Of a stretch of DNA of 64,000 nt, positions 1 to 64,000 are shown in pieces. How positions within the stretch are numbered: position 1 is the stretch's first letter; every line of letters starts with the position of its first letter. The notes below the pieces were generated by a model, which made no database searches, was not told the DNA's origin, and saw only the letters and a list, made by a program, of their open reading frames with translations. A program made the position numbers and the translations under genes. The DNA comes from an uncultured virus (IMG/VR IMGVR_UViG_3300046724_000456) (lineage: Duplodnaviria > Heunggongvirae > Uroviricota > Caudoviricetes): the IMG/VR virus record IMGVR_UViG_3300046724_000456, one strand, 5' to 3'.

Positions 1-1
1 A

Positions 2-316
2 GCACTCGGGATCGACAAAAAGAGTCGCGAGGCTGGTGGATCTCACACCGTAGCGAGTTATGTGCAGACCCTGAAGGAGGCAGGTCACCGGATGGGTATA
101 CATATCTTCAAACGCACGAAGATGTACGAGCAGTTCGCGATGGATCTGCGCTGGCGGTTACGTCTTCTTCGCAACGGTGACGCCGAGGACAAGAAGTACC
201 ATGACGTCTCGCCGGAGAAAATTTGCACATGGGCTGAGGGGATTCTCGCGGAGATCGAGAATTTCGACAAGGAATTCGGGAAAGAACAAGCGAAGCTGTT
301 CGGAGGCAAACTATGA
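2..316 (+). CDS. 5'-truncated ORF, possible terminase small subunit
   Basis: The frame is open from the window start (ALGIDKKSREAGGSHTVASYVQTLKE...). It is helical and lies two genes upstream of the large terminase; assigned by position only. Confidence 0.35.
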   Translation, partial: ALGIDKKSREAGGSHTVASYVQTLKEAGHRMGIHIFKRTKMYEQFAMDLRWRLRLLRNGDAEDKKYHDVSPEKICTWAEGILAEIENFDKEFGKEQAKLFGGKL

Positions 317-930
317 GGAGGAGTTGGCTCAGGCGGGCGCTCGAATGGCTGTGTGTCACCGAGGTCATTGGCCAGGACGAGTGTCCACTGATGGAACGCT
401 GGGAGTTCCTCAAGATCGGACTGCCCGGCCGGGAGCCATGGTTCAAGGCGATGATCCACCGCTTCCCTCCGAACGTCACCGATCGAGATCCTCACGACCA
501 CCCGCGGCCTTTCGTCACCCTGATCCTCGCCGGCGGCTACCTCAACTCTGAGTGGACGAAACTGGTGCCGCCACTGGATCTCGGCGACCGGATGCAGGAG
601 TGGATGACCACCTTCGAGTGGCTCAGTCGCGGTGACCTTCGCTTTCGGCGGGCGAGGCACATGCACATCACCGAGACGAGTGAGCAGGGGGCCTGGACTC
701 TTGTTGTCATGGGGCCGATGGCTCGCAAATGGGGCTTCCTGCACGACGGCAAGTGGCTGCCGTGGAAGAAGTACGTCGAGCGCTACGGCGGGGTGGTGCG
801 GTGCGACACGGGTGAGCTGGACGAGAGCCAAGATGGTGAGTACCCGCCCTACACCGTCGCAAAGCACGACAGAGACCACAACTTCCGGGAGTACAAGGGA
901 ACGCCCCCGCCCTTCGATTTGCTCGGCTGA
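313..930 (+). CDS. Cupin-like (His-metal, double-stranded beta-helix) phage protein
   Basis: IHRF...DRDPHDHPRPFVTLILAGGY...RRARHMHI...AWTLVVMGP..RKWGF: HxH plus distal H pattern of cupin-fold proteins. Confidence 0.6.
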   Translation: MRRSWLRRALEWLCVTEVIGQDECPLMERWEFLKIGLPGREPWFKAMIHRFPPNVTDRDPHDHPRPFVTLILAGGYLNSEWTKLVPPLDLGDRMQEWMTTFEWLSRGDLRFRRARHMHITETSEQGAWTLVVMGPMARKWGFLHDGKWLPWKKYVERYGGVVRCDTGELDESQDGEYPPYTVAKHDRDHNFREYKGTPPPFDLLG

Positions 931-2645
931 TGGAGGTGAAGCTGGGCAACGTGGAGGGGATGGACACGAGTTTCGTGGGCGAGGGGGTCTGGGACCTTGA
1001 TGAAGACGATCTCCTCCTCTTCGCACTGCTCACCGATCCGATCTACGCCGCTGAGCTCCTCTGGCCGGAACCGAGCAACCGTGACTACGGTGGGCTCTAC
1101 AGGGTTCGCGACTACCAATATCCGCTGTGGCGACTCGACGATCCCTACGCCGGCTACGCCTGCGCGCGCGCGACCGGGAAGACCGAGTCGATCAAAGGCC
1201 ACGCCTTCTGTCACAGCTTCAGACGCATCAGCGAGAACATGCTGATCACCGCTCCCGAGCTGATCCACCTTCACCCACTCACCGACGCGATCGAGGAGCG
1301 CATCCGCGACACGCGCCTGACCAGGGATTTCCTTGACACCCGCGGTGGGCAGACCGGCTTCACACATCGTCCGTTTGGAGTGAACTTCCTGGACGGGACC
1401 AAGATCGTCGGCCGGATCCCTCGGCTGACCGGTACCGGAGTCAAGGGTCAGCACCAACCCGATCTCCGGGTCGAGGAGGCCCAGGACTATCCGGAGCGTG
1501 GTTGGACCGAGGTGCACGAGACGGTGAACAAGGACCACGTCGACGCCGACGGCAACCCTGACTTCACTTACTGGTTCTACGGTGTGCACTCGGGCGCGCG
1601 CGACTCAGGGTTCTTCAAACGCATCAACAAAGGCTCCTTTTCCCTGGTGACGATCACCAAGCTGCAGACCGAAAGCTGGTGTAAGGCAGAGAAGGAAGCT
1701 GCCGAAGCTGCATACGGCGGATCGAGCGCTCCCGACTATCGACGCAACATCCTGGGGGAGGCCGGCGCGGCGGCGAACCCGTTCTTCGTCATGTCGCGGT
1801 TGATGGCGGCGATCGACCAGGAGCGCGAGAGTGACTACAACAAACACGAGTACGTCGCCCAGACGCTGCGCGCCGAGGACATTGAGGATCTCGACATGGA
1901 CATGGCCGAGTTGCTGGACCTGCCCACGAGCTTCGGGACCGTCCATTGCGGGGCTGATATCGGCCTGACTCAGTCGCCGACGGTGATCACGGTCTTCTCC
2001 AAGGAGAAAGTCGCCGGCCGCGAACGGATCAAACTCATCCGGCGCTACATGATCGAGCGATTCCGCCCGAAGCAGATTCGCGAAGTGAACTACGCGCTCG
2101 CCTATCACTTCGGCAACAAGCTAACCAGCTACGGCATGGATGAGACGGGGTTGGGCCTGCCGATGTACCAGGAGATGGAGGACGACGAGAACGCACCACC
2201 CCGGCTACTCGATGTCAGCCGCGGCTACTTCTTCAACGCCAACGTGCCGGTCGCGATCGAGAAGGAGTTCGTGATCGAAGACTCCAAGGGGCAGATGCGA
2301 GACCAGTACGGCTCGGCGGTCAAGGAGGAGTACGACGAGCTCTCAGGAGAACGGCGGCTGGTGACGTTCATGCCAATGCTGGAGTCCTCCACTCGCTACG
2401 TGCGCAGTTGGATCGACACCGGCAAGCTGCTACTCCCATTCGATCCGGATCTGGTCTCCGACTTCCAAGGTGAGACCCATCAGCGCGTCAAAGCCGTCGG
2501 TCAGCGCGTCGGATCCCGCAACAAGGGAAACGCCTTCCACATTCTCGACTCGGTGCGCGCTGCAGCTCAAGCCGAGCACTCCGACAAGGTGGAGGCCGAA
2601 ATGGAAGGTGAGTTCGTCGAGGACGTGCTCGACTACGCGGGATGA
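930..2645 (+). CDS. terL: Terminase large subunit
   Basis: Walker A-like ARATGKT, Walker B-like LRVEEAQD, RNase H-like nuclease motifs CGADIG, GMDETGLG and HILDSVR; 571 aa, upstream of the portal. Confidence 0.88.
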   Translation: MEVKLGNVEGMDTSFVGEGVWDLDEDDLLLFALLTDPIYAAELLWPEPSNRDYGGLYRVRDYQYPLWRLDDPYAGYACARATGKTESIKGHAFCHSFRRISENMLITAPELIHLHPLTDAIEERIRDTRLTRDFLDTRGGQTGFTHRPFGVNFLDGTKIVGRIPRLTGTGVKGQHQPDLRVEEAQDYPERGWTEVHETVNKDHVDADGNPDFTYWFYGVHSGARDSGFFKRINKGSFSLVTITKLQTESWCKAEKEAAEAAYGGSSAPDYRRNILGEAGAAANPFFVMSRLMAAIDQERESDYNKHEYVAQTLRAEDIEDLDMDMAELLDLPTSFGTVHCGADIGLTQSPTVITVFSKEKVAGRERIKLIRRYMIERFRPKQIREVNYALAYHFGNKLTSYGMDETGLGLPMYQEMEDDENAPPRLLDVSRGYFFNANVPVAIEKEFVIEDSKGQMRDQYGSAVKEEYDELSGERRLVTFMPMLESSTRYVRSWIDTGKLLLPFDPDLVSDFQGETHQRVKAVGQRVGSRNKGNAFHILDSVRAAAQAEHSDKVEAEMEGEFVEDVLDYAG

Positions 2646-3046
2646 CCTACAAGGAAGTACAAGAGGTTGTTGAGGAAATCTCGAAACTTCACATGCCGGA
2701 GTGGAAAGATCACGGTGTCAAAGAGAAAATAGAAGCGCTCGAAGATCATCTGCTCGTCACCGCGCGCGGGCGAGGCATACTCGAAGAAGCGCGGCTAGGC
2801 TTGGAGGACGTCTACGAAGAAATCGACGTCAAGTGGAGGGCGCTGGAGGGCTGGGAAATGTACCTGCGCAACAAGCCCAAGAGCCAGGTCGAGATCGACG
2901 ACGCGAAAGCACAGGCCGACCCGGAGCTGCATTCCGAGCGCCGCCTGTGCATCAAACTGATGAGGCAGGTGGGCAACCAGATCCGTCGCTTGGAAAAAGA
3001 CGACGCCGCGGCGAGCCGGATGTACACCATGCTGACGGGAAGTTAG
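2642..3046 (+). CDS. Helical/coiled-coil hypothetical protein (weak UvsY-like resemblance)
   Basis: 134 aa, heptad-rich, ATGA overlap with terL. Confidence 0.55.
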   Translation: MTYKEVQEVVEEISKLHMPEWKDHGVKEKIEALEDHLLVTARGRGILEEARLGLEDVYEEIDVKWRALEGWEMYLRNKPKSQVEIDDAKAQADPELHSERRLCIKLMRQVGNQIRRLEKDDAAASRMYTMLTGS

Positions 3047-3198
3047 TGAGCTGACCCAGACCCCCGCTGAAGATTGGCTCGACCCCGGTCTGGTGGGTTG
3101 CCGAGCTTCTGTCGTGCCCTGTCCCCGCATATCCGCCAAGGCGTTCTCTGCGAGGGGGTCGTGGCGTCGTCGCCAGCTCGACTCGTACATTACACGAC

Positions 3199-3780
3199 AT
3201 GTACTCCGGAGTCCCCTGTTTCTGGGTAGAGCCCAACGGGAAAGCCGATCGGTCGCTGCGGCGCTACGGATCGGAGGGCTGTCCGCTGCGCGATGGGGGC
3301 TACCACAACGCGAGCGTGGGCATCGGCCAGTTCGACGTCGTCCGCAGCGAGCCGGACCCCGACAACGGCGTTCGCTACATCGCGTCGATTCCCGTCGACG
3401 AGTATCTGGGCGATCCCCGCTGGCCGACGCACTGCGAGTGCGGTTACGCCTTCCAGGTCGAGGACAAATGGCAGGCCAACCAGTTCGAGATCTATCAGGC
3501 CGAGGATGGCCGGCAGACCTACATCACCCAGGCCTTCGGCCACAAGCCGCTACCCGGGGCGATGTTCGACACCTTCTGGCGTCCCGAGCTCCGCAAAGAG
3601 GATGGCCTGGCGATCACTGCGATCTGCCCCAACAGCATGGACTGGTGCATCGACGCGGAGGCCACCGGCGGCGGCTTCTGGACCCGAGAGGGCACGCCGC
3701 CCAATCTGACGGTCTCCCCGTCGATCGTCGCCGGCGACTACCACGGGCACCTGCAGAACGGCGCGTTTACAGACGGGTAG
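3199..3780 (+). CDS. Cys/His-rich protein with DUF6527-like C-terminus
   Basis: C-terminal WTREGTPPNLTVSPSIVAGDYHGHLQNG resembles DUF6527 (recalled pattern); CECG motif; TACATT -10 hexamer 7 nt before the ATG. Confidence 0.55.
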   Translation: MYSGVPCFWVEPNGKADRSLRRYGSEGCPLRDGGYHNASVGIGQFDVVRSEPDPDNGVRYIASIPVDEYLGDPRWPTHCECGYAFQVEDKWQANQFEIYQAEDGRQTYITQAFGHKPLPGAMFDTFWRPELRKEDGLAITAICPNSMDWCIDAEATGGGFWTREGTPPNLTVSPSIVAGDYHGHLQNGAFTDG

Positions 3781-3944
3781 CGAGAGACGCGCCTCGTGCT
3801 CTCGCAAGTTGCGGAGCCGCGCTGCGTCTCTCTCGTCGGCCGAAGCTCCGGAGCCTTGACCACGGAGCGAGCCTTCGTGCCGAGCACCTTATCGCAGCGA
3901 TCCGATGCCTTAATCGGGGCCTGAGGGGTCTAGTCCGAGCCGGA

Positions 3945-3959
3945 TCGTAGATTAGGTCC
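3945..3959 (+). promoter_or_regulatory. TCGTAnATTA promoter motif before the portal gene (leaderless start); other copies at 3183, 6129, 8249, 13885
   Basis: TAGATT at 3948-3953 lies 6 nt before the ATG with no Shine-Dalgarno; the same motif recurs in front of or inside other structural genes. Confidence 0.65.
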
Positions 3960-6134
3960 ATGGATCTGGTTCTTCCGCCTGGCGTCTCGCCGGGCTTCCT
4001 TGACGGCGAGCCGGGGCCTGTGGGCGAGGGACCAGACGGCGTCGTCATCGACAACCAGACCGGCCTGCCCGACGACTTCATCGGCGACGCGACTCGGACG
4101 TTCATAGAGGAGAACTCATCTTTCGGGCCGCAGGTGATGGACTACCAGTTCTACAGCGGCGCGGGCTCGTCGATCATGACCAGGGCCGAGTTCCGGCAGC
4201 CGTCGACGGTCGTGGAGGAGATCCGCGTCGCCCGGCACCTGGCCGAGCGAGACGACGACGTCGCCGCGGTCATGGGCGAGATGATCGGCACCGCCTTCTC
4301 CGAAGGGCTCGAAACCCAGCACGCCGACGAGAAAACGAAAGCTCTCTTCTGCGCGATCAACGAGGAGATGGATATCGAGTCCGTGCTGTCGGAGATGTAC
4401 CGGGAGTGGCTGATCGCCGGCCAAGTGAACACGGCGATGCTGTTCAGCCGTACCAATCTCGAATATGAGATGAGCGAGGCGACCCGCACGCTCGAAGTGT
4501 CTGCCGCGGTGCCGAGGGTAGGTGTGTTGGCCTCAGAGAACATCCGGGTGTTGGGGAATGACACCTTCGGGACCGGCACCCTGGCCTACGACCCTGACAA
4601 TGCTCGACTGCTCAACTGGCTGAGGGAGTACTTCGACAAAGGCACCAGCGTCGCGCGCAAAGCCGAAATGGGCCGGCAAGATCGAGTTGCCGCGAACCTC
4701 TTCACCGGGATGACCTACGTCAACCCCTACGAAGTCGACATGCCATCTTCGACCACCGGTGTCCTCTTCTTCCTCAACCCGCAGATCGTTCAGCGCTCGA
4801 CGATGCCGAAGGGGTCCTGGCGCTACCCGCGGCCACTGCTCACCCGCAACTTCCCGCTCCTGGAGGCCAAGCGGCTGCTGAACATCATGGACTTCGCGCT
4901 CCTGCAGGGCGGCTCGAACTTCATCGTGGTGGCGAAGAAGGGCTCCGACAAACGGCCGGCCCGGCCCAACGAGGTGGCCAACCTTCGAGAGGTGATCCGC
5001 CGCTCCTCCAAAACTGGAGTGATCGTCGGCGACCACCGGCTCAGCTTCGAGATCATCACCCCCAAACTCGACGAGCTCCTGAACCCCACCAAGCGCCGGC
5101 TGATCGGCCGCAAACTGGTGATGGGCATGATGCGAGTCGCCGACCATGGCGACGACAAAGGCTCGGAAACGGCGAAGGCCGAGACGGAGACCTACGGACG
5201 TGTGATCTCGTGGGACCGTTCGGTACTGGCGCGGCACATGAAACGCAATGTGTACAAGGAGACAGTACGTAGGAACCCGAAACTCCTGAAAGGCCCAGCT
5301 TCACTGTGGTTCCCGAAAGTCATCCTGCAGGGCACCCAGTACTTCACCGACTTCGTCCTCAAACTCCGTGATCGTGGTGATATTCCACGCAAAGCGGCGG
5401 TGCAGGCGGCTGGCTTCGATTACGAGGCTGGGCTCGCGCAGCGCAAACGAGAGCTCGCCAACGGCGATGACGAGGTGCTGGTGCCGGGGATGGTGCCGCA
5501 CAGCTCGCCCGAACAGCCCGGCCAGCAGCCCTCGCCGAACGACAATGGCGGCGGTCGCCCGCGCGGGGGCGGACCCGAAGACAGCTTCCGCGGCAAACGG
5601 GTCATTGCCAAAAACGCCGGCGAGACGATCAAAGCGTGGCTCGACGAGGATCCGGAGATCAATCAGGTGGTGCGCATGGGCGAGATCACCTACGGGATGC
5701 TGGAGGAGTACTCAGAGCGCGACGTCGGCCGGATAACAGGCAACGAGCGCACCGCGCTGGATCTGACCGAGCCTACCCAGATCGCCACGACCCTCTACGT
5801 CCCGGTCAACCCGGGCTACTTGGTCAACGACGTGAAAGCGGTCAGGCTCACCGACGGGCTGTCGGCCCTGATCGGCACCGAGGTCGCCAGCGAGGCGATC
5901 GTCACCAAAGTGCTCTGCTTCCGCGAGCCGCAGTTCACCCTCAAAGAGGCCGAGGAGATGGCGCTGCGGTGGGGATTTGTCACGCGCGAGATGCCGGCAC
6001 TGCTTCCACCTGCTGACCCAGGCGAGACGGCTGCCGCCCCGGCCATGAACATCAACCTGAACCTGCCGGAGAACGTGATCAAGTACCTCGAAGGGTTGGC
6101 CGGCGGCAACGTCGACCCGCCGGGAGATTCGTAG
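3960..6134 (+). CDS. Portal protein with C-terminal extension
   Basis: 724 aa between terL and the protease; helical portal-like core followed by a Pro/Gly linker (PEQPGQQPSPNDNGGGRPRGGG) and ~170 extra residues. Confidence 0.75.
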   Translation: MDLVLPPGVSPGFLDGEPGPVGEGPDGVVIDNQTGLPDDFIGDATRTFIEENSSFGPQVMDYQFYSGAGSSIMTRAEFRQPSTVVEEIRVARHLAERDDDVAAVMGEMIGTAFSEGLETQHADEKTKALFCAINEEMDIESVLSEMYREWLIAGQVNTAMLFSRTNLEYEMSEATRTLEVSAAVPRVGVLASENIRVLGNDTFGTGTLAYDPDNARLLNWLREYFDKGTSVARKAEMGRQDRVAANLFTGMTYVNPYEVDMPSSTTGVLFFLNPQIVQRSTMPKGSWRYPRPLLTRNFPLLEAKRLLNIMDFALLQGGSNFIVVAKKGSDKRPARPNEVANLREVIRRSSKTGVIVGDHRLSFEIITPKLDELLNPTKRRLIGRKLVMGMMRVADHGDDKGSETAKAETETYGRVISWDRSVLARHMKRNVYKETVRRNPKLLKGPASLWFPKVILQGTQYFTDFVLKLRDRGDIPRKAAVQAAGFDYEAGLAQRKRELANGDDEVLVPGMVPHSSPEQPGQQPSPNDNGGGRPRGGGPEDSFRGKRVIAKNAGETIKAWLDEDPEINQVVRMGEITYGMLEEYSERDVGRITGNERTALDLTEPTQIATTLYVPVNPGYLVNDVKAVRLTDGLSALIGTEVASEAIVTKVLCFREPQFTLKEAEEMALRWGFVTREMPALLPPADPGETAAAPAMNINLNLPENVIKYLEGLAGGNVDPPGDS

Positions 6135-6143
6135 ATTACGACT

Positions 6144-7421
6144 ATGGACTCCGTCGGTTTCATCACCAATTTGAGAGGTGTCGAGGAGGTCCAGGCTCGG
6201 CGTCTTTTCGTCGATCACGATGAACGGATCGCAGCGGTGGAGGCCAGCGGCGGCGGCACTGCAGCGGCCGAAGTCAAAATCCTCAACCTGGGGACTAACT
6301 GGTCGGCTGGGGATCTCCTCGGAGCGCGCGTTGGTAGTCCGCCGGCGGCTCACAGGCTCGACATGCGCGATGGCACCGCGGCTTCGCCGGCGAAATCGGG
6401 GGTGAGCGCGAGTATCAGCCGAACCGATGCGACGAGCAGGGCCGAACTCAACGAAATGGGGCCGACCGGGACCGACGGACCCGACGGAGCTTCGGCGATG
6501 CGGATCTCGATCAAGGGCACGCCGGCATCACAGGTTCAGATCACCGCTTTGACCCTGCGCGCTTGGCAGACCGGAACAGAAAACGGCGGCGAAGTCAGCG
6601 CCGACGCCACGCCACTGATGTCGCTCTCCCGGGTTTCGGGCAGCGGCATGGGGCGCGCGATCGCAGCCTACTTCGAGACGGTACGAGAAACCGCGACATC
6701 CGGCGGTCAGCAAGGCCTGGAGATCCGGGTCAAGAACGAATCTGGCGAAAACGATGCCTACGTCGCCAACGGCGGATCGAAGTCGATGGGGCTGTGGATC
6801 TGCGCCAGCGGCCTCTCCCACGCGGCGGCGGCTGTCCAGGTCGGCCACAACTTCTCTCAGACCTTCGACGTCGGCTTCGCTGCCAACGAAGGCTCGATCG
6901 CCTCGGCCTTCTTGCGCGATGAGAGCGAAGCCTTGCGCTCGCTGTTCATCCGCGGCAAACACGAAAAAGGCGCGATCGTCGTCAACAAGGAAGCCGGCCA
7001 CGTCATCATCGGCCGAGAAGAAGCCCAGCAGGCGACGCCACTTTTCGAAGTCTATTCCGAAGCCGGGGTTGACCCGATCGTCAGCTTCGGCAGCGACAAA
7101 GGCGTCAGTCATCGCGCGCAGTTGATCCGCAACTCGACCGGCAACCTCGGCGCTTTCGCCTCGAATATCGAAAACGGATTCCTGACTGGCACCAAACAAG
7201 GCGACACCGGCCTCACCTTCACCGCGGGCAAGATCTTCCACATTGGTGCGGTCGGGAAAACCTCCCAGATCCGCATCGGTGAAGCCGCGATCGGCTTCTA
7301 CGGTGTCACTCCGGTGGCTCGCGCCGCCGCCATCACCACGCCGGAAGCCACTGCCGCTTCGCTGAAGATCGCTGTCGATGCAATCCGGGTCGCACTCACT
7401 AACATCGGGATCACCTCATGA
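6144..7421 (+). CDS. Probable virion fibre/spike (head-fibre-like)
   Basis: Gly/Ala/Ser-rich beta-type sequence ending IGFYGVTPVARAAAIT...AVDAIRVALTNIGITS; located inside the head module. Confidence 0.5.
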   Translation: MDSVGFITNLRGVEEVQARRLFVDHDERIAAVEASGGGTAAAEVKILNLGTNWSAGDLLGARVGSPPAAHRLDMRDGTAASPAKSGVSASISRTDATSRAELNEMGPTGTDGPDGASAMRISIKGTPASQVQITALTLRAWQTGTENGGEVSADATPLMSLSRVSGSGMGRAIAAYFETVRETATSGGQQGLEIRVKNESGENDAYVANGGSKSMGLWICASGLSHAAAAVQVGHNFSQTFDVGFAANEGSIASAFLRDESEALRSLFIRGKHEKGAIVVNKEAGHVIIGREEAQQATPLFEVYSEAGVDPIVSFGSDKGVSHRAQLIRNSTGNLGAFASNIENGFLTGTKQGDTGLTFTAGKIFHIGAVGKTSQIRIGEAAIGFYGVTPVARAAAITTPEATAASLKIAVDAIRVALTNIGITS

Positions 7422-7693
7422 GCCAACGAGCCAGCAAAAAACCCCGCCGGGCGCGCAAACCCAAGCCGAAAAAGCCAGGGGACATCCTCAAACCGGTGAA
7501 GATCACGGGGTGTGTGCTCTGGGGCGCTCGCTACAACGAGCACGGTGAGCAGATCGGCGAAGAGCCGATGACCAACCCCCAGGATCCATTCATCATCTGG
7601 GCTCCCAACTTCCCGAAACTGAAACAGACGATCGACCGCGAGCTCAAGGCGGCTGAAGCGGCAGAGGCTGCTCGAAAGGACGAGGATGGCTAA
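7418..7693 (+). CDS. Hypothetical protein, basic N-terminus
   Basis: 91-aa ORF overlapping both neighbours. Confidence 0.6.
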   Translation: MSQRASKKPRRARKPKPKKPGDILKPVKITGCVLWGARYNEHGEQIGEEPMTNPQDPFIIWAPNFPKLKQTIDRELKAAEAAEAARKDEDG

Positions 7694-9074
7694 GTTGAAG
7701 TCGACGGTTTTCGAGCGGGGTGATCGCCTCTACATCGTCTCGGAGGTGGCACCGATCCGGCCGACCGACGAGGAGATCGCCGAGTTCGCCTTCTCGCAGG
7801 AGCTGATGAAGCAGGCTCCCAACCCGGCGATCAAGTGGCTGCAGGGTCAGTACGTCGAGGCCGACAAGCCTAACCGCAACGGCCAGCAGTGGACTGAGGG
7901 CGAGGTGGCGATCAAGTCGCTGACGCCGATGTTCATGCCGGTGACGGTGATGCACGACACGCGCTCCGCCGTCGGCCTGATCGCCGACACCAGGCTCCAG
8001 CTCCCGGACACGGACGGTGTTCCACGTGCTCGGTTGGACAACACCTTGGCGATCTGGGGACATCGATTCCCAGAGGTCGCCGAAGAAATCGACATCAACT
8101 ACGAGAAGGGCTCGTTGATGCAGTCGATGGAGGCTCTGTCGCCGGCCTACGACTGCGGAGAGTGCGGCAAGACCTTCGCGAAGTTGCCCGGCGGAGCGGA
8201 GCGCGCCAACTGGTGTGAGCACCTCAAGGCCGGGGAAGGAACAGGCACTCGTATATTACGCAATGTCGTCTTCACGGGAACCGGACTCATCTTCGGAACT
8301 CAAGGTAAGACGGGGGCAAATCCCTCGGGACACCTAGAGGTTTTCCAGGAGGAGATCGCCGAGTTTCACGAGAGGGCTCATAAAGAGACTAGGCGAACCG
8401 GTAAGCGAAGCGACACACCAAAGCGAAGGAGAAAGACTTCAATGAGCGAGATCGAGATCAGCCACGACGAGTACGCAAGTCTCCGCGAGCGTCCCTCGAA
8501 AGAGGAGTTCGCCGCCGAGAAACAGCGTGCCGACAAGGCCACCGAGGATCTCGCGGAGGCGAACAAGAAGCTGGAGACGGCTGAGAACGCCCAGAAAAAG
8601 GCCGAGGAGGAGAAGGCCGAGGTCGACAAAAAGCTGAAGGAGGCCGAGGAGGAGAAGGCCGAGGTCACGCTTCGCGCAGAGCGGATCGGCAAGTTCGGCG
8701 ACGGCTTCATGCACAAACTCGGTGAGAACACCAAGAAGAACCTCACCGAGCAGGCCGGCACCATGGAGGAGGACGCCTGGGAGTCCAGGGTCGCCGAAGT
8801 GGAGGAGATGGCCGGCGTCAAGCGTGACGCCAAGCTCCAGAGCAAAAAAGGCGACGAGCCCGCCAAGAAAGAGGGCGACGACGCCGCAGAGACTTCTTCG
8901 AAGGAGAACGGCAAAACCGAGTTCTCCAGTGAGGAGCTGGCCTCCACCGTCGTTGTCGACGGCAACGAGGAGGAAGCCGGCGGCGGAGGCGGCAGCGGAG
9001 AGCCGTCAGTCAACCAGCGGAAGTCCGTGATGAGAGGTCTCATCCCGGGCCGAGAGCCGGCAAAGACCGAGTAG
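7686..9074 (+). CDS. Capsid maturation protease-scaffold fusion
   Basis: N-terminal globular domain (NRNG, VMHD, QSME, CGECG...WCEH) followed by a long Glu/Lys coiled coil; upstream of the decoration and capsid genes. Confidence 0.72.
   Translation: MAKLKSTVFERGDRLYIVSEVAPIRPTDEEIAEFAFSQELMKQAPNPAIKWLQGQYVEADKPNRNGQQWTEGEVAIKSLTPMFMPVTVMHDTRSAVGLIADTRLQLPDTDGVPRARLDNTLAIWGHRFPEVAEEIDINYEKGSLMQSMEALSPAYDCGECGKTFAKLPGGAERANWCEHLKAGEGTGTRILRNVVFTGTGLIFGTQGKTGANPSGHLEVFQEEIAEFHERAHKETRRTGKRSDTPKRRRKTSMSEIEISHDEYASLRERPSKEEFAAEKQRADKATEDLAEANKKLETAENAQKKAEEEKAEVDKKLKEAEEEKAEVTLRAERIGKFGDGFMHKLGENTKKNLTEQAGTMEEDAWESRVAEVEEMAGVKRDAKLQSKKGDEPAKKEGDDAAETSSKENGKTEFSSEELASTVVVDGNEEEAGGGGGSGEPSVNQRKSVMRGLIPGREPAKTE
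8442..9074 (+). CDS. Nested in-frame scaffolding protein
   Basis: AAGGAG at 8426-8431 precedes an in-frame ATG (MSEIEISHDEY...) where the coiled coil begins; promoter motif at 8244-8263. Confidence 0.6.
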   Translation: MSEIEISHDEYASLRERPSKEEFAAEKQRADKATEDLAEANKKLETAENAQKKAEEEKAEVDKKLKEAEEEKAEVTLRAERIGKFGDGFMHKLGENTKKNLTEQAGTMEEDAWESRVAEVEEMAGVKRDAKLQSKKGDEPAKKEGDDAAETSSKENGKTEFSSEELASTVVVDGNEEEAGGGGGSGEPSVNQRKSVMRGLIPGREPAKTE

Positions 9075-9101
9075 GCAAACGGAGACCAAGGAGAAAGTTT
9101 A

Positions 9102-9674
9102 ATGTCCTTCCTTACCGAAAATTCGGGCTCCTTCGAGCTTACGTCGGTCAAAAACCTGCCCAACGCGCAGGTCGCCCATCCGGGTGAGCACTGGTCCAAC
9201 CGCAAGGCCTCGGGCGCAATCGTCCCGGGTGCCGCGGTCGTGCCGCTGGCCTCGGGTTCCGCCCCGGACGCCACGATGGTGATGCGCCTGGCGAAATCGG
9301 GCGACGCCGTCAACCAGCTTGCCGTTGCCCTGCGCACGGTGCAGGTCCCCGACCCGAACAAGGGTCCCGGTTCACTCGGCCCGACCGAGATCATGAACCA
9401 GACCATCGCGTCGGGCGAGTACATCCACGCCCACTACACGGGCGTGCTGCGGCTCACCCTGATCGTCCCGGACACCTACACGCCCGGCGAACTGATCGGG
9501 TGGAAGGAAGCGGCGACGATGTCCGAAGGGAAGCTCGGCAAAGGTGCCTGGTCGAAGGACGCGAGCGCGGATGTGAAATCCGTCTTCGAGGTCATCGAGT
9601 GGGAGGAGGTCAACAAGACCACCCACGAAGGCATCCTGACCGTCCGATTCCTCCGCGGAGGCGGCGACGGCTAG
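9102..9674 (+). CDS. Head decoration/cement protein
   Basis: 190-aa beta-rich protein between scaffold and MCP; AAGGAG RBS. Confidence 0.6.
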   Translation: MSFLTENSGSFELTSVKNLPNAQVAHPGEHWSNRKASGAIVPGAAVVPLASGSAPDATMVMRLAKSGDAVNQLAVALRTVQVPDPNKGPGSLGPTEIMNQTIASGEYIHAHYTGVLRLTLIVPDTYTPGELIGWKEAATMSEGKLGKGAWSKDASADVKSVFEVIEWEEVNKTTHEGILTVRFLRGGGDG

Positions 9675-9747
9675 GGCCAGCGCAAGCTAGCTCAGGCAAG
9701 GTAAACCCCGACGTAACTCTCAACCAAGGACCAGGAGAAAGAAAAAC

Positions 9748-10689
9748 ATGGAGCGACGAATTTTCAATCTGCTGGAGAGGGTCCAGGGCGAGAGCGACGC
9801 CGGGAAAAAAGACGACCTGAAGGAGCAGACCAACGCTGAGTTGGGCGCGCACTTCCGGCGTCACCCGAACGAGCTGGAGGAGCTGGCCTTCGACATCCTG
9901 AACCTCGTGTGGCACGACACGATGGAACAGGACATCGTGCCCCAGGTGATCGAGGTGAAAACCGTCGGTCTCGGTGAGCCGGACTACGTGGAGGAGGATC
10001 TCCGCGGAGGCCGCGCCTACTGGCAGGGCAAAGGTGGCCAGATCCTCAGCGGGATCATCCGCTACGAGCGGAGCGTCATGCCCCGCGAGGAGATGGTGAC
10101 CGCCCTGGACTTCCATCAGGACGAAATCGTCACCAACTTCTGGGGCACGTTCGACAAGCTCGTCGCCCAGGCCCAGGAGAAGCTCCGTCAGCTCCCGACC
10201 ACGCGACTGATCGAACTGGTTCGCGCCGGCGTCAGCGGTGGCAGCCCCGTCTTCGGGGAATTCGCCTTCGCCACGCTGTCCGCCGCCCAGATCGACGCCG
10301 TGATCCAGTCGGTCGCGGTCCGCTCCAAGGGTCAGGTCACGATCCTCGGGACGCAGGTCGCGACGCGGCTCCTGGCCAACGTCGGGCTCGAATTCTCGAA
10401 CGAAATCAAGACCCGGATCTTCGACACCGGCCAGATCGGCGTCTACAAGGGCTACCCGGTCGTCCAGGTCGAGAACTTCGAGGACTTCCACGGGCACTTC
10501 GTCCTCCCCAACAACGAGCTCTGGATCATCGGCCGCAACGCCGGTCGACTCACCTACTACGGTGACGTCCCGAAGGTCCAGCAGCTTCGTCGAGAGGCTT
10601 TCTACACCCGGTGGGAGACCGCGCGGGACGCCGGGATGCTGCTCTACGGTGCGCCTAAGAAACGCATTGGCCGCATCGTCCTGACATAG
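9748..10689 (+). CDS. Major capsid protein (HK97-fold expected)
   Basis: 313 aa, AGGAG RBS, strongly biased codon usage, GQIGVYKGYPVV motif, followed by a hairpin. Confidence 0.82.
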   Translation: MERRIFNLLERVQGESDAGKKDDLKEQTNAELGAHFRRHPNELEELAFDILNLVWHDTMEQDIVPQVIEVKTVGLGEPDYVEEDLRGGRAYWQGKGGQILSGIIRYERSVMPREEMVTALDFHQDEIVTNFWGTFDKLVAQAQEKLRQLPTTRLIELVRAGVSGGSPVFGEFAFATLSAAQIDAVIQSVAVRSKGQVTILGTQVATRLLANVGLEFSNEIKTRIFDTGQIGVYKGYPVVQVENFEDFHGHFVLPNNELWIIGRNAGRLTYYGDVPKVQQLRREAFYTRWETARDAGMLLYGAPKKRIGRIVLT

Positions 10690-10696
10690 AAGGGCC

Positions 10697-10728
10697 TAGC
10701 GCGCCTCGGTCGTCTGGCCGGGGCGCTA
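10697..10728 (+). terminator. Stem-loop after the capsid gene
   Basis: TAGCGC-GCCTCGGTC...GGCCGGGGCGCTA imperfect inverted repeat; no U-tract. Confidence 0.45.
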
Positions 10729-10765
10729 CGGTGTCACGGCTCAAGCGACGGAGGAGGAAACAGGC

Positions 10766-11356
10766 ATGGCGAATCCCAAGAGTCTTTTCGAGAACACCTC
10801 GGGCGGCATCATCGGTGTCGTCCAGATCGACGGCCGAGGGGAGCAGAAAGGCATCCCGCTCTGGGCCGGCGAAGAGGTCTGGCTCTCTCCCGAGGAGCAG
10901 GCGGCAACCGCCAACGCTCCCCGCGACGCGGAGAACAACCCGTTCGAGAACGGCAACCTGACCCTCAAGGTCAAGGCCGCGGACGCGGGGACCAACCGCA
11001 CGATCGGAGACGATCAGGACATCGAGAACCCGCCCGCGCCATCCGCTCCCGCCGAGGAGCAGCCCGACGTCGACGACCTTCGCGAGGAGCAGCCCCCGGA
11101 ACCGGAGGAGAGCTCCACCGGTGCGCCGCCCGAGCCCGAGGCTCCCGCCCCTGAGGGTGGCCGCGCCCAGAACGAGGAGACCGCGGTCGAGGAAAAGCCC
11201 GGGGATCCCGCCGACTTCGTCAGCCCCGACGACGAGGCCAAGGTCGAAGAGGCCCCGCTCGACACGACGGCCGATCGCGCCGCCGGCGTGCGGCCCTCCG
11301 CCACCCCTCCGGCCGAGCTTCCCCCGGAGATGACCCCGCCCGAGTCGGCCGACTAA
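10766..11356 (+). CDS. Hypothetical protein with acidic Pro/Glu-rich disordered C-terminus
   Basis: GGAGGAGG RBS; ~75-aa globular N-terminus then low complexity. Confidence 0.7.
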   Translation: MANPKSLFENTSGGIIGVVQIDGRGEQKGIPLWAGEEVWLSPEEQAATANAPRDAENNPFENGNLTLKVKAADAGTNRTIGDDQDIENPPAPSAPAEEQPDVDDLREEQPPEPEESSTGAPPEPEAPAPEGGRAQNEETAVEEKPGDPADFVSPDDEAKVEEAPLDTTADRAAGVRPSATPPAELPPEMTPPESAD

Positions 11357-11376
11357 GGACGTAGGATCGGTGGCGC

Positions 11377-11985
11377 ATGAGTGACGTCACCGATGCCGCC
11401 GACACAAGGTCACTGATCCCGCGCATCCGGCGCGCGATCGAACCCCCACACGCGCCCGAGCCCGAACTCCAGGACTCTCAGATCAACGCGATCGCCGCGG
11501 ACTCCATCGCCGCGGTGATCTTCTACTCGGGATCCCTGTTCGGCAAAAAACTCGAAGTGGCCGAACGTGACCAGACTTACATGGCCCCGATCGCCTGGCG
11601 CACCGACGTCGCCTTGGAAGAGACCGAGATCACCGCGATCGCCGCCCAGGCTGCGCTCGACTATTTCTACAGCTACCTGACCACCGGCGATACCTCCAAG
11701 ACCGCCGAGACGATCGCCGACGAGGCGTCCAACTGGGCCTGGGAGCGAAGTCCGCAGGCCTTGGTCGAGCGGCTGCGCCAGCTCAAGGCAGACCGAGACC
11801 TGGCGATCGAAGTCCTCGAACAGGAATCCGATGCGAGCCTGGTCGAGTGGGCGAGCTTCATCGGCGAACGTGATGAACTCACCGCCCGGATCGTCGAGCC
11901 CTGGGTCAAGGGCGAAGGTCCGATCTACAACGATCCCCGATTCGAGAGGTCAGGAGCCTTCTTCGGCGAAGGTGAGGTTCTCTAG
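11377..11985 (+). CDS. Head-tail adaptor (connector)
   Basis: Helical 202-aa protein after the MCP; synteny. Confidence 0.55.
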   Translation: MSDVTDAADTRSLIPRIRRAIEPPHAPEPELQDSQINAIAADSIAAVIFYSGSLFGKKLEVAERDQTYMAPIAWRTDVALEETEITAIAAQAALDYFYSYLTTGDTSKTAETIADEASNWAWERSPQALVERLRQLKADRDLAIEVLEQESDASLVEWASFIGERDELTARIVEPWVKGEGPIYNDPRFERSGAFFGEGEVL

Positions 11986-12425
11986 TGAAACCCGACGTCG
12001 AGGGCTTCGTCGCTGCGCAGGAGCGCAAGCGTCAGGTGCTGGGCCAAGAGGTGACGTTCTTCATCCCGACGGCGACCACCTGGCCGGCCGGGGTCAAGGA
12101 CGAGGAGGGTGTGCCGCTGGATCCCACTACCCAGCCGCTGTCCTCTGGCGTTGCGTCCGCCTCCGCCGTCGTGAGCCTGGTCAACAGGCCGGTGGCTGGC
12201 GGAGCCCGCGGTATACAGCCGCACAGCGAGGAAACGGCTGCAGGGCTCGCTGAGCGCACCTCGGTGATCGCCATCATCAGCAAGACGGCCTACGATGCAC
12301 TCGGCCTCGCCGCCGCGGCCGAAGCCGAAGTCTTCGAAAGTCTGTACGCCGTGAGAGATAAACTCCCCGACCAGATGGGACCGGGACCACCCCAACGGAT
12401 GTTGATCTTCCTGGAGAAAAGATGA
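11985..12425 (+). CDS. Head closure/stopper protein
   Basis: 146-aa beta-type protein following the adaptor; synteny. Confidence 0.5.
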   Translation: MKPDVEGFVAAQERKRQVLGQEVTFFIPTATTWPAGVKDEEGVPLDPTTQPLSSGVASASAVVSLVNRPVAGGARGIQPHSEETAAGLAERTSVIAIISKTAYDALGLAAAAEAEVFESLYAVRDKLPDQMGPGPPQRMLIFLEKR

Positions 12426-12910
12426 GCCTGACGCGCGAGGATTACGTCACCAAGTCGGTGACGAAATACCTCAAGGACATACTTGCAACACGCGGCTACA
12501 CAGATGACACAGTGGAGCTGCTGGATTCCTTCCCACAGTCCGGATTGGAATCGCCGCTGAGCAAGACGTTCATCGCCGCCGGCTTCAACTTCGATGACAG
12601 TGGCAAGCAAGCCGAGCTCGGATCCACGCTCAAGTTCCGCCTATATACGATCGAGTTCTTCATTTTCGGAAATACCCGCACCTGGGCGAAGAATGTTGCA
12701 AACGCGGTGAAATTTTCTCTAGAGCAAGATCAAATTGTCCCCATTTTCAATATTCTCGACCCCGCGATGCCCCAGATGGATGCCATGCCGGTGATTGGAT
12801 GCTCGGCAGAGCATCAGCCAATCCCGAAGCCGGCCCCCTGGGAGGAGAACGTCTGGACCGTCCACCTCCGGGTCGAAGACACCTATATAGCGGCTGAAGC
12901 TGTCGCGTAG
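12422..12910 (+). CDS. Tail terminator-like protein
   Basis: 162 aa, AELGS...YTIEFFIFG pattern; neck module position. Confidence 0.55.
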   Translation: MSLTREDYVTKSVTKYLKDILATRGYTDDTVELLDSFPQSGLESPLSKTFIAAGFNFDDSGKQAELGSTLKFRLYTIEFFIFGNTRTWAKNVANAVKFSLEQDQIVPIFNILDPAMPQMDAMPVIGCSAEHQPIPKPAPWEENVWTVHLRVEDTYIAAEAVA

Positions 12911-13193
12911 AGGGCTAGGTTGCTCGTCCCGCCGGGTCTGACCCTCCAGCGGATGACGCATCGAGCCGGTACCGTCAAGGGGAGCCCCGTCAGAAGAGGC
13001 TCCTACGCTCTTGCCGAGCTACACCATCGCCCGCGGTGATTATGGCAGAAAAGTGACAAAACCCCCCGCCGCCTGCCCGGGGTCTGGTCCGAGCGGCGGC
13101 GAGGCACGCGGCCCGCGGCTTACGAGTGATCTGGGAGGGTGCTAGCCGGTCCCGCCCCTCTGCGTCGGCCGCGCGTGGGCATACTATCTGACC

Positions 13194-13850
13194 ATGCCCG
13201 AACTCGGCGAAGAAGGCTTCTACGCCGTCCTTCCCACGCCGCCGGCCCTCCTGGGCGGCTTGGAGCTCCTGGCGGAGGCCCTGGTGCTCGCGCGGCGGCT
13301 GGTGGGGATCGCCCCGACCGGTCAAATCGAGTCCCTCATCGCTGCTGTTGAGTCTCGCGTCAACGCCACCGGCCAGGAGGTCGCCGTTGCCTCGGAGAGG
13401 CTGATCGTCGACAAGATCAACCAGACTCGGGTCCGGCCGGAAGCAGATCGTGGCCGAAAGCACCTGGCGGACGGAGTGAAGTCGGAGTCGCTGGGGCTCG
13501 GCGCGGTGGGTATCGGATCGATCGCCGAGCTCGACACGGTCGTAGGCACTGATGGCAAACCCTTCTGGCGCGCGCAGGAGTACGGCTCTCACCACTTGGT
13601 GGGCAGGACGATCCCCGGGCTCTTCCAGCCGGGGAATGTGCAGGCCTCACATGAGGAATTCCGCGTGCACCCGATCTTCGAAGTGGGTCCGGAGGGCGCG
13701 ATGATCATCCGCCGGCCGATCCCGGCCCGTCACTTCATGCGCGACGGAGCCGCCGAGGCGACCTTACTTCGCGATCGACTGTTCGGCGAGACCCAAACTG
13801 TGGCGATCGCTGAGATCCGCGCGATCCGCGCCGCGGTCGCTTCGCTCTAG
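13194..13850 (+). CDS. HK97 gp10-like tail completion protein
   Basis: HLADGV...FWRAQEYGS...IPARHFMRDG pattern; TACTAT 6 nt before the ATG. Confidence 0.65.
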   Translation: MPELGEEGFYAVLPTPPALLGGLELLAEALVLARRLVGIAPTGQIESLIAAVESRVNATGQEVAVASERLIVDKINQTRVRPEADRGRKHLADGVKSESLGLGAVGIGSIAELDTVVGTDGKPFWRAQEYGSHHLVGRTIPGLFQPGNVQASHEEFRVHPIFEVGPEGAMIIRRPIPARHFMRDGAAEATLLRDRLFGETQTVAIAEIRAIRAAVASL

Positions 13851-13903
13851 AGAGCCAAATCACACCTGAGCGTCCGCCGGGCACTCGTATATTACGCAAC
13901 GGC

Positions 13904-14188
13904 ATGGCTGAGACGGGCGACGGTAGTCGAAACGCATACGTTCACAGGCGGAAGGGCCGATACATGGCGCAACTGCTTGAGGCGTTCGAGGAACAGATCG
14001 AGCCCCTCATACCAGCAGAAGCGTCGAAGGAGTTCAAAGCCCTTGTACGGCGGAAGATGAATGCATTGGCGGCGGATGCGGTCGAGCTTTTGGAGTTGGA
14101 GGAAAAGGCCATTAACGGTGCAGCGCAAGACATCAGAGATCGACTCTTCCCAGATGGGTCTGCGCAGCCAACTGCGAGGAGCGGATAG
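13904..14188 (+). CDS. Hypothetical protein
   Basis: 94-aa helical ORF downstream of the 20-bp promoter repeat. Confidence 0.6.
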   Translation: MAETGDGSRNAYVHRRKGRYMAQLLEAFEEQIEPLIPAEASKEFKALVRRKMNALAADAVELLELEEKAINGAAQDIRDRLFPDGSAQPTARSG

Positions 14189-15421
14189 ATGAGCATTCGA
14201 GCCGGAAGCATTCTGCACGTCGGTGGTCAGAACGTCATCGACCGCATTCAGCAGGCAGGGTTGGGGAACGTCAACCTCCCCGTCGAGACGATTCGCGAGG
14301 TGGGTAACCGCCAGGTGGTCGACAAGATCACCCAGGAGCCCGACTTCTCGTTCTCGATCCAGAGCTTCAATGTCGGCATCGAGCTGATGGCCTTCCTCAC
14401 CGGGCACTCCGGCACGAGCCAGGCCTCCGGTGCCGGCCCGGGTGCCACGGATCCCGAAGGCACCGAATACAACTGGCTCGACTGCGGCTTCGTCAACATC
14501 GCGTCGCCGTGGAAGAACCCGGCGACCGGCTCGGCCGGCATCGTCGAGGCGGGCCACCTGATCCCGGGCTACTACCCGACCAAATACTCCCTCAGCTTCG
14601 GAGTCACCGACAACGCTCAGCAGACCGCCGAGCTCTCCGGTGGCTCCTTCTTCTACGCGAAGGCCGCGCCGCGCGAGGAGAAATTCGAAGGCAACGGCGC
14701 GACGACCGCCTTCGAAACGACCGACGTCACGGTCCACTACCGCAAGGGTGGCTCGGAAGGCTCGACCTTCCGCGACGTCTTCGGCGTGATCGTCGGCGGC
14801 ACCCTGATGACCGAGGGGATCGACTACACGGTCACCGGCGGCAACGGCTCGAAAGCGAAAATCGAATTCACGGTCGCCCCGGCCAACAAAGCCGATATCC
14901 GCTGCTGCTACTTCACCAGCGCGGAAAAGAGCTTCCCGCAGACGGTCCACGCCTCCTCGCAGGTCGTGCCGGGCGCGGTCCGCGGTCGCAACATCGTGAT
15001 CAAGGTCGCCGGCGCTCGCCTCGGCGGGGTCCAGACCTTTACGTTGGAAGCCACCGTCGAAGGCGAAGTCGAACGCGAGATGGGCACCGAAGACGTGATC
15101 GGCTATGTCGTCAACGGGACCGACTGCAACGGGACCGCGACCGTCCGCGCCAAGGACAAAGCGGCGTTCTTCTCGGCCCTCAACAAGGTCACCGGGGTCT
15201 CCGAATCGGAGGTCTTCGGCTGGTTCAACGACCACACCGTGGAATTGCTGGTCGAAATCCAGAACCCGAAGAACCCCGGCCAGATCCTGAAGAAAGTCAA
15301 GGTGACCGACGCCAAGTTTGAGCCCCCGGGCACGCCGGCGCAGGTCAACCAGGCCACGGACTTCCAGTTCCAGTGGTCCTCGGTCACCGGCACCTTCTCG
15401 GAGGTCAAGGGCAGCATCTAG
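14189..15421 (+). CDS. Major tail (tube) protein with inserted Ig-like domain
   Basis: 410 aa, strong codon bias, upstream of chaperones and tape measure; internal FEGNGATTAF...EGIDYTVTG...IEFTVAPA segment. Confidence 0.75.
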   Translation: MSIRAGSILHVGGQNVIDRIQQAGLGNVNLPVETIREVGNRQVVDKITQEPDFSFSIQSFNVGIELMAFLTGHSGTSQASGAGPGATDPEGTEYNWLDCGFVNIASPWKNPATGSAGIVEAGHLIPGYYPTKYSLSFGVTDNAQQTAELSGGSFFYAKAAPREEKFEGNGATTAFETTDVTVHYRKGGSEGSTFRDVFGVIVGGTLMTEGIDYTVTGGNGSKAKIEFTVAPANKADIRCCYFTSAEKSFPQTVHASSQVVPGAVRGRNIVIKVAGARLGGVQTFTLEATVEGEVEREMGTEDVIGYVVNGTDCNGTATVRAKDKAAFFSALNKVTGVSESEVFGWFNDHTVELLVEIQNPKNPGQILKKVKVTDAKFEPPGTPAQVNQATDFQFQWSSVTGTFSEVKGSI

Positions 15422-15518
15422 GCCTTACATAGCGGCTCCGGCCGCGCACTACGGACTCGGCGCTCGAAAGAGCAAGGCACAGGCAAAGCGGGCGATAGCC
15501 CCTAGAGGAAGGAAGCAC

Positions 15519-16382
15519 ATGGAGGCAGCAACCGAGATCCCCCAGGAGTCGCAGGCGGAGACCACTCCCGCCGAAACAGCGACGGCCAAGGGTATCTACA
15601 GCTACTCGACCTACGTTCACCGTGGGCCGGGCGCAGAGGAGTGTGAGCATCGCGAGGACGGGGCCTGCCAGGACAAGGCTCACTTCCACGCCTGGTGCCG
15701 GCTCCCCAACCAGTTCGAGCGCAAATCCCTTCGCGACAAGGGTCTCGCCGCGCGAGCTCGGAAACTGCGGACGCTCGAAGATCCCGAATCGGACTCCCGC
15801 GTCGTCATGGACAGCGAGCTCCGGGCGATCGCCAACCGCGGCGACACCGAGGCGCTGATCGAAGAAATCGTCAACCAGGAGTTCCTGCGCGACCAACTCG
15901 ACGCGATGGAGCGGGTGGCTGAGGAGGCCGATGGCGACTACGACCTGATCGACGAGGACAAGGAGCGCCTGCGGGCTCTGGAGGCCCTACCCGAGGAGGA
16001 GCGCTCCGAGGAGGAGTTCACCGCCCTGAGGATCCGGATCTCCGACTACACGGAGAAGGTCACCGCCATGCGCGACGAGGTCCAGGCACCTCGCAAAGCC
16101 GCGGTGGAGGGCAAGTCGATCGACGAGCTGGTCGACATCGTCCGCGAACAGCGGATGGAGAACGTCGCCAACCAGGAGCAGAACGAGGAGTACGCGAAGT
16201 GGCAGTGGTTCATCGGCACCTTCAAGCCGAAGTCACCTGACACTCCTGGCTTCCCCAACGAGCGCATGTGGGCGGATATCAACGCCTTTACCCACGCGGC
16301 CGAGGAGGAGATCGAAGCGGTGTCAGTCACAATCGGTGCACTCGAAGCCGAAAGTGCCGAATCCCTAAAAGGCTTCTCCTAG
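15519..16382 (+). CDS. Tail assembly chaperone (G-like)
   Basis: ATG after GGAAGGAAG; acidic and helical; between tail tube and tape measure. Confidence 0.65.
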   Translation: MEAATEIPQESQAETTPAETATAKGIYSYSTYVHRGPGAEECEHREDGACQDKAHFHAWCRLPNQFERKSLRDKGLAARARKLRTLEDPESDSRVVMDSELRAIANRGDTEALIEEIVNQEFLRDQLDAMERVAEEADGDYDLIDEDKERLRALEALPEEERSEEEFTALRIRISDYTEKVTAMRDEVQAPRKAAVEGKSIDELVDIVREQRMENVANQEQNEEYAKWQWFIGTFKPKSPDTPGFPNERMWADINAFTHAAEEEIEAVSVTIGALEAESAESLKGFS

Positions 16383-16702
16383 ACGACTCATGGATAGATA
16401 CGGTGAGAATTGCCCGGGACATGGGAACAGCACAGTTACTGTTCCCGCCGGGCATCACCGACCTCAGAGAACTGCCAGCCGGGTACTTCGACGCGATCGG
16501 GATGGCACTCAGTTTCCTGAGCTTCGAGGAACTGCCCACAGAGGACCGTCCACCGCGGCGGATCTGGCTCAACAACGAGAAGCTGAAGGAACATTTCGAC
16601 GCCGTGAAAGCGCGCCAGAAGGAAAAGGCCGACCCCAATGCACCGGATCCGATCGAGGACCCCGTGGATAACCCGGCGGCGAGGGACCTAATTGCCCGGT
16701 AG
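16364..16702 (+). CDS. Tail assembly chaperone T-like segment, probably via -1 frameshift
   Basis: -1 frame ORF (...PKRLLLDDSWIDTVRIARD...) overlaps the end of the upstream gene, has no convincing own RBS and ends at the tape measure start. Confidence 0.55.
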   Translation, partial: PKRLLLDDSWIDTVRIARDMGTAQLLFPPGITDLRELPAGYFDAIGMALSFLSFEELPTEDRPPRRIWLNNEKLKEHFDAVKARQKEKADPNAPDPIEDPVDNPAARDLIAR

Positions 16703-19700
16703 CTTCGACTTCGGAGCGTTCCAGAAGGAAGCCGCCCAGCTTCTGGCTCAGATCCGCGCGAGCGGGGACAAACTCGCTGCGATCGAGAGGGAGGTCAAAG
16801 GCGGTCGGGCGACGACGTCGGAGGTGCGTGCTCGGGCATCTGAGCCCGTTACTGCCGGCGGCGGCGGGGCAGGTACCACGGCTGAGGCAGAGATCCGCTC
16901 TAGGGGGCTGGCCACCGACCAGCTCCTGGCCAAACAGCGCGAGCTGACCACCGCGACGCGCGCTTCCTCGGAGTCCGAGCGGATCATGGCTCAGACGATG
17001 GCTCAGACCAGCGCCGGGATGCAGAAATCCGGCGCTCTCACCAACGAGTTCGTCGACGCCGCCAAACGGGGTGAGGTGACCGTTAGGGAGCTCGGCCAGC
17101 AGGTGGCCGGGACGATCGCCAAGTTCGGGGGCTGGATCGTCGCCGGGTCCGCCGTGTACTTCGCCTTCAATGCGCTGTCTGCTGTTAAGCGCGGTGCGAT
17201 CGACGCGGCCTCCGGAGTGAACGAGCTGCAGCGAGTCGTCAACGGCGTCAACACCAAGAAGGCCGAGCAGGAATTCCAGTCGCTGGCCGGCCACTTCAAC
17301 CTCCCGATCAAAGAGGTTGCGGATGCGGCCTACGAAATGGGGAAGGTCTTCAACAACCAAGAGGAGGCTTTCACCGCCGCGAAACAGGTGCTGTACGCGG
17401 TCAAGATCGGGGAGCTCGACACCGCAGCCGCCTCGCGTTACCTGATCTCGATCATCAACGGCTTTCACCTTCCCGCAAGCCGGATGGCCGATGTTCTGGA
17501 TCAGGTCAACCAGGCACAGAACAATTTCGGCGTGTCGACCGAAGACGTGCTGTCGGGTGTCGCGAAGGCGTCGGGTGCGTTCCACCAGGCCAGCGGCGAG
17601 TTCAAACAGTACGGTCGAGACTACAGCTACCTCCTCGCATTGATCACCACCGGCGTCAAGGTCACCGGCCAGACCGGGCCGACAGTCGGTACGGCGATCG
17701 CTCGCGCCCCCAACTTCCTGCGCCGGCCCTCGAACCAGGAGGTGTTGCGCCAGTTCGGGATCGAACCGAATGGACCGATCGAGAAGGTACTCAATGAAGC
17801 CTTCAAACGGGTCAAAACCCTCACCGGCAAACAGGTGCAAGAGCTGGCGGCGGGTATTGGTGGTCCACAGTATGGAGCGCGCGTCTTCACCGGTCTGCTC
17901 TCCAACTACCAGAAATTCAAAGAAGTTTCTGAGGGGACCTCACCCAAAGCCTCGAAAGGGTCCGCACAGCGAGAGCTTCAACGACAACTCGGTGGGGTCA
18001 ACGAGCAGATCACGAAACTGGGTGTCACTCTCGAACGGATCGGTGAGGGACTCGCTAATTCGCACCTACTCGATTCGCTCGGTGGGTCGCTGGCGGTCAT
18101 CAATCAGATGCTGCTCGGCGTCAACACACTGGTACAGGACTTCAGCAAGCTCCCGGACTTCACCCAGAAATTCCTGGCCTATCTACTGCAGGCGTCGATC
18201 GTCCTGCGGCTCATGCGGCGCTTCCAGGTCGGGGAGTCGATCGCCGGCGGACCTGGCGCACAGCCCGGTGGCGTGCGCGGTGGCGTGGCTAACTTCTTCG
18301 GCGAGGGTGACCGTCGCTATGCGCGCCTTGCCCGCACCAGCTTGGTCAACGAGCAGAATGCGTTGGAGAGTGAGCGGGGTCGGCTCGGTGGTCAGCTTGG
18401 CCGGGCTGCCTCCGAGGAACGTTACACCGGCCAGGGTGCGTTGAGGGCCAACCAGGCACTGATCAGAGAGCAGCAACGCTCCGGGCCTCTGAGCACCGAG
18501 ACGGCCGCGCTGCAGGAGAAGCAGATCATCGCCGAGCGTGCCTATGTTGCGGCACAGGAAACGACCCGCATCCTCAAGCAGAAAGAGGCATCGGCTGCTG
18601 AGCGGTTGGCGAGTGTGCAGGCGTCAATAGGACGAGTTAATAAGTTCGGCGGTCGACTCAACACCAAAGCGGCTATCGAAGAGGCCCAGAAACAGAACCT
18701 TCCTCTTCCGGCCGGCTATGGCAAAGGTGGAGTAGAGAGACCGTTCAGGCTCGGTGGTACTCCTCTGCCCTCTCAGCAAGCTGAGCTGGATGCAGTGAAA
18801 GAGATGGAAAAACGGGGCATTGTCCCGCCTGGACTCGAAAGCGAGACGGCGCGGGCAACGCAGGCCACCTCCGGTGCCACGGGTCGCCTGACTGGGCTCG
18901 GTCAGAAATTTGGCGGACTCCGTGGTGGGCTCGGCAAGATGGGCGGCGCGATGAGTAACCTGCTCGGCCGCGCCGGCGAGCTCGCATTCGCTGCCTTCAC
19001 TATCGGTTTCTTGGCCAATACTCTGACCAGCGTTGCCAGCAGCATCGGTGATGAGTTCGAAGGCATCACCACGTCGGTGACCACGGCCAAAGCCGCGGCT
19101 GAGCAGGCGAAAGAAAACGCCACGCAAGCGACGGCTGGTGAATCCTTCAAGGAGCGGCTGACGAATGCGATCACCGAACACACCAACCTCGGGCCAATTC
19201 CGGTCCCGACGCTGGGCCTTGGCGGCGGCAAAGGAGTAGGTGAAGAACGAGCGGAAGTAGCAGCGCTCGCCCTGACTAAATACCAGGACATCCAGAAGCT
19301 CCAGGACCAAGAGCGGGGCAGTGGCAAAACGGTTCAGTACCGGTACACGTCGGACATCGAAAAGAACATCAAGGAAATTGAGAAGTCCGGCAAAAACCGT
19401 AAGGAAATTCGCCAGGCTCTGAATAAATACGACGAACAGATCAGCCAGTCAGCGCAGGCACTGGAAGGCGGAGCCCACGCCAAAGGTGAACTCGAAAAGG
19501 CCAAGACCCTCCTCAGCAAAGCGAGGGTCAAGAGCGCAGCGAGTAACGAACTCGTCGAAAAGCTCCAGCTCCTCACCTCGAAAGAAATCTCGGAACGACT
19601 GCAGGCCTCTGTCACCCAGCTCGGCGGTTCACTCGGACAGAGCTATAACGCTGGTGCGGCGAAAGCGGCGGCGCTCAAGTACCAGGCGTTGGTCCAGAAA

Positions 19701-21179
19701 GCCGGTGCCAGCCACGACGCGACGTCGGTTCAGGAACTCGCGCAGGCACGCCAGGCCTACTTCTCCGGGATCCAGACCGCTGTCGCCGGCGACCTGCAGT
19801 ACGCGCTCGACTTCGCGAAAACGCCGGGTGAGAAAGGGGCTGCCTACTCGCAGGCGATCTCCAGGTACCAGGCCTTCGGTAGTAGCTCCGATGAATCGGC
19901 GACCAAGGCCGAAGCCAGCCTCAAGAAGCTGGTGCAGGAAAGAGAGAAGCTGCGCCGACGTCAGGCGTCACTGCCGCCGGAGACGCCGGGTAAGGACGTA
20001 CACCCTGAAGACATTGCGAAGGAACAGAACACGGCCAAAGCGATCCACTCGCTCGACTTGGAAATCCAGGCGGAGACGAAAAAGATCGGTGACATCAAAA
20101 AGAGTCAGGTCGAAAAGCGGCGCTTCATCAAAGACATCATCCAGCAGCTTCGCATCCAGGAGTACGAAGCCAACAGCGCACTTCGACAGGCTCAGGAGGG
20201 TGCGCGCGAGGCGCTCACCGCCAACCCTATCGTGCAGACCGAAGAGCAGATCAAGTTCCTCGGCGAACAGATTACGCGGGCGATCGGGATCTACGGCCGC
20301 GAGTCCCAGCAGGTGCTGACGTTGATCGCTGAACAGCGTCAGGCCCGTCAGCAACTCGCACAAAATCAGCTCTCACTCTTCCAGAGCAAGGGCGGCTTGG
20401 AAACGGCCGGAATCATCGAACAGATCCCGAAAGAGAAAGCCACTCTTCGCGGTGCCCACGGGCTCGAAGCACAACTCGCCTTCGTCAAATCTCACGAAAA
20501 CCAATTCGACCCGAAGACGCTGATTGACCTGGAGACCCAGGTAAAGGCGGCACAGGCTCAGCTCGCCTTCGACATCCAGCAGGAAGCCAACCAGACCAAA
20601 GATGCACACTTCCAGATCGAAGAGGCCCGGGCCACCGCTGGCGGGCACACTGTACGTGCAGCACAGATCGCCGTTCAACAGGCGCGTTACGACGTCGCCC
20701 ATGCACAGACTCCGCTCGAAAAACTGGGCGCGCAGCAGAACCTGATCCAGAGCTTGGCCTCCAAGCGAGACGCGGTCGCTCAGGCCCGACTGGAATCCAT
20801 CACCTTCGAGGCCAACATCTCAAAGATCACCACGCAGCAGGAGATCGAACAGCTCGAAACGTTGCTCCACACCTACAAACTGAGCCTGTCGATGCGCCGC
20901 CAGCTCCGCGAGCAGATCCACTCGCTCAAAGGTCAGCTCTCCAGCGAAGGTGAAAAGTTCAACCTCAACATCGGAGACTTCGCGCTGCCGACGGCCTATG
21001 ACATCCGGCGCGCGGTGCTCGGTGCCGGCGGTGGCCGCGGTGGCACGACCGTCACGCAGAACAACGAATTCCGTATCGAGAACCACTCGAATGATCCCGC
21101 CGTGCTCGGCCGTGCGATCGGTCACGCTCTCGGCCGCGGCGCGGAGTCCGCAGCGCGATCGGCAGGAGTAACCGCATGA
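16692..21179 (+). CDS. Tape measure protein
   Basis: 1495 aa, Ala/Gln-rich helical, TP901-like core (DVLDQVNQAQNNFGVS...ALITTGVKVTGQTGPTVGTAI). Confidence 0.92.
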   Translation: MPGSFDFGAFQKEAAQLLAQIRASGDKLAAIEREVKGGRATTSEVRARASEPVTAGGGGAGTTAEAEIRSRGLATDQLLAKQRELTTATRASSESERIMAQTMAQTSAGMQKSGALTNEFVDAAKRGEVTVRELGQQVAGTIAKFGGWIVAGSAVYFAFNALSAVKRGAIDAASGVNELQRVVNGVNTKKAEQEFQSLAGHFNLPIKEVADAAYEMGKVFNNQEEAFTAAKQVLYAVKIGELDTAAASRYLISIINGFHLPASRMADVLDQVNQAQNNFGVSTEDVLSGVAKASGAFHQASGEFKQYGRDYSYLLALITTGVKVTGQTGPTVGTAIARAPNFLRRPSNQEVLRQFGIEPNGPIEKVLNEAFKRVKTLTGKQVQELAAGIGGPQYGARVFTGLLSNYQKFKEVSEGTSPKASKGSAQRELQRQLGGVNEQITKLGVTLERIGEGLANSHLLDSLGGSLAVINQMLLGVNTLVQDFSKLPDFTQKFLAYLLQASIVLRLMRRFQVGESIAGGPGAQPGGVRGGVANFFGEGDRRYARLARTSLVNEQNALESERGRLGGQLGRAASEERYTGQGALRANQALIREQQRSGPLSTETAALQEKQIIAERAYVAAQETTRILKQKEASAAERLASVQASIGRVNKFGGRLNTKAAIEEAQKQNLPLPAGYGKGGVERPFRLGGTPLPSQQAELDAVKEMEKRGIVPPGLESETARATQATSGATGRLTGLGQKFGGLRGGLGKMGGAMSNLLGRAGELAFAAFTIGFLANTLTSVASSIGDEFEGITTSVTTAKAAAEQAKENATQATAGESFKERLTNAITEHTNLGPIPVPTLGLGGGKGVGEERAEVAALALTKYQDIQKLQDQERGSGKTVQYRYTSDIEKNIKEIEKSGKNRKEIRQALNKYDEQISQSAQALEGGAHAKGELEKAKTLLSKARVKSAASNELVEKLQLLTSKEISERLQASVTQLGGSLGQSYNAGAAKAAALKYQALVQKAGASHDATSVQELAQARQAYFSGIQTAVAGDLQYALDFAKTPGEKGAAYSQAISRYQAFGSSSDESATKAEASLKKLVQEREKLRRRQASLPPETPGKDVHPEDIAKEQNTAKAIHSLDLEIQAETKKIGDIKKSQVEKRRFIKDIIQQLRIQEYEANSALRQAQEGAREALTANPIVQTEEQIKFLGEQITRAIGIYGRESQQVLTLIAEQRQARQQLAQNQLSLFQSKGGLETAGIIEQIPKEKATLRGAHGLEAQLAFVKSHENQFDPKTLIDLETQVKAAQAQLAFDIQQEANQTKDAHFQIEEARATAGGHTVRAAQIAVQQARYDVAHAQTPLEKLGAQQNLIQSLASKRDAVAQARLESITFEANISKITTQQEIEQLETLLHTYKLSLSMRRQLREQIHSLKGQLSSEGEKFNLNIGDFALPTAYDIRRAVLGAGGGRGGTTVTQNNEFRIENHSNDPAVLGRAIGHALGRGAESAARSAGVTA

Positions 21180-21604
21180 GAGACAAGTTCACGGATCCGG
21201 CGACGGGCAAAAAATACGAATTCCAGACCGGTCACTCCAGTGAGGATGCGGTCGGCAAGGCGCGTGCGACAACGCTCAGCGCGAACACCGCCAACACCGG
21301 GCTCGTCAAGCAACAGGGCGACGTGCAGCCGCTGGTGCTCAAGTACCACGGCACGATCCGCCACAAGCACCAGCTCGAAGAATTCTGGGCGTGGTATGAG
21401 CTCTGCGAGACTCAGACGATTCACTTCACTGACTTCGCGGGCGAAGAGTACGAGGTCATTATCACTGAGTTCATGCCGTTGCGCAAACCGACCGTGAGAA
21501 ACCCGGCCGACCCAGTTAACGCTCCGCTTTGGTATTGGTCGTATGACCTGACGATGGAAGTGATCAGCGTCGTCTCAGGGGTCCTGGCGAACGTCACCCC
21601 CTGA
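21176..21604 (+). CDS. Distal tail (Dit-like) protein
   Basis: 142 aa directly after the TMP. Confidence 0.55.
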   Translation: MRDKFTDPATGKKYEFQTGHSSEDAVGKARATTLSANTANTGLVKQQGDVQPLVLKYHGTIRHKHQLEEFWAWYELCETQTIHFTDFAGEEYEVIITEFMPLRKPTVRNPADPVNAPLWYWSYDLTMEVISVVSGVLANVTP

Positions 21605-23724
21605 TGCCGACGGTTGACGAAATCGCCCTGCAGCGCCACCGTTGGCTGTCGATGGATCATGTCGGCAGCGCCCGGCCGGTGGTGCGCGCCTTCGTGCGCA
21701 AGGGCCACCTGGAGCGCAGCTATCGTCAGTTGCCAGACGACGAGGTTTTCGGCTACATCCCTGGCCTGCTCTCGCCCAACGACGTGTGGTACGGGCACTG
21801 GGTGGCGGACACAGACTACGTCGAGATCCCCAACATCAAGGACGCCAAAGGCGATCAGGACTATTCGCAGAACGGCATCGAACAGGTGACGATGACGCTT
21901 GACAACATCGCGATGATCGAAAAACACGGCAATCTTGGTGCGCTGTTCCACATGATCGACCGCGGTCACTACAGCCCTCAGCGCGGCCAGCGCTCCAATC
22001 GCGGTGAACAGACCGGCGTTAAAAACGAATGGTTCGACACCTGGAAGGACAAGTGCACCCAGATCATGATCCTGGGTGGATACGGCGAGGCGATCTTCCC
22101 GCTTCACCTGGGGCTCGTTGACAAGGTCGACCTGACGTCCCGGCCAGACCAGATCGTCGCGACGCTACGCAACATGGGTCAGTTCCTCACCGACCAGAAC
22201 GCCTTCATGGATGCAAAGAACCTCTGGCTGCGGGATCCGATCACCTTCGCCGATCGCGTCACGGTGCAGGAGGGTCCGAACGTCGCCAATACGGCGCAGG
22301 CGAAGTCACAAAAACCAGGCCAGCCCGCTCCCCTCGCGGTCGATGGTTCCAATAAGAGCGCTTGGGTCTCGGAAGGCCATGACGATCCACAGGAGATCGA
22401 GTGGATCGAGTTTCCGCTGCCGGAGGGTCACTACATCAAGCTGCAGATGTACCCGGCCTTCACCAGTCTCAACATGTTCATCTCCGTCTTCGCGAAAAAC
22501 CCGGCGGGTGGGGTGGCGCAACTCGGTGATTCCAATGTCGGAGAAGGATGGATCAACAACGGCATGGGGGTGGTGCCTGGGACCAGCATCCCGTTCGTCA
22601 ACGAAGTACCCGACATCCGCGAGGTGCTGACCACCTACCCGCTCACTCGCAGTGGCCAGAAGATCATCGGCGGTGACGGGACGACCGTGAGGCTGTGGTT
22701 CCGCAATCTACACCGCTCACCTACCGACAGCGGCAAATCCTTCACCAATCGCGCCGGCGTTCGTGAGTGCCGGATCTTCGATGCCTCTGTTCCGGAGTCG
22801 GCAAAAAAGGCACACTGGATCCTGGTCGACGACGTCACCGACATCATCAAAATGGTGTTGCAGTGGGTGGGCATCCACGACTGGGAGATCGAAAGCGCCG
22901 GAGTGCGACTCGCCGACAAGGTGGTCTTCGATCGCCAGAAAAAGCTGATCGACATCATCAACTATGTCAAGGAACAGATCGGCTACATCTTCTACGTCAA
23001 GCCGCCCGACGACTTCGATCTCAGCGACCTAACTCCCGAAAACGTCGCCAACCTGCATACGGGCACCGCGATCTGCCGGCAGTCGAGCTCGATGAAGCAG
23101 GATCCGCTCGACACGATTGAGAGCGTCCGCGATGACAATCTCCTGACCGGCGTGCAGGGCACCTTCGACGCCAACGTGCTCCCTGACTCGATCCGGGTCC
23201 GCGGCAAGGCGGTCGCCGACAAAATCGCCCGTCAGGATCCGTCACATGTCCACACCTTGGGAGAGGACCGAACGAAGCGCTTCCAGGCCAGCTACCGACC
23301 GGTCTGGGCTCGCGGTGAATCACATGGCGGCGCGCACCTGCGTCGGCCGGTGCTCCACTATGACTACACGCTCGATTCGATCTACCTCTGTGAGGTGGCG
23401 TGCCTGATGATCGCCTTCCGCGCCGCGGTCGAGGCAGGCAAAGGTGTAATCGAGATCCCGATGTGGCCGCTCATCCATCTCGACCACCAGACCCTGCTCT
23501 TCGATCGTGGGACAGGCTTGTCGACGCGGTTGTGGAACGTGCAGCGCACATGGAACTACGCGAGCGGCGATCACGTCGAATTCAAGCTCAACCTCGGCGG
23601 CAGCTTCATCGACGTCAATGACGTGATCGAAACGCGCGAAGAGCTGGAGGAACTGCTCAACGAAATGGGTGTGATGCCGTCGCCGATCGCCCGCGGACCC
23701 TGGACCGAACCGATCACCTTCTGA
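21604..23724 (+). CDS. Baseplate hub/Tal-like minor tail protein with inserted discoidin (F5/8C)-like domain
   Basis: 706 aa; PLAVDGSNKSAWVS...EWIEF motif typical of F5/8 type C domains. Confidence 0.65.
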   Translation: MPTVDEIALQRHRWLSMDHVGSARPVVRAFVRKGHLERSYRQLPDDEVFGYIPGLLSPNDVWYGHWVADTDYVEIPNIKDAKGDQDYSQNGIEQVTMTLDNIAMIEKHGNLGALFHMIDRGHYSPQRGQRSNRGEQTGVKNEWFDTWKDKCTQIMILGGYGEAIFPLHLGLVDKVDLTSRPDQIVATLRNMGQFLTDQNAFMDAKNLWLRDPITFADRVTVQEGPNVANTAQAKSQKPGQPAPLAVDGSNKSAWVSEGHDDPQEIEWIEFPLPEGHYIKLQMYPAFTSLNMFISVFAKNPAGGVAQLGDSNVGEGWINNGMGVVPGTSIPFVNEVPDIREVLTTYPLTRSGQKIIGGDGTTVRLWFRNLHRSPTDSGKSFTNRAGVRECRIFDASVPESAKKAHWILVDDVTDIIKMVLQWVGIHDWEIESAGVRLADKVVFDRQKKLIDIINYVKEQIGYIFYVKPPDDFDLSDLTPENVANLHTGTAICRQSSSMKQDPLDTIESVRDDNLLTGVQGTFDANVLPDSIRVRGKAVADKIARQDPSHVHTLGEDRTKRFQASYRPVWARGESHGGAHLRRPVLHYDYTLDSIYLCEVACLMIAFRAAVEAGKGVIEIPMWPLIHLDHQTLLFDRGTGLSTRLWNVQRTWNYASGDHVEFKLNLGGSFIDVNDVIETREELEELLNEMGVMPSPIARGPWTEPITF

Positions 23725-24188
23725 TGCCAGAGCCAGCCCTACAAGCACTGGAGCGTTCCTTCAAGGGGTTGCGCATCGGCGCGACTCTCGACATGCAGAA
23801 GCTGCAGGAGCGCGCAGAAAAGGACGGCCTGATCGAGCGCGAGGAGCAGTTCCACATCGCGGTGGCGGGCCTGGCCGAGGAGTTCTTCGCATGGACGACA
23901 ACGAAGATCAAATTCGCCACAGCGTTCGTCGACGCAACTGGCCAGAGAGATTCCCCCTTCGATCGCCCGCATATCTCCGTGGGGTGCGAGATCTATACAC
24001 CCGTACCGGTGGCGATCAACGCGGTGGTTATGGAATGGGAGACGACCGATCGGAATGAAACCGTAGGAGCCACCGTCGCGATCGGGGTGGCTAGCTCTGA
24101 CCAGACGACGAAGTTCAAGGGCGCTGTTCATCTGACGATTCAGGGGTACGGCGCGCCGATCAACACCTTCGACGAGACCGAACTGTGA
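23724..24188 (+). CDS. Minor tail protein
   Basis: 154 aa between hub and fibres. Confidence 0.55.
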
Positions 24189-26779
24189 AAAAGACCCTCT
24201 TTGCCGGCTTGACGGTCCTCGAACCCGGGGAGGGTCTCGCGACCGACAATGGCGCGTTCGTCTCCGCCGATCCGCAGATCGAGGACCGGCTGCTGGAAAT
24301 CGGCGCGAAGACTCATAGGCACACCGGCCTGGCCGGGCTCTCAAACCCCTCCGGTGCGCCGGTAGCGAGCATCGTCGCCTCCGGTGGAGCCCTGCCCTCC
24401 GACCTGGCGATCTCGGTCGGCTACACGCTGGAGGATTCCCAGGGTGGCGAGACAATGCTCTCGCCCATCGCGGTCGTTAGCACGCCAGGCGGGCTCCCGG
24501 AGCCGCCAGCCGCTCCTAGCGCCCAGATCAGTCACGCGGCCGGGCAGCTCGCGGTCAACACCTATTACTACGCCGCGTCCTTCGTAGACGGCGAAGGCGG
24601 CGAGACCGAGCTCGGACCCGCGGTCAGCGCCGATCGTCAGCCCGGGTTCGCGTCAGGCCAGATCATTCTCACCCAGCTTTCCTTCGGCATGGCTGCGGCC
24701 GGAGCGGCAGGCTGGCGTCTCTATCGAGCGATCGGTGGCGACTCCTTTGACTTGCTTGCCACGGGCACAGCGGACGAATTTATTGACGATGGCACGCAGG
24801 CGGTGAGCTGCGATGTCCACCCGCCGGCGGGGGAACAGAACACGACGATCGGCAATTCGTCCTTGCTGGTGACACTGCCGTCGGCCGTCGCCGGCGAGAT
24901 GTTCATCAACGTCTATGCCTCGGTTGGCGGCGACTTCGGAGGCGGTAGCCTGCTCGGGCAGTTCCCTGTGGCCAGTGCCGGCCACATTGCCGTCTTCAGG
25001 ACGCTGGAATTCTTCGACGTCAGCCCGCCTCCCGTCAATCTGTCGATCGGCGGCGCGCATCAGATCGACCCGGATACCGAGCTCCTTGACTGGCACTGGA
25101 AGCGGCCCGTGCTGGCGTCGGGCGCGTTGGGTTCCGGCGTCACCGGCGATGTTCGGCTCGTAGAGGGCACTGGGCAGATCTACGCGGTCCTGCTGCCGTC
25201 TGCCGTCGCCTCAGGGGCGTCGGAATGGGTGAGGATCGCCAGCGCCGGCGGTGGCAGCGGTAGCGTCGGCCCACAGGGACCCGCCGGTCCTCAGGGTCCC
25301 GAAGGTCCAGCCGGGCCGAAAGGAGCCAGTGGAGCGAGTGGTGCGATTGGCCTGACAGGCCCCCAGGGTCCGGAAGGTCCGGCAGGTCCGAAAGGCGCAA
25401 GTGGTGCCTCCGGGGCGATTGGTCTGACAGGCCCAGAAGGGCAGACGGGCGGAATAGGTCCACAAGGTCCCATAGGGCCTGGCAACAGTTGGAAGCCGCC
25501 CGTCTTCGGATCGGCCTCTCTGGGCTCAGGTGTGCTTGGCGATGTCAAAATGGTTGAGCAAGAGGGGGAGATCTATGGTGTTCTTGGTGCGTCGGCGACC
25601 GTTGCGTCGGGATGGGTGAGGCTTAGTAGTGCTAGCTCGTTAGAAGCCAGCGCGACTCCAGGCTTCGTTAATCCAGTGCAAAAGTTGACTATTCGTGGCT
25701 CTGGTGTTGCAGGCGTAACTATCGAAAAACAGTCAGCAGGTAAAGCCCTAGTCACGGTTACCGTGCCGCCAGTGGCAGGTCCACAGGGCGCAACCGGAGC
25801 AAGCGGCGCTAGTGGGGCGATCGGGCTTACAGGGCCGACCGGAGCGAGTGGAGCTTCGGGTGCGATTGGGCTGACAGGTGCTGCGGGGCAAGATGGACCT
25901 GGCGTGTTCCTCTTCGAAGGCAGCAGTGTCTTCGAAAAACTAAACGAAGCCCTGCAGCAATCGATCCGCCGTAACAAAGAAAAATGGAGCGAAGTTACCG
26001 AAATCGGGATCAGTAATGAAGCCCAGAAAATGGGCACAATTACGAATCTCCTGGGTCAGGTCTCAGTAGGTGAGGTAATTCTTATCTATGACAGGACAGC
26101 TCCTACCTCCAAGGTGTCTCTCAGGGTCACGGGAATTACTTTCAATAACTTGAAAAACTCTCAGGTGTTCGCCGTTCAGGTGATTGAAAGCTCTGGTGTG
26201 ACGACATTCGGGAAACTCGGGTCCGAACTAGTGCTGGTCATGACCCTTCCTCCGCGCGACTTCGGCATAGTTGAAGCCCTCCCTACCGGTCCTACCCTCA
26301 CAAAGGGTGATCGTTGTCGATTCGTCGCCGATAAAACCAATGGAGTGATCTGGGATCTGGTCTACGACGGCGAAGGTGAATTTCCCTGGAAGAAGATTGG
26401 GGGACCTCCTCTTTACAACGAGGTGACGACCCAACAGGGCACAACATCGGCGACGTATGCCAACCTTACCACCGAAGGTCCATTCGTCACCACTCCGCTG
26501 AAAGGTGACTATGACGTTGAGATAGGTGCTGGACTGGGAAGCTTTACGGCCTCGGTCGAAGTGATAATGAGTTATGCAATCGGAGGGACTGGGGCCGCTG
26601 ATGCAGACGGCATCAAAGTATTCCCTGGCCCGAGCGGAGGATTCCATGGTTCTAATAGAAGGCGTCGGAAGACTGGCCTGGCAGCAAGCGCCAAACTTGT
26701 AGCAAAGTACAAAACGTCGGGTGGCGAAATGCTCGCCTACAACCGCTGGATAGCGATCGACCCCGTTCGAGTCGGCTAA
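24185..26779 (+). CDS. Tail fibre 1 with collagen-like repeats
   Basis: Gly-X-Y runs ([31 protein letters not shown]); N-terminal ~310 aa paralogous to the next gene. Confidence 0.85.
25268..25480 (+). repeat. Collagen-coding tandem repeats (second block ~25778-25900)
   Basis: [24 protein letters not shown] occurs twice; [13 protein letters not shown] occurs four times in the gene. Confidence 0.85.
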
Positions 26780-26787
26780 GGAGAACC

Positions 26788-28185
26788 ATGAAAAAGACAC
26801 TATTCGCAGGCCTGACGGTTCTCGAACCCGGCGAGGGGCTCGACACAGACAGCGGCGCATTCGCCGGTCGCGATCGCGAGACCGTCGACCATCTCCTGGA
26901 AGTCGGCGCGAAGACCCACCGGCACACAGGACTCAATGGCCTGAGCTCGCCGGCGGCAGCGCTGGGAGCCGCAGTGGTCGCCTCGGGTGGCACCATCGGT
27001 GCAGACCTGGCCGTCTCCCTCGGCTACACGCTGGAGGACAACGCCGGCGGCGAGACGATGCTCTCGCCTGTCGCGTCGGTCAGCACGCAGCCGCCGCTGG
27101 AAGGCCCGCAGGCAGCACCCAGCGCCGCGTTCGACAGCGGTGGCGGCTCCCTGATGGTCAACACCTACTTCTACGGCGTGACGTTCACAGACGGTGAAGG
27201 CGGGGAGACTCCGCTCGGTCCGACGATCAACGTAGAGCGCCCGCCAGGCTTCGCCTCCGGCCGCGTGGACCTCTCCCAGCTCAACTTCGGCCTGGTGGCC
27301 GCGGGTGCGAAAGGGTGGAGGCTCTACCGAGCGACGGGCGGCGGCACGTTCAACCTGCTTGCGACAGGTAGCAGCGGGGAAGCGACATTTGTCGATGACG
27401 GATCGAAATCTGTCGAATGCAGCGTACATCCGCCAGCCGGGGAACAAAATACGACGCTGGGTATCAACACCTTGCTCGTCACGTTGCCGGCATCGGGAGC
27501 GCTCGGATCGGCGACGTTCATCAACCTGTATGCGTCGATCTCAGGCGACTTCGGGGGCGGTTCCTTCCTGCAGCAGTTCCCTGTCGCGAGCGCTGGCCAT
27601 GTCGTCGCGTTCTCGAAACTCGAACTCACTGCCATCAGCCCCCCGTCGGTGAACCTGTCGATCGGCGGCGCGCACCAGATCGACCCCGACACCGAGTTGC
27701 TCGACTGGCACTGGAAGAGACCCGTGGCCAATGTAGGGGCTCTACCCGCGAGCGCCGAAGAGGGCGACACACGCATGGTCTCTTCATTCTCCTCGCCGAC
27801 CGCCTACGTGTTCCACAACGGCAAATGGGAACCATGGCAGGCTGGCGGATCAGGAACAACCGGCCCGTGGGAAAAGATGACCCCACTCGAAAGCCCGTGG
27901 GTTGGGACGAAATCACCTGAATGGCCACCGGCGTTCAGGGTGAAGGGTGACACGGTCGAGCTGGCCGGCGCGGTCGCGTCGGGTGCAAACGGCAGCACTA
28001 TCTTCACCTTCCCGGTCGGGGCGAGGCCAGCGGCGAACATCCGTTTCGGGATAGGTGAGGGTGTGAATAACACTGGGATCACTCTCGAAGTCAAGACAAA
28101 CGGGAAGTTGATCTCGATCAATCATCAGAGTTCCATCTGCTACCTGAGCGGACTCTCATTCCCGCTGGGAGCGCCACCGCCATAA
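26788..28185 (+). CDS. Tail fibre 2 (paralogue of fibre 1)
   Basis: Shares [18 protein letters not shown]...[16 protein letters not shown] with fibre 1; distinct C-terminal domain (AFRVKGDTVELAG...IFTFPVGARP). Confidence 0.85.
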   Translation: MKKTLFAGLTVLEPGEGLDTDSGAFAGRDRETVDHLLEVGAKTHRHTGLNGLSSPAAALGAAVVASGGTIGADLAVSLGYTLEDNAGGETMLSPVASVSTQPPLEGPQAAPSAAFDSGGGSLMVNTYFYGVTFTDGEGGETPLGPTINVERPPGFASGRVDLSQLNFGLVAAGAKGWRLYRATGGGTFNLLATGSSGEATFVDDGSKSVECSVHPPAGEQNTTLGINTLLVTLPASGALGSATFINLYASISGDFGGGSFLQQFPVASAGHVVAFSKLELTAISPPSVNLSIGGAHQIDPDTELLDWHWKRPVANVGALPASAEEGDTRMVSSFSSPTAYVFHNGKWEPWQAGGSGTTGPWEKMTPLESPWVGTKSPEWPPAFRVKGDTVELAGAVASGANGSTIFTFPVGARPAANIRFGIGEGVNNTGITLEVKTNGKLISINHQSSICYLSGLSFPLGAPPP

Positions 28186-29603
28186 TGGAGTACGTTTTCG
28201 AAAATGGTACCCATCTACAGCAATCGCTGTGGGCGGAGGCCGTCGGACACCTCCTCAACCTGCCGTTGTCGGCGATCAATGTCAGTGTGGCGGTTAATTT
28301 CGTGCCGTCGATCGAATCAGGCCACACCGACCTGGCGCTCACGGCTTGGACCTATGGACACAGGAACGCGGACACCGAAGTCCGAGACGACGCGATCGCC
28401 TTCGGTCCGAACCAGGCCGCGCTTGAAGCAGAGGCTGCGGCCCTGGGGATCCCCTACTCCATCGAGAAGTTCTACATGGAGACGGCCATCCACGAGCTCG
28501 GGCACGCCTTTTTCGCGGCACTTCCCGAAGAACACCGAGTGGCAATCGCCCAAATGTTCGGCGCTCAGAGCGACGACATCAATGAACTGCAACCCGAAGG
28601 TGTGAAGTGGCAGGACCGGATCGCTGAGGGCATAGCCGAGACGTTCAAGGAGGCCTTCCTGCCGCGGCGGTTCAGGGTGTTCCCCAACCGCACCAACAAG
28701 AAGATCCCATACTCCAAGTTTCCTGAATTCAGGAAACTGTGGCGTGATGGTGCACCCCATGCCGGCAGCGAAGAAGAAACCGGTTCGCTCGAAGAAGAAA
28801 TGCGGGAACTCCCCATCCGTGATCTCCTGGAGACAGGGCCGAGGCTAAGTAATAACACTGAAGAACCACCCTCTTCAGCGGAACTGAGTGCAGACTGGGA
28901 GGAATGGAAGCCTGCTGAATTCATCGGCTGGGAGATGGCGACTGTCGCTAACCCCAACGTCGCATATCGAACGGTCCCGAACAACAGCGGCCAGCCCCAT
29001 CGACTACCAAAGGAAATAGGGGCGATATGGACCAAAGAACAGTTCGGCGGCAACGGTAATGGAATGGCCGTACGTGCCTTCGAGCGGTCTTTCAATACTC
29101 ACTTCGAAAGTGAAATCGAAGTGGACGGCGAAGTCCAAGTCTTCTTATCGGATGCGAGCCGCAACAGTGGTTACAAGCTAAGCGCGAGACGCACCCAACG
29201 GATAGGAGAATTTTATACCTTCGTCCTGCAGTTGGAGCGATGGGATGCAGGGAAACCGACCCTGCTTGGAAAAGCAACGATTACCACGGCGGTTAGCGGT
29301 ATTGGTGATCTCGGATTAAGCGTCGTCGGCGGTGTCGTAACTGTCTGGGCGGGCGCGCCGATCAGCGCCGTCTTCGAAGTTAAAGACAAAACCTACCGCG
29401 AAGGGTTCGGCGGGGTCGGCGTTCTCAGGGATGATCTCTTCCTGGGCCTCTCGGAGCCAAGCATCGCTGAATTCAGGGCCGGCAGCATCCCCGTGCCCAA
29501 ACAAGGGGAACGGGTCGAGGTTCCTTCACCAACGCTTCTGCCCGGCGGATCCGTCGGCGGCTCGCTACCGCACAAACGTCCAATCGTCGGCAATACCCAG
29601 TAG
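28185..29603 (+). CDS. Zincin metallopeptidase domain plus beta-sandwich domain, probably virion-associated
   Basis: AIHELGHAFF with downstream AEGIAETF; C-terminal lectin-like beta domain (KDKTYREGFGGV); TAATG-coupled to fibre 2. Confidence 0.62.
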   Translation: MEYVFENGTHLQQSLWAEAVGHLLNLPLSAINVSVAVNFVPSIESGHTDLALTAWTYGHRNADTEVRDDAIAFGPNQAALEAEAAALGIPYSIEKFYMETAIHELGHAFFAALPEEHRVAIAQMFGAQSDDINELQPEGVKWQDRIAEGIAETFKEAFLPRRFRVFPNRTNKKIPYSKFPEFRKLWRDGAPHAGSEEETGSLEEEMRELPIRDLLETGPRLSNNTEEPPSSAELSADWEEWKPAEFIGWEMATVANPNVAYRTVPNNSGQPHRLPKEIGAIWTKEQFGGNGNGMAVRAFERSFNTHFESEIEVDGEVQVFLSDASRNSGYKLSARRTQRIGEFYTFVLQLERWDAGKPTLLGKATITTAVSGIGDLGLSVVGGVVTVWAGAPISAVFEVKDKTYREGFGGVGVLRDDLFLGLSEPSIAEFRAGSIPVPKQGERVEVPSPTLLPGGSVGGSLPHKRPIVGNTQ

Positions 29604-29632
29604 TAGTCGGCGATATGTGTTAGGTTGCGCGC

Positions 29633-29658
29633 GCCGTCTGAGTCAAGGCGGCTTTTTT
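29633..29658 (+). terminator. Intrinsic terminator ending the tail operon
   Basis: GCCGTCT-gagtca-AGGCGGC followed by TTTTTT. Confidence 0.75.
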
Positions 29659-29723
29659 GTGCTCACTAACGGAGTACAACAGCCGGGGCCGGGAGGCCCG
29701 AACTACGCAAAGGGGGACACCCA

Positions 29724-30305
29724 ATGCGACGCGGAGCTCTGCTCCTATTTACTACCGCTGCCTTGTTCGCGGCGGTTACACCGGCCGGATCTGTAGTCAT
29801 CCAACCGGGGTCGATTGACGCCTGTCCAGTGAAGTTCACAGGTGGGCAGTTCGCGCAGGTGGCGAAGCAAGCATGGAACACGCGAAAGTGGAGGGACCAC
29901 ACTCCGGTGGGTCCAGACCTCCGAAAAAAAAGCCGCATAATGCGATATTGCGCCGCAAGTCGACGTGCGGCACGCCGGATGGCCGAGATCTGGTCTTCCC
30001 ACAAGCAGCAGTTCAAGCTCTGGCGCAGGTATCGCCGTGCCGACCCCGAAGAAGGATTCATCGGCGAGGGGAAGTGGCTGCGATGGCTACCCGTCCCGCG
30101 CTACATCGTCGAATGCGAGACCCGTGGCTACTGGGGCGAAGGGAGGTGGCTGGCTATCAACCCGAGCGGCGCGAACGGGCCGGCGCAGCTCTTAGGTCAT
30201 GAACAGCCCTACCCGGCCGACACGCCGGCGGAGAAGGTCGAGTACTGGGAAATCGCCAGAGGCCTGTACCTGGCGGAAGGGAGCGCTCCCTGGGAATGCG
30301 CCTGA
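29724..30305 (+). CDS. Secreted Rpf-like lytic transglycosylase
   Basis: Signal peptide MRRGALLLFTTAALFAA; C-terminal YIVECETRG...W.AINPSGANGPAQL...EIARGLY..EGSAPWEC matches the Rpf/lysozyme-like pattern (Cys-Glu catalytic site, terminal W-x-C). Confidence 0.7.
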   Translation: MRRGALLLFTTAALFAAVTPAGSVVIQPGSIDACPVKFTGGQFAQVAKQAWNTRKWRDHTPVGPDLRKKSRIMRYCAASRRAARRMAEIWSSHKQQFKLWRRYRRADPEEGFIGEGKWLRWLPVPRYIVECETRGYWGEGRWLAINPSGANGPAQLLGHEQPYPADTPAEKVEYWEIARGLYLAEGSAPWECA

Positions 30306-30354
30306 TAGGCTTCTGGTCTCTGGGTTCCTGACTGGTGGACCCTGGGGCATCACA

Positions 30355-30387
30355 GCAAAAGGGGGGCCATTCGGCCCCCCTTTTTGC
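30355..30387. terminator. Bidirectional intrinsic terminator
   Basis: GCAAAA-GGGGGGCC-attc-GGCCCCCC-TTTTTGC between convergent genes. Confidence 0.9.
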
Positions 30388-30406
30388 AGCTCTGAGGTCG
30401 GCCGAT

Positions 30407-30664
30407 CTACTCGGTCGGGGCCTCTCCGCCGCCGCCACCCTCGGCCGGGGACTCCGGCGCGGGCTCCGCGGGCTGCTCCGGCTCGGCCGGGGTCTCCGGC
30501 TCCGCTGGGGCAGGCTCGGCCGGACTCTCCGGCTCTGCGGGTGCGGACTCGGCCGGGGACTCCGGCGCGGGCTCCGCAGGCGACTCGGCGGGAGCGGGAG
30601 CGTCGGGAGCCGGGGTCTCCGGCGTCTCGGGCTGCTCCGGGGCCTGACTGTCGCTGGCCTCCAT
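30407..30664 (-). CDS. Small acidic Pro/Glu/Ala repeat protein
   Basis: AAGGAG RBS then MEASDSQAPEQPETPE...(PAEPAPES)n; ends at the bidirectional terminator. Confidence 0.6.
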   Translation of the reverse strand: MEASDSQAPEQPETPETPAPDAPAPAESPAEPAPESPAESAPAEPESPAEPAPAEPETPAEPEQPAEPAPESPAEGGGGGEAPTE

Positions 30665-30774
30665 AATGCGCTCCTTCGGTCGAATTGACGATGCCGGGCG
30701 ACCATATCGACTTGTGCGGCGTCCTGCTACCGCGATAGGTTGCTCTCCCCACAAACAGGAGGACTTTACGGCGA

Positions 30775-31848
30775 ATGACACGGCAACGGCAGCAGCGGCG
30801 AGAGGGCAAGGAGGGCAATCGGTGGGTGAATAAACCCCCGACGGCGGAGGAGTTGGTCCAATGGTTCAAGGACAACGTTGAGATCGACGACAGTCTTGAC
30901 CCCGCCGATTATGTGGGTGGAGTCACTCTGATCGCCAGCAAGGAGAAGTCGGCCGAAGTCGTCGGCTGGGACGAGAGCAACTCGCCGATGATCGAGGACG
31001 TGTGGGACCTCGTCTACACCCCCTACATCAAGGTCGAGACCCGGGTCAAATACTTCCACGACCTGATGGAGGCCAACGAGGGCTGGCTCGGGATCATCGA
31101 GCCCGCAGCCCCCAAGGAGCAGGACGATCGCCTCCCTGCGGGCTTCTTCATCATGTCGACCAAGACGGGCGAGGCCACCGAGGTGCGCTTCATCTGCAAG
31201 TCGATGAAGGTGACCGTCTACCGCAAGGACACGGTTGCGGTCGAGTCGGTTCTGGTCAACAGCAATGACGGAATTTACGAGTGGCGTCGCAAGGGAACGG
31301 TCGTCATGGATCCGCCGGCGGCGACCAAGAACGTGCCCATGCTCAACAGCTACGGCAAGGCCGACACCAACGCGATGATGAAAGCCGAGACCGGTGCCGT
31401 GGGTCGCGCGCTGGGAATGGCCGGGATGCTCGTGATCCCCGGAACCGGACTGGCGACGGCCGAGGACATGCAGGAGGCAGCGTCGATTCGCGAGGACGCT
31501 GGCGATCCGTCATCAGCGATCCTGCCCGAGGACGTGGTTCCCGGTGGCGAGCCCGAGAAAGCCGCCCTGGACGCGGACGATGCTCTTCGCAAAATCGTGG
31601 TCGAGTGCTTGAAGCGGATGGAGGTGCATCCTCCGACTCGCGAGGAGTTCAACACCTGGGCCAAAGGCCGAGGCTTCGAGAGGCTGAGCGCGGTGACGTC
31701 GCCGGCGCTGCGCGGAATGGCCAAACGCGCCGAGAACATGGCCGATCAGGCCGAGGTGAGAGCGGCCGAAGTGGCGGCACACAGCGAGGGGGAGCCCGAG
31801 GAGAGTTCCGAGCCCGAGCCGACCCCGGAGCCGACGACCGACGAGTAG
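30775..31848 (+). CDS. Single-strand annealing protein (Rad52/Sak-like)
   Basis: YIKVETRVKYF...MKAETGAVGRALGMAG...ATAEDM motif; upstream of an exonuclease. Confidence 0.68.
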   Translation: MTRQRQQRREGKEGNRWVNKPPTAEELVQWFKDNVEIDDSLDPADYVGGVTLIASKEKSAEVVGWDESNSPMIEDVWDLVYTPYIKVETRVKYFHDLMEANEGWLGIIEPAAPKEQDDRLPAGFFIMSTKTGEATEVRFICKSMKVTVYRKDTVAVESVLVNSNDGIYEWRRKGTVVMDPPAATKNVPMLNSYGKADTNAMMKAETGAVGRALGMAGMLVIPGTGLATAEDMQEAASIREDAGDPSSAILPEDVVPGGEPEKAALDADDALRKIVVECLKRMEVHPPTREEFNTWAKGRGFERLSAVTSPALRGMAKRAENMADQAEVRAAEVAAHSEGEPEESSEPEPTPEPTTDE

Positions 31849-31861
31849 AAAGGAGGCGACC

Positions 31862-32002
31862 ATGGCGGACGAAAATATGATGGACGAAGTGTGTCCGACC
31901 TGCAATGGGTCAGGGACGGACCCGAAGGCACCGGCTGGCTCGATGGAGTCAAACCCCTGCCCGACCTGTCAGGGCTCGGGAACCAAACCGAGCGGCTACT
32001 GA
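31862..32002 (+). CDS. 46-aa DnaJ-type zinc-finger microprotein (absent from the ORF track)
   Basis: AAGGAGG RBS; MADENMMDEVCPTCNGSG...CPTCQGSGTKPSGY contains two CxxCxGxG motifs. Confidence 0.75.
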   Translation: MADENMMDEVCPTCNGSGTDPKAPAGSMESNPCPTCQGSGTKPSGY

Positions 32003-32091
32003 AGAGGTGCGGCCCGGCCCGGGGCAGGGGAGCCGGGACCGGGCCGCGGGTCGATCGACCGGGCGCAACCTAACACTATTCGGGGGACGTA

Positions 32092-33243
32092 ATGAAGCTT
32101 CCAGGCAACGCTGTAGGAATTAGCGACGTTATTCAGTTCCGAGATTGCCCCCAGCGCTTCGAGTTCGACATGCGCAGATGGACCGAGGAGGGCGAAGCGC
32201 CGGAGGCGACCAACCCCAACAACGTCTACGGATCTGCGATTCACCATGCGATCGCCGCGAGCGAGGAGGGCGCAAGCGACGGCGAAGCGGTGCAGTCAGC
32301 GATGGACGAGTACGGAAGCTGGCTGGATCCCGAAGACCTTGAGCTTCTGATCGACGACCTGGGCACCTACCACCTCCGCGACTACGCTGGCGTCAAGACC
32401 GTGGCCTCCGAGGAAAACATCAAGGTGCCGCTCTTCGAATGGGAGGGCGAGACGATCTACTACCGCTTCACGCTCGATCGCCTCTACGTTCGACTCGACA
32501 ATCAGACCTCCTTCGTGCACATCGACTACAAGTCATCGAAGCACAAGAAAAGCGAGGCAGAGGTTCACAAAGACGTTCAGCTCTGGAGCTACAACTTCGC
32601 GATCTTCGAACACTGGCCGGAGGTCGAGTCGCTGGTGCAGATCTACGATCAGCTCCGTTTCGGCAGTGTCCCCACTCGCAAGAATGCCGCACAGCGCGAG
32701 CAAATCCGCAAGTGGCTGGTCGAACAGATCACCACGATCCTCAAGCGCGACGAGATCAAACCACGCTTCAACCGGTGGTGCCCTTGGTGTCCACTGCTGG
32801 AGTCGTGTCCCGAGCCCAGAAAGACAGCGGAGTTTGCGCGCGCTAGGATCGAGGCACTCGCCCCAGGAGGCGTCGACACCGCTAGTCTCATCGCGGAACC
32901 GGGACTCGTCGACACCTACGCGGAAGAGCTGCAGGAGGTCGAGACCACCAGGAAGTGTCTGGAGCGGTTCGAGAAATCTGTGAAAGGTGTCATACGTGAG
33001 TTGCCATCGGAGAAGAGACGCGAGCTGGGGTTCGAACTTTCACCAAGCTCGCGAGATGTGTGGACACCGGCCGCTCTACGCGCCGTCCACGAAGCGATCG
33101 GCGACGACTTCTATCTACTTATCAAGATGACCAAGACGAAGATCAACGAGTTCTACGCAAAAGACGCCAACGCGGTGTCGCGAGTGCTCGACCTGGCTGA
33201 AAAGGAGGCATCGTCAGAGCGCTTAAACAGACTTCACTTTTGA
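32092..33243 (+). CDS. Cas4/RecB-like PD-(D/E)XK exonuclease
   Basis: CPQRF...GSAIH...TLDRL...IDYKS...QLWSY...CPWCPLLESCP (1+3 Cys Fe-S pattern). Confidence 0.85.
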   Translation: MKLPGNAVGISDVIQFRDCPQRFEFDMRRWTEEGEAPEATNPNNVYGSAIHHAIAASEEGASDGEAVQSAMDEYGSWLDPEDLELLIDDLGTYHLRDYAGVKTVASEENIKVPLFEWEGETIYYRFTLDRLYVRLDNQTSFVHIDYKSSKHKKSEAEVHKDVQLWSYNFAIFEHWPEVESLVQIYDQLRFGSVPTRKNAAQREQIRKWLVEQITTILKRDEIKPRFNRWCPWCPLLESCPEPRKTAEFARARIEALAPGGVDTASLIAEPGLVDTYAEELQEVETTRKCLERFEKSVKGVIRELPSEKRRELGFELSPSSRDVWTPAALRAVHEAIGDDFYLLIKMTKTKINEFYAKDANAVSRVLDLAEKEASSERLNRLHF

Positions 33244-33364
33244 CATAGCGAAGGCCCCCCGACGACTTTGGCTAGTAGCTGGGGGACCTTCACCGGACGC
33301 TAAGGGCTTGTGCTGCGTCTCCCGTCACATGAGGCACGTCGGGTGACCAGACAGACCTAGCGTC

Positions 33365-34270
33365 GTGAAGCATAGCGAGACGATCGGACAAATGCAACAC
33401 GACCAGAGTGACGATCCGCCGGCGGAAGTCGTAACCGGCTACATCAAGACCGAGATTTACAGCGCCGACGGCGCAATTCTCGGCACCCTGGCCGGATTTG
33501 TCGAGCTCGGCGGCGCTGTGGGGGGTGTAAAGGGGGGTAGTTGTTTTGCTGTTGAGAGAAACAGCCCTTCAACTCCAGAAGGAAGTTTTGAAGAGGGGTC
33601 TGGGGAGAAACTTTTGGTTGAGGACATCGAAAAGTTTTCGAAGGATGAGATCGCCGGCCGCTTGAGGCAGCGCGGGATCACGCCAGACGTCTCAGCCGGG
33701 AAGGACAGCTTGGTCGACCAGTTGGCTGTCGCCCTACGTGCTGGTCGTTCAAGGCTCGGCGCGCAGGTGGACGCCGTGTGGTCGGCGTATGTCGCGGCCA
33801 TGAAGCCCAGGCGAACTGCAGCAGGTGAGGCTGAGAGGCGGATCATCCGGGCGGCGTTGAAGGAAGCCACCGTCGATGAGTGTGTTACCTGCATCAAGGC
33901 ATGTGCCGCATCGGACTACCACATGAAACGTGGCGAGCATGCAAAACGCAAGGGCGGGAAATATAACTCACTCGGGAAGATCCTCAAGCCGCGACCCCGG
34001 AACGGGGAGACGCAACGCTCTCGGATTGATTGGTGGCTGGACAAGGAGATTTCTACCGGCGTTGCGGGTTTTCCATCCGCCGACCCTGCAATCGTGCGCC
34101 AGCATCAGCTAGAAGTACAGCGCGGTCACGGATCGGACGACACCGATGCCGTGAGGAAGGCAAAGGATGCCGAGGCTTGGCTTGCGAAACACGGAATCGA
34201 AACCACTAGACGCGAGAGCGACGGCTACCCGATCTTCAAACGGGTCGACGCTCACGGCGGGGGCGAATGA
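33365..34270 (+). CDS. Putative replication initiator/helicase loader
   Basis: Directly upstream of and overlapping dnaB; internal AT-richer segment; start uncertain. Confidence 0.5.
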   Translation: MKHSETIGQMQHDQSDDPPAEVVTGYIKTEIYSADGAILGTLAGFVELGGAVGGVKGGSCFAVERNSPSTPEGSFEEGSGEKLLVEDIEKFSKDEIAGRLRQRGITPDVSAGKDSLVDQLAVALRAGRSRLGAQVDAVWSAYVAAMKPRRTAAGEAERRIIRAALKEATVDECVTCIKACAASDYHMKRGEHAKRKGGKYNSLGKILKPRPRNGETQRSRIDWWLDKEISTGVAGFPSADPAIVRQHQLEVQRGHGSDDTDAVRKAKDAEAWLAKHGIETTRRESDGYPIFKRVDAHGGGE

Positions 34271-35628
34271 AAGCGCCACACTCTCTGGATGCAGAGCGCA
34301 GCGTCCTTGCGACGATGCTCAGGCAGGGCGAGAAAGTCGCCGCAGATGTGATCGGAACGCTCCTGGAGGGGCAGCATTTCTACGCGCCCCCGCATCGTTT
34401 GATCTTCGAAGCGTTATACGAGAACTACTACGGGGATATGCCGCTCGACGCGCTGACGATCGGCACCCGCTGCTCGAAAAATCTCTCCAAGCTGTGGTCG
34501 ACGTCCGAGGAGGTGGCGATCGAACGGGTCAACGACCTGGCGGCGTCGCGGTTCCCCGGCAAGGTCATCGACCACGCCAAGCTGATCAAGGAGCACTCGG
34601 ATCTGCGCGGCCTGCTCGGGCTCTGCAAGACGATCGAAGGGGAGATCGAAGCCCAGGAGCGGGGCGCGGAGGAGATCGCCGGCCTGGTCTCCCAGCAGGC
34701 GATGCAGATCGCCACGGACTCGCTGCTGACCGCGGAGATCATGGATTTCGAAAGCCTCGGCCGCAATGCCTACGAACAGATGGTCAAGGCCAAGAAAGCG
34801 ACCGAGATGGGGATCGAGCTCGGTGTCAAGTTCGGGATGCCGTTCATCGACAACTACACGCGAGGCCTGCGCGCGACGGAGCTGATGCTCGGAGCCGGCG
34901 AGCCCGGTGTCGGCAAGAGCGCTGTCTATTGGAAGGCGGCGCTGCGTTTCGCCCAGAAGCAGATGGTCAAGACGGAGGACAAACGGATCGGCACGTTGGT
35001 GCTCAGCCTGGAGATGGGGGAAGAACCGACCAACGTCAGGCTGGCCCAGACGCTCACTCACATCGACGGCGGCAAGCTCCGCGAGGGCACGATGTCCGAT
35101 GCCGAGATCAACAAGATCCTCTACGAGTGGGGTCGGCGCAAAGGGATCCCGCTCTACTTCAACTTCGCCTCCAGCGCCCGCGCCTCGCAGCTTCGGGCGC
35201 TAGTCGTCGAGGGCATCCGCCGCTACAACGTCGGCCTCGTGGTCATCGACCACTTCCGGCACTTCAACATGGATCGCCGCTACGACAACCAGATCATCGA
35301 AGACGAGGACAAGGTCAAATTCCTCAAGGAGGCGATCGCCAAGGACCTGAACACCGCGGTGATCTGCGTCTGTCACACCACCAAGGGAATCGCCGAAGCC
35401 CGCAACCAGCGGCCAAACCTTACCCATCTGCGAGGCAGCTATCAGGTCGCAGCCGCGGCAGACTTCGTCAGTTTTATCCACCAACCGTACATGTACGCAA
35501 CCGACGAGGCTCGCGAGTCGGGAGAGGTGACTGAGTCCCAGATGGAGATGATCTGGGAGAAGAACAGGCATGGCTATAAAGGCATCGCGCAGTTCCATAT
35601 GAACGCAGCGCGCATGGACATTAAATAG
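34267..35628 (+). CDS. dnaB: Replicative DNA helicase
   Basis: [48 protein letters not shown]...AADFV, KNRHG. Confidence 0.95.
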
Positions 35629-35638
35629 GAGGCTCAAA

Positions 35639-36400
35639 GTGCAGGACGACGTAGAGTTCGGAGGTACAGAGGACGTATTCGCAGACATCGAGACCGATCC
35701 ATTGGCCGATGCTGACGAGCAGCTTCCTGAGGTGGGTGAGGCAGAGCTTGGTGGTGAAAACCCCAGCGAGCAGATCCCAGAGTCAGACTTCTTGACCGAA
35801 CCCGAGGAGCCGGACGATCTGCCTGAGCCCGCGGCCGAGGAGCCCGAGGCCACCCCGGAGCCGGATCCAACGCCGGAGCCCGAGCCGACTCCCGAGCCCG
35901 AGCCGACGCCCGAGCCGACACCGGAGCCCGAGCCGACACCGGAGCCCGAGCCGACGCCCGAGCCTGCTCCTGAGCCGCCTGCGCCGGAGCCTGCGCCGGA
36001 GCCCACACCGACACCGGAGCCCGAAGTACCGAAACCGGAGCCCGAGCCGATCGCGGCCGAGGCGAAACCGGAGCCGGCGGCGGACCCACCCAAGCCCGAG
36101 CCGGAGAAGCCGAAGAAACCGAAAAAAGCGAAAGGCAAAGCCAAGGCCAAAGCGAAAAAGGCCGGCCGCGCGGCAACCCGTGGCTACATCGTTCTGTACC
36201 AGGACGAGAAGGGCTGGCAGGTGGGTGCCGAAGTGGAGGCCCGCAGTGTGGAACGCGCGCTCAAGGATGCCTTCCCGCTGATGAAGGAGAAGTCAGGGCT
36301 GGAGAAGTTCGAGGCCGCGGTGGCGGTGCCAGTGAGCAACTGGAACCCGGAGCCGCTCAGTGCCAAGAGCGAAGTCCGAGACGTTGTAGAGATTGGCTGA
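35639..36400 (+). CDS. Protein with (PEPEPT)n repeat, Lys-rich linker and small C-terminal domain
   Basis: AGGAGG RBS; acidic N-terminus, Pro-Glu-Thr repeats, [16 protein letters not shown]. Confidence 0.75.
35850..36050 (+). repeat. Imperfect 18-bp tandem repeat (CCGGAGCCCGAGCCGACR)
   Basis: Directly visible; encodes PEPEPT. Confidence 0.9.
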
Positions 36401-36557
36401 TCTCGGCAAATGCGAGTGGTGCTCGCTGCCCGCGAGGCTTGAGATCCCGATCATGAAACGGATCAAGGGCACCAAGGGCATGGCCAATTCTGGCCTGAAG
36501 GTGCGGTGTTGTTATGGCCACGAAGGAATAGCGAAAAGGATGGCAAGACATGAGTAA
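36393..36557 (+). CDS. 54-aa Cys/His microprotein (absent from the ORF track)
   Basis: TTG start; [12 protein letters not shown]...VRCCYGH; fills the gap and overlaps both neighbours. Confidence 0.5.
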
Positions 36558-36963
36558 CAGCGTCAAGAGGAAGCTCACCGTCACCGGGCAAAAGGAGCTT
36601 GCCACCTTCAAAAACGACAAAGACGAAGACACGACGATCTATGAGATCAAGGCGGTCACCGAGGCCGGTGAGCCAGTCACCGTCAAGCTTCGCACCTTCC
36701 AGGCGGATCTTCCCCAGCGGGAGCTGATCGAGTTCGAAGTCACTCCCTACGATCACCCTGAGCACGGCCGCTCTTACACCATCAAGATCCCCGGTAAAGG
36801 TAGAGCCTCCAAGAAAGACATCGCCGAGCTGAAGCAGCAGCTCAACGATATCGCCGGTCGCGTGTCGGCGCTGGAGGGCGAGGTCGCCAAACTCAAACCG
36901 AAGACTGACGCCGAGAAGGCACGGGACGAGAAATTCGGAGCCGACGACGACGTACCGTTCTAG
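36550..36963 (+). CDS. Single-stranded DNA-binding protein (putative)
   Basis: Beta-rich N-terminus and acidic DDDVPF C-terminal tip typical of SSBs. Confidence 0.6.
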   Translation: MSNSVKRKLTVTGQKELATFKNDKDEDTTIYEIKAVTEAGEPVTVKLRTFQADLPQRELIEFEVTPYDHPEHGRSYTIKIPGKGRASKKDIAELKQQLNDIAGRVSALEGEVAKLKPKTDAEKARDEKFGADDDVPF

Positions 36964-36970
36964 GAGGACG

Positions 36971-37294
36971 ATGGAAGCAAGAGCAAGAACCAGCGATCCC
37001 GACACATCCCACGCAGCGGCGAAGAGCGTCAAGAAAATGACGCTCGTTCAGAGCCGGGTCTGGGCCATGTTCGGCCGAGTCAGTTCGATGACCGACGTCG
37101 CCATGATCGACATGTGGGGGAAGGAACGCCGACGGTTTCCCGACTCCTATCCACAGGTTTCGGACTCAGGCCTGCGCACTCGTCGTCGCGAACTCGTCGA
37201 CCAGGGCTATCTCAAGGACTCCGGGCTCCGACAAACACTTCCGTCGGGGCGCAAGGCAATTCTCTGGCAGAGGACCGCGAGAACTAGCTGGTGA
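36971..37294 (+). CDS. Winged-HTH DNA-binding protein
   Basis: ARARTSDPDTSHAAA...RTRRRELVDQGYLKDSG...SGRKAILW, a common phage family. Confidence 0.75.
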   Translation: MEARARTSDPDTSHAAAKSVKKMTLVQSRVWAMFGRVSSMTDVAMIDMWGKERRRFPDSYPQVSDSGLRTRRRELVDQGYLKDSGLRQTLPSGRKAILWQRTARTSW

Positions 37295-38079
37295 AACCGC
37301 TGGTCATCATCCCGATGTACCTCACCGAGGACTCCGACGTCGAGACCACGATGGAAGCCGTGCGCAGTGTGCGTAAGACGGTCAGCGATAGCGTCGAGAT
37401 CCTGCTGGTCGATGACTGTTCACCGGAGCAAGGGTTGGTCGACGGCATCGAGCCTGGTTTGGCAAGGATGGACGCAGAGCTTCACCGCAAGGAGGAGAAC
37501 TCCGGCTTCTCCAAGACCGTCAACATCGGCTTGCAGCGAGCGCGCGATCAAGGTCGGGACGCCGTTCTGCTCAATGCCGATGTTGAGATCACGACGCCCG
37601 GCTGGGTGAAGATCATGCAGAAGACAGCCGATGCGAAGCGCCGGCCGGCGGCTGTCGTCGGTTCGTTGTTGCTCTACCCGACTGGCCTTATCCAACACGC
37701 GGGGATCTACTTCTCCCTGCTAACACGCACATTCGATCACATGTACAAGTTCGGGCCGGCCAACTTGCCGGAGGCGCTGATCCAACAGAGCCGACCGGTG
37801 ACCGGAGCCTTCCAGTACATCCGTCACGAGGCGCTGATGAAGGTAGGGCTCTACGACGAGGGCTTCCACATGGCCCACGAGGACGTCGACTACTGCATTC
37901 GAACCTACCTCGCGGACCTGGAATGCGTTTATCAGCCGAGAGTGCGAGCCTTCCACTACGAGATGATGTTCCGAGGCAAGCCTTCTCCCAAACTGCAGCA
38001 ATGGCAGGAACAGTCATGGATATATTTTGCTAACAAGTACGCGGACCAGAATTTCGCAGGGTTCGTTCCATTCATCTGA
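37291..38079 (+). CDS. Glycosyltransferase family 2
   Basis: VIIPMY, LLVDDCS, NSGFSKTVNIG, LLNADV, GLYDEGF..HEDVDYC. Confidence 0.92.
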   Translation: MKPLVIIPMYLTEDSDVETTMEAVRSVRKTVSDSVEILLVDDCSPEQGLVDGIEPGLARMDAELHRKEENSGFSKTVNIGLQRARDQGRDAVLLNADVEITTPGWVKIMQKTADAKRRPAAVVGSLLLYPTGLIQHAGIYFSLLTRTFDHMYKFGPANLPEALIQQSRPVTGAFQYIRHEALMKVGLYDEGFHMAHEDVDYCIRTYLADLECVYQPRVRAFHYEMMFRGKPSPKLQQWQEQSWIYFANKYADQNFAGFVPFI

Positions 38080-38087
38080 GGAGACCA

Positions 38088-39728
38088 ATGAACGAGTGGT
38101 GGCGATACGATCAGCTTCCCAGCCAGTGGCCCTACGACTGGAGCCCTGCGACCCGCGGCGATCGCCCCTGGGATCAGCTCGACTTTCACCTGGACCTAGG
38201 CTGCGGTCGTGCGCCTAAAGGTCGACTGGGGATCGACCGGAAGTTCTCAGAGGGCGCAACGGATCTGGTCATGGATCTCGATCTGCTGGAGCTCTACCAC
38301 TATGACTCCAAGCGGGCTAACCATCGCCTTGAGGAGCTGCTGGAGTTCCCCGGCGAGAGAAAGCTGCCCTTCCCCACCGGGTCGATCGAGTCGATCGTCA
38401 CGCACCACTGCTTCGAGCACATCGGACCGGGTTTCGAGCGGTTGATGGAGGAGTGCTACAGGGTGCTCAAATGGGGTGGCGTGATGCGAATCGTCACCCC
38501 GTTGTTCCCGTCCTACAGTGCGGTCGCGGAGTACGACCACAAGCGCTACTTTATGGAGGGGACGTTGATGGGGTTCTGCCAAGAGCTTCCTGGCGGCGTG
38601 TCGATGTATGACGGCTTCGCCGAGCGCTACAACACCTGCTGCTTCAAGCAGATCGACGAGGATCACTCGCCAGTGACGGCTCCAGACAAGGTGTGGACTC
38701 CGGACGATGCCCGCGAGATCCGCACCACACTGTGGAAATACAGCGATGGCGAAGAGGAGCCACCGCCAGCCGCGTTCATACCGGAGGAGACCAATGACTT
38801 TCGTCCAATTCAAGCTGGACAAAGTGATCCTGTTCGAGGGGACGCTGATGGACTCGGCGATCCCGACCTTGGGGGAAACGATCAAAGTCCCGGGGACTCG
38901 GCGCAAACTGAAAGTCGGGATGGTGACGCGGCGGGTTTGGAAGGGCCGCAAGAACCATCGCCACGGGCTGATCAAGCAGGAAGTAGTGGTGGATCTAGTC
39001 CCTTCGCATCTGTTTGTGTCCTCAGCTACGAAAGGCTGAGCCTCCTACGAGAGACCATTGGCTCGATGCTCGCCGGCGCACACTCACCCTTCGAGTTGAT
39101 CGTTCACGATGATGGCTCTCGCGATCCCGAGCTGCGCCAGTGGCTCCTGCAGATGTCGGAGGAGGGCGTGATCTCGACGCTGATCATGAACTCGCCGGGC
39201 TGGAATGAGGGTCAGGGCGTTGCGATGAACAGGATGGCCGCGGTGGCAAAGGGGGATCCGATCATCAAGTGTGATCAGGATCTGGTTTTCGAGCCCGGCT
39301 GGTTGTTGAAGGTGCAGGACGTACTCCGCCGCAACATGATTGCCACCCACGAAACAGATGAACCGATCATCGGCGCGCTCGGTATCTTCAAGTACCCGGT
39401 GGACCCGGTTGATCACGAGAAGATGTTCATCAGGGAGTGGGGGATCTTCGACGAGGTACAGGACTTCGTCGGCTCCTTCATGGCAATACCGCGTCACGCC
39501 TGGGGTATGTTCGGACCCTGGGGCGAGCGCAGCGCTGCCTTCGCAGAGGACGCGGTGTTCAAGGAGAGCGTCAGTAAAGAAGAGGGTTGGTGTTGCGCGC
39601 TGACCAAGGAGGATCTTGCCCGCAACCAGGGCTTCGGCGTCGGCCCCTCTACGGTGGTAGTCGCCGAGGGCACGGTGCAGGGGATCCAGCCCGGCCCGAA
39701 GGTGATCGAGCCCGGAGTGATCCAGTGA
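38088..39728 (+). CDS. SAM methyltransferase-GT2 glycosyltransferase fusion
   Basis: N-terminal LDLGCG...LPFPTGS...HHCFEH...YRVLKWGG; C-terminal SVCVLSYER...IVHDDGS...KCDQD...AED. Confidence 0.85.
   Translation: MNEWWRYDQLPSQWPYDWSPATRGDRPWDQLDFHLDLGCGRAPKGRLGIDRKFSEGATDLVMDLDLLELYHYDSKRANHRLEELLEFPGERKLPFPTGSIESIVTHHCFEHIGPGFERLMEECYRVLKWGGVMRIVTPLFPSYSAVAEYDHKRYFMEGTLMGFCQELPGGVSMYDGFAERYNTCCFKQIDEDHSPVTAPDKVWTPDDAREIRTTLWKYSDGEEEPPPAAFIPEETNDFRPIQAGQSDPVRGDADGLGDPDLGGNDQSPGDSAQTESRDGDAAGLEGPQEPSPRADQAGSSGGSSPFASVCVLSYERLSLLRETIGSMLAGAHSPFELIVHDDGSRDPELRQWLLQMSEEGVISTLIMNSPGWNEGQGVAMNRMAAVAKGDPIIKCDQDLVFEPGWLLKVQDVLRRNMIATHETDEPIIGALGIFKYPVDPVDHEKMFIREWGIFDEVQDFVGSFMAIPRHAWGMFGPWGERSAAFAEDAVFKESVSKEEGWCCALTKEDLARNQGFGVGPSTVVVAEGTVQGIQPGPKVIEPGVIQ
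38794..39039 (+). CDS. Overprinted 81-aa ORF in the +1 frame of the fusion linker
   Basis: GGAGGAG RBS; 14-nt start context identical to that of the enclosing gene; globular beta-type sequence. Confidence 0.5.
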   Translation: MTFVQFKLDKVILFEGTLMDSAIPTLGETIKVPGTRRKLKVGMVTRRVWKGRKNHRHGLIKQEVVVDLVPSHLFVSSATKG

Positions 39729-39922
39729 GGTACGCAGTGCTGTTCACAGCTTCACATGAGGCTGAAGAAGGCCGCTCGTGGGCAATCGTCGAAGCCGACG
39801 AGCCGGCACAGGCCGTGTCGATGGTCGGCGGTCGCACGGTGGCGATGGATGACAAAGCCCTGGTCGTCGCGCTCGATGAGAAGCCGATCCCCGTGTACGC
39901 GACCGTGGGGTGGCACATATGA
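39725..39922 (+). CDS. Hypothetical protein
   Basis: GTGA-coupled 65-aa ORF. Confidence 0.55.
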   Translation: MRYAVLFTASHEAEEGRSWAIVEADEPAQAVSMVGGRTVAMDDKALVVALDEKPIPVYATVGWHI

Positions 39923-40137
39923 GCGAGGATCCCACATTCGAGGAGCTGCTCAAGGAGGTTGAGGAGGACACCAAGGAGCGATCGAAGCGCCGTCGGCCCA
40001 AGTGGATGAACGGACCCAAGGAGCGGGAGGGTCTGTCGGAGGCCGAGCGTCGCAACCGTCGACAGTTCAACCAGGCGAACCGCAAGAGACGAAAGGCGCG
40101 GGGACGCCGCAAACATGGAAGGCCGGTGGGAAGGTGA
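39919..40137 (+). CDS. Small Arg-rich protein
   Basis: ATGA-coupled ORF, very basic C-terminus. Confidence 0.55.
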   Translation: MSEDPTFEELLKEVEEDTKERSKRRRPKWMNGPKEREGLSEAERRNRRQFNQANRKRRKARGRRKHGRPVGR

Positions 40138-40991
40138 AAGCTGGGATCGTCATACCCGTCGGCCCCGGCCGGGAAGAGAACCTTGGCCGGGCTCTCGTCT
40201 CGATCGAAGAGATGAAGTTCCCGCCCGAGCACATCGTCCTGGTCTGCGACGGGCCGGAGTCAGAGGTCAGCGATCCGGGGATCTCCCTTCCTCACTCGCT
40301 CGTTGTTACGCCTCACAAGCATGAGCCCGGTAGGGAGCAGCCCCGCAACGTTGGGGTACGTGTGCTGCAGGATCTGGGCGGCTTTACTCACGCCTGGTTC
40401 CTGGACACCGACATCATCCTGGACCCCTGGGCGCATTCCCACTTCCACAGTGCGATGGAGGTCGACACACTGGAGCGGATCCTCGTCGGTCCCTACGACT
40501 GGCTTGCGGCGAACACCAAGGTGCCAGTGCCCGACCTGCGAAACGATCCGCGCTGGCCATCGTTCGACAACCACGACATGCGCGAGGCCCTGACCAACGA
40601 CCTCAGTGCCGGCTTGGCCTGCTTCAGCGGCAACCTGATCTGGCCGATTGAGGCCTTCGTTCGGATCGGCGGCTTCTGGAACGAGCTCCACCACGGCCGC
40701 TGTGAGGACGGCGAGCTCGGGCTTCGTGCCGTGGCCTGCGGCGTCCCGATCAGCTTCGTCGCCGCGGCGCGCGGTTGGCATCTCGATCACCCGATCAACG
40801 GCGAGCTGACGCTGCAGCGCAATGAGCGCGACGTCCCGATGCTGAACGATCGCCATCCCTGGGTCCAGGGCGAGGGGCTGTTTGTTGTCGAAGAGGACGG
40901 CAAGCGGTTCAACACCCACTGTCGCTGTGGCTGGTCAGGGAACACGATGGAGATCTGGGAGCACCAGGCTAATTGTGATCAAGCTCGATAA
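40134..40991 (+). CDS. Glycosyltransferase family 2
   Basis: IVIPVG, LVCDG, RNVG, WFLDTDII, GGFWNE...CEDGELG. Confidence 0.85.
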   Translation: MKAGIVIPVGPGREENLGRALVSIEEMKFPPEHIVLVCDGPESEVSDPGISLPHSLVVTPHKHEPGREQPRNVGVRVLQDLGGFTHAWFLDTDIILDPWAHSHFHSAMEVDTLERILVGPYDWLAANTKVPVPDLRNDPRWPSFDNHDMREALTNDLSAGLACFSGNLIWPIEAFVRIGGFWNELHHGRCEDGELGLRAVACGVPISFVAAARGWHLDHPINGELTLQRNERDVPMLNDRHPWVQGEGLFVVEEDGKRFNTHCRCGWSGNTMEIWEHQANCDQAR

Positions 40992-41006
40992 CACGAAGGA
41001 GATGAA

Positions 41007-41528
41007 ATGAAGAAAAGTTGGTTCATGGCAGTTCTCGCGGCGTTGCTGGTTGTCTGTGCTGGTACAGCCATCGCCTCAATCCCCGGCGGCAGCAATACGT
41101 CGTTCAATGTTCAGGACCCTGCGGTCACGGTCGTGTCCTCGGGTCAGACACCAGGCGTGAGTGGTGCATCGGAAGCCTGTGCATGGGCGAAAGAAACCAC
41201 TACGTTTTGCAAAGGAGAAGGACTCAGCTTCACCCCTGTGTCCAACGGTGTCTGCACAGTCAACTTCGACGCGGCGCTGATCGGCAACGAAAGCAAAGAA
41301 GGAAGCCTCAACAGCGTTGGCTATGGGGTTGCTGTTAATAGCGCGAATACGGCAGATGAAAACGGAGTCACCACGACGCCTACTAACCGCGGCGAACAGA
41401 CAGTTTCTCGCTCTCGTCTAGTGAGCGTTGAAGCCGGCGTCGAATACAACCTCGGTATCTGGTTGAGGTCCTACGAAGCATCGACTGGGACCGCCTACTG
41501 GGACCTGGATTACGTCTGTTACGGCTGA
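41007..41528 (+). CDS. Secreted Ser/Thr-rich beta-sandwich protein
   Basis: Signal peptide MKKSWFMAVLAALLVVCAGTAIA; AAGGAG RBS. Confidence 0.7.
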   Translation: MKKSWFMAVLAALLVVCAGTAIASIPGGSNTSFNVQDPAVTVVSSGQTPGVSGASEACAWAKETTTFCKGEGLSFTPVSNGVCTVNFDAALIGNESKEGSLNSVGYGVAVNSANTADENGVTTTPTNRGEQTVSRSRLVSVEAGVEYNLGIWLRSYEASTGTAYWDLDYVCYG

Positions 41529-42272
41529 ATGGACTATCTCGACCTATTGAAGCTCAGCTTGGCTGATCTTCTTGGACATGTGACGCACCGAGCCATTCCC
41601 TTGGAGGGTGGTTCGGTGCGTCATGAGGTGGTGCCAGAGGACGAGCGCCACATTAGGGTCGAAGGACGTGACTGGACGAGCTATGGATTGACCCTGGTTG
41701 GGCCTAGTAGGCTCAGTGACCTGCAGGGCGAGGTAGAACGAATAGTGCGAGATGGGGTCCGGGGTGACTTTATCGAGACGGGTGTGTGGCGTGGGGGCAC
41801 TGTGATCTTTATGAAGGCGGCGCTCGAATCCCTCGAAGAGGACCGAAGGGTGTTCGCTGCCGATTCCTTTCAAGGACTTCCCGTCCCTGACCCTGCCTAC
41901 CCTGCCGATGGAGCGGGGCCAGTGCTTCATGACATCGACTTCTTGGCCGTCTCGCAGGAGGAAGTGCGGAGGAATTGCGATCGCTATGGGGTCGGGGAGG
42001 TCGAGTTCGTAGAGGGTTGGTTTAAGGAGACATTGCCGAAGTTGCAAAATGAGTGGGCACTGATTCGGCTCGACGGCGATTACTACGAGTCAACGATCAT
42101 CGCGCTGGAGAGCCTCTACCCTGGGCTGTCAGCCGGTGGTGTAGTAATCGTTGACGACTACCATCAACTCCGACAGTGCAGTGAGGCTGTGCACGATTTT
42201 CGGGCGGCGAACAATATCGAGTCACCACTCCAGGATGTCGACTGGACCGCGGTCAAGTGGGTTAAAGAATGA
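41529..42272 (+). CDS. TylF/MycF/NovP-family sugar O-methyltransferase
   Basis: GDFIETGVWRGG, ADSFQGLP, GWFKETLP, LIRLDGDYYEST, VIVDDY. Confidence 0.93.
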   Translation: MDYLDLLKLSLADLLGHVTHRAIPLEGGSVRHEVVPEDERHIRVEGRDWTSYGLTLVGPSRLSDLQGEVERIVRDGVRGDFIETGVWRGGTVIFMKAALESLEEDRRVFAADSFQGLPVPDPAYPADGAGPVLHDIDFLAVSQEEVRRNCDRYGVGEVEFVEGWFKETLPKLQNEWALIRLDGDYYESTIIALESLYPGLSAGGVVIVDDYHQLRQCSEAVHDFRAANNIESPLQDVDWTAVKWVKE

Positions 42273-43009
42273 ACATCTCGATGCTCATCACAACCTTTAA
42301 TCGAGGTCCTTATCTCGCCGATTCGCTGGCGCGTCTTCGAGAGCTTACGTCTCCCGACCAACTGGTGGTGGTTAACGACGGAGGCGATCATGACTGCGAA
42401 GAGATAGCTCGCTCTTATGCTCACAGCGTTGGGGTCGATGCGACCATTCTCTACAACGATAATCCTGGCAAAACGGTTTGCTCACAGGCTCGCAACCTCG
42501 GGCTCAGTCACTGCACAGGAGACGTGATCCTGACCACTGAGCCGGAGGTCCACTTTCGTTCGGATGTCGTGGCTCAGGCACCTGGCCTCATGGCCGAGCA
42601 TGAGACTAGTGTCATCACGCCGGGAACAGTCTTCTACGCGCCCAACGACTGGGATGGCGATCTCTCTAATCCAGGTCCACAGCAGCAGGGCAACTGGATC
42701 CCTCCCTATGTCGGGCTCTGGCGAAAGTCATGGCTCGAAGGAGTCGGAGGATGGGACGAGGGATTTCCAGGAACCTGGGGCGGCGAAGATGTTGATCTCT
42801 TCGCGCGCTTGAAAAAAATCGGGATCGACCGGTGGCAGGCATGGGAGATGGATGTGGTTCACAAAGACCACCTGACCGCCAACCCTGAGGAGAACATGCC
42901 AGAGGCTGAAAAAAACGCTGCTTACATGTACGCAAAGCCATACTGGCATGGCCACATCGAGCATCGTTGTTCGACTGAATGTTTGCGCCGGCTGGGGGTG
43001 ATTGCGTGA
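42269..43009 (+). CDS. Glycosyltransferase family 2
   Basis: ITTFNR, VVNDGG, ARNLG, GGWDEGF...WGGEDVD; EPE in place of DxD. Confidence 0.85.
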   Translation: MNISMLITTFNRGPYLADSLARLRELTSPDQLVVVNDGGDHDCEEIARSYAHSVGVDATILYNDNPGKTVCSQARNLGLSHCTGDVILTTEPEVHFRSDVVAQAPGLMAEHETSVITPGTVFYAPNDWDGDLSNPGPQQQGNWIPPYVGLWRKSWLEGVGGWDEGFPGTWGGEDVDLFARLKKIGIDRWQAWEMDVVHKDHLTANPEENMPEAEKNAAYMYAKPYWHGHIEHRCSTECLRRLGVIA

Positions 43010-43725
43010 ACGTTTCGATGGTCATAACGACCTTCAACCGGGCTGCTTTGTTGGTCAGGAGCCTGTCGCGTCTCGCCGCTCTCACCTTCCCCGACGAGCT
43101 GCTAATCATCGACGATGGCGGCGACGATGAGACGCCGCAGGTATGCGAAGAATTCAGGCAGTACCTCCCGATTCGCTACATCTACAACGATAACCCGGGA
43201 TCAACGATCTGCTCCATGGCGCGCAACATAGGCATCAAGCAGGCCAAGCACGATTGGATCATTACCAGTGAGCCGGAGCTGATCTACGAGACTGACATCG
43301 TGGCTCAGTTCCTGGAGTGTCACGCCGATCACCCGCAGCAGGTAGTCTCAGCGGGTCATATCACCTTCGCACCGGAGGGATGGACGCCAGACCTGCCGCT
43401 TCTAGGCCAGGTAGCAGAAGGGTGGGTCGCCCCACATACGGCGCTATGGAAGAAAGAGTGGCTCTTGGCTGTCGGAGGCTGGGACGAGAGCTTCCCGGGG
43501 CCGTGGGGCTGGGATGACACTGATCTCTTGACGCGCCTGCGTATCAACGGTATCGGTCAGCACATCGAGCTGGCAATGAGGGCTGTTCATCAATTCCACG
43601 GGCTTGGTGCGGACCCGGACAGCAGGAACGAGGCTCACTTCTTCGCCAAGTCCTTCAACGGGGACGAGACCAACACGGCCGACGTTGTCGCCAACCAAGG
43701 AAGGGACTGGGGAGTCGTTAGATGA
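43006..43725 (+). CDS. Glycosyltransferase family 2 (paralogue of the preceding gene)
   Basis: ITTFNR, IIDDGG, ARNIG, SEPE, GGWDESF...WGWDDTD. Confidence 0.85.
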   Translation: MNVSMVITTFNRAALLVRSLSRLAALTFPDELLIIDDGGDDETPQVCEEFRQYLPIRYIYNDNPGSTICSMARNIGIKQAKHDWIITSEPELIYETDIVAQFLECHADHPQQVVSAGHITFAPEGWTPDLPLLGQVAEGWVAPHTALWKKEWLLAVGGWDESFPGPWGWDDTDLLTRLRINGIGQHIELAMRAVHQFHGLGADPDSRNEAHFFAKSFNGDETNTADVVANQGRDWGVVR

Positions 43726-44366
43726 AATACGAGGAGCAGCTCATCGAGGAGGTCAAGACGTGGTGCATCCAGGATCCGGAGAGACGCGCGGAGAAGATGC
43801 AACGCGAGCGCATTCGTCACCCGAAACTGATCAAGGATCTACTGCTCGACCAGCTCGACACGTCGACCATGAATATCCTGGAGGTCGGTGGTGGACCCGA
43901 GCCCTTGAGTGATCTGCTCGACTTCGAGTTCCGGATCGTCGTCGATCCCTGCGCCGACGAGTACGCCGAATTCTTCCCGACTCCCGACCACCTAAACATG
44001 GAGGCCGAGGACATGGGGGACAGCACCTGGCACGAGACCTTCGACCTGATCATCTGCACCAATGCACTCGACCACGTTCGGGATGTGCCGTCGGTCATGA
44101 GCAGGATCTACCGGTGCCTCAAGCCGGGCGGCTACTTCGCCGTCATGTGCGCCGAGAACAACGCGATCACCAACCCGCACCCCTGCCACAAGATCAACCT
44201 CACCGCGGCCGACCTGCACCGATCGTGCGACAAGTGGGCCGAGACCTGCTGGGAGCTGACTTATCGTAAGGACGGTTATCGCTATGGCTGGGCCGAGTAC
44301 CAGGGCAAGTGCGGCCAGCCGGCCTTCGCGATCCTGTTCCGCAAGGCGGTCGGGTATGAGCAGTGA
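43722..44366 (+). CDS. Class I SAM-dependent methyltransferase
   Basis: ILEVGGG, VDP, FDLIICTNALDHV, RCLKPGG. Confidence 0.9.
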   Translation: MKYEEQLIEEVKTWCIQDPERRAEKMQRERIRHPKLIKDLLLDQLDTSTMNILEVGGGPEPLSDLLDFEFRIVVDPCADEYAEFFPTPDHLNMEAEDMGDSTWHETFDLIICTNALDHVRDVPSVMSRIYRCLKPGGYFAVMCAENNAITNPHPCHKINLTAADLHRSCDKWAETCWELTYRKDGYRYGWAEYQGKCGQPAFAILFRKAVGYEQ

Positions 44367-45408
44367 GCTCGACGTCGCCAAAGACGTCTGCTTCATAGGG
44401 CTCGGCGCGAGTGCACCATGCTACTACCGCGTCATGCTGCCCGCGATGGCTCTGAAATGCGACTGGGCTGGAGTCGCAGGTGTTCCACCCAGCCTGCATT
44501 GGTTGACCGGGTCGGTCAAAGGGCAGTCGAAGATGCCAGACCTCATCGACGACTACAAGATCGTGGTACTGCAGCAGCCCTGCGGTGACCAGTGGTTGAA
44601 GCTCACCGAGGCGATGCAAGAGGCAGGCAAGAAGGTTCTGTTCGAGGTCGACGATTACCTGCATGGCATTGCGAAGCGAGAGGATCACCACTTCAAGGAT
44701 TCCTATGACGATCGGGTCCTGCTCTTTTACGAGGACATGATGCGTGCCTGTGACGGGATAATCGCGTCGACCGAATACATTGCGCGCAAATACAAGAAGT
44801 TCAACCCGAACGTGTACGTATGTCGCAACGGGATTGACCTCAACCGTTACAACCTGAGCAGGCCTGAGCGCAAGACGGTGAACATTGGCTGGGCTGGTGC
44901 TACGGGTCACACCAAGGCGATCATGCCGTGGATGAATCAGGTACTGGCGGTCATGCAGGAGAAACCAGAGACCTGCTTCGTTTCGATTGGGCAGCCGTTC
45001 GCCGATGCGATCAGGCCCTATCTCGACGATGAGAGAGCGATCTCGGTGCCATGGGCCGCTATCGAGCAGTACCCATCGGCCATGTCCATGATCGACATTG
45101 CGCTGGCCCCTGCTGGTGCTGGCGGCTGGTATCTCGGCAAGTCAGATCTGCGCTGGCTGGAGGCAGGAGCGCTCGGGATCCCGATCATCGCCAACCGCAA
45201 GGTGTACAAGGAAATCGAGGACGGGGTGACAGGTTTCACCGCCGAGAACCCCTACATTATGACCGAAAAGCTGATGCCCTTGATCGGTGACCGAGACCTG
45301 CGGCTGCGGATCGGTGACCAAGCGAAAGAGTATGTTCGCGAGCACAGGGGCATCGAGACAATGTCGGAGCAATGGACGGATGCATTCCGTCGAGTCCACG
45401 ACGGCTGA
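44356..45408 (+). CDS. GT-B (family 4-like) glycosyltransferase
   Basis: YYRVMLP, FEVDD, IGWAGATGH, DIALAP...KSDLRWLEAGALGIPII. Confidence 0.88.
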   Translation: MSSELDVAKDVCFIGLGASAPCYYRVMLPAMALKCDWAGVAGVPPSLHWLTGSVKGQSKMPDLIDDYKIVVLQQPCGDQWLKLTEAMQEAGKKVLFEVDDYLHGIAKREDHHFKDSYDDRVLLFYEDMMRACDGIIASTEYIARKYKKFNPNVYVCRNGIDLNRYNLSRPERKTVNIGWAGATGHTKAIMPWMNQVLAVMQEKPETCFVSIGQPFADAIRPYLDDERAISVPWAAIEQYPSAMSMIDIALAPAGAGGWYLGKSDLRWLEAGALGIPIIANRKVYKEIEDGVTGFTAENPYIMTEKLMPLIGDRDLRLRIGDQAKEYVREHRGIETMSEQWTDAFRRVHDG

Positions 45409-45757
45409 GGTCGCGCGCATCCTGCGGCTGCACTCCTTCCATTATGCGGATGAGGAGCAGCTACAGCGTGGGATAGGCGAGGCGCTGACGCTCGCCGGCG
45501 CGCCGTTCACCCGCGAGGTGCGATTGGACCGGTCCTCGCGGATCGACTTCGTAGTCCACGCCCGATGTGAGGTAGGCATCGAGGCGAAGATCGCCTCCGC
45601 GGCGAGCTCGGTCTCCAGACAGGTCGATCGCTATCTCACGAACGACAACATCGATGGGCTCGTTCTGGTGACGACGCTGCGTCGGCACAAATCGCTCGGC
45701 GGGATGCGACGCGGCAAGCCCGTAGAGGTCGTCTGGCTGGGATTCGCAGCGCTGTGA
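45380..45757 (+). CDS. Small PD-(D/E)XK nuclease-like protein
   Basis: EEQLQ...FTREV...RIDFVV...GIEAK...QVDRY. Confidence 0.7.
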   Translation: MHSVESTTAEVARILRLHSFHYADEEQLQRGIGEALTLAGAPFTREVRLDRSSRIDFVVHARCEVGIEAKIASAASSVSRQVDRYLTNDNIDGLVLVTTLRRHKSLGGMRRGKPVEVVWLGFAAL

Positions 45758-47436
45758 GCCAAACACACGGCAAAGTAGAGCGCTACGGCGAGACGTGGTG
45801 GGTCTACACCGAACCTCACCTGATGATCAAGCTCAAGCGCTGGTTTCCGCGCGTGGAGGCCAACCGTCAAGGCGCGTTGATTATCCGTGCCACTGCCGAG
45901 GTCTCGCGGGACCTGGAGTGGTTCATGACGCGCTACCCGATGGAGATGAAAGAGAAGGCCCGGGCGGCGCTTGGCCGAGAATCGAAGGAACACAAAGGCC
46001 TGGAGCACGATGCGCAGGAGATCCTGGCCGGCAAGGCGCTGAAGCGCGAGCTCAAATGGGAAGTCAAGGAGGCCCGCGACTACCAGCTAGTGGCCGCGGA
46101 TCTGGCCCTGCGCACCGGCCACCTGCTGATCGCCGACGACATCGGGCTCGGCAAGACGTTGGAGGCGCTGCTGATCCTTCGCGACGCCGGCCTGTTGCCC
46201 TGCCTGATCATCTGCCAGACCCACTTGCCGCAGCAGTGGAAGGAAGAAATCGAAGACTTCTGCCCATGGCTTAAGCCGCACATTGCGCGAAAAGGATCAC
46301 CGTACAAACTGGCCCAGTTCGAGAAGGATGGCCTCACGCCCAACGTTCTGATCATGGGCTACTCCAAGGTCGCGGGCTGGGCACCGGTGCTGAAAGGGAA
46401 AATCAAGTCGGTCATCATCGACGAGTGCCAGGAAGTCAGGATTGAGGGCTCCCAGAAGTACGTCGGCGTGGCGATGGTCGCCGACAAGGCAGACTGCGTG
46501 GTCGGCACGACTGCGACGCCGGTTTACAACTACGGCGATGAGATCTTCAACATCATGGACGTCATCGCTCCGGGATGTCTTGGCGAGCGCGACGAGTTCG
46601 TCAGGGAGTGGGGCAAGCGGATCGGCAGTCACATCGGGGTGCAGGATCCCGAGGCGCTGCGGCACTACCTGATCGGCCAGAACCTGATGATCCAGCGCAC
46701 GAGGGAAGACGTCGGCCGGGAACTGCCGGAGACGATTCGCGTCACGCAGTCGATCGAGGCCGACGAGATCGTCTTCAACGAGCTGATGGCCGACCACATC
46801 GAAACGGCGAAGATCCTGGCCAGCCGGGAAGCCAGCCGGGAAGAACTGTTCAGGCTCAGCGGGGAGTTCGAGTGGCAGCTCCGCCGCGCTACCGGCGTGG
46901 CCAAGGCACCGTTCGTGGCCGAGTCAGTCAAAGGCCTGCTGGAGTCGGGAGAGAAGGTCGTCATGTTCGGCTGGCACCACTCGGTGTACGACATCTGGGA
47001 GGAGTCACTAGCCGACTACCACCCTGTGTTCTATGGCGGCAAACAGTCACCGACACAAAAGCTGCAGGCCAAGGGTAAATTTATGGACCCTGAAGGTGAT
47101 TGCAAAGTCATGGTGATTTCTTTGCGTTCGGGGGCAGGGCTCGACGGGTTGCAACAGGTGTCACGAATCGCTGTGTTCGGTGAGCTCGACTGGTCGCCGA
47201 CCATGCATGACCAGTGCATCGGCCGGCTGCGGCGCGACGGAATGACCGACCCCGTGGTCGCTTACTTCATGGTGTCTGAGTACGGATCGGATCCGTTCAT
47301 CGCCGAGAAGCTGCAGCTCAAGCGAGGCCAGAGCGAGCCGTTCATGCATCCCGGATCGAAGCTGCTGAAGGTCGACGAGGAGGCAATGGCGGGTAGATCT
47401 TTCCGCATGGCTACAGAGTTCCTGAGCAGAGATTGA
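45754..47436 (+). CDS. SNF2-family helicase
   Basis: ADDIGLGKT, IIDECQ, TATP, GLDGLQ, DWSP...QCIGRLRRDG. Confidence 0.9.
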   Translation: MSQTHGKVERYGETWWVYTEPHLMIKLKRWFPRVEANRQGALIIRATAEVSRDLEWFMTRYPMEMKEKARAALGRESKEHKGLEHDAQEILAGKALKRELKWEVKEARDYQLVAADLALRTGHLLIADDIGLGKTLEALLILRDAGLLPCLIICQTHLPQQWKEEIEDFCPWLKPHIARKGSPYKLAQFEKDGLTPNVLIMGYSKVAGWAPVLKGKIKSVIIDECQEVRIEGSQKYVGVAMVADKADCVVGTTATPVYNYGDEIFNIMDVIAPGCLGERDEFVREWGKRIGSHIGVQDPEALRHYLIGQNLMIQRTREDVGRELPETIRVTQSIEADEIVFNELMADHIETAKILASREASREELFRLSGEFEWQLRRATGVAKAPFVAESVKGLLESGEKVVMFGWHHSVYDIWEESLADYHPVFYGGKQSPTQKLQAKGKFMDPEGDCKVMVISLRSGAGLDGLQQVSRIAVFGELDWSPTMHDQCIGRLRRDGMTDPVVAYFMVSEYGSDPFIAEKLQLKRGQSEPFMHPGSKLLKVDEEAMAGRSFRMATEFLSRD

Positions 47437-47537
47437 AATTGCGCCGTCGGGTTCGCTATGCTGCTGACGCTGAGTAACGGGCTTCGCCCCTACTGCCGGA
47501 ATTGCAATACGGCAGCACGGGGGGCGGAGCCCTTTTT
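47433..47537 (+). promoter_or_regulatory. Promoter plus terminator-like leader hairpin before the sigma gene
   Basis: TTGAAA-N18-TATGCT, then GGGCTTCGCCCC...GGGGCGGAGCCC-TTTTT with inner CTGCCG/CGGCAG stem. Confidence 0.6.
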
Positions 47538-47544
47538 CGTACAC

Positions 47545-48165
47545 ATGGACGCTAAAGCCGCAGAAGACCCGAAGCTACTGGCCCATTACGAGGGCCTTGT
47601 CCGCAAAACTGCAGGACGGTACGTGAACCGGCTGGAGGAGGACTACGAGGATGTGTGTCAGTTCCTCCGCTACAAGGTGTGGAAAGCACTGCTCTCTGTA
47701 GATCCGGAGCAATTACGAAAACGATCGCAGACCAGCCAGTACACACCGCTGGAACTGCGCGATCGCTACGTCTTCTCTTGCATTGCCAACGCCGTGAAGG
47801 ATCTTCTCAAGCGCAAAAAACACAATCTCCTCTTCATCGAGGACTACACAGCCACCGAGTTCGATGTCTACGAGAGTGGCAGCACAACCGGTGTCGGCAG
47901 AAACAGACGCGACGAGTTCGATGAGAGATATCTGTGCGAACAGGACACATTTACCGACGTTGACGTGGAGGTTCTCATCCCGTCGACGTTGACGCGCGCC
48001 GAGCGGGAGATCTTACTGCTGATGTATCTCGACTACAAACCCGCCGAGATCGCGGCGCAGAAGGCGGTTCCGCGGAAAGAGATCTCAGCCGCGATGAAGA
48101 CGATCCGAGAGAAGATGGCCGACTGGAGCCCCAGCCACGACCAACAGGTTCCGGTCGCGGCTTGA
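47545..48165 (+). CDS. Sigma-70 family (ECF-size) RNA polymerase sigma factor
   Basis: Region 2 (YEGLVRKTA...YEDVCQ...WKAL...IANAVKDLLK) and region 4 (LTRAEREIL...AEIA...IREKM). Confidence 0.8.
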   Translation: MDAKAAEDPKLLAHYEGLVRKTAGRYVNRLEEDYEDVCQFLRYKVWKALLSVDPEQLRKRSQTSQYTPLELRDRYVFSCIANAVKDLLKRKKHNLLFIEDYTATEFDVYESGSTTGVGRNRRDEFDERYLCEQDTFTDVDVEVLIPSTLTRAEREILLLMYLDYKPAEIAAQKAVPRKEISAAMKTIREKMADWSPSHDQQVPVAA

Positions 48166-48166
48166 C

Positions 48167-48361
48167 ATGCGCCGGAAGCTCATCTGCCGGGGGTGCGGGG
48201 GCACGGTTCGAGACCCAGGGATGTGCGGCTTTTGCAGGGAGGAACGCGGCGAGCAGGTGGTGCCCGACGAGCCGGCGCGGCCGAACACCGCCGGCGAGCA
48301 ACGGCTGAACACTGCGCTCATGCGCACCAACGAGTTCCAGAAAAACTGGGGGCTGGTCTAG
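48167..48361 (+). CDS. Small zinc-finger protein
   Basis: CRGCG...CGFC. Confidence 0.55.
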   Translation: MRRKLICRGCGGTVRDPGMCGFCREERGEQVVPDEPARPNTAGEQRLNTALMRTNEFQKNWGLV

Positions 48362-49240
48362 AGCAGTCTCTCTTGCTCGTGCTGCAGGGTGTAGCGCCGG
48401 CGCAGTTCCTTGATTGTAATTTCGTCGATGCGGTAGCCGGGCCGGGTGAAGCGTTCGATCTTGCAGGTGTGTATGCCGATCTCCAGGATCTGAATGTGCG
48501 GGCTGGTGGCGCGCAGACGGCTCGGATCCTTCGCGACCCAGGTCTGGCCGGGTGCTGGCCTCACTGCATCGGTGAGTAGTTGAGCCAGAGCTGGGCCGAG
48601 GTCGAGTAGATGGCCACGCCGCGGCGCTCTTCCGCCCGTCTGACGTCATTGGCTGTGATCTTGCCCGGTAGGTCGAGCCTGGTCTGGTAGGCCCGAGAGA
48701 CGGGCGTTCCGTCTCTCTCCATGGTCGTGACGATGAAGACGCAGTTCACGACTTCTCGCCTCCTGTAGTGGAGAGAGCGGCACGCAGGCGGGTCGCAAGC
48801 TCTCGGCACTTCGCAGTATCGGCACCGTCGCGCCACTCTTCGCCGGGGGTGCCGCTTGAGCCTGTGCGGGCTTCCAGTTCTCCGACAACATCAAGGATTT
48901 GCTCGCGGGTCTCCTCCCACTCAGAACGTAGATGGGGAAGGGCGGCTTCGACTGCGGGCCGCGTTCTCTCGCAGAGAGCTTGTTTTGTTGTCTTGGAGAG
49001 ATGCCACCAGGCGAGTTCGCTGTAGCGTGCTTCGAAGATCACCCTGGCTACTGCCTCAACAGCCTTGCCAGGGACTGCCGCCTTCTGCTGACCGTCGACC
49101 ATCTCCACTTCCACCCGCTCGCGGCGGTATTCGAGGGCTTCCGCGAGCACCTCTTGAACGTCCATTGCTGTCAGCCCCTGGGAACCCGTATCGGTTTTCA
49201 CTAGGAAGCAGACCGGGCTGTTCTGTCGAGACTGGTTCAT
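48358..49240 (-). CDS. Three coupled small hypothetical genes (48746-49240, 48561-48749, 48358-48564)
   Basis: Successive RTGA start/stop overlaps downstream of the recombinase. Confidence 0.55.
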
Positions 49241-50208
49241 GCGACCTGACTCTCGAACTGGTCCTCGTAGCGTTCCACATCGCGCTGGACATCGTCGACC
49301 ACGAGCTCGGCGTAGCCCTGGGTCTCGGAGATGTTGGCGTGGCCGAGCAGGCGGGAGACGCGCTCGATCGGCATCCCGGCGCGCAGCCAGTTGGTCGCGC
49401 ACGTATGCCGCATCCTGTGCAGCGTGAAGTCGCCGGCGTCGCGCAGATACATGGAGAAGCGCCGGAAGTCCATCGGTCGCAGCCAGACGCCCTCAGGACC
49501 GATCCTGGTGAGCGAGAGCCACGGTCGATCGTGCTTGGGCTTCAGTTCGGTGCGGAACTCGATCCAATCTTTCACTGCGGCGCGCGCTGCCTTGGTGTAG
49601 GGCACCTCACGGAACTTCTCGCCCTTGCCTTCGCGCACCACGATGTAGGCGTTGTCGTAGTGCATGTCGTCGAGCGAGAGGTCGAAGATCTCGCTGCGCC
49701 TGAGTCCGCAGTCGAGCGCGATCCTGGCGACGGCGGTGAGCTGCAGCCGGTGGGCGTGCGGTTCGATCCGTTTGTAGGCCGACGTTCCGCGCTTGAAGCG
49801 GGCTCGCCATTTTCCATCCGAATCGGATGGATATTGCTTGGCGATCGCGGGCCAGAGCTTCTTGATCTCCTTCGAGGAGTAGGGGCGCGGCAGTCGCTTC
49901 TTGATGTCCGGGAACTTGGCACGTTTGATGGTCAGGTACTCGTCGCTGGAGTAGAGGCCGGCGTCAAAGGCCCAGCCGAAGAATGGGCGCACGAGCATTC
50001 CGTACTTGCGGACGGTGATCGGCGCGAGGTTACTCTCGTTCAGTGAGAAGAGCCAACGCTTGTAGCCATCGCCAGTGCAGTCGAGCGGGTCAGACACCCC
50101 GACGAACTGACACAGATGCGCGAGCGCTTTGCCTTGTTCACGGCAGCGGCATATGGTCAGGCCATTGTAGTCCTGATACTCAGCTTTGAAGCGGTCGAGT
50201 GAGTTCAT
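49237..50208 (-). CDS. Tyrosine recombinase (XerC/integrase family)
   Basis: GLRRSEI, GKG, HRMRHTCAT, LLGHANISETQGY: complete R-K-H-R-H-Y set. Confidence 0.95.
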   Translation of the reverse strand: MNSLDRFKAEYQDYNGLTICRCREQGKALAHLCQFVGVSDPLDCTGDGYKRWLFSLNESNLAPITVRKYGMLVRPFFGWAFDAGLYSSDEYLTIKRAKFPDIKKRLPRPYSSKEIKKLWPAIAKQYPSDSDGKWRARFKRGTSAYKRIEPHAHRLQLTAVARIALDCGLRRSEIFDLSLDDMHYDNAYIVVREGKGEKFREVPYTKAARAAVKDWIEFRTELKPKHDRPWLSLTRIGPEGVWLRPMDFRRFSMYLRDAGDFTLHRMRHTCATNWLRAGMPIERVSRLLGHANISETQGYAELVVDDVQRDVERYEDQFESQVA

Positions 50209-50396
50209 GCGCCTGGAGGGACGTAGCGCTCATTCACTCTGGCAGCGAAGGCCTCAGCGTGCTGATTGGCCTTCCAGCCTTCACCCGGGCCTCGGAAGAA
50301 CAGGCCTTTGTGCATGAAGAAGATGACCCATCGCGAGGGTTGACGAGGATCTTTGCCGACCCAGAAGGGTGCGCGAATGGTGTATTTAGGGCTCAA
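50205..50396 (-). CDS. Hypothetical protein
   Basis: 63-aa ORF coupled on both sides. Confidence 0.5.
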   Translation of the reverse strand: MSPKYTIRAPFWVGKDPRQPSRWVIFFMHKGLFFRGPGEGWKANQHAEAFAARVNERYVPPGA

Positions 50397-51040
50397 TCGT
50401 CCCCCTCCCCCAGGAGTTTCGGGTCGGCGACGTCGGCCGGGTCGATGCCTAGCTGCTCGGCCTTCGAGACGACCATCGCCTCAATGTCAGCTCGGGCGCG
50501 CTGTACAACGTTCTCGGCGTGCTCACTCAGGCTATTCGCGGCGAATCTCATGTTGCCTGGGGCATTTTTGATCGCGTACTCCAAAGTGCGCCGGTTGGCG
50601 TCAGTCTTGTGCGCCTGGTAGGTGGAGAACGCCGCCTGGATCTCCTCAAGAGCCTTCTCGGCGGCACGGCCGACCTCGTCCATTGAGACGGCTAGGCGCG
50701 GGTCGTGCTCGACTCCGGGCATGGGCTCCGCGCCGACATGCTCGATGGTGCAGGGCACGCCGTCGCCCACGTTCATCGTGGAGACGAACGAGGCCCACTG
50801 TGCCTCGCTCATCGCGACCGCCACGATCTCCCCGCGGCCATGCTTAAAGTCATGACCAAGATCCCGCTTGCGCGTGGCACGCTTGAGCCGCACAACGACG
50901 TAATGTTGGTGGCGAATGTCGCTATCGAACAGCGTCGCCCCAGGCGAACTACTTGAGACGCGCGACGCGCCGATCATTCCCCACGCGGGGTGTGTTTCGT
51001 CGCCGTCGGTTATCGTCGGCTTCACCGTCTCGCGACTCAC
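50393..51040 (-). CDS. Conserved phage hypothetical protein
   Basis: HPAWGMIGASRVS...LFDSDIRH...MSEAQWASFVSTMNVGDGVPCT, recalled as a recurrent phage family of unknown function. Confidence 0.7.
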   Translation of the reverse strand: MSRETVKPTITDGDETHPAWGMIGASRVSSSSPGATLFDSDIRHQHYVVVRLKRATRKRDLGHDFKHGRGEIVAVAMSEAQWASFVSTMNVGDGVPCTIEHVGAEPMPGVEHDPRLAVSMDEVGRAAEKALEEIQAAFSTYQAHKTDANRRTLEYAIKNAPGNMRFAANSLSEHAENVVQRARADIEAMVVSKAEQLGIDPADVADPKLLGEGDD

Positions 51041-52170
51041 GCCAGTTCCTTCGCTCGCTCGATGCCGGCGTCCGTGAGGATGCGACCCTGACCGATCTGA
51101 ATATAGCCCTGCTCGATGAGATAGGGCTCCACGCGCAGGCTAATGGCCTTCGAGTCGCGGCTCTTGCCGATGCCGGTCGCGATGGTGTTCACGGAAGCAT
51201 GGTAGGTCGTGCCGCGCGGCGTCTCATGCTTACCTTTGGTAAGTAGAAAGACGAGCATCCGCTGCATGTCGACGGTCAACCCGTCTTCGGTGACGCCGTT
51301 CATCTCGTGCAGCACTTCGCGCGCGACGTCATCAGCGACCACTTTGTCCTCAATCAGGAGCGCAGCATTCTTCACGTAGTTGTTCACCTGACGGGGGGTA
51401 CCGCGGGCGGCTTTCGCGAACACCATCGCCGCGGTCGGCGTGACGACGATGCCCAGCTTCTCACCGTTCCAGCGCGCCATGCCGGCCAGCGCCTCCACGG
51501 TGTAGGGCTCAAGCAAAGGCCGGATCGGGAAGCGCGCAAGGAAGGGATCCGGAAGCATCCCCTCGTCGGTTGTGGTGCCGATGATCGTGATCTCCGGGAA
51601 GTCGAGCAGGCCGGCACCGGAAGGCATGACGCGGTCCTCCATGATCGCGTACAGAACCTCAGGCTGCGTCGCCGTCGATTTGCCGCGGCGCTCCATCACT
51701 GCCTGTTGGTGGATCTCCTCAATCCTCAGGATGTCGCGGTCGCGCATAGTCGTTCGAAGTTCAAGCAGTGTGTCGCGCGAAACCGGAGCCTCCACCTCGT
51801 AGACGTCGACGCCCATCTCATTGGCAATGACGTGCGAGAACGTCGACTTGCCAGTGCCGGCGGCTCCGACCAGGAGGGTATGGTCGAGCGGCTGATTACG
51901 GCGCTCGCAGGCGCTGACGACGCGGCGCATCATCGCTACTGCGGCGTCCTGACCGAGCACTTCGTCGAAGCGTTCGGGGCGAAGTGGGTTGCGCGATCGG
52001 TCGTCTGAATGGACGGGCATCGGCGCTTCGCTCGGGGTATCTGCCTTACCTGCCTGTTGTAGGCGTGCGAGCAGATCATCACGGCCGCGAAGTGCGTCCA
52101 GCTCCGCTTGGAGCTGCGTCTGTGTCGGCCAGACGGGCGCGGTTTGAATGGTCGGCCGCGTGCCGCTCAT
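51037..52170 (-). CDS. ruvB: RuvB-like Holliday junction branch-migration ATPase
   Basis: LRPERFDEVLGQ, LDHTLLVGAAGTGKST, IEEIH, EVLYAIMED, IGTTT..GMLPDPFLARF, RGTPR, VEPYLIEQGYI. Confidence 0.85.
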   Translation of the reverse strand: MSGTRPTIQTAPVWPTQTQLQAELDALRGRDDLLARLQQAGKADTPSEAPMPVHSDDRSRNPLRPERFDEVLGQDAAVAMMRRVVSACERRNQPLDHTLLVGAAGTGKSTFSHVIANEMGVDVYEVEAPVSRDTLLELRTTMRDRDILRIEEIHQQAVMERRGKSTATQPEVLYAIMEDRVMPSGAGLLDFPEITIIGTTTDEGMLPDPFLARFPIRPLLEPYTVEALAGMARWNGEKLGIVVTPTAAMVFAKAARGTPRQVNNYVKNAALLIEDKVVADDVAREVLHEMNGVTEDGLTVDMQRMLVFLLTKGKHETPRGTTYHASVNTIATGIGKSRDSKAISLRVEPYLIEQGYIQIGQGRILTDAGIERAKELA

Positions 52171-52574
52171 CGGTTCATTACCCAGAGCATCGCGCGTTTG
52201 CAGGGTCCGGGAACAAAAGTCACTTCCGGATACATGATGCTGCGCGGATTGGAACTGTGTACGTGGCCTGTTAGATGTCCCACCTCGTGGAAGGTTACTG
52301 CGCACGCCATCTCGAAATAAGACGGCTGCGCGAGCTGGCGAACAAGGTAGAGAAAGCACGGCTGCGGTTCAGTCGGAATTGTCGCCTCGCCGCGCAGATC
52401 GCCCAGCGACCCGTTCGGCACGATCTCCATGTCGACGGAAGTGCAGTTCGGTTCACCCCAATGCGCCACGGCAAGCCGATACGCCATGTTCAGGTTCGGC
52501 GTGAACGGCGCGGCGTGCGCGGCCGGCGCGAATAGGCCAAGCGCGAGCCCGGCGACGAGCAGAGCGCGTCTCAT
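52167..52574 (-). CDS. Secreted matrixin-like metallopeptidase
   Basis: Signal peptide ending AHA; HEVGHLTGHVHS and SIMYP Met-turn. Confidence 0.8.
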   Translation of the reverse strand: MRRALLVAGLALGLFAPAAHAAPFTPNLNMAYRLAVAHWGEPNCTSVDMEIVPNGSLGDLRGEATIPTEPQPCFLYLVRQLAQPSYFEMACAVTFHEVGHLTGHVHSSNPRSIMYPEVTFVPGPCKRAMLWVMNR

Positions 52575-54985
52575 ACTTGGCCGGCCACGAGTCGACGGTG
52601 CATCTCAGCGGTTAGGGCATCCTCTTGGCAGCGAAGATCCAGCAGCGCGTCTGTGTTTCCCTGCTCCCACGCCATGCCGATTTGCTCCGCGGTAAGCCCC
52701 TGACGTCGACGGATCTCCGCGGTCGTCAAAGTCGGGTAGAACTCCGCGGCCTCAGCCGTCGTCTGCTCTGTCCACTCGCGGGTCACTGGGCAAGCTCTTC
52801 GATCTCGACGCGCAGCTCTGCCAGTGCGTTGATGTCCGCGTCGGACGCTGCAATGCGACGCTTGGCATTGTACTTTCGAGCCTTTGGCAGCACGTCGGGG
52901 CACTCACGCTTGACGTACTGCTCACTGAGCGGTGGGCACTCATTCATGAATCGAAGGGTAAGGCGAGTTTTCTCACCATTGGTAAGACCTTCGAATTCAG
53001 TGCGCGCTTTTTTCATCTCGGCGCGCCGTTTGTCGACGGTCTTAGTCACTTGCGGACCAGTACCTTGCGACCGTTAATCAGTGTCCCGTAGCGGCGTTTG
53101 CCCTTTGGCAGCACGGCATAAATGCCACCATCGTGGCCCACGAGTCGAGCGTCGTCCCACTCTTGCCAGTCCGGTCCGCGCATTCCCTGCTCATCGTCAT
53201 AAACAATGACATGGGAGAACTTTGTTGTCTCTGGGACCGTGGAGATTGGCTCGCATCCATCGGCGATAGCGGTGTCGACGCGGAGCTTTACCTGCTCGGC
53301 TCGATACAGCTTCTGCAGTAGATAGATGGCCGCTTCCTCGTGCGTACCCTGACTCGGCCCACGCTTCTCAGTATTCGCAATGCCGGGGATGCGATTCTTG
53401 AATGAATCGTTGTAAGGGTATTTGCCGGCGGCGACTATCTCACTGTGAATGGAGGTGAACTCTGCAAGCCATGGTCTAACTTGCTCCAGATCGTTGTAGT
53501 CATTGTTGAACCGGAATGTCATGTTACGCTCCATATCGAGTCGCGAACGGATTGAAGCCGCACCTGCGCGTCGCGCGGGTCCTCAACTACACCGATGGGG
53601 ATGCTTTCGTTTAGCGCCTTCGCGACTTCGCGAGCTCGGCGCTCATCCATGTAGTCAAGATCCTGCAAGCCGAATCCCTGCCGGCAGACACCCCAGCCGA
53701 ACGTTTTGTGCGGTCGACCAAACTGCTCTTCCCAGAGCTCGATGGCATAGCGATTGTTCGCGTCCAGGTCGAGCGCGAGGTAACGGCCATACATCGCGGG
53801 ATGAGTGGGGACGCCCTCTTCCTTGCCGGCCATATTGACGAAAGGAATGCACACCGGCCCGTGCTGGCGCGGGATCTCAAAGTGGCTCATGTAGCAGGCC
53901 AATGTTTGATTACGCGAGAGACACAGAGATTGCCTTTCGCGTCGTAGTGGCCCTTGACCATCCACCATGTCGGATGACTACCATACGTTTGGTATATCGC
54001 CAAGCCGATCATACCGGACCCCTAGAATACGGCGTGATGGTGACACGGAAGCGGTCGAGACTGATTCGGGCCTCACCATCGCGCGACGCGCGTTCCAGGT
54101 AGCTGTTCACCGTCATGCGGGTCAGCATCGTGTCGGGGAGGCCGGCGAACTCCATTAGCGCCGTTCGCGGGTCCGTGCGCGCCGGGTCGACCACGAGTTG
54201 GCCGAGACCGCGGTACTTGTCCGCCGGCGTGCCTTTGACGAATCGGTAGCCGTTCACTAGCTACGCGCCTCCCTGAACCGCTCTTCGATTTTGTCGACGG
54301 CAGGGCCGAGAAATTCCTCCCATAGCTTGTCAACGTCCATCGAGTAGAGATTATCGCCGGCGCTCGTGTCGAACTGGAATTCGCCGCGGTCTTCCATCGT
54401 CCCGAGCAGTCCGCCGATCACGCAGCCGGCATCGTGGCTATCACTGACGCCGACCCGGTAGGAGGTAATCACGTGTCCGCAGTTCGGGCAGTGATCCGTG
54501 TTCGCGGCGGCGTCGACCACGAGCTCACCGAAACGGCGAATGTGCTCGCCGACTTCCGCGCTTGCCTCAAACACGAGCAGAAGGAAATTATCCCGCTCCA
54601 GTGTCTCTTCTGACCCGGGATTGGTAAGTGTCTCCGGGAGCCAGTTCTCTGTGCCGCCGACGGCGAGCCAGCCACTGGAGCGGCCGGCACTGTAGGCGGC
54701 AGTAAATCCCAGCGCTTTCGCGCGCTCATCCATCAAGCGCCAGAAATCTTCCTGAACGCCCTGATAGATCGCTTCGACCATCGACTCATCTACCACGTCG
54801 AGCGCATTTTGTACTGCGATGGGATATGTCGAGCGGATATTGTGATCCCGCACGTCGACGGCGAGCATATCCTCGCGCCGAGAGATTCGTATCGAGTGGC
54901 CTGACTCATTGTCAGTGACGGTAAGGTCACTGCCGGTAAAGCCACCGGTTGCACGAGGTGAGAATGAGTATCGACTCTCAGACAT
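52571..54985 (-). CDS. Leftward run of small hypothetical genes (54257-54985, 54009-54257, 53519-53890, 53046-53534, 52783-53049, 52571-52786)
   Basis: Abutting or overlapping ORFs on one strand; no recognisable domains. Confidence 0.6.
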
Positions 54986-55101
54986 ATCGAGCTTTCTGTC
55001 GAGAAGTTTATGGGTTCGGTTCCGGTAAATACACCCGGACCCGGGAACATCTCGCCGGCCTGTTCAGTATCCCAGAGTCGACGATATTTCTAAGGCTCTG
55101 T

Positions 55102-55251
55102 TCAGCTTGCTAGAGCCATTCGTCGCACTTTCCGGAGATTGGATCTAAGGATGCGTCCCCGTGAGTCGTGCGACGCGCTCACTGAGAGATAGACCGCAAG
55201 CCCTGCGAATGGAAGCCCAGCCAACATTATGAGCGCTGGGAGGGCTTCCAT
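55102..55251 (-). CDS. Small single-pass membrane protein
   Basis: MEALPALIMLAGLPFAGLAVYLSVSA followed by a basic tail. Confidence 0.4.
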   Translation of the reverse strand: MEALPALIMLAGLPFAGLAVYLSVSASHDSRGRILRSNLRKVRRMALAS

Positions 55252-55381
55252 ATCGCGAGGGTTGTCGGATTTATCTTGCATGGGACACATTCGGAGGAGT
55301 TGGGATTTTCCCAGCTCGCATGGTCTACCGTGGCGAGGGAACATAGAAATATGCTGACCATAGTATAAATGTCCGTAAGGC

Positions 55382-55410
55382 TTGATATATGTAGAGCGGT
55401 CGCCGATAAT
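55382..55410 (+). promoter_or_regulatory. SigA-type promoter, leaderless transcript
   Basis: TTGATA-N17-GATAAT, with ATG at 55417 six nt downstream; located at the divergence point. Confidence 0.65.
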
Positions 55411-55416
55411 GCATAC

Positions 55417-56335
55417 ATGGACGCATACGGAAGCACTACAGAAGATGAGAGCCAGAGCCTTAACGCTTGGCTGAATGGTGATGAGCCCAGCAAGCCGGAG
55501 CCATTGAAGCCCAGTATCTGGACAGGCACCCTGACGCAGGAGGCGAAATAATGCGCAAGTCAGCCATTGAGCAGATTCGGCTAGAAGCCAAGGCCGAAGC
55601 TTTCAAGCTCGCCGCGGAATTTGTCGACGGCCCAAAACTTGGCTTGACTCCCGCCGAGCACATTCACCAAATGGCGCGCACTAGCGCCCAGAACCTGGAG
55701 GAACATATCAGGCTCCATGGGGAGTATTGCCCATGATTGTCGGATATACATATCGAGCTGATATTTACTGCCCGGAGCACATTCGCGACCAGATACCGGC
55801 CGCGCCTACCGTCGGGACCGTAGAGGAATCGCTAGACCGCTTGGCGGCTCACCGGAATATCGACCGCGCGGACGAATACTCATTCGACTCCGACGATTTC
55901 CCTAAGCCGATCACGCAAGAATCAATCGAGCGGGAAGGCCGACTGAGTCAGTGCGGCGACTGCGGCGACGCGGTCGGCGTCGAGACTGACTCACTGATCC
56001 ACCATTGGGAGACGGAAGCCGCGCAGGCTGGCATTCAAGCCGCTAAGGATTCGGCGAGCTGGACCGTCGACGGTAATCAGGACGTGGCGGAGCGCGCGCG
56101 AGTCCTAGCGATGATGCGGGATGGAGATCCGCAAGCTTTCGATTACCTGCCGAGCTCGCCTGACCTTAGCGGGGAATGGGCGGATGGTCCGACGCCGCGG
56201 AGTATTGCGGTCGAGATCGCAGGCGCGGAGCCAAGCCCAGAGACCGTCGACGTTATCGCCGATGCATGGGAGTCTGGCGTGTCGGATGCTTTCGAGTCGG
56301 CGTGCGAAGCGGAATTAATCAAGTTTTGCGAGTAA
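55417..56335 (+). CDS. Three hypothetical genes (55417-55551, 55551-55736, ~55733-56335)
   Basis: Coupled ORFs after the promoter; the last has YRADIYCPEH and CGDCG motifs. Confidence 0.55.
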
Positions 56336-56354
56336 ATCGCATCTAACAAGGAAA

Positions 56355-57071
56355 GTGAGACATTCGGAGATCATGATTACTGACCACGTAAAAGATATGG
56401 CTGCGCGTCGCAGTGAGGACGCAGCAAGCCACGGATATAACGGCCGCAACGGAAAAGGCGCGGACCTACTGCGAAGCGTTGCGCAAGCCGTGAGAATCGC
56501 ATCACGCCGCGTAGAAGGTCTCTACGGCGTGCCGACAATCACAGCCGCGGAGCGCGCCGAATATACATCGGAGCTTGTCGGCCGCTTGCTTGGAGAAAAT
56601 GGCGGCAAGATCCCTGACGCAAAAAAGCTCGGCAAGGGATATCTTGCCAAGCGCGCGCAAGGAATCATCCTCAACGATCGCGATCGGCGGAACGTTGCCT
56701 ATAGCGAAGGGGACCACGCGGAGCCCAGTATCGGCGAGGCTGGCAGGGATTCGCGCCTAGACGGTCCGCTTTCCGTGCCTGTAGAGCTGGAAGCCGCGGC
56801 ACGTCGACTCCATCTATCGACGGCCGGCCAACGCGCGCTTATTGCTGCAGTCGTCCCAGCGACGCGCGAGGAATGGGCGGAGCATTACGGCTATTCCAAC
56901 GCCGATAGCTGGAAAACGATAGCCAAGCGGGGACGCGCCGAGCTGCGCGAGATCGGACAGCATACGCTCCGCAAGGCATTGCGCGCGGCTGAAGCTGCTA
57001 CGGTCGACCGTCTCGACATCGCCGAGAGTCGGCTGCGCGAGATGGTGGAAGGCATGGAGCAGGCGATATGA
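56355..57071 (+). CDS. Diverged ECF sigma-like/HTH protein
   Basis: LSTAGQRAL...TREEWAEHYGYS..SWKTIAKRGRAELRE resembles sigma region 4; YLAKRAQGIILNDRDRR resembles region 2. Confidence 0.45.
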   Translation: MRHSEIMITDHVKDMAARRSEDAASHGYNGRNGKGADLLRSVAQAVRIASRRVEGLYGVPTITAAERAEYTSELVGRLLGENGGKIPDAKKLGKGYLAKRAQGIILNDRDRRNVAYSEGDHAEPSIGEAGRDSRLDGPLSVPVELEAAARRLHLSTAGQRALIAAVVPATREEWAEHYGYSNADSWKTIAKRGRAELREIGQHTLRKALRAAEAATVDRLDIAESRLREMVEGMEQAI

Positions 57072-57502
57072 CCAAGGCAGAAGAGAAGGCAGCCGAGCAG
57101 AAAGCCGCGGTGCGTGAGCTCCGCAAGATCGTGAAGCCGGGCGATACGTTGCATACGATCCTGCGGCACGTCAGTAGGTCGGGCATGTCGCGCAGCATCT
57201 CGGTGGTGAAGGTCGACAAGCGCGGCGGGATCCGTCAGCTTGACTATCTCGTCGCTATTGCGCTGGATCGCAAGGTCGACGATCATCGAGAAGGCATTAA
57301 GATCGGCGGCGCAGGCATGGACATGGGTTTCGCGCTCGTCTATGAGATCAGCGCGAAGCTCTACGGCTATGGCAATCCACGCGGCTACCGTTGCCTAGGC
57401 GATAGGTGTCCGAGCAATAGCCACGTCAATGATCGCAACGCACCTAGTGGGAAGGATGTACGCCACAAGGATGGCTATGCCATCTCGCATCGCTGGATGT
57501 AG
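57068..57502 (+). CDS. Conserved phage hypothetical protein
   Basis: KPGDTLHTILRHVSRSGMSRSISV...GGAGMDMGF motif. Confidence 0.7.
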   Translation: MTKAEEKAAEQKAAVRELRKIVKPGDTLHTILRHVSRSGMSRSISVVKVDKRGGIRQLDYLVAIALDRKVDDHREGIKIGGAGMDMGFALVYEISAKLYGYGNPRGYRCLGDRCPSNSHVNDRNAPSGKDVRHKDGYAISHRWM

Positions 57503-58102
57503 CGACGTCAGATAGTTAGCGTCGACGGCGCGCGAGAAGGGACACACTTCCCTTAGCCGTATCACCAGCATCCAAGAGAAGTAGCGTTTACAGCCCTAGT
57601 CGGCTTTCACAGCGGCTAGGGCTTTCGCTTGCAGGCACGGCTTAGGCGTGGTGGATATCTGACAGGGACGTTGACAGATACAACACACACACTGACACTT
57701 GCGACACGATTTAGCGGAATCCGGGCTTAGATTCGGAAACGAACACTTGCGAGCTCCGACTATGTAACACATACGCACAATGTTTAGTGCCTACAGCGGA
57801 CATCGTCCCTTAGAAACTGATGTAAGACCCCTCGGGTTTCCAGCGCCCAAATACGCACGCTCGAATAGACCCCATCGCACCCACACGCTCGCTACATCTC
57901 GAAAAAAATATGCAGTGCTGTAAATTTCTCCAATCATCTAGAAATTTCACACCCCTCCCCGAACCCGCCGCAGACCCCCGGAATCCGGCCACCTCCCCCA
58001 CCCAGCCGCCGTTCAGGCCGCTGGAACCCCCGCCAGACCCTCGAAAAACAGCCGAGGCCGAGAACGAGGCAGTGCGCGCCGCCGGCACGAGTGCGCGCCC
58101 AG

Positions 58103-58116
58103 GTTCCACGTGGAAC
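58103..58116. promoter_or_regulatory. parS-like palindrome
   Basis: Perfect 14-bp palindrome GTTCCACGTGGAAC, close to the chromosomal parS core GTT(T/C)CACGTG(A/G)AAC. Confidence 0.65.
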
Positions 58117-58130
58117 GGTATGCTCACCTC

Positions 58131-58259
58131 GCGCCCGTAGCTCAGACGCCAGTCCTCACGCCGGTCCGGAACGGTGAAAACCCTTAGGTGAGAGGAGTCA
58201 GGAAAAGAGCGACGCCGTCTCTACGGTGGAGGTCGTCGGTTGGCAGCCGGCCGGGCGCT
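58131..58259 (+). ncRNA. tRNA-Arg-like RNA with expanded D-loop
   Basis: 7-bp acceptor stem GCGCCCG/CGGGCGC, D-stem GCTC/GAGC around 63 nt, CGCCG/CGGTG arm, AGGTC, T-arm GTCGG-TTGGCAG-CCGGC; TATGCT -10 hexamer 6 nt upstream. Confidence 0.6.
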
Positions 58260-58270
58260 ATAGTTCAGGA

Positions 58271-60763
58271 ATGCCCTCCCCCCTCGGTTCCCAGCTCAAC
58301 GGCTACGACATCGAGTGGGACCCGCCCCGGTTCACCCCGCAGAAAGACGGCCGAACCCTCCTGGTGAAGTGCGCTTCCGACGGGGCAGTGCGCGCCGGCG
58401 CTCACATCGGTAACGATGGGCACATCTCGCACGTCGCGGTCGAGCCCTCCCCGTTCGGGGTCGAGGCGATGAAGATCCTCGCCATCCTGCTGCCGTAAAT
58501 GCTGCAACCTCCGGGGAAATAAACGTTCCCCCCTCCAGGTTCGGATGGTAGGGTGCGGCCATGAAGATCGAGATCAGGGTGACCGAGAGCGACGGGTGGA
58601 TCCGGGCGACCGCCGAAAGTGAGGGTGGTGTGCTCGGCGAGAGCGCGGCCCCGGTCGTCGACGGTGCCACCTTCGACCTCCGCGCCGCGGTGATCCGCGA
58701 CGTCGTCGAGCAGGCGCTGCGATGATGGAGGCCCAGCTCGCAGCGATCGAGAAGTTCTGCCGCGAGAACGAAGGCACCTTCGGCCTCGGCGTCGGCCAGA
58801 AGGGCGGCTGGTCGGCGATGCTCAATTTCGGCCGCGAGGCTCCCGACTCCCCGATGGCAGCCGGCTCGGCGATCGGCGGCGGCGGTCCGGAGACCACGGC
58901 TGCCGAAGCGATCACGGATCTCGTCGAAGAACTACATCTCGACTGCTGATGGCTGGCGACGACTTCGGCAAGCGCGTATATATCGTGGCCCGCGAGGGGC
59001 AGGGAACTCGATTCCTGGCCCACCGCGCGGATCTCGCGAACCCGCCTCACCACGCCGGTCAGACCCAGGAGGTTTCGGCCTTCTCGGAGACCGAAGCTAT
59101 CGCGATCGCCGCGGCCGGCTACGAACAGATGCACCCGCCGGCGGTTCTGGTCGACGCGATCGAAGACGCGATCTCCCAGGCGCAGGCCGGGCATCTCGAC
59201 CATGGGGTCCAGGCGCGCGCCGTCCTTGAGGCGATCGACAGGATCGGCCGCTGATGAAGGTTCTAGTCGTTAGGATGCCCGCCGCCGCGGCCCGCGACAA
59301 GCTGGCGATCTCGGTCGAGCTCGCCGGGCGCTCCGAAGAAATGGAGGAGGCCGACATCGTGATCGGCATCTGGGGCACCGACGACTCCGCCCACGTGATG
59401 AAGGATCGCTATGGCACCTACGGACTGGGCGAGGTCAACGTGGTCAACGCCCGTTCGATCGCGAAGGCGCTGCGGGAGAGTGATCCGCTATGAGCCGGAC
59501 ATTCGCCGGAGTGCCACTGTGAGGGCCTACACCGTCATCCGGTGGGTGCGGGCGGTCGACGAGCAGACCGTCTTTGCCAACACGGCCGAGGAAGCGGCAC
59601 AGAAATCAGACACTGGCGACGTCGAGGACTCCGAACGCACCGGTGAGGCCACCGGCATCCGATCGGTTCACCGAGACCCCGCCGAAGACGAGCGCTGCGC
59701 CGAAGCGTATGGACCTCACGATCCGAGGAAGGCCTGATGGCCGACGAGCTCACCCGCGAGACGCTCGATCGCCTGGCGCTCTCCTATGGAGGCAAGGTGG
59801 GGCTCGGCTGTGCTACACACCCCGACGTCGGCACCACTGCCCTCTATCAGGATGGCTCCGTTCGGATCCTCTGCCGGGAGTGCGGTTTCGAGGCGATGCG
59901 GGTGAAGGTTGCCCAGAAGGAGACCTCGTGATCTGCTGGGCCTGCAAGCTCGGGTTGCACGGTAAGTGCCTGGCCGGGGCGTGTGGCTGCGACGGGAAGT
60001 GCAAGGAGCGCCTGGAGGCCAAATACGCGCCGAAGGCCGAGAAGTGAAGTTCCGGGCCACCTCCTACTCGATGGGCTCGATCGTCGCCGTGGCGCACTTC
60101 GAGGCCCCCACCTACTCCGCCGCGCGCCGGCACCCGAAGGTTGCCGAACTCCCCGCCGCCGGCAGCAGCGACCGCGGCAAGGTCAAGGTCGTCGGGATCA
60201 AGCCGCTGCGATGAGCCTCCGAGAGAAAGCCGAAGCTGAAGTGGAGGCCGATCAGATGCGCGCCCGCGAACGCCGCGAGACCGAGGCGGAGCGTGCCCAC
60301 CGCCGCCATCTCGAAGACGCCAAGCCCGCGGCCGAGTGGTTATCGGACTGGTCAGGGATGTCGGTTGGTCCGCAGGAGCTAACACACGCCCCCAAGTACT
60401 TCCCTGGCTTCCACGCCTACAAAACCTGGAAGATGACGCTCGATGGCTTCGAGCTGGTGATCAAACAGGAGAAGCGTTACAAGCCGATGCTGGAGGAGCA
60501 CACACCCGACTGGGACTTCGAGCTCTACCAGAAGCTTGTTACTGGCGAGACTCGGCGTGTCAGCCGCCCGGCAGATCTCCTGGAGCCTGAGCGGACCGTG
60601 GCGTGATGGGTTCGGGAATTGACGACCCCGAAGTGGGCGGAGACGCGCTCTGGATCCTGATGATGGTGATCGGTGTCGTTCTCCTAGTGCTGATCCTCAC
60701 CCACAATGCGCCGCCCCACCACTGTCAGGCCGCGAAGAAGTGTCATGTTCACCCCCATCGGTA
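58271..60763 (+). CDS. Run of about eleven small hypothetical genes
   Basis: Chain of TGATG/RTGA-coupled ORFs (e.g. 58561-58725, 58722-58949, 58949-59254, 59254-59493, 59737-59931, 60211-60606); several are Cys-rich and one has a TM helix. Confidence 0.6.
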
Positions 60764-60773
60764 GAGGTCTCAG

Positions 60774-61070
60774 ATGATCTGGAAATTTTCCATCAAGGTG
60801 ACCGACGGTGTCCAGAGACTGACCATTCCCCGCGGGTCTGAAATCCTGTCGGTCGGCGACCAGCGATATATTCCCGGTCAGATCCAGGTCTGGGTGAAAG
60901 TGCCGCCGGAGACCAAGAACGACTGGTTTGAGGAACTCCGCAGTGAAGAACGGCGGCTCGTGGTCTGTGGCACCGGACAAATCACACCAGCCCCTGCGAC
61001 CTTCCTTGGAACAGTGTTACAGGCTGGTGATGCGCTTGCCTGGCATGTTTTCCTGGAGGGTGACAGATGA
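60774..61070 (+). CDS. Conserved small phage beta-protein
   Basis: IWKF...IPRGSEILSVGDQ...VWVKV...VCGTG...FLGTV...WHVF pattern. Confidence 0.65.
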   Translation: MIWKFSIKVTDGVQRLTIPRGSEILSVGDQRYIPGQIQVWVKVPPETKNDWFEELRSEERRLVVCGTGQITPAPATFLGTVLQAGDALAWHVFLEGDR

Positions 61071-61351
61071 GTCTCGACCCCCATCTATCCGAGGATGCGC
61101 CTGAGCCCGGCGACCGCCTGGGCGGCATCGCTGAGCGCCTCGGCAAGGCCTTCGACGCGGACCCGGAGAAGCAGGAGAATGACCGCCTGATGGTGCTAAT
61201 CGCGCCGCCGGTGAAGGGCGAACGAGGCATGATCTACTGTCACGATTACGAGGACGAGGAGATGATGCTCGACGACCTCGGGATCTACGTGAAAGCTCTG
61301 TTTGAGGCTCACGGTCAGCAGGTAACGGTGTTGCCGGTGGGGCAAGGATGA
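61067..61351 (+). CDS. Hypothetical protein
   Basis: GGAGG RBS; ATGA coupling on both sides. Confidence 0.6.
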   Translation: MSLDPHLSEDAPEPGDRLGGIAERLGKAFDADPEKQENDRLMVLIAPPVKGERGMIYCHDYEDEEMMLDDLGIYVKALFEAHGQQVTVLPVGQG

Positions 61352-61899
61352 AGGCAATCACCCTCACCCAGCCGTGGGCGACGCTGGTGGCGATCGGAGC
61401 GAAGCACTACGAGACTCGAAGCTGGGCACCTCCATTCCCCTCCGGGATCCTGGCGATCCACGCAGGCAAAGGGATCCCGAAAGAGCTCGGCGGCGAGAAG
61501 GGCCACTTGCGGCGCTGCGCGGAAGAGCCGTTCGCAAGTGTGCTGGCCGCGGCCGGGTATACGGCGTTGAACCTCCCCCGCGGCGAGGTCATTGCGATCA
61601 CTCAGGTCCACGGCTGCTTCACCACCAACTCGTTCCGGCCGGAGATGGTCGCAGAGGGCTGGGTTGATCCGTGGGGTGCCAATGGCGAGAGGTGGAAGGT
61701 CGAGCCCGCCGAGCACGAGGCGGCTTTTGGGAACTATGGCCCCGACCGGGTCGCGTGGGCACTCGGTGGCGTCATCGACCTTCTCGTTTCCTCAGAGTGG
61801 CGCTATCCCTGTCGCGGCCGGCAGAAAGTGTGGAATCTGCCGGACAAGATCGCTGACGAACTGAATGAGCGCATGAACATGGCGGCATTCTTACTGTGA
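61348..61899 (+). CDS. ASCH domain protein
   Basis: MKAITLTQPWATLVAIGAKHYETRSW...LAIHAG...LPRGEVI...GRQKVW. Confidence 0.88.
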   Translation: MKAITLTQPWATLVAIGAKHYETRSWAPPFPSGILAIHAGKGIPKELGGEKGHLRRCAEEPFASVLAAAGYTALNLPRGEVIAITQVHGCFTTNSFRPEMVAEGWVDPWGANGERWKVEPAEHEAAFGNYGPDRVAWALGGVIDLLVSSEWRYPCRGRQKVWNLPDKIADELNERMNMAAFLL

Positions 61900-64000
61900 G
61901 CGCCGAGCGCACCTTCATCGTCGGCGTGCCCAAACTGGAACTGGTAGAGGAGATCGAGGCACCCACGGCCGGCGACGCCGTTCACCGTCTGCTCGACAGT
62001 ACGAGCGGTGTCTTCGAGGAGAAGACGGATTCGGTCCCCTTCGGCGAAATCTTCGGCGAGATGGCACCATCGACAATCGCTTGGGTGATCGACACCAGGG
62101 ACGATTCGGTGACACGATTCAAGTTAGTACTGGGCTGGGATAAAACTACCGAGGCGATCAACTGATGACGGTCAACCCACCCAGGACCCGAGTGCCCACC
62201 GGGGCGCGGAGGGCGAAGGCGGGTCCCATCCACGTTGCCGGGTGCGCAAAGGCCGAGCATGAACGGACCGGCGTCCAAGTGGACATCATCAACTGGCAGG
62301 TCACGGAACCGCACGGAACTGACACGAAACTGGTCAGTTTCTTTTATGCGAATGACCTCGGGTTTGTGCGATGGGCGATCTACAAAGATGGCGAGTTCGT
62401 AGACGGAGGACAAGTCTGATGGGCGCGGCAGTCGCCTTGCTCTGGTTCTGTCTTTTCCTGCTGTACCTATTGACCAGCGGTGTGGCGAGCCTGGTCTTCT
62501 TCGTGTTGATGATCGTCGTGTCTGCCTGGGCGGGTCGCCTCGTCCGTGAACGGATGCATAGGCGATGAAGGCCGACGCCGAGCGCAATGTGCGCCTGGGC
62601 TGGTGCCCCTGCGGCAGTGAGTATGCCCACGAATGTGAGTGCCATGGCCTCTACAGGCTTGCGGTCTCCCAGGGGTTGAAGGAACCGGAGATCGAGCGTC
62701 ACACCCAACCTGACTACGGGCCGGTGTTCGACCAGGAGTTGTCGACCTACGGGACCTCAGTGAATCTCAGGCGGGATCAGTGAAGGCGCTGACCAAGGGG
62801 CAGATCGAGTTCCTTCAGTGCGTCGAGCCAAAGCGCTACGAACCCGAGCGCGAGCGAGAGGCGGCATTCATCGCGACGCGCTGGAACGTTCGCCATCGCC
62901 ATGACCCCCTGCTCACGACCGGTGCGGCTGAAGCGCGGCTCCGGCGGCTGGAGGCGCGAGGGTACGTCACTCCCAATTTCAACGGTGCCGCGCCGATCCG
63001 CTGGTGGTTGACGGCCGAAGGCATGAAGCTGGTGCCCGAACGTTCCCCCGGCCGGGTGAGGTAGGCAGTGATCTTCACGATCGACACCGAGGAGAAGGTC
63101 CAGGGCGTCTATCGCGTGGAGGCGGACAGCGCAGAGCAGGCCCAGGAACTCTTCGAGCAGGGCAGCGTGAATCCGCCGGTCATTTACGAGGCGGTCGAGA
63201 CGAAGATCGTCAGGATCGCGAGGGAGAACAATGTCTGAGGGGGAAGCCACAGAGTTCGAGGCCCGGATCGAAGCCAACAAGACCGGTGGGTGGAACTGGA
63301 CGATCGTCGCTACTAACGGGAGGTGGCCCTACTGGCTTAGTGGAACGGGGTCTCCCACCACAAGCGGATCGAACTGGTTCAAGTGGACAGCCCGTAGTGA
63401 TGCGCGCCATGCACTGAAGGTGATCCGGCGCTACATCAAGAGGGCCGAGCCAGAGACCATCAGATGATGAAAGCGGAGACACAGGCTGAACTCGTCGAAC
63501 GCTTCCGTGGCACCACCATGCGCGCGACGTCGACCCAATACGAGCTGCTCAAGGACCACATCAATCCATGTGGTCGCTGTGGGTACTGGACCCTCAACGA
63601 GCAACTCGACGACGACCAGCAGGAATGCGAAGCCTGTCGAGAGGAAGTCTGATGGGCGAGTTCAGTGTCGAAGACAAAGTGGCGCTGAGGCAGTTCAATG
63701 ATCGCTTCGACGAGGCCTTGGACCGGCTAGACGACATCGTCAACCGGCTCGGTTTCGCAGCCGAGAGCTTCACCGAGGCAGCCAACCGCTTGGAAGAGGC
63801 CGCTCGGCCGATGAATGACGCAGCGGACAAGATGCTGCGCGCCGGGAGAATGGGATGATCCTCCTACTTCTCTGGCTGTTCTTGATCACACTCGCGGCCG
63901 GCGCTGCGACGGGTTCCTATCTGTTGTTCTCGCTCGTCGTGCTGGTCGCTGCCTGCGCCCTCGCGAGTTGGGCCTGCTCTTCACTGGGGGGAAGATAATG
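61896..64000 (+). CDS. Run of about ten small hypothetical genes to the window end
   Basis: Coupled ORFs 61896-62165, 62165-62419, 62419-62568 (hydrophobic), 62565-62783, 62780-63064, 63068-63238, 63231-63467, 63464-63652, 63652-63858, 63855- (hydrophobic). Confidence 0.6.

Follow-up and report, generated by a model that had tools for sequence, protein, structure and literature searches.

A tRNA-Arg-derived element with a D-loop insert, placed between a predicted promoter and a small-gene operon in a soil phage

The element described here lies in the genome of a tailed temperate phage from soil, roughly 79 kb long. Our window, the whole 64,000-nt stretch of DNA that was analysed, covers most of this genome and has a G+C content of ~61%. 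Besides a tyrosine integrase, the phage genes include a tape-measure protein with a minor-tail domain, a RuvB-like ATPase, an SNF2 helicase and glycosyltransferases, while the best GenBank match of the large terminase reaches only 32% identity. The ORF scans against Pfam or PHROGs numbered 40, with some ORFs in both sets, and took in a subset of the window's ORFs. Within the window, the element sits inside a 770-bp non-coding gap that runs from a 144-aa gene to a group of small rightward ORFs, the first of which, 75 aa long, has no Pfam or PHROG family. Logan contigs carrying the locus come from soil and rhizosphere metagenomes, and the sequencing runs listed for this stretch include no RNA run. 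One independent contig (78,895 nt, from the probable source run) spans 57500-58900 with 0 differences, so the element sequence is real and not an assembler quirk of one pipeline.

Features at and around the tRNA-like element (window coordinates)
Feature	Position	Strand	Basis or remark
Tyrosine integrase	49237-50208	-	Pfam/PHROGs scans
144-aa gene, left border of the gap	57068-57502		
Perfect palindrome GTTCCACGTGGAAC, operator-like	58103..58116	.	Unique at 0 mismatches in the window; one change in the relative L059
Putative promoter P1, -10 box TATGCT (TANNNT)	58119..58124	+	Homology to L059 and geometry
tRNA-Arg-derived cloverleaf with D-loop insert, through discriminator T	58131..58259	+	Stems, 15-mer, patterns, tolerant model R1
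Insert between A14-G15 and G18-G19 of the D loop, 55 nt	58146..58200	+	
Anticodon loop GTCTCTAC, 8 nt, or 6 nt with an added G-C pair	58217..58224	+	Sequence, MFE fold, register alignment
T loop TTGGCAG; G56, C58 and G60 replace conserved C, A and T	58240..58246	+	27 real tRNA-Arg in register
Putative promoter P2, -10 box TATAGT adjoining the acceptor stem, 6 nt ahead of ATG 58271	58259..58264	+	Geometry as in L059
First ORF of rightward small-gene operon, 75 aa	58271..58498	+	96% identical to L059 homologue

The element is 129 nt long, present once in the window, and can form the four-stem cloverleaf of a canonical bacterial tRNA (RF00005). As first proposed, all four stems are able to pair: the acceptor in 7 of 7 positions (GCGCCCG, 58131-58137, with CGGGCGC, 58252-58258), the D stem in 4 of 4 (GCTC, 58140-58143, with GAGC, 58207-58210), the anticodon stem in 4 of 5 (ACGCC, 58212-58216, with GGTGG, 58225-58229; one A-G mismatch and one G-T pair) and the T stem in 5 of 5 (GTCGG/CCGGC), which leaves all but one of 21 stem pairs intact. 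The variable loop is AGGTC, kept as part of the tRNA core together with U8, A9, A14, G15 and G26, and G18-G19 and the A-rich D-loop residues are still present. The loops are non-standard and CCA is absent, again as originally described. In place of a 7-nt loop with U33 and a 3-nt anticodon, the element has an anticodon loop of 8 nt, reduced to 6 nt (TCTCTA) when an extra G-C pair is counted. The T loop does not carry the T54-T55-C56-R57-A58 sequence, and the discriminator T58259 is followed by ATA, so CCA is not encoded. The minimum-free-energy (MFE) fold of the whole element is the cloverleaf, with a stability not better than that of shuffled sequences (z -0.48). This fold zips both hairpin loops, forming a 6-bp anticodon stem with a CUCU tetraloop and a T arm with a 7-bp stem and a 3-nt loop.

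The insert occupies the D loop, and its borders can be drawn in two ways, since the TCAG direct repeats at 58142-58145 and 58198-58201, correctly noted in the original prediction, make 58146-58201 (56 nt) an equally valid alternative; a 4-nt direct repeat such as this is in itself trivial. The insert had also been described as structured and folded, which the comparison with shuffled sequences did not bear out (z -0.18, with 82 of 200 shuffles equally good; z -0.52 in a second estimate). Compared with the remainder of the element, with the promoter and with the window, the insert showed no similarity beyond chance. We likewise found 0 bulge-helix-bulge (BHB) motifs in the element, insert borders included; this motif consists of two 3-nt bulges set a 4-bp helix apart at the exon-intron borders. 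An archaeal-type intron was rejected on that account. A group I or II intron was rejected from the 55-nt length, the wrong (D-loop) position and the lack of any Rfam intron match: such introns of tRNA genes are hundreds of nucleotides long, have a catalytic core and lie in the anticodon loop. The suggestion of an unusual tRNA intron could not be upheld, there being no BHB motif and the phage being of bacterial type; to our knowledge, actinobacterial and other bacterial hosts have no protein-splicing route for tRNA.

Standard tRNA finders do not recognize the element. ARAGORN reported 0 tRNAs in the native window, and Rfam gave nothing at gathering level; with the threshold relaxed to E<=10 it still yielded no match, whether the query was 57900-58500, the isolated element or its 3' 65 nt. 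The element falls below the RF00005 gathering cut-off (29 bits), whereas a control, the corresponding 3' 53 nt from a real tRNA-Arg, scored 35.9 bits in Rfam (E 6.6e-7). Removing the insert had been predicted to leave a 73-nt cloverleaf. Scripted excision of 52-56 nt made ARAGORN call a 73-77-nt 'tRNA-??? (tc)' in 19 of 550 excisions, with an 'anticodon' of two bases only, but the same excision run over the whole window with 7 excision lengths produced calls at 4 unrelated places, so an ARAGORN call after excision is alone not above chance. A minus-strand 'tRNA-Arg(acg)' at 58097-58170, which surfaces only at a lowered ARAGORN threshold, was discarded as noise.

Sequence comparison nevertheless marks the element as a tRNA-Arg derivative, with a signal of tRNA-Arg ancestry well above chance. 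Its first 15 bases, GCGCCCGTAGCTCAG, were found in 279 of 401 sampled genomes, within one bacterial phylum, compared with 2 matches for a reversed control, and every ARAGORN tRNA starting with this 15-mer at the loci fetched was a tRNA-Arg (32/32). A pattern joining the variable loop, T stem and 3' strand of the acceptor (23 specified bases; any base was allowed at the 5 inner T-loop positions) had 2 matches in 596 Gb of species-representative genomes: one bona fide tRNA-Arg(CCT) and one orphan tRNA 3' fragment. With the insert taken out, the element is up to 0.70 identical to 33 distinct real tRNA-Arg (median 0.62), where real tRNA-Arg compared among themselves have a median of 0.74 and a minimum of 0.55. 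Agreement with the tRNA-Arg lineage extends over the 5' 15-mer, the D and T stems, the variable loop and the acceptor, and the tRNA-Arg-like identity put forward at the outset stands, with 15-mer, 3' pattern and identities pointing the same way.

Changes relative to real tRNA-Arg fall in the loops. We compared positions in register across 27 of the 33 real sequences, dropping 6 in which fewer than 19 stem pairs formed, and took positions conserved in at least 90%. Only 2 of 24 conserved stem positions are changed, and these are the two sides of pair 30-40, in which G-C has become C-G, a compensated change. None of 3 conserved single-stranded core positions differs, compared with 3 of 5 in the T loop (C56G, A58C, T60G). 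The T loop (3/5) against everything else (2/27) gives p ~0.02 in a hand Fisher test, which lends mild, post-hoc support to the description 'stems kept, loops changed'. The original prediction of preserved stems with altered loops is to that extent sound (2/24 in stems, 3/5 in the T loop); as to its further step, that this is more than random decay, decay is the leading reading below, and the other phage tRNAs with D-loop inserts keep the idea of a mimic alive.

The element lies between two predicted promoters. P1 and P2 are assigned from homology and spacing, and the palindrome upstream of the P1 -10 box would act as an operator. TATGCT ends 6 nt before G58131, the first base of the acceptor. 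A strict scan of 57300-58600 for sigma-70 promoters and terminators returned none. The homology comes from the one close relative in IMG/VR (L059/G403; 78,875 bp, with terminal repeats, rated complete), whose DNA is 96% identical to the window over 55191-57074, 79% over 57509-58136 and 91% over 58271-58954, and whose integrase is 99% identical. This relative retains the palindrome, as GTT(T/C)CACGTGGAAC, and the TATAGT box, and its joint reads TATAGT-CACATC-ATG into the 75-aa ORF, the geometry of a leaderless mRNA. Leaderless mRNAs are common in Actinobacteria, and phage proteins and leaderless promoters together suggest that the host is bacterial and probably actinobacterial. The same promoter giving TATAGT-N6-ATG in the relative agrees with the earlier proposal of a -10 hexamer that places +1 on the first acceptor base.

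The element is missing from this relative. The 140 bp at 58131-58270 have no counterpart there, the element-less joint recurs in contigs (X3, X4) from two further runs, and the complete relative contains neither a tRNA (RF00005, E<=1) nor a copy of the element. Absence from a complete close relative indicates that the element is dispensable. The spacer in the relative resembles the P1 spacer, while its -10 box and ATG match those of P2. This pattern would fit a block inserted at the transcription start, although a deletion in the relative may account for the two known states as well. Seen in the window, the block looks dropped between a leaderless promoter and its ATG, with a second -10 box preserving the leaderless start.

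Searches for further copies or close homologues returned only weak or unrelated matches. No second copy was found in the window, in 64 loci (blastn, nhmmer) or in IMG/VR with three exact or gapped patterns; over the 64 loci, blastn and nhmmer gave only weak matches, to real tRNA-Arg genes of one locus (L061). Against GenBank phages and plasmids, blastn returned only 30-36-nt matches (E 1-5), which in phages fall on annotated tRNAs, and BLAST of the 67-nt 3' part over 401 genomes returned only weak 15-30-nt matches. The promoter pattern had 3 matches in JGI metagenomes, all unrelated. Neighbouring proteins searched in IMG/VR led to one relative (L059) or nothing. The 144-aa protein has 58 distant relatives, and ARAGORN gave 3 tRNA calls in 59 loci, none element-like; a 91-nt 'tRNA-Arg' call in locus L009 was set aside, as it looked unrelated. 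No tRNA 3' fragment was seen as an attP near the integrase, and an orphan tRNA fragment (L060/L066) has no integrase among the two flanking ORFs tested. A repeated mobile element was rejected, there being no further copy in the window, the 64 loci, the complete relative or the IMG/VR pattern scans.

Relaxing the search to a generic pattern uncovered other viral tRNA genes with extra sequence in the D loop. The pattern (TAGCTCAG, 35-65 free bases, AGAGC, 18-21 free bases, GGTC, 4 free bases, GTT) occurs in at least 117 IMG/VR stretches, with 80 loci among the matches listed. Among these listed matches, 36 pair both the acceptor (at least 6/7) and the T stem (at least 4/5) in a register that the pattern does not specify, where chance by our own arithmetic predicts ~0.07 of 80. 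Four of the 36 are ordinary tRNAs preceded by a duplicate of their own first 15 bases. Seven more have an early complete D arm and include long-variable-arm, suppressor-like tRNAs; L121/L153 belong to these seven, yet are counted with the L170 family described below. At least 25 viral loci carry extra sequence of 35-65 nt inside the D loop. They constitute a set assembled here, not an established family, and the literature we searched, with incomplete coverage, yielded no description of D-loop inserts in phage tRNAs.

The 25 listed insert loci are largely canonical outside the D loop. All retain the acceptor, D, anticodon and T stems, and 24 keep a TTC T loop. The anticodon loop has 7 nt in 14 of them and 6, 8 or 9 nt in 11. 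Many encode CCA, and in 18 of 25 a simple regular expression places the insert, as in our element, ahead of a GG close to the loop's 3' end. ARAGORN misses these genes. The Rfam tRNA model, run on 20 loci, matches four at full length and above cut-off despite the insert (L123, 57.9; L167, 50.9; L186, 44.4; L156, 43.7 bits) and the 3' part of five more. Insert folds have a median z of -1.36 over the 25 loci, with z<-2 in 9, and covariation within the inserted arm appears at 3 pairs among L135/L150/L160 and at 1 pair in L144/L184. A BHB motif occurs in 3 of 26 members of the set against 2.4 expected from shuffles.

L135 is identical to positions 21167-21312 of the Lactobacillus phage Lb (MG020111.1), where it has no annotation and is flanked by a regulator gene and the small terminase; its presence in a cultured Lactobacillus phage means that neither archaeal viruses nor metagenome artefacts account for the whole phenomenon. 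In a family from contigs of 68% GC (L170, L176/L181, L194, L121/L153), the anticodon arm, with a 6-nt loop, is identical while the inserts differ.

The element shares the layout of this set, as its degenerate outlier. A model built from the 25 other loci, R1, matches it at full length and exactly at 58131-58259 with 46.7 bits (next match in the window, 9.5 bits). This test is partly circular, since the collecting pattern was modelled on the window, which guarantees agreement at ~20 invariant columns. Ordinary tRNAs, too, reach 74-79 bits with this model in 151 of 151 genomes; R1 is a tolerant tRNA model and not a class-specific one. In both element and set, A14-G15 is followed by the insert, GG, an A-rich tail and the D stem, with all arms in register. 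Of the traits that leave the set otherwise canonical, the TTC T loop and the 7-nt anticodon loop, the element has neither. Its insert folds at z -0.52 compared with the set median of -1.36. T loop, 8-nt anticodon loop, plain insert fold and missing CCA together make the element a degenerate outlier.

At a probability of about 0.5, we read the element as a dispensable, non-decoding relic of a D-loop-insert-type tRNA-Arg gene, probably still transcribed as a leader, in contrast to a gene under selection. In outline, the 140-bp block (58131-58270) would separate the start of an operator-controlled early promoter, P1, from the first start codon of the operon. Transcription from P1 would begin on the first acceptor base, so that the tRNA-like RNA formed the 5' end of the operon transcript, and P2, at the 3' edge of the element, would keep the leaderless start of the 75-aa ORF. 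The RNA is predicted to fold into four helices without a 7-nt anticodon loop and without the T54-A58 and G19-C56 elbow contacts, and for want of these it very probably is not charged and takes no part in translation. The case for a relic is built from tRNA-Arg ancestry, the missing tRNA call, damage to T loop and anticodon loop, dispensability, the single copy and folds at shuffle level. Other observations sit uneasily with it. Changes are concentrated in the T loop, at 3 of 5 positions compared with 2 of 27, and those 2 make up a compensated pair. The element starts exactly at the promoter +1 and ends exactly at a -10 box, which looks arranged. Some 11 of the 25 listed insert genes have 6-, 8- or 9-nt anticodon loops, and the arm with a 6-nt loop is identical within one family; an arm conserved in this way beside differing inserts suggests that such RNAs may be functional as a class. 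For the element itself, a single sequence lets selection be measured neither way.

The main rival reading, which we favour less, is that the element is a working, non-decoding tRNA mimic made from the P1 +1, whose helices and core would bind a tRNA-recognizing protein. As a decoy or inhibitor it might act on a defence nuclease that targets tRNAs, on a modification enzyme, on RNase P/Z or on a synthetase, or it might conceivably shield the 5' end of an early transcript, with D-loop arm and closed loops as adaptations instead of damage. The retention of stems and core, with changes falling in three hairpin loops and the sole stem change compensated, would suit such a role, as would the exact placement at the +1 of P1. 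So would the wider set, in which at least 25 viral tRNA-like genes have inserts at the same site, some arms covary, 9 of 25 inserts fold at z<-2 and 11 of 25 listed genes have anticodon loops other than 7 nt and one family conserves a 6-nt loop; and phage tRNAs that counter tRNA-targeting defences are known (PMC10264068, PMC11555353). Against it, we found no homologue of the element and hence no covariation, the nearest relative does without it, its T loop is an outlier within the set, its insert fold is unremarkable and it matches no Rfam family. Beyond this single RNA, we consider it unlikely that the element is a functioning example of a phage tRNA-like RNA class not yet described, with a tRNA body and a structured D-loop arm between G15 and G18. 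That such a class often carries a 6- or 8-nt anticodon loop and supplies early non-decoding mimics, decoys or handles for tRNA-binding proteins is a speculative proposal, and we would advance only tentatively its companion, that the wider set also includes apparently decoding tRNAs with a permanent or removable D-loop arm.

The relic reading also has to be set against three improbable alternatives. The element could be a DNA-level recombination relic of a host tRNA-Arg with no RNA role, left by aberrant excision, as an att remnant or by break capture. This improbable history would draw on the tyrosine integrase of the phage, on an actinobacterial MAG (L060) in which tRNA-Arg 3' fragments sharing this T stem are found as orphans, on duplications of 5' fragments beside tRNAs in viral contigs (L124, L147/L178, L162) and on the GCCC that the left edge of the block shares with the ORF start of the relative. 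However, the element lies ~8 kb from the integrase gene and is a full-length tRNA instead of a 3' piece, it is missing from the relative whose integrase is 99% identical, and only one proteobacterial MAG tRNA was found as a donor with canonical loops and the same T stem and acceptor. About as improbable is a functional tRNA-Arg with an intron, in which removal of the 55-56-nt insert would give a 73-nt product that decodes arginine codons, or reads in an unusual way through an 8-nt loop. ARAGORN accepts the excised element, G18-G19 and the A-rich D-loop residues remain, and other viral D-loop-insert tRNAs are otherwise canonical, several scoring above the Rfam cut-off. Yet the insert-free element still has a 6- or 8-nt anticodon loop and neither C56 nor A58, its 3' two-thirds has no Rfam match at E<=10, the borders show no BHB motif, the insert is too short for a group I/II intron and we know of no route in a bacterial host. 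As for a chance cloverleaf in GC-rich non-coding DNA, the fold energy is indeed not above shuffles (z -0.48) and excision produced 4 false places in the window, but the exact tRNA-Arg 5' 15-mer, the 23 specified 3' bases shared with a real tRNA-Arg and the identities of up to 0.70 leave this with a negligible probability, and in our view refute it.

Taken alone, the element is of modest interest, a dispensable and probably dead tRNA copy; its importance is greater as a pointer to the set. If the RNAs of the listed genes are produced and put to use, a large D-loop arm is tolerated or removed by translation or tRNA processing of the bacterial type, which would be new for tRNA biology, and phage tRNA counts would be underestimates. 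Members with 6- or 8-nt anticodon loops would, if this is true, be candidate mimics of tRNA in the conflict between phage and host. A proper census is warranted for the phage tRNA genes with interrupted D loops found through the element.

Among known systems, a bacterial Y RNA such as YrlA would be expected to match the Rfam models and to have a Ro (Rsr) gene nearby. No Ro/Rsr (TROVE-type) gene was found among the ORFs covered by the 40 Pfam/PHROGs scans, and a YrlA-like RNA was rejected on the lack of an Rfam match to any such family; the idea of a Y-RNA-like scaffold finds no support on the same ground. What the element does share with tRNA mimics, whether YrlA/Y-RNA-like RNAs or the phage tRNAs that escape anticodon nucleases, is tRNA-like helices, altered loops and a phage context. 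PMC10264068 and PMC11555353 report phage tRNAs that evade or counter tRNA-targeting defences. Those that escape anticodon nucleases stay functional with 7-nt loops, which the element does not have. Non-canonical BHB introns of archaeal tRNAs, including ones at D-arm positions (PMC3241643, PMC4033280), resemble the element in that its insert is outside the anticodon loop. Unlike them, the element has no BHB motif, and its phage is of bacterial type, with a minor-tail domain in the tape measure and leaderless TANNNT promoters; its tRNA-Arg 5' end is typical of a bacterial phylum, and one member of the set is in a Lactobacillus phage.

Closer to home, tRNA-dependent lysogeny of actinobacteriophages (PMC10865867) needs a functional phage tRNA, of the isotype that integration disrupts and tied to the integrase. 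Our phage is similar in that it is temperate, encodes a tyrosine integrase and has one tRNA-type gene only. We rejected this form of lysogeny for it on two grounds, the element being non-canonical and a relative with a 99% identical integrase having 0 tRNAs. The remaining comparison is with ordinary phage tRNA genes, and tRNA pseudogenes too are reported in some accounts of phage genomes. From these the element differs in its 55-nt D-loop insert, in loops spoiled while stems are intact, in its position exactly between a predicted promoter +1 and a leaderless ATG, and in being missed by ARAGORN and Rfam; like them, it is a tRNA-derived gene in a tailed phage, absent from a close relative.

Interruption of the D loop recurs among viral tRNA genes. 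A generic pattern scan of IMG/VR recovered at least 25 viral loci in which a tRNA gene carries a 35–65-nt insert within the D loop, with the acceptor, D, anticodon and T arms all intact. ARAGORN either made no call on these genes or placed an intron wrongly, and several exceeded the Rfam tRNA cut-off. Excision followed by ARAGORN was controlled for false positives: cutting an arbitrary 40–66-nt piece gave tRNA calls at window positions 22699, 22905, 30347 and 46832, which look like chance.

A cultured phage of L. brevis, Lactobacillus phage Lb, carries such a gene. Its unannotated tRNA-Ile(GAT)-like gene holds a 62-nt D-loop insert of two hairpins and is flanked by a transcriptional regulator (orf25) and orf24/small terminase. 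In the related IMG/VR loci L150 and L160, base changes within the inserted arm compensate one another.

Inserts can also vary on a shared tRNA body. Members of a family from GC-rich contigs have near-identical bodies, down to a 6-nt anticodon loop (CTCACG), and their D-loop inserts (33–35 nt) differ. Their flanks contain further odd tRNA-like genes, to which ARAGORN assigns 2-base anticodons, as well as a tmRNA-like 3' end.

Other tRNA-like loci are unusual in different ways. Two with an amber-reading anticodon loop bear an additional arm of about 30 nt 3' of the anticodon arm, and one of them, L154, scores 61.7 bits against the Rfam tRNA model. At L124, L147/L178 and L162, an exact copy of the first 15 bases of an ordinary tRNA (Thr, Thr and Arg, respectively) lies 45–55 nt upstream of it; these duplicates could be an att-type scar or an origin route of D-loop inserts. 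The call at L009, a locus encoding a homologue of the 144-aa protein, has a canonical T arm, yet its 5' part is odd; it may represent a further interrupted tRNA. An orphan tRNA-Arg fragment (L060/L066) lacks the 5' half and goes uncalled by ARAGORN; neither of the two flanking ORFs tested matched an integrase.

Comparison with L059, a close relative of the window phage that does not carry the element, reveals a mosaic swap upstream. In L059, which is otherwise 96% identical, unrelated DNA takes the place of the 144-aa gene, a member of phrog_12365 with 58 distant IMG/VR relatives. An AT-rich stretch with an inverted repeat is nearly invariant between the two phages, whereas the intergenic DNA around it is only 79% identical; the stretch could serve a regulatory or origin-like function. 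The three copies of AGTGCGCGCC may be protein-binding sites: two closely precede the palindrome and the -10 box, whereas the third falls within the first ORF.

Locations of tRNA-like genes and candidate sites
Feature	Location	Detail
D-loop-insert tRNA genes (examples from IMG/VR L120-L199)	L120:294-414; L131:294-401; L167:283-389(-); L186:294-400	
tRNA-Ile(GAT)-like gene	L237 2501-2646	MG020111.1 21167-21312 (-)
6-nt anticodon-loop family	L170:294-398; L176:283-387(-); L181; L194:283-388(-); L121:294-397; L153	~68% GC
CTA-anticodon genes	L154:294-396; L197	loop CTCTAAA
tRNA-Arg 3' fragment	L060 401-428 (-) / L066	variable loop to acceptor end; actinobacterial MAG contig
'tRNA-Arg(acg)', 91 nt	L009 1988-2078	ARAGORN; upstream of 144-aa-gene homologue
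144-aa gene	window 57068-57502	unrelated DNA in its place at L059 1882-2371
AT-rich stretch	window 57880-57950	8-bp inverted repeat AAATTTCT ... AGAAATTT
AGTGCGCGCC	window 58071-58080, 58090-58099, 58387-58396	exact copies
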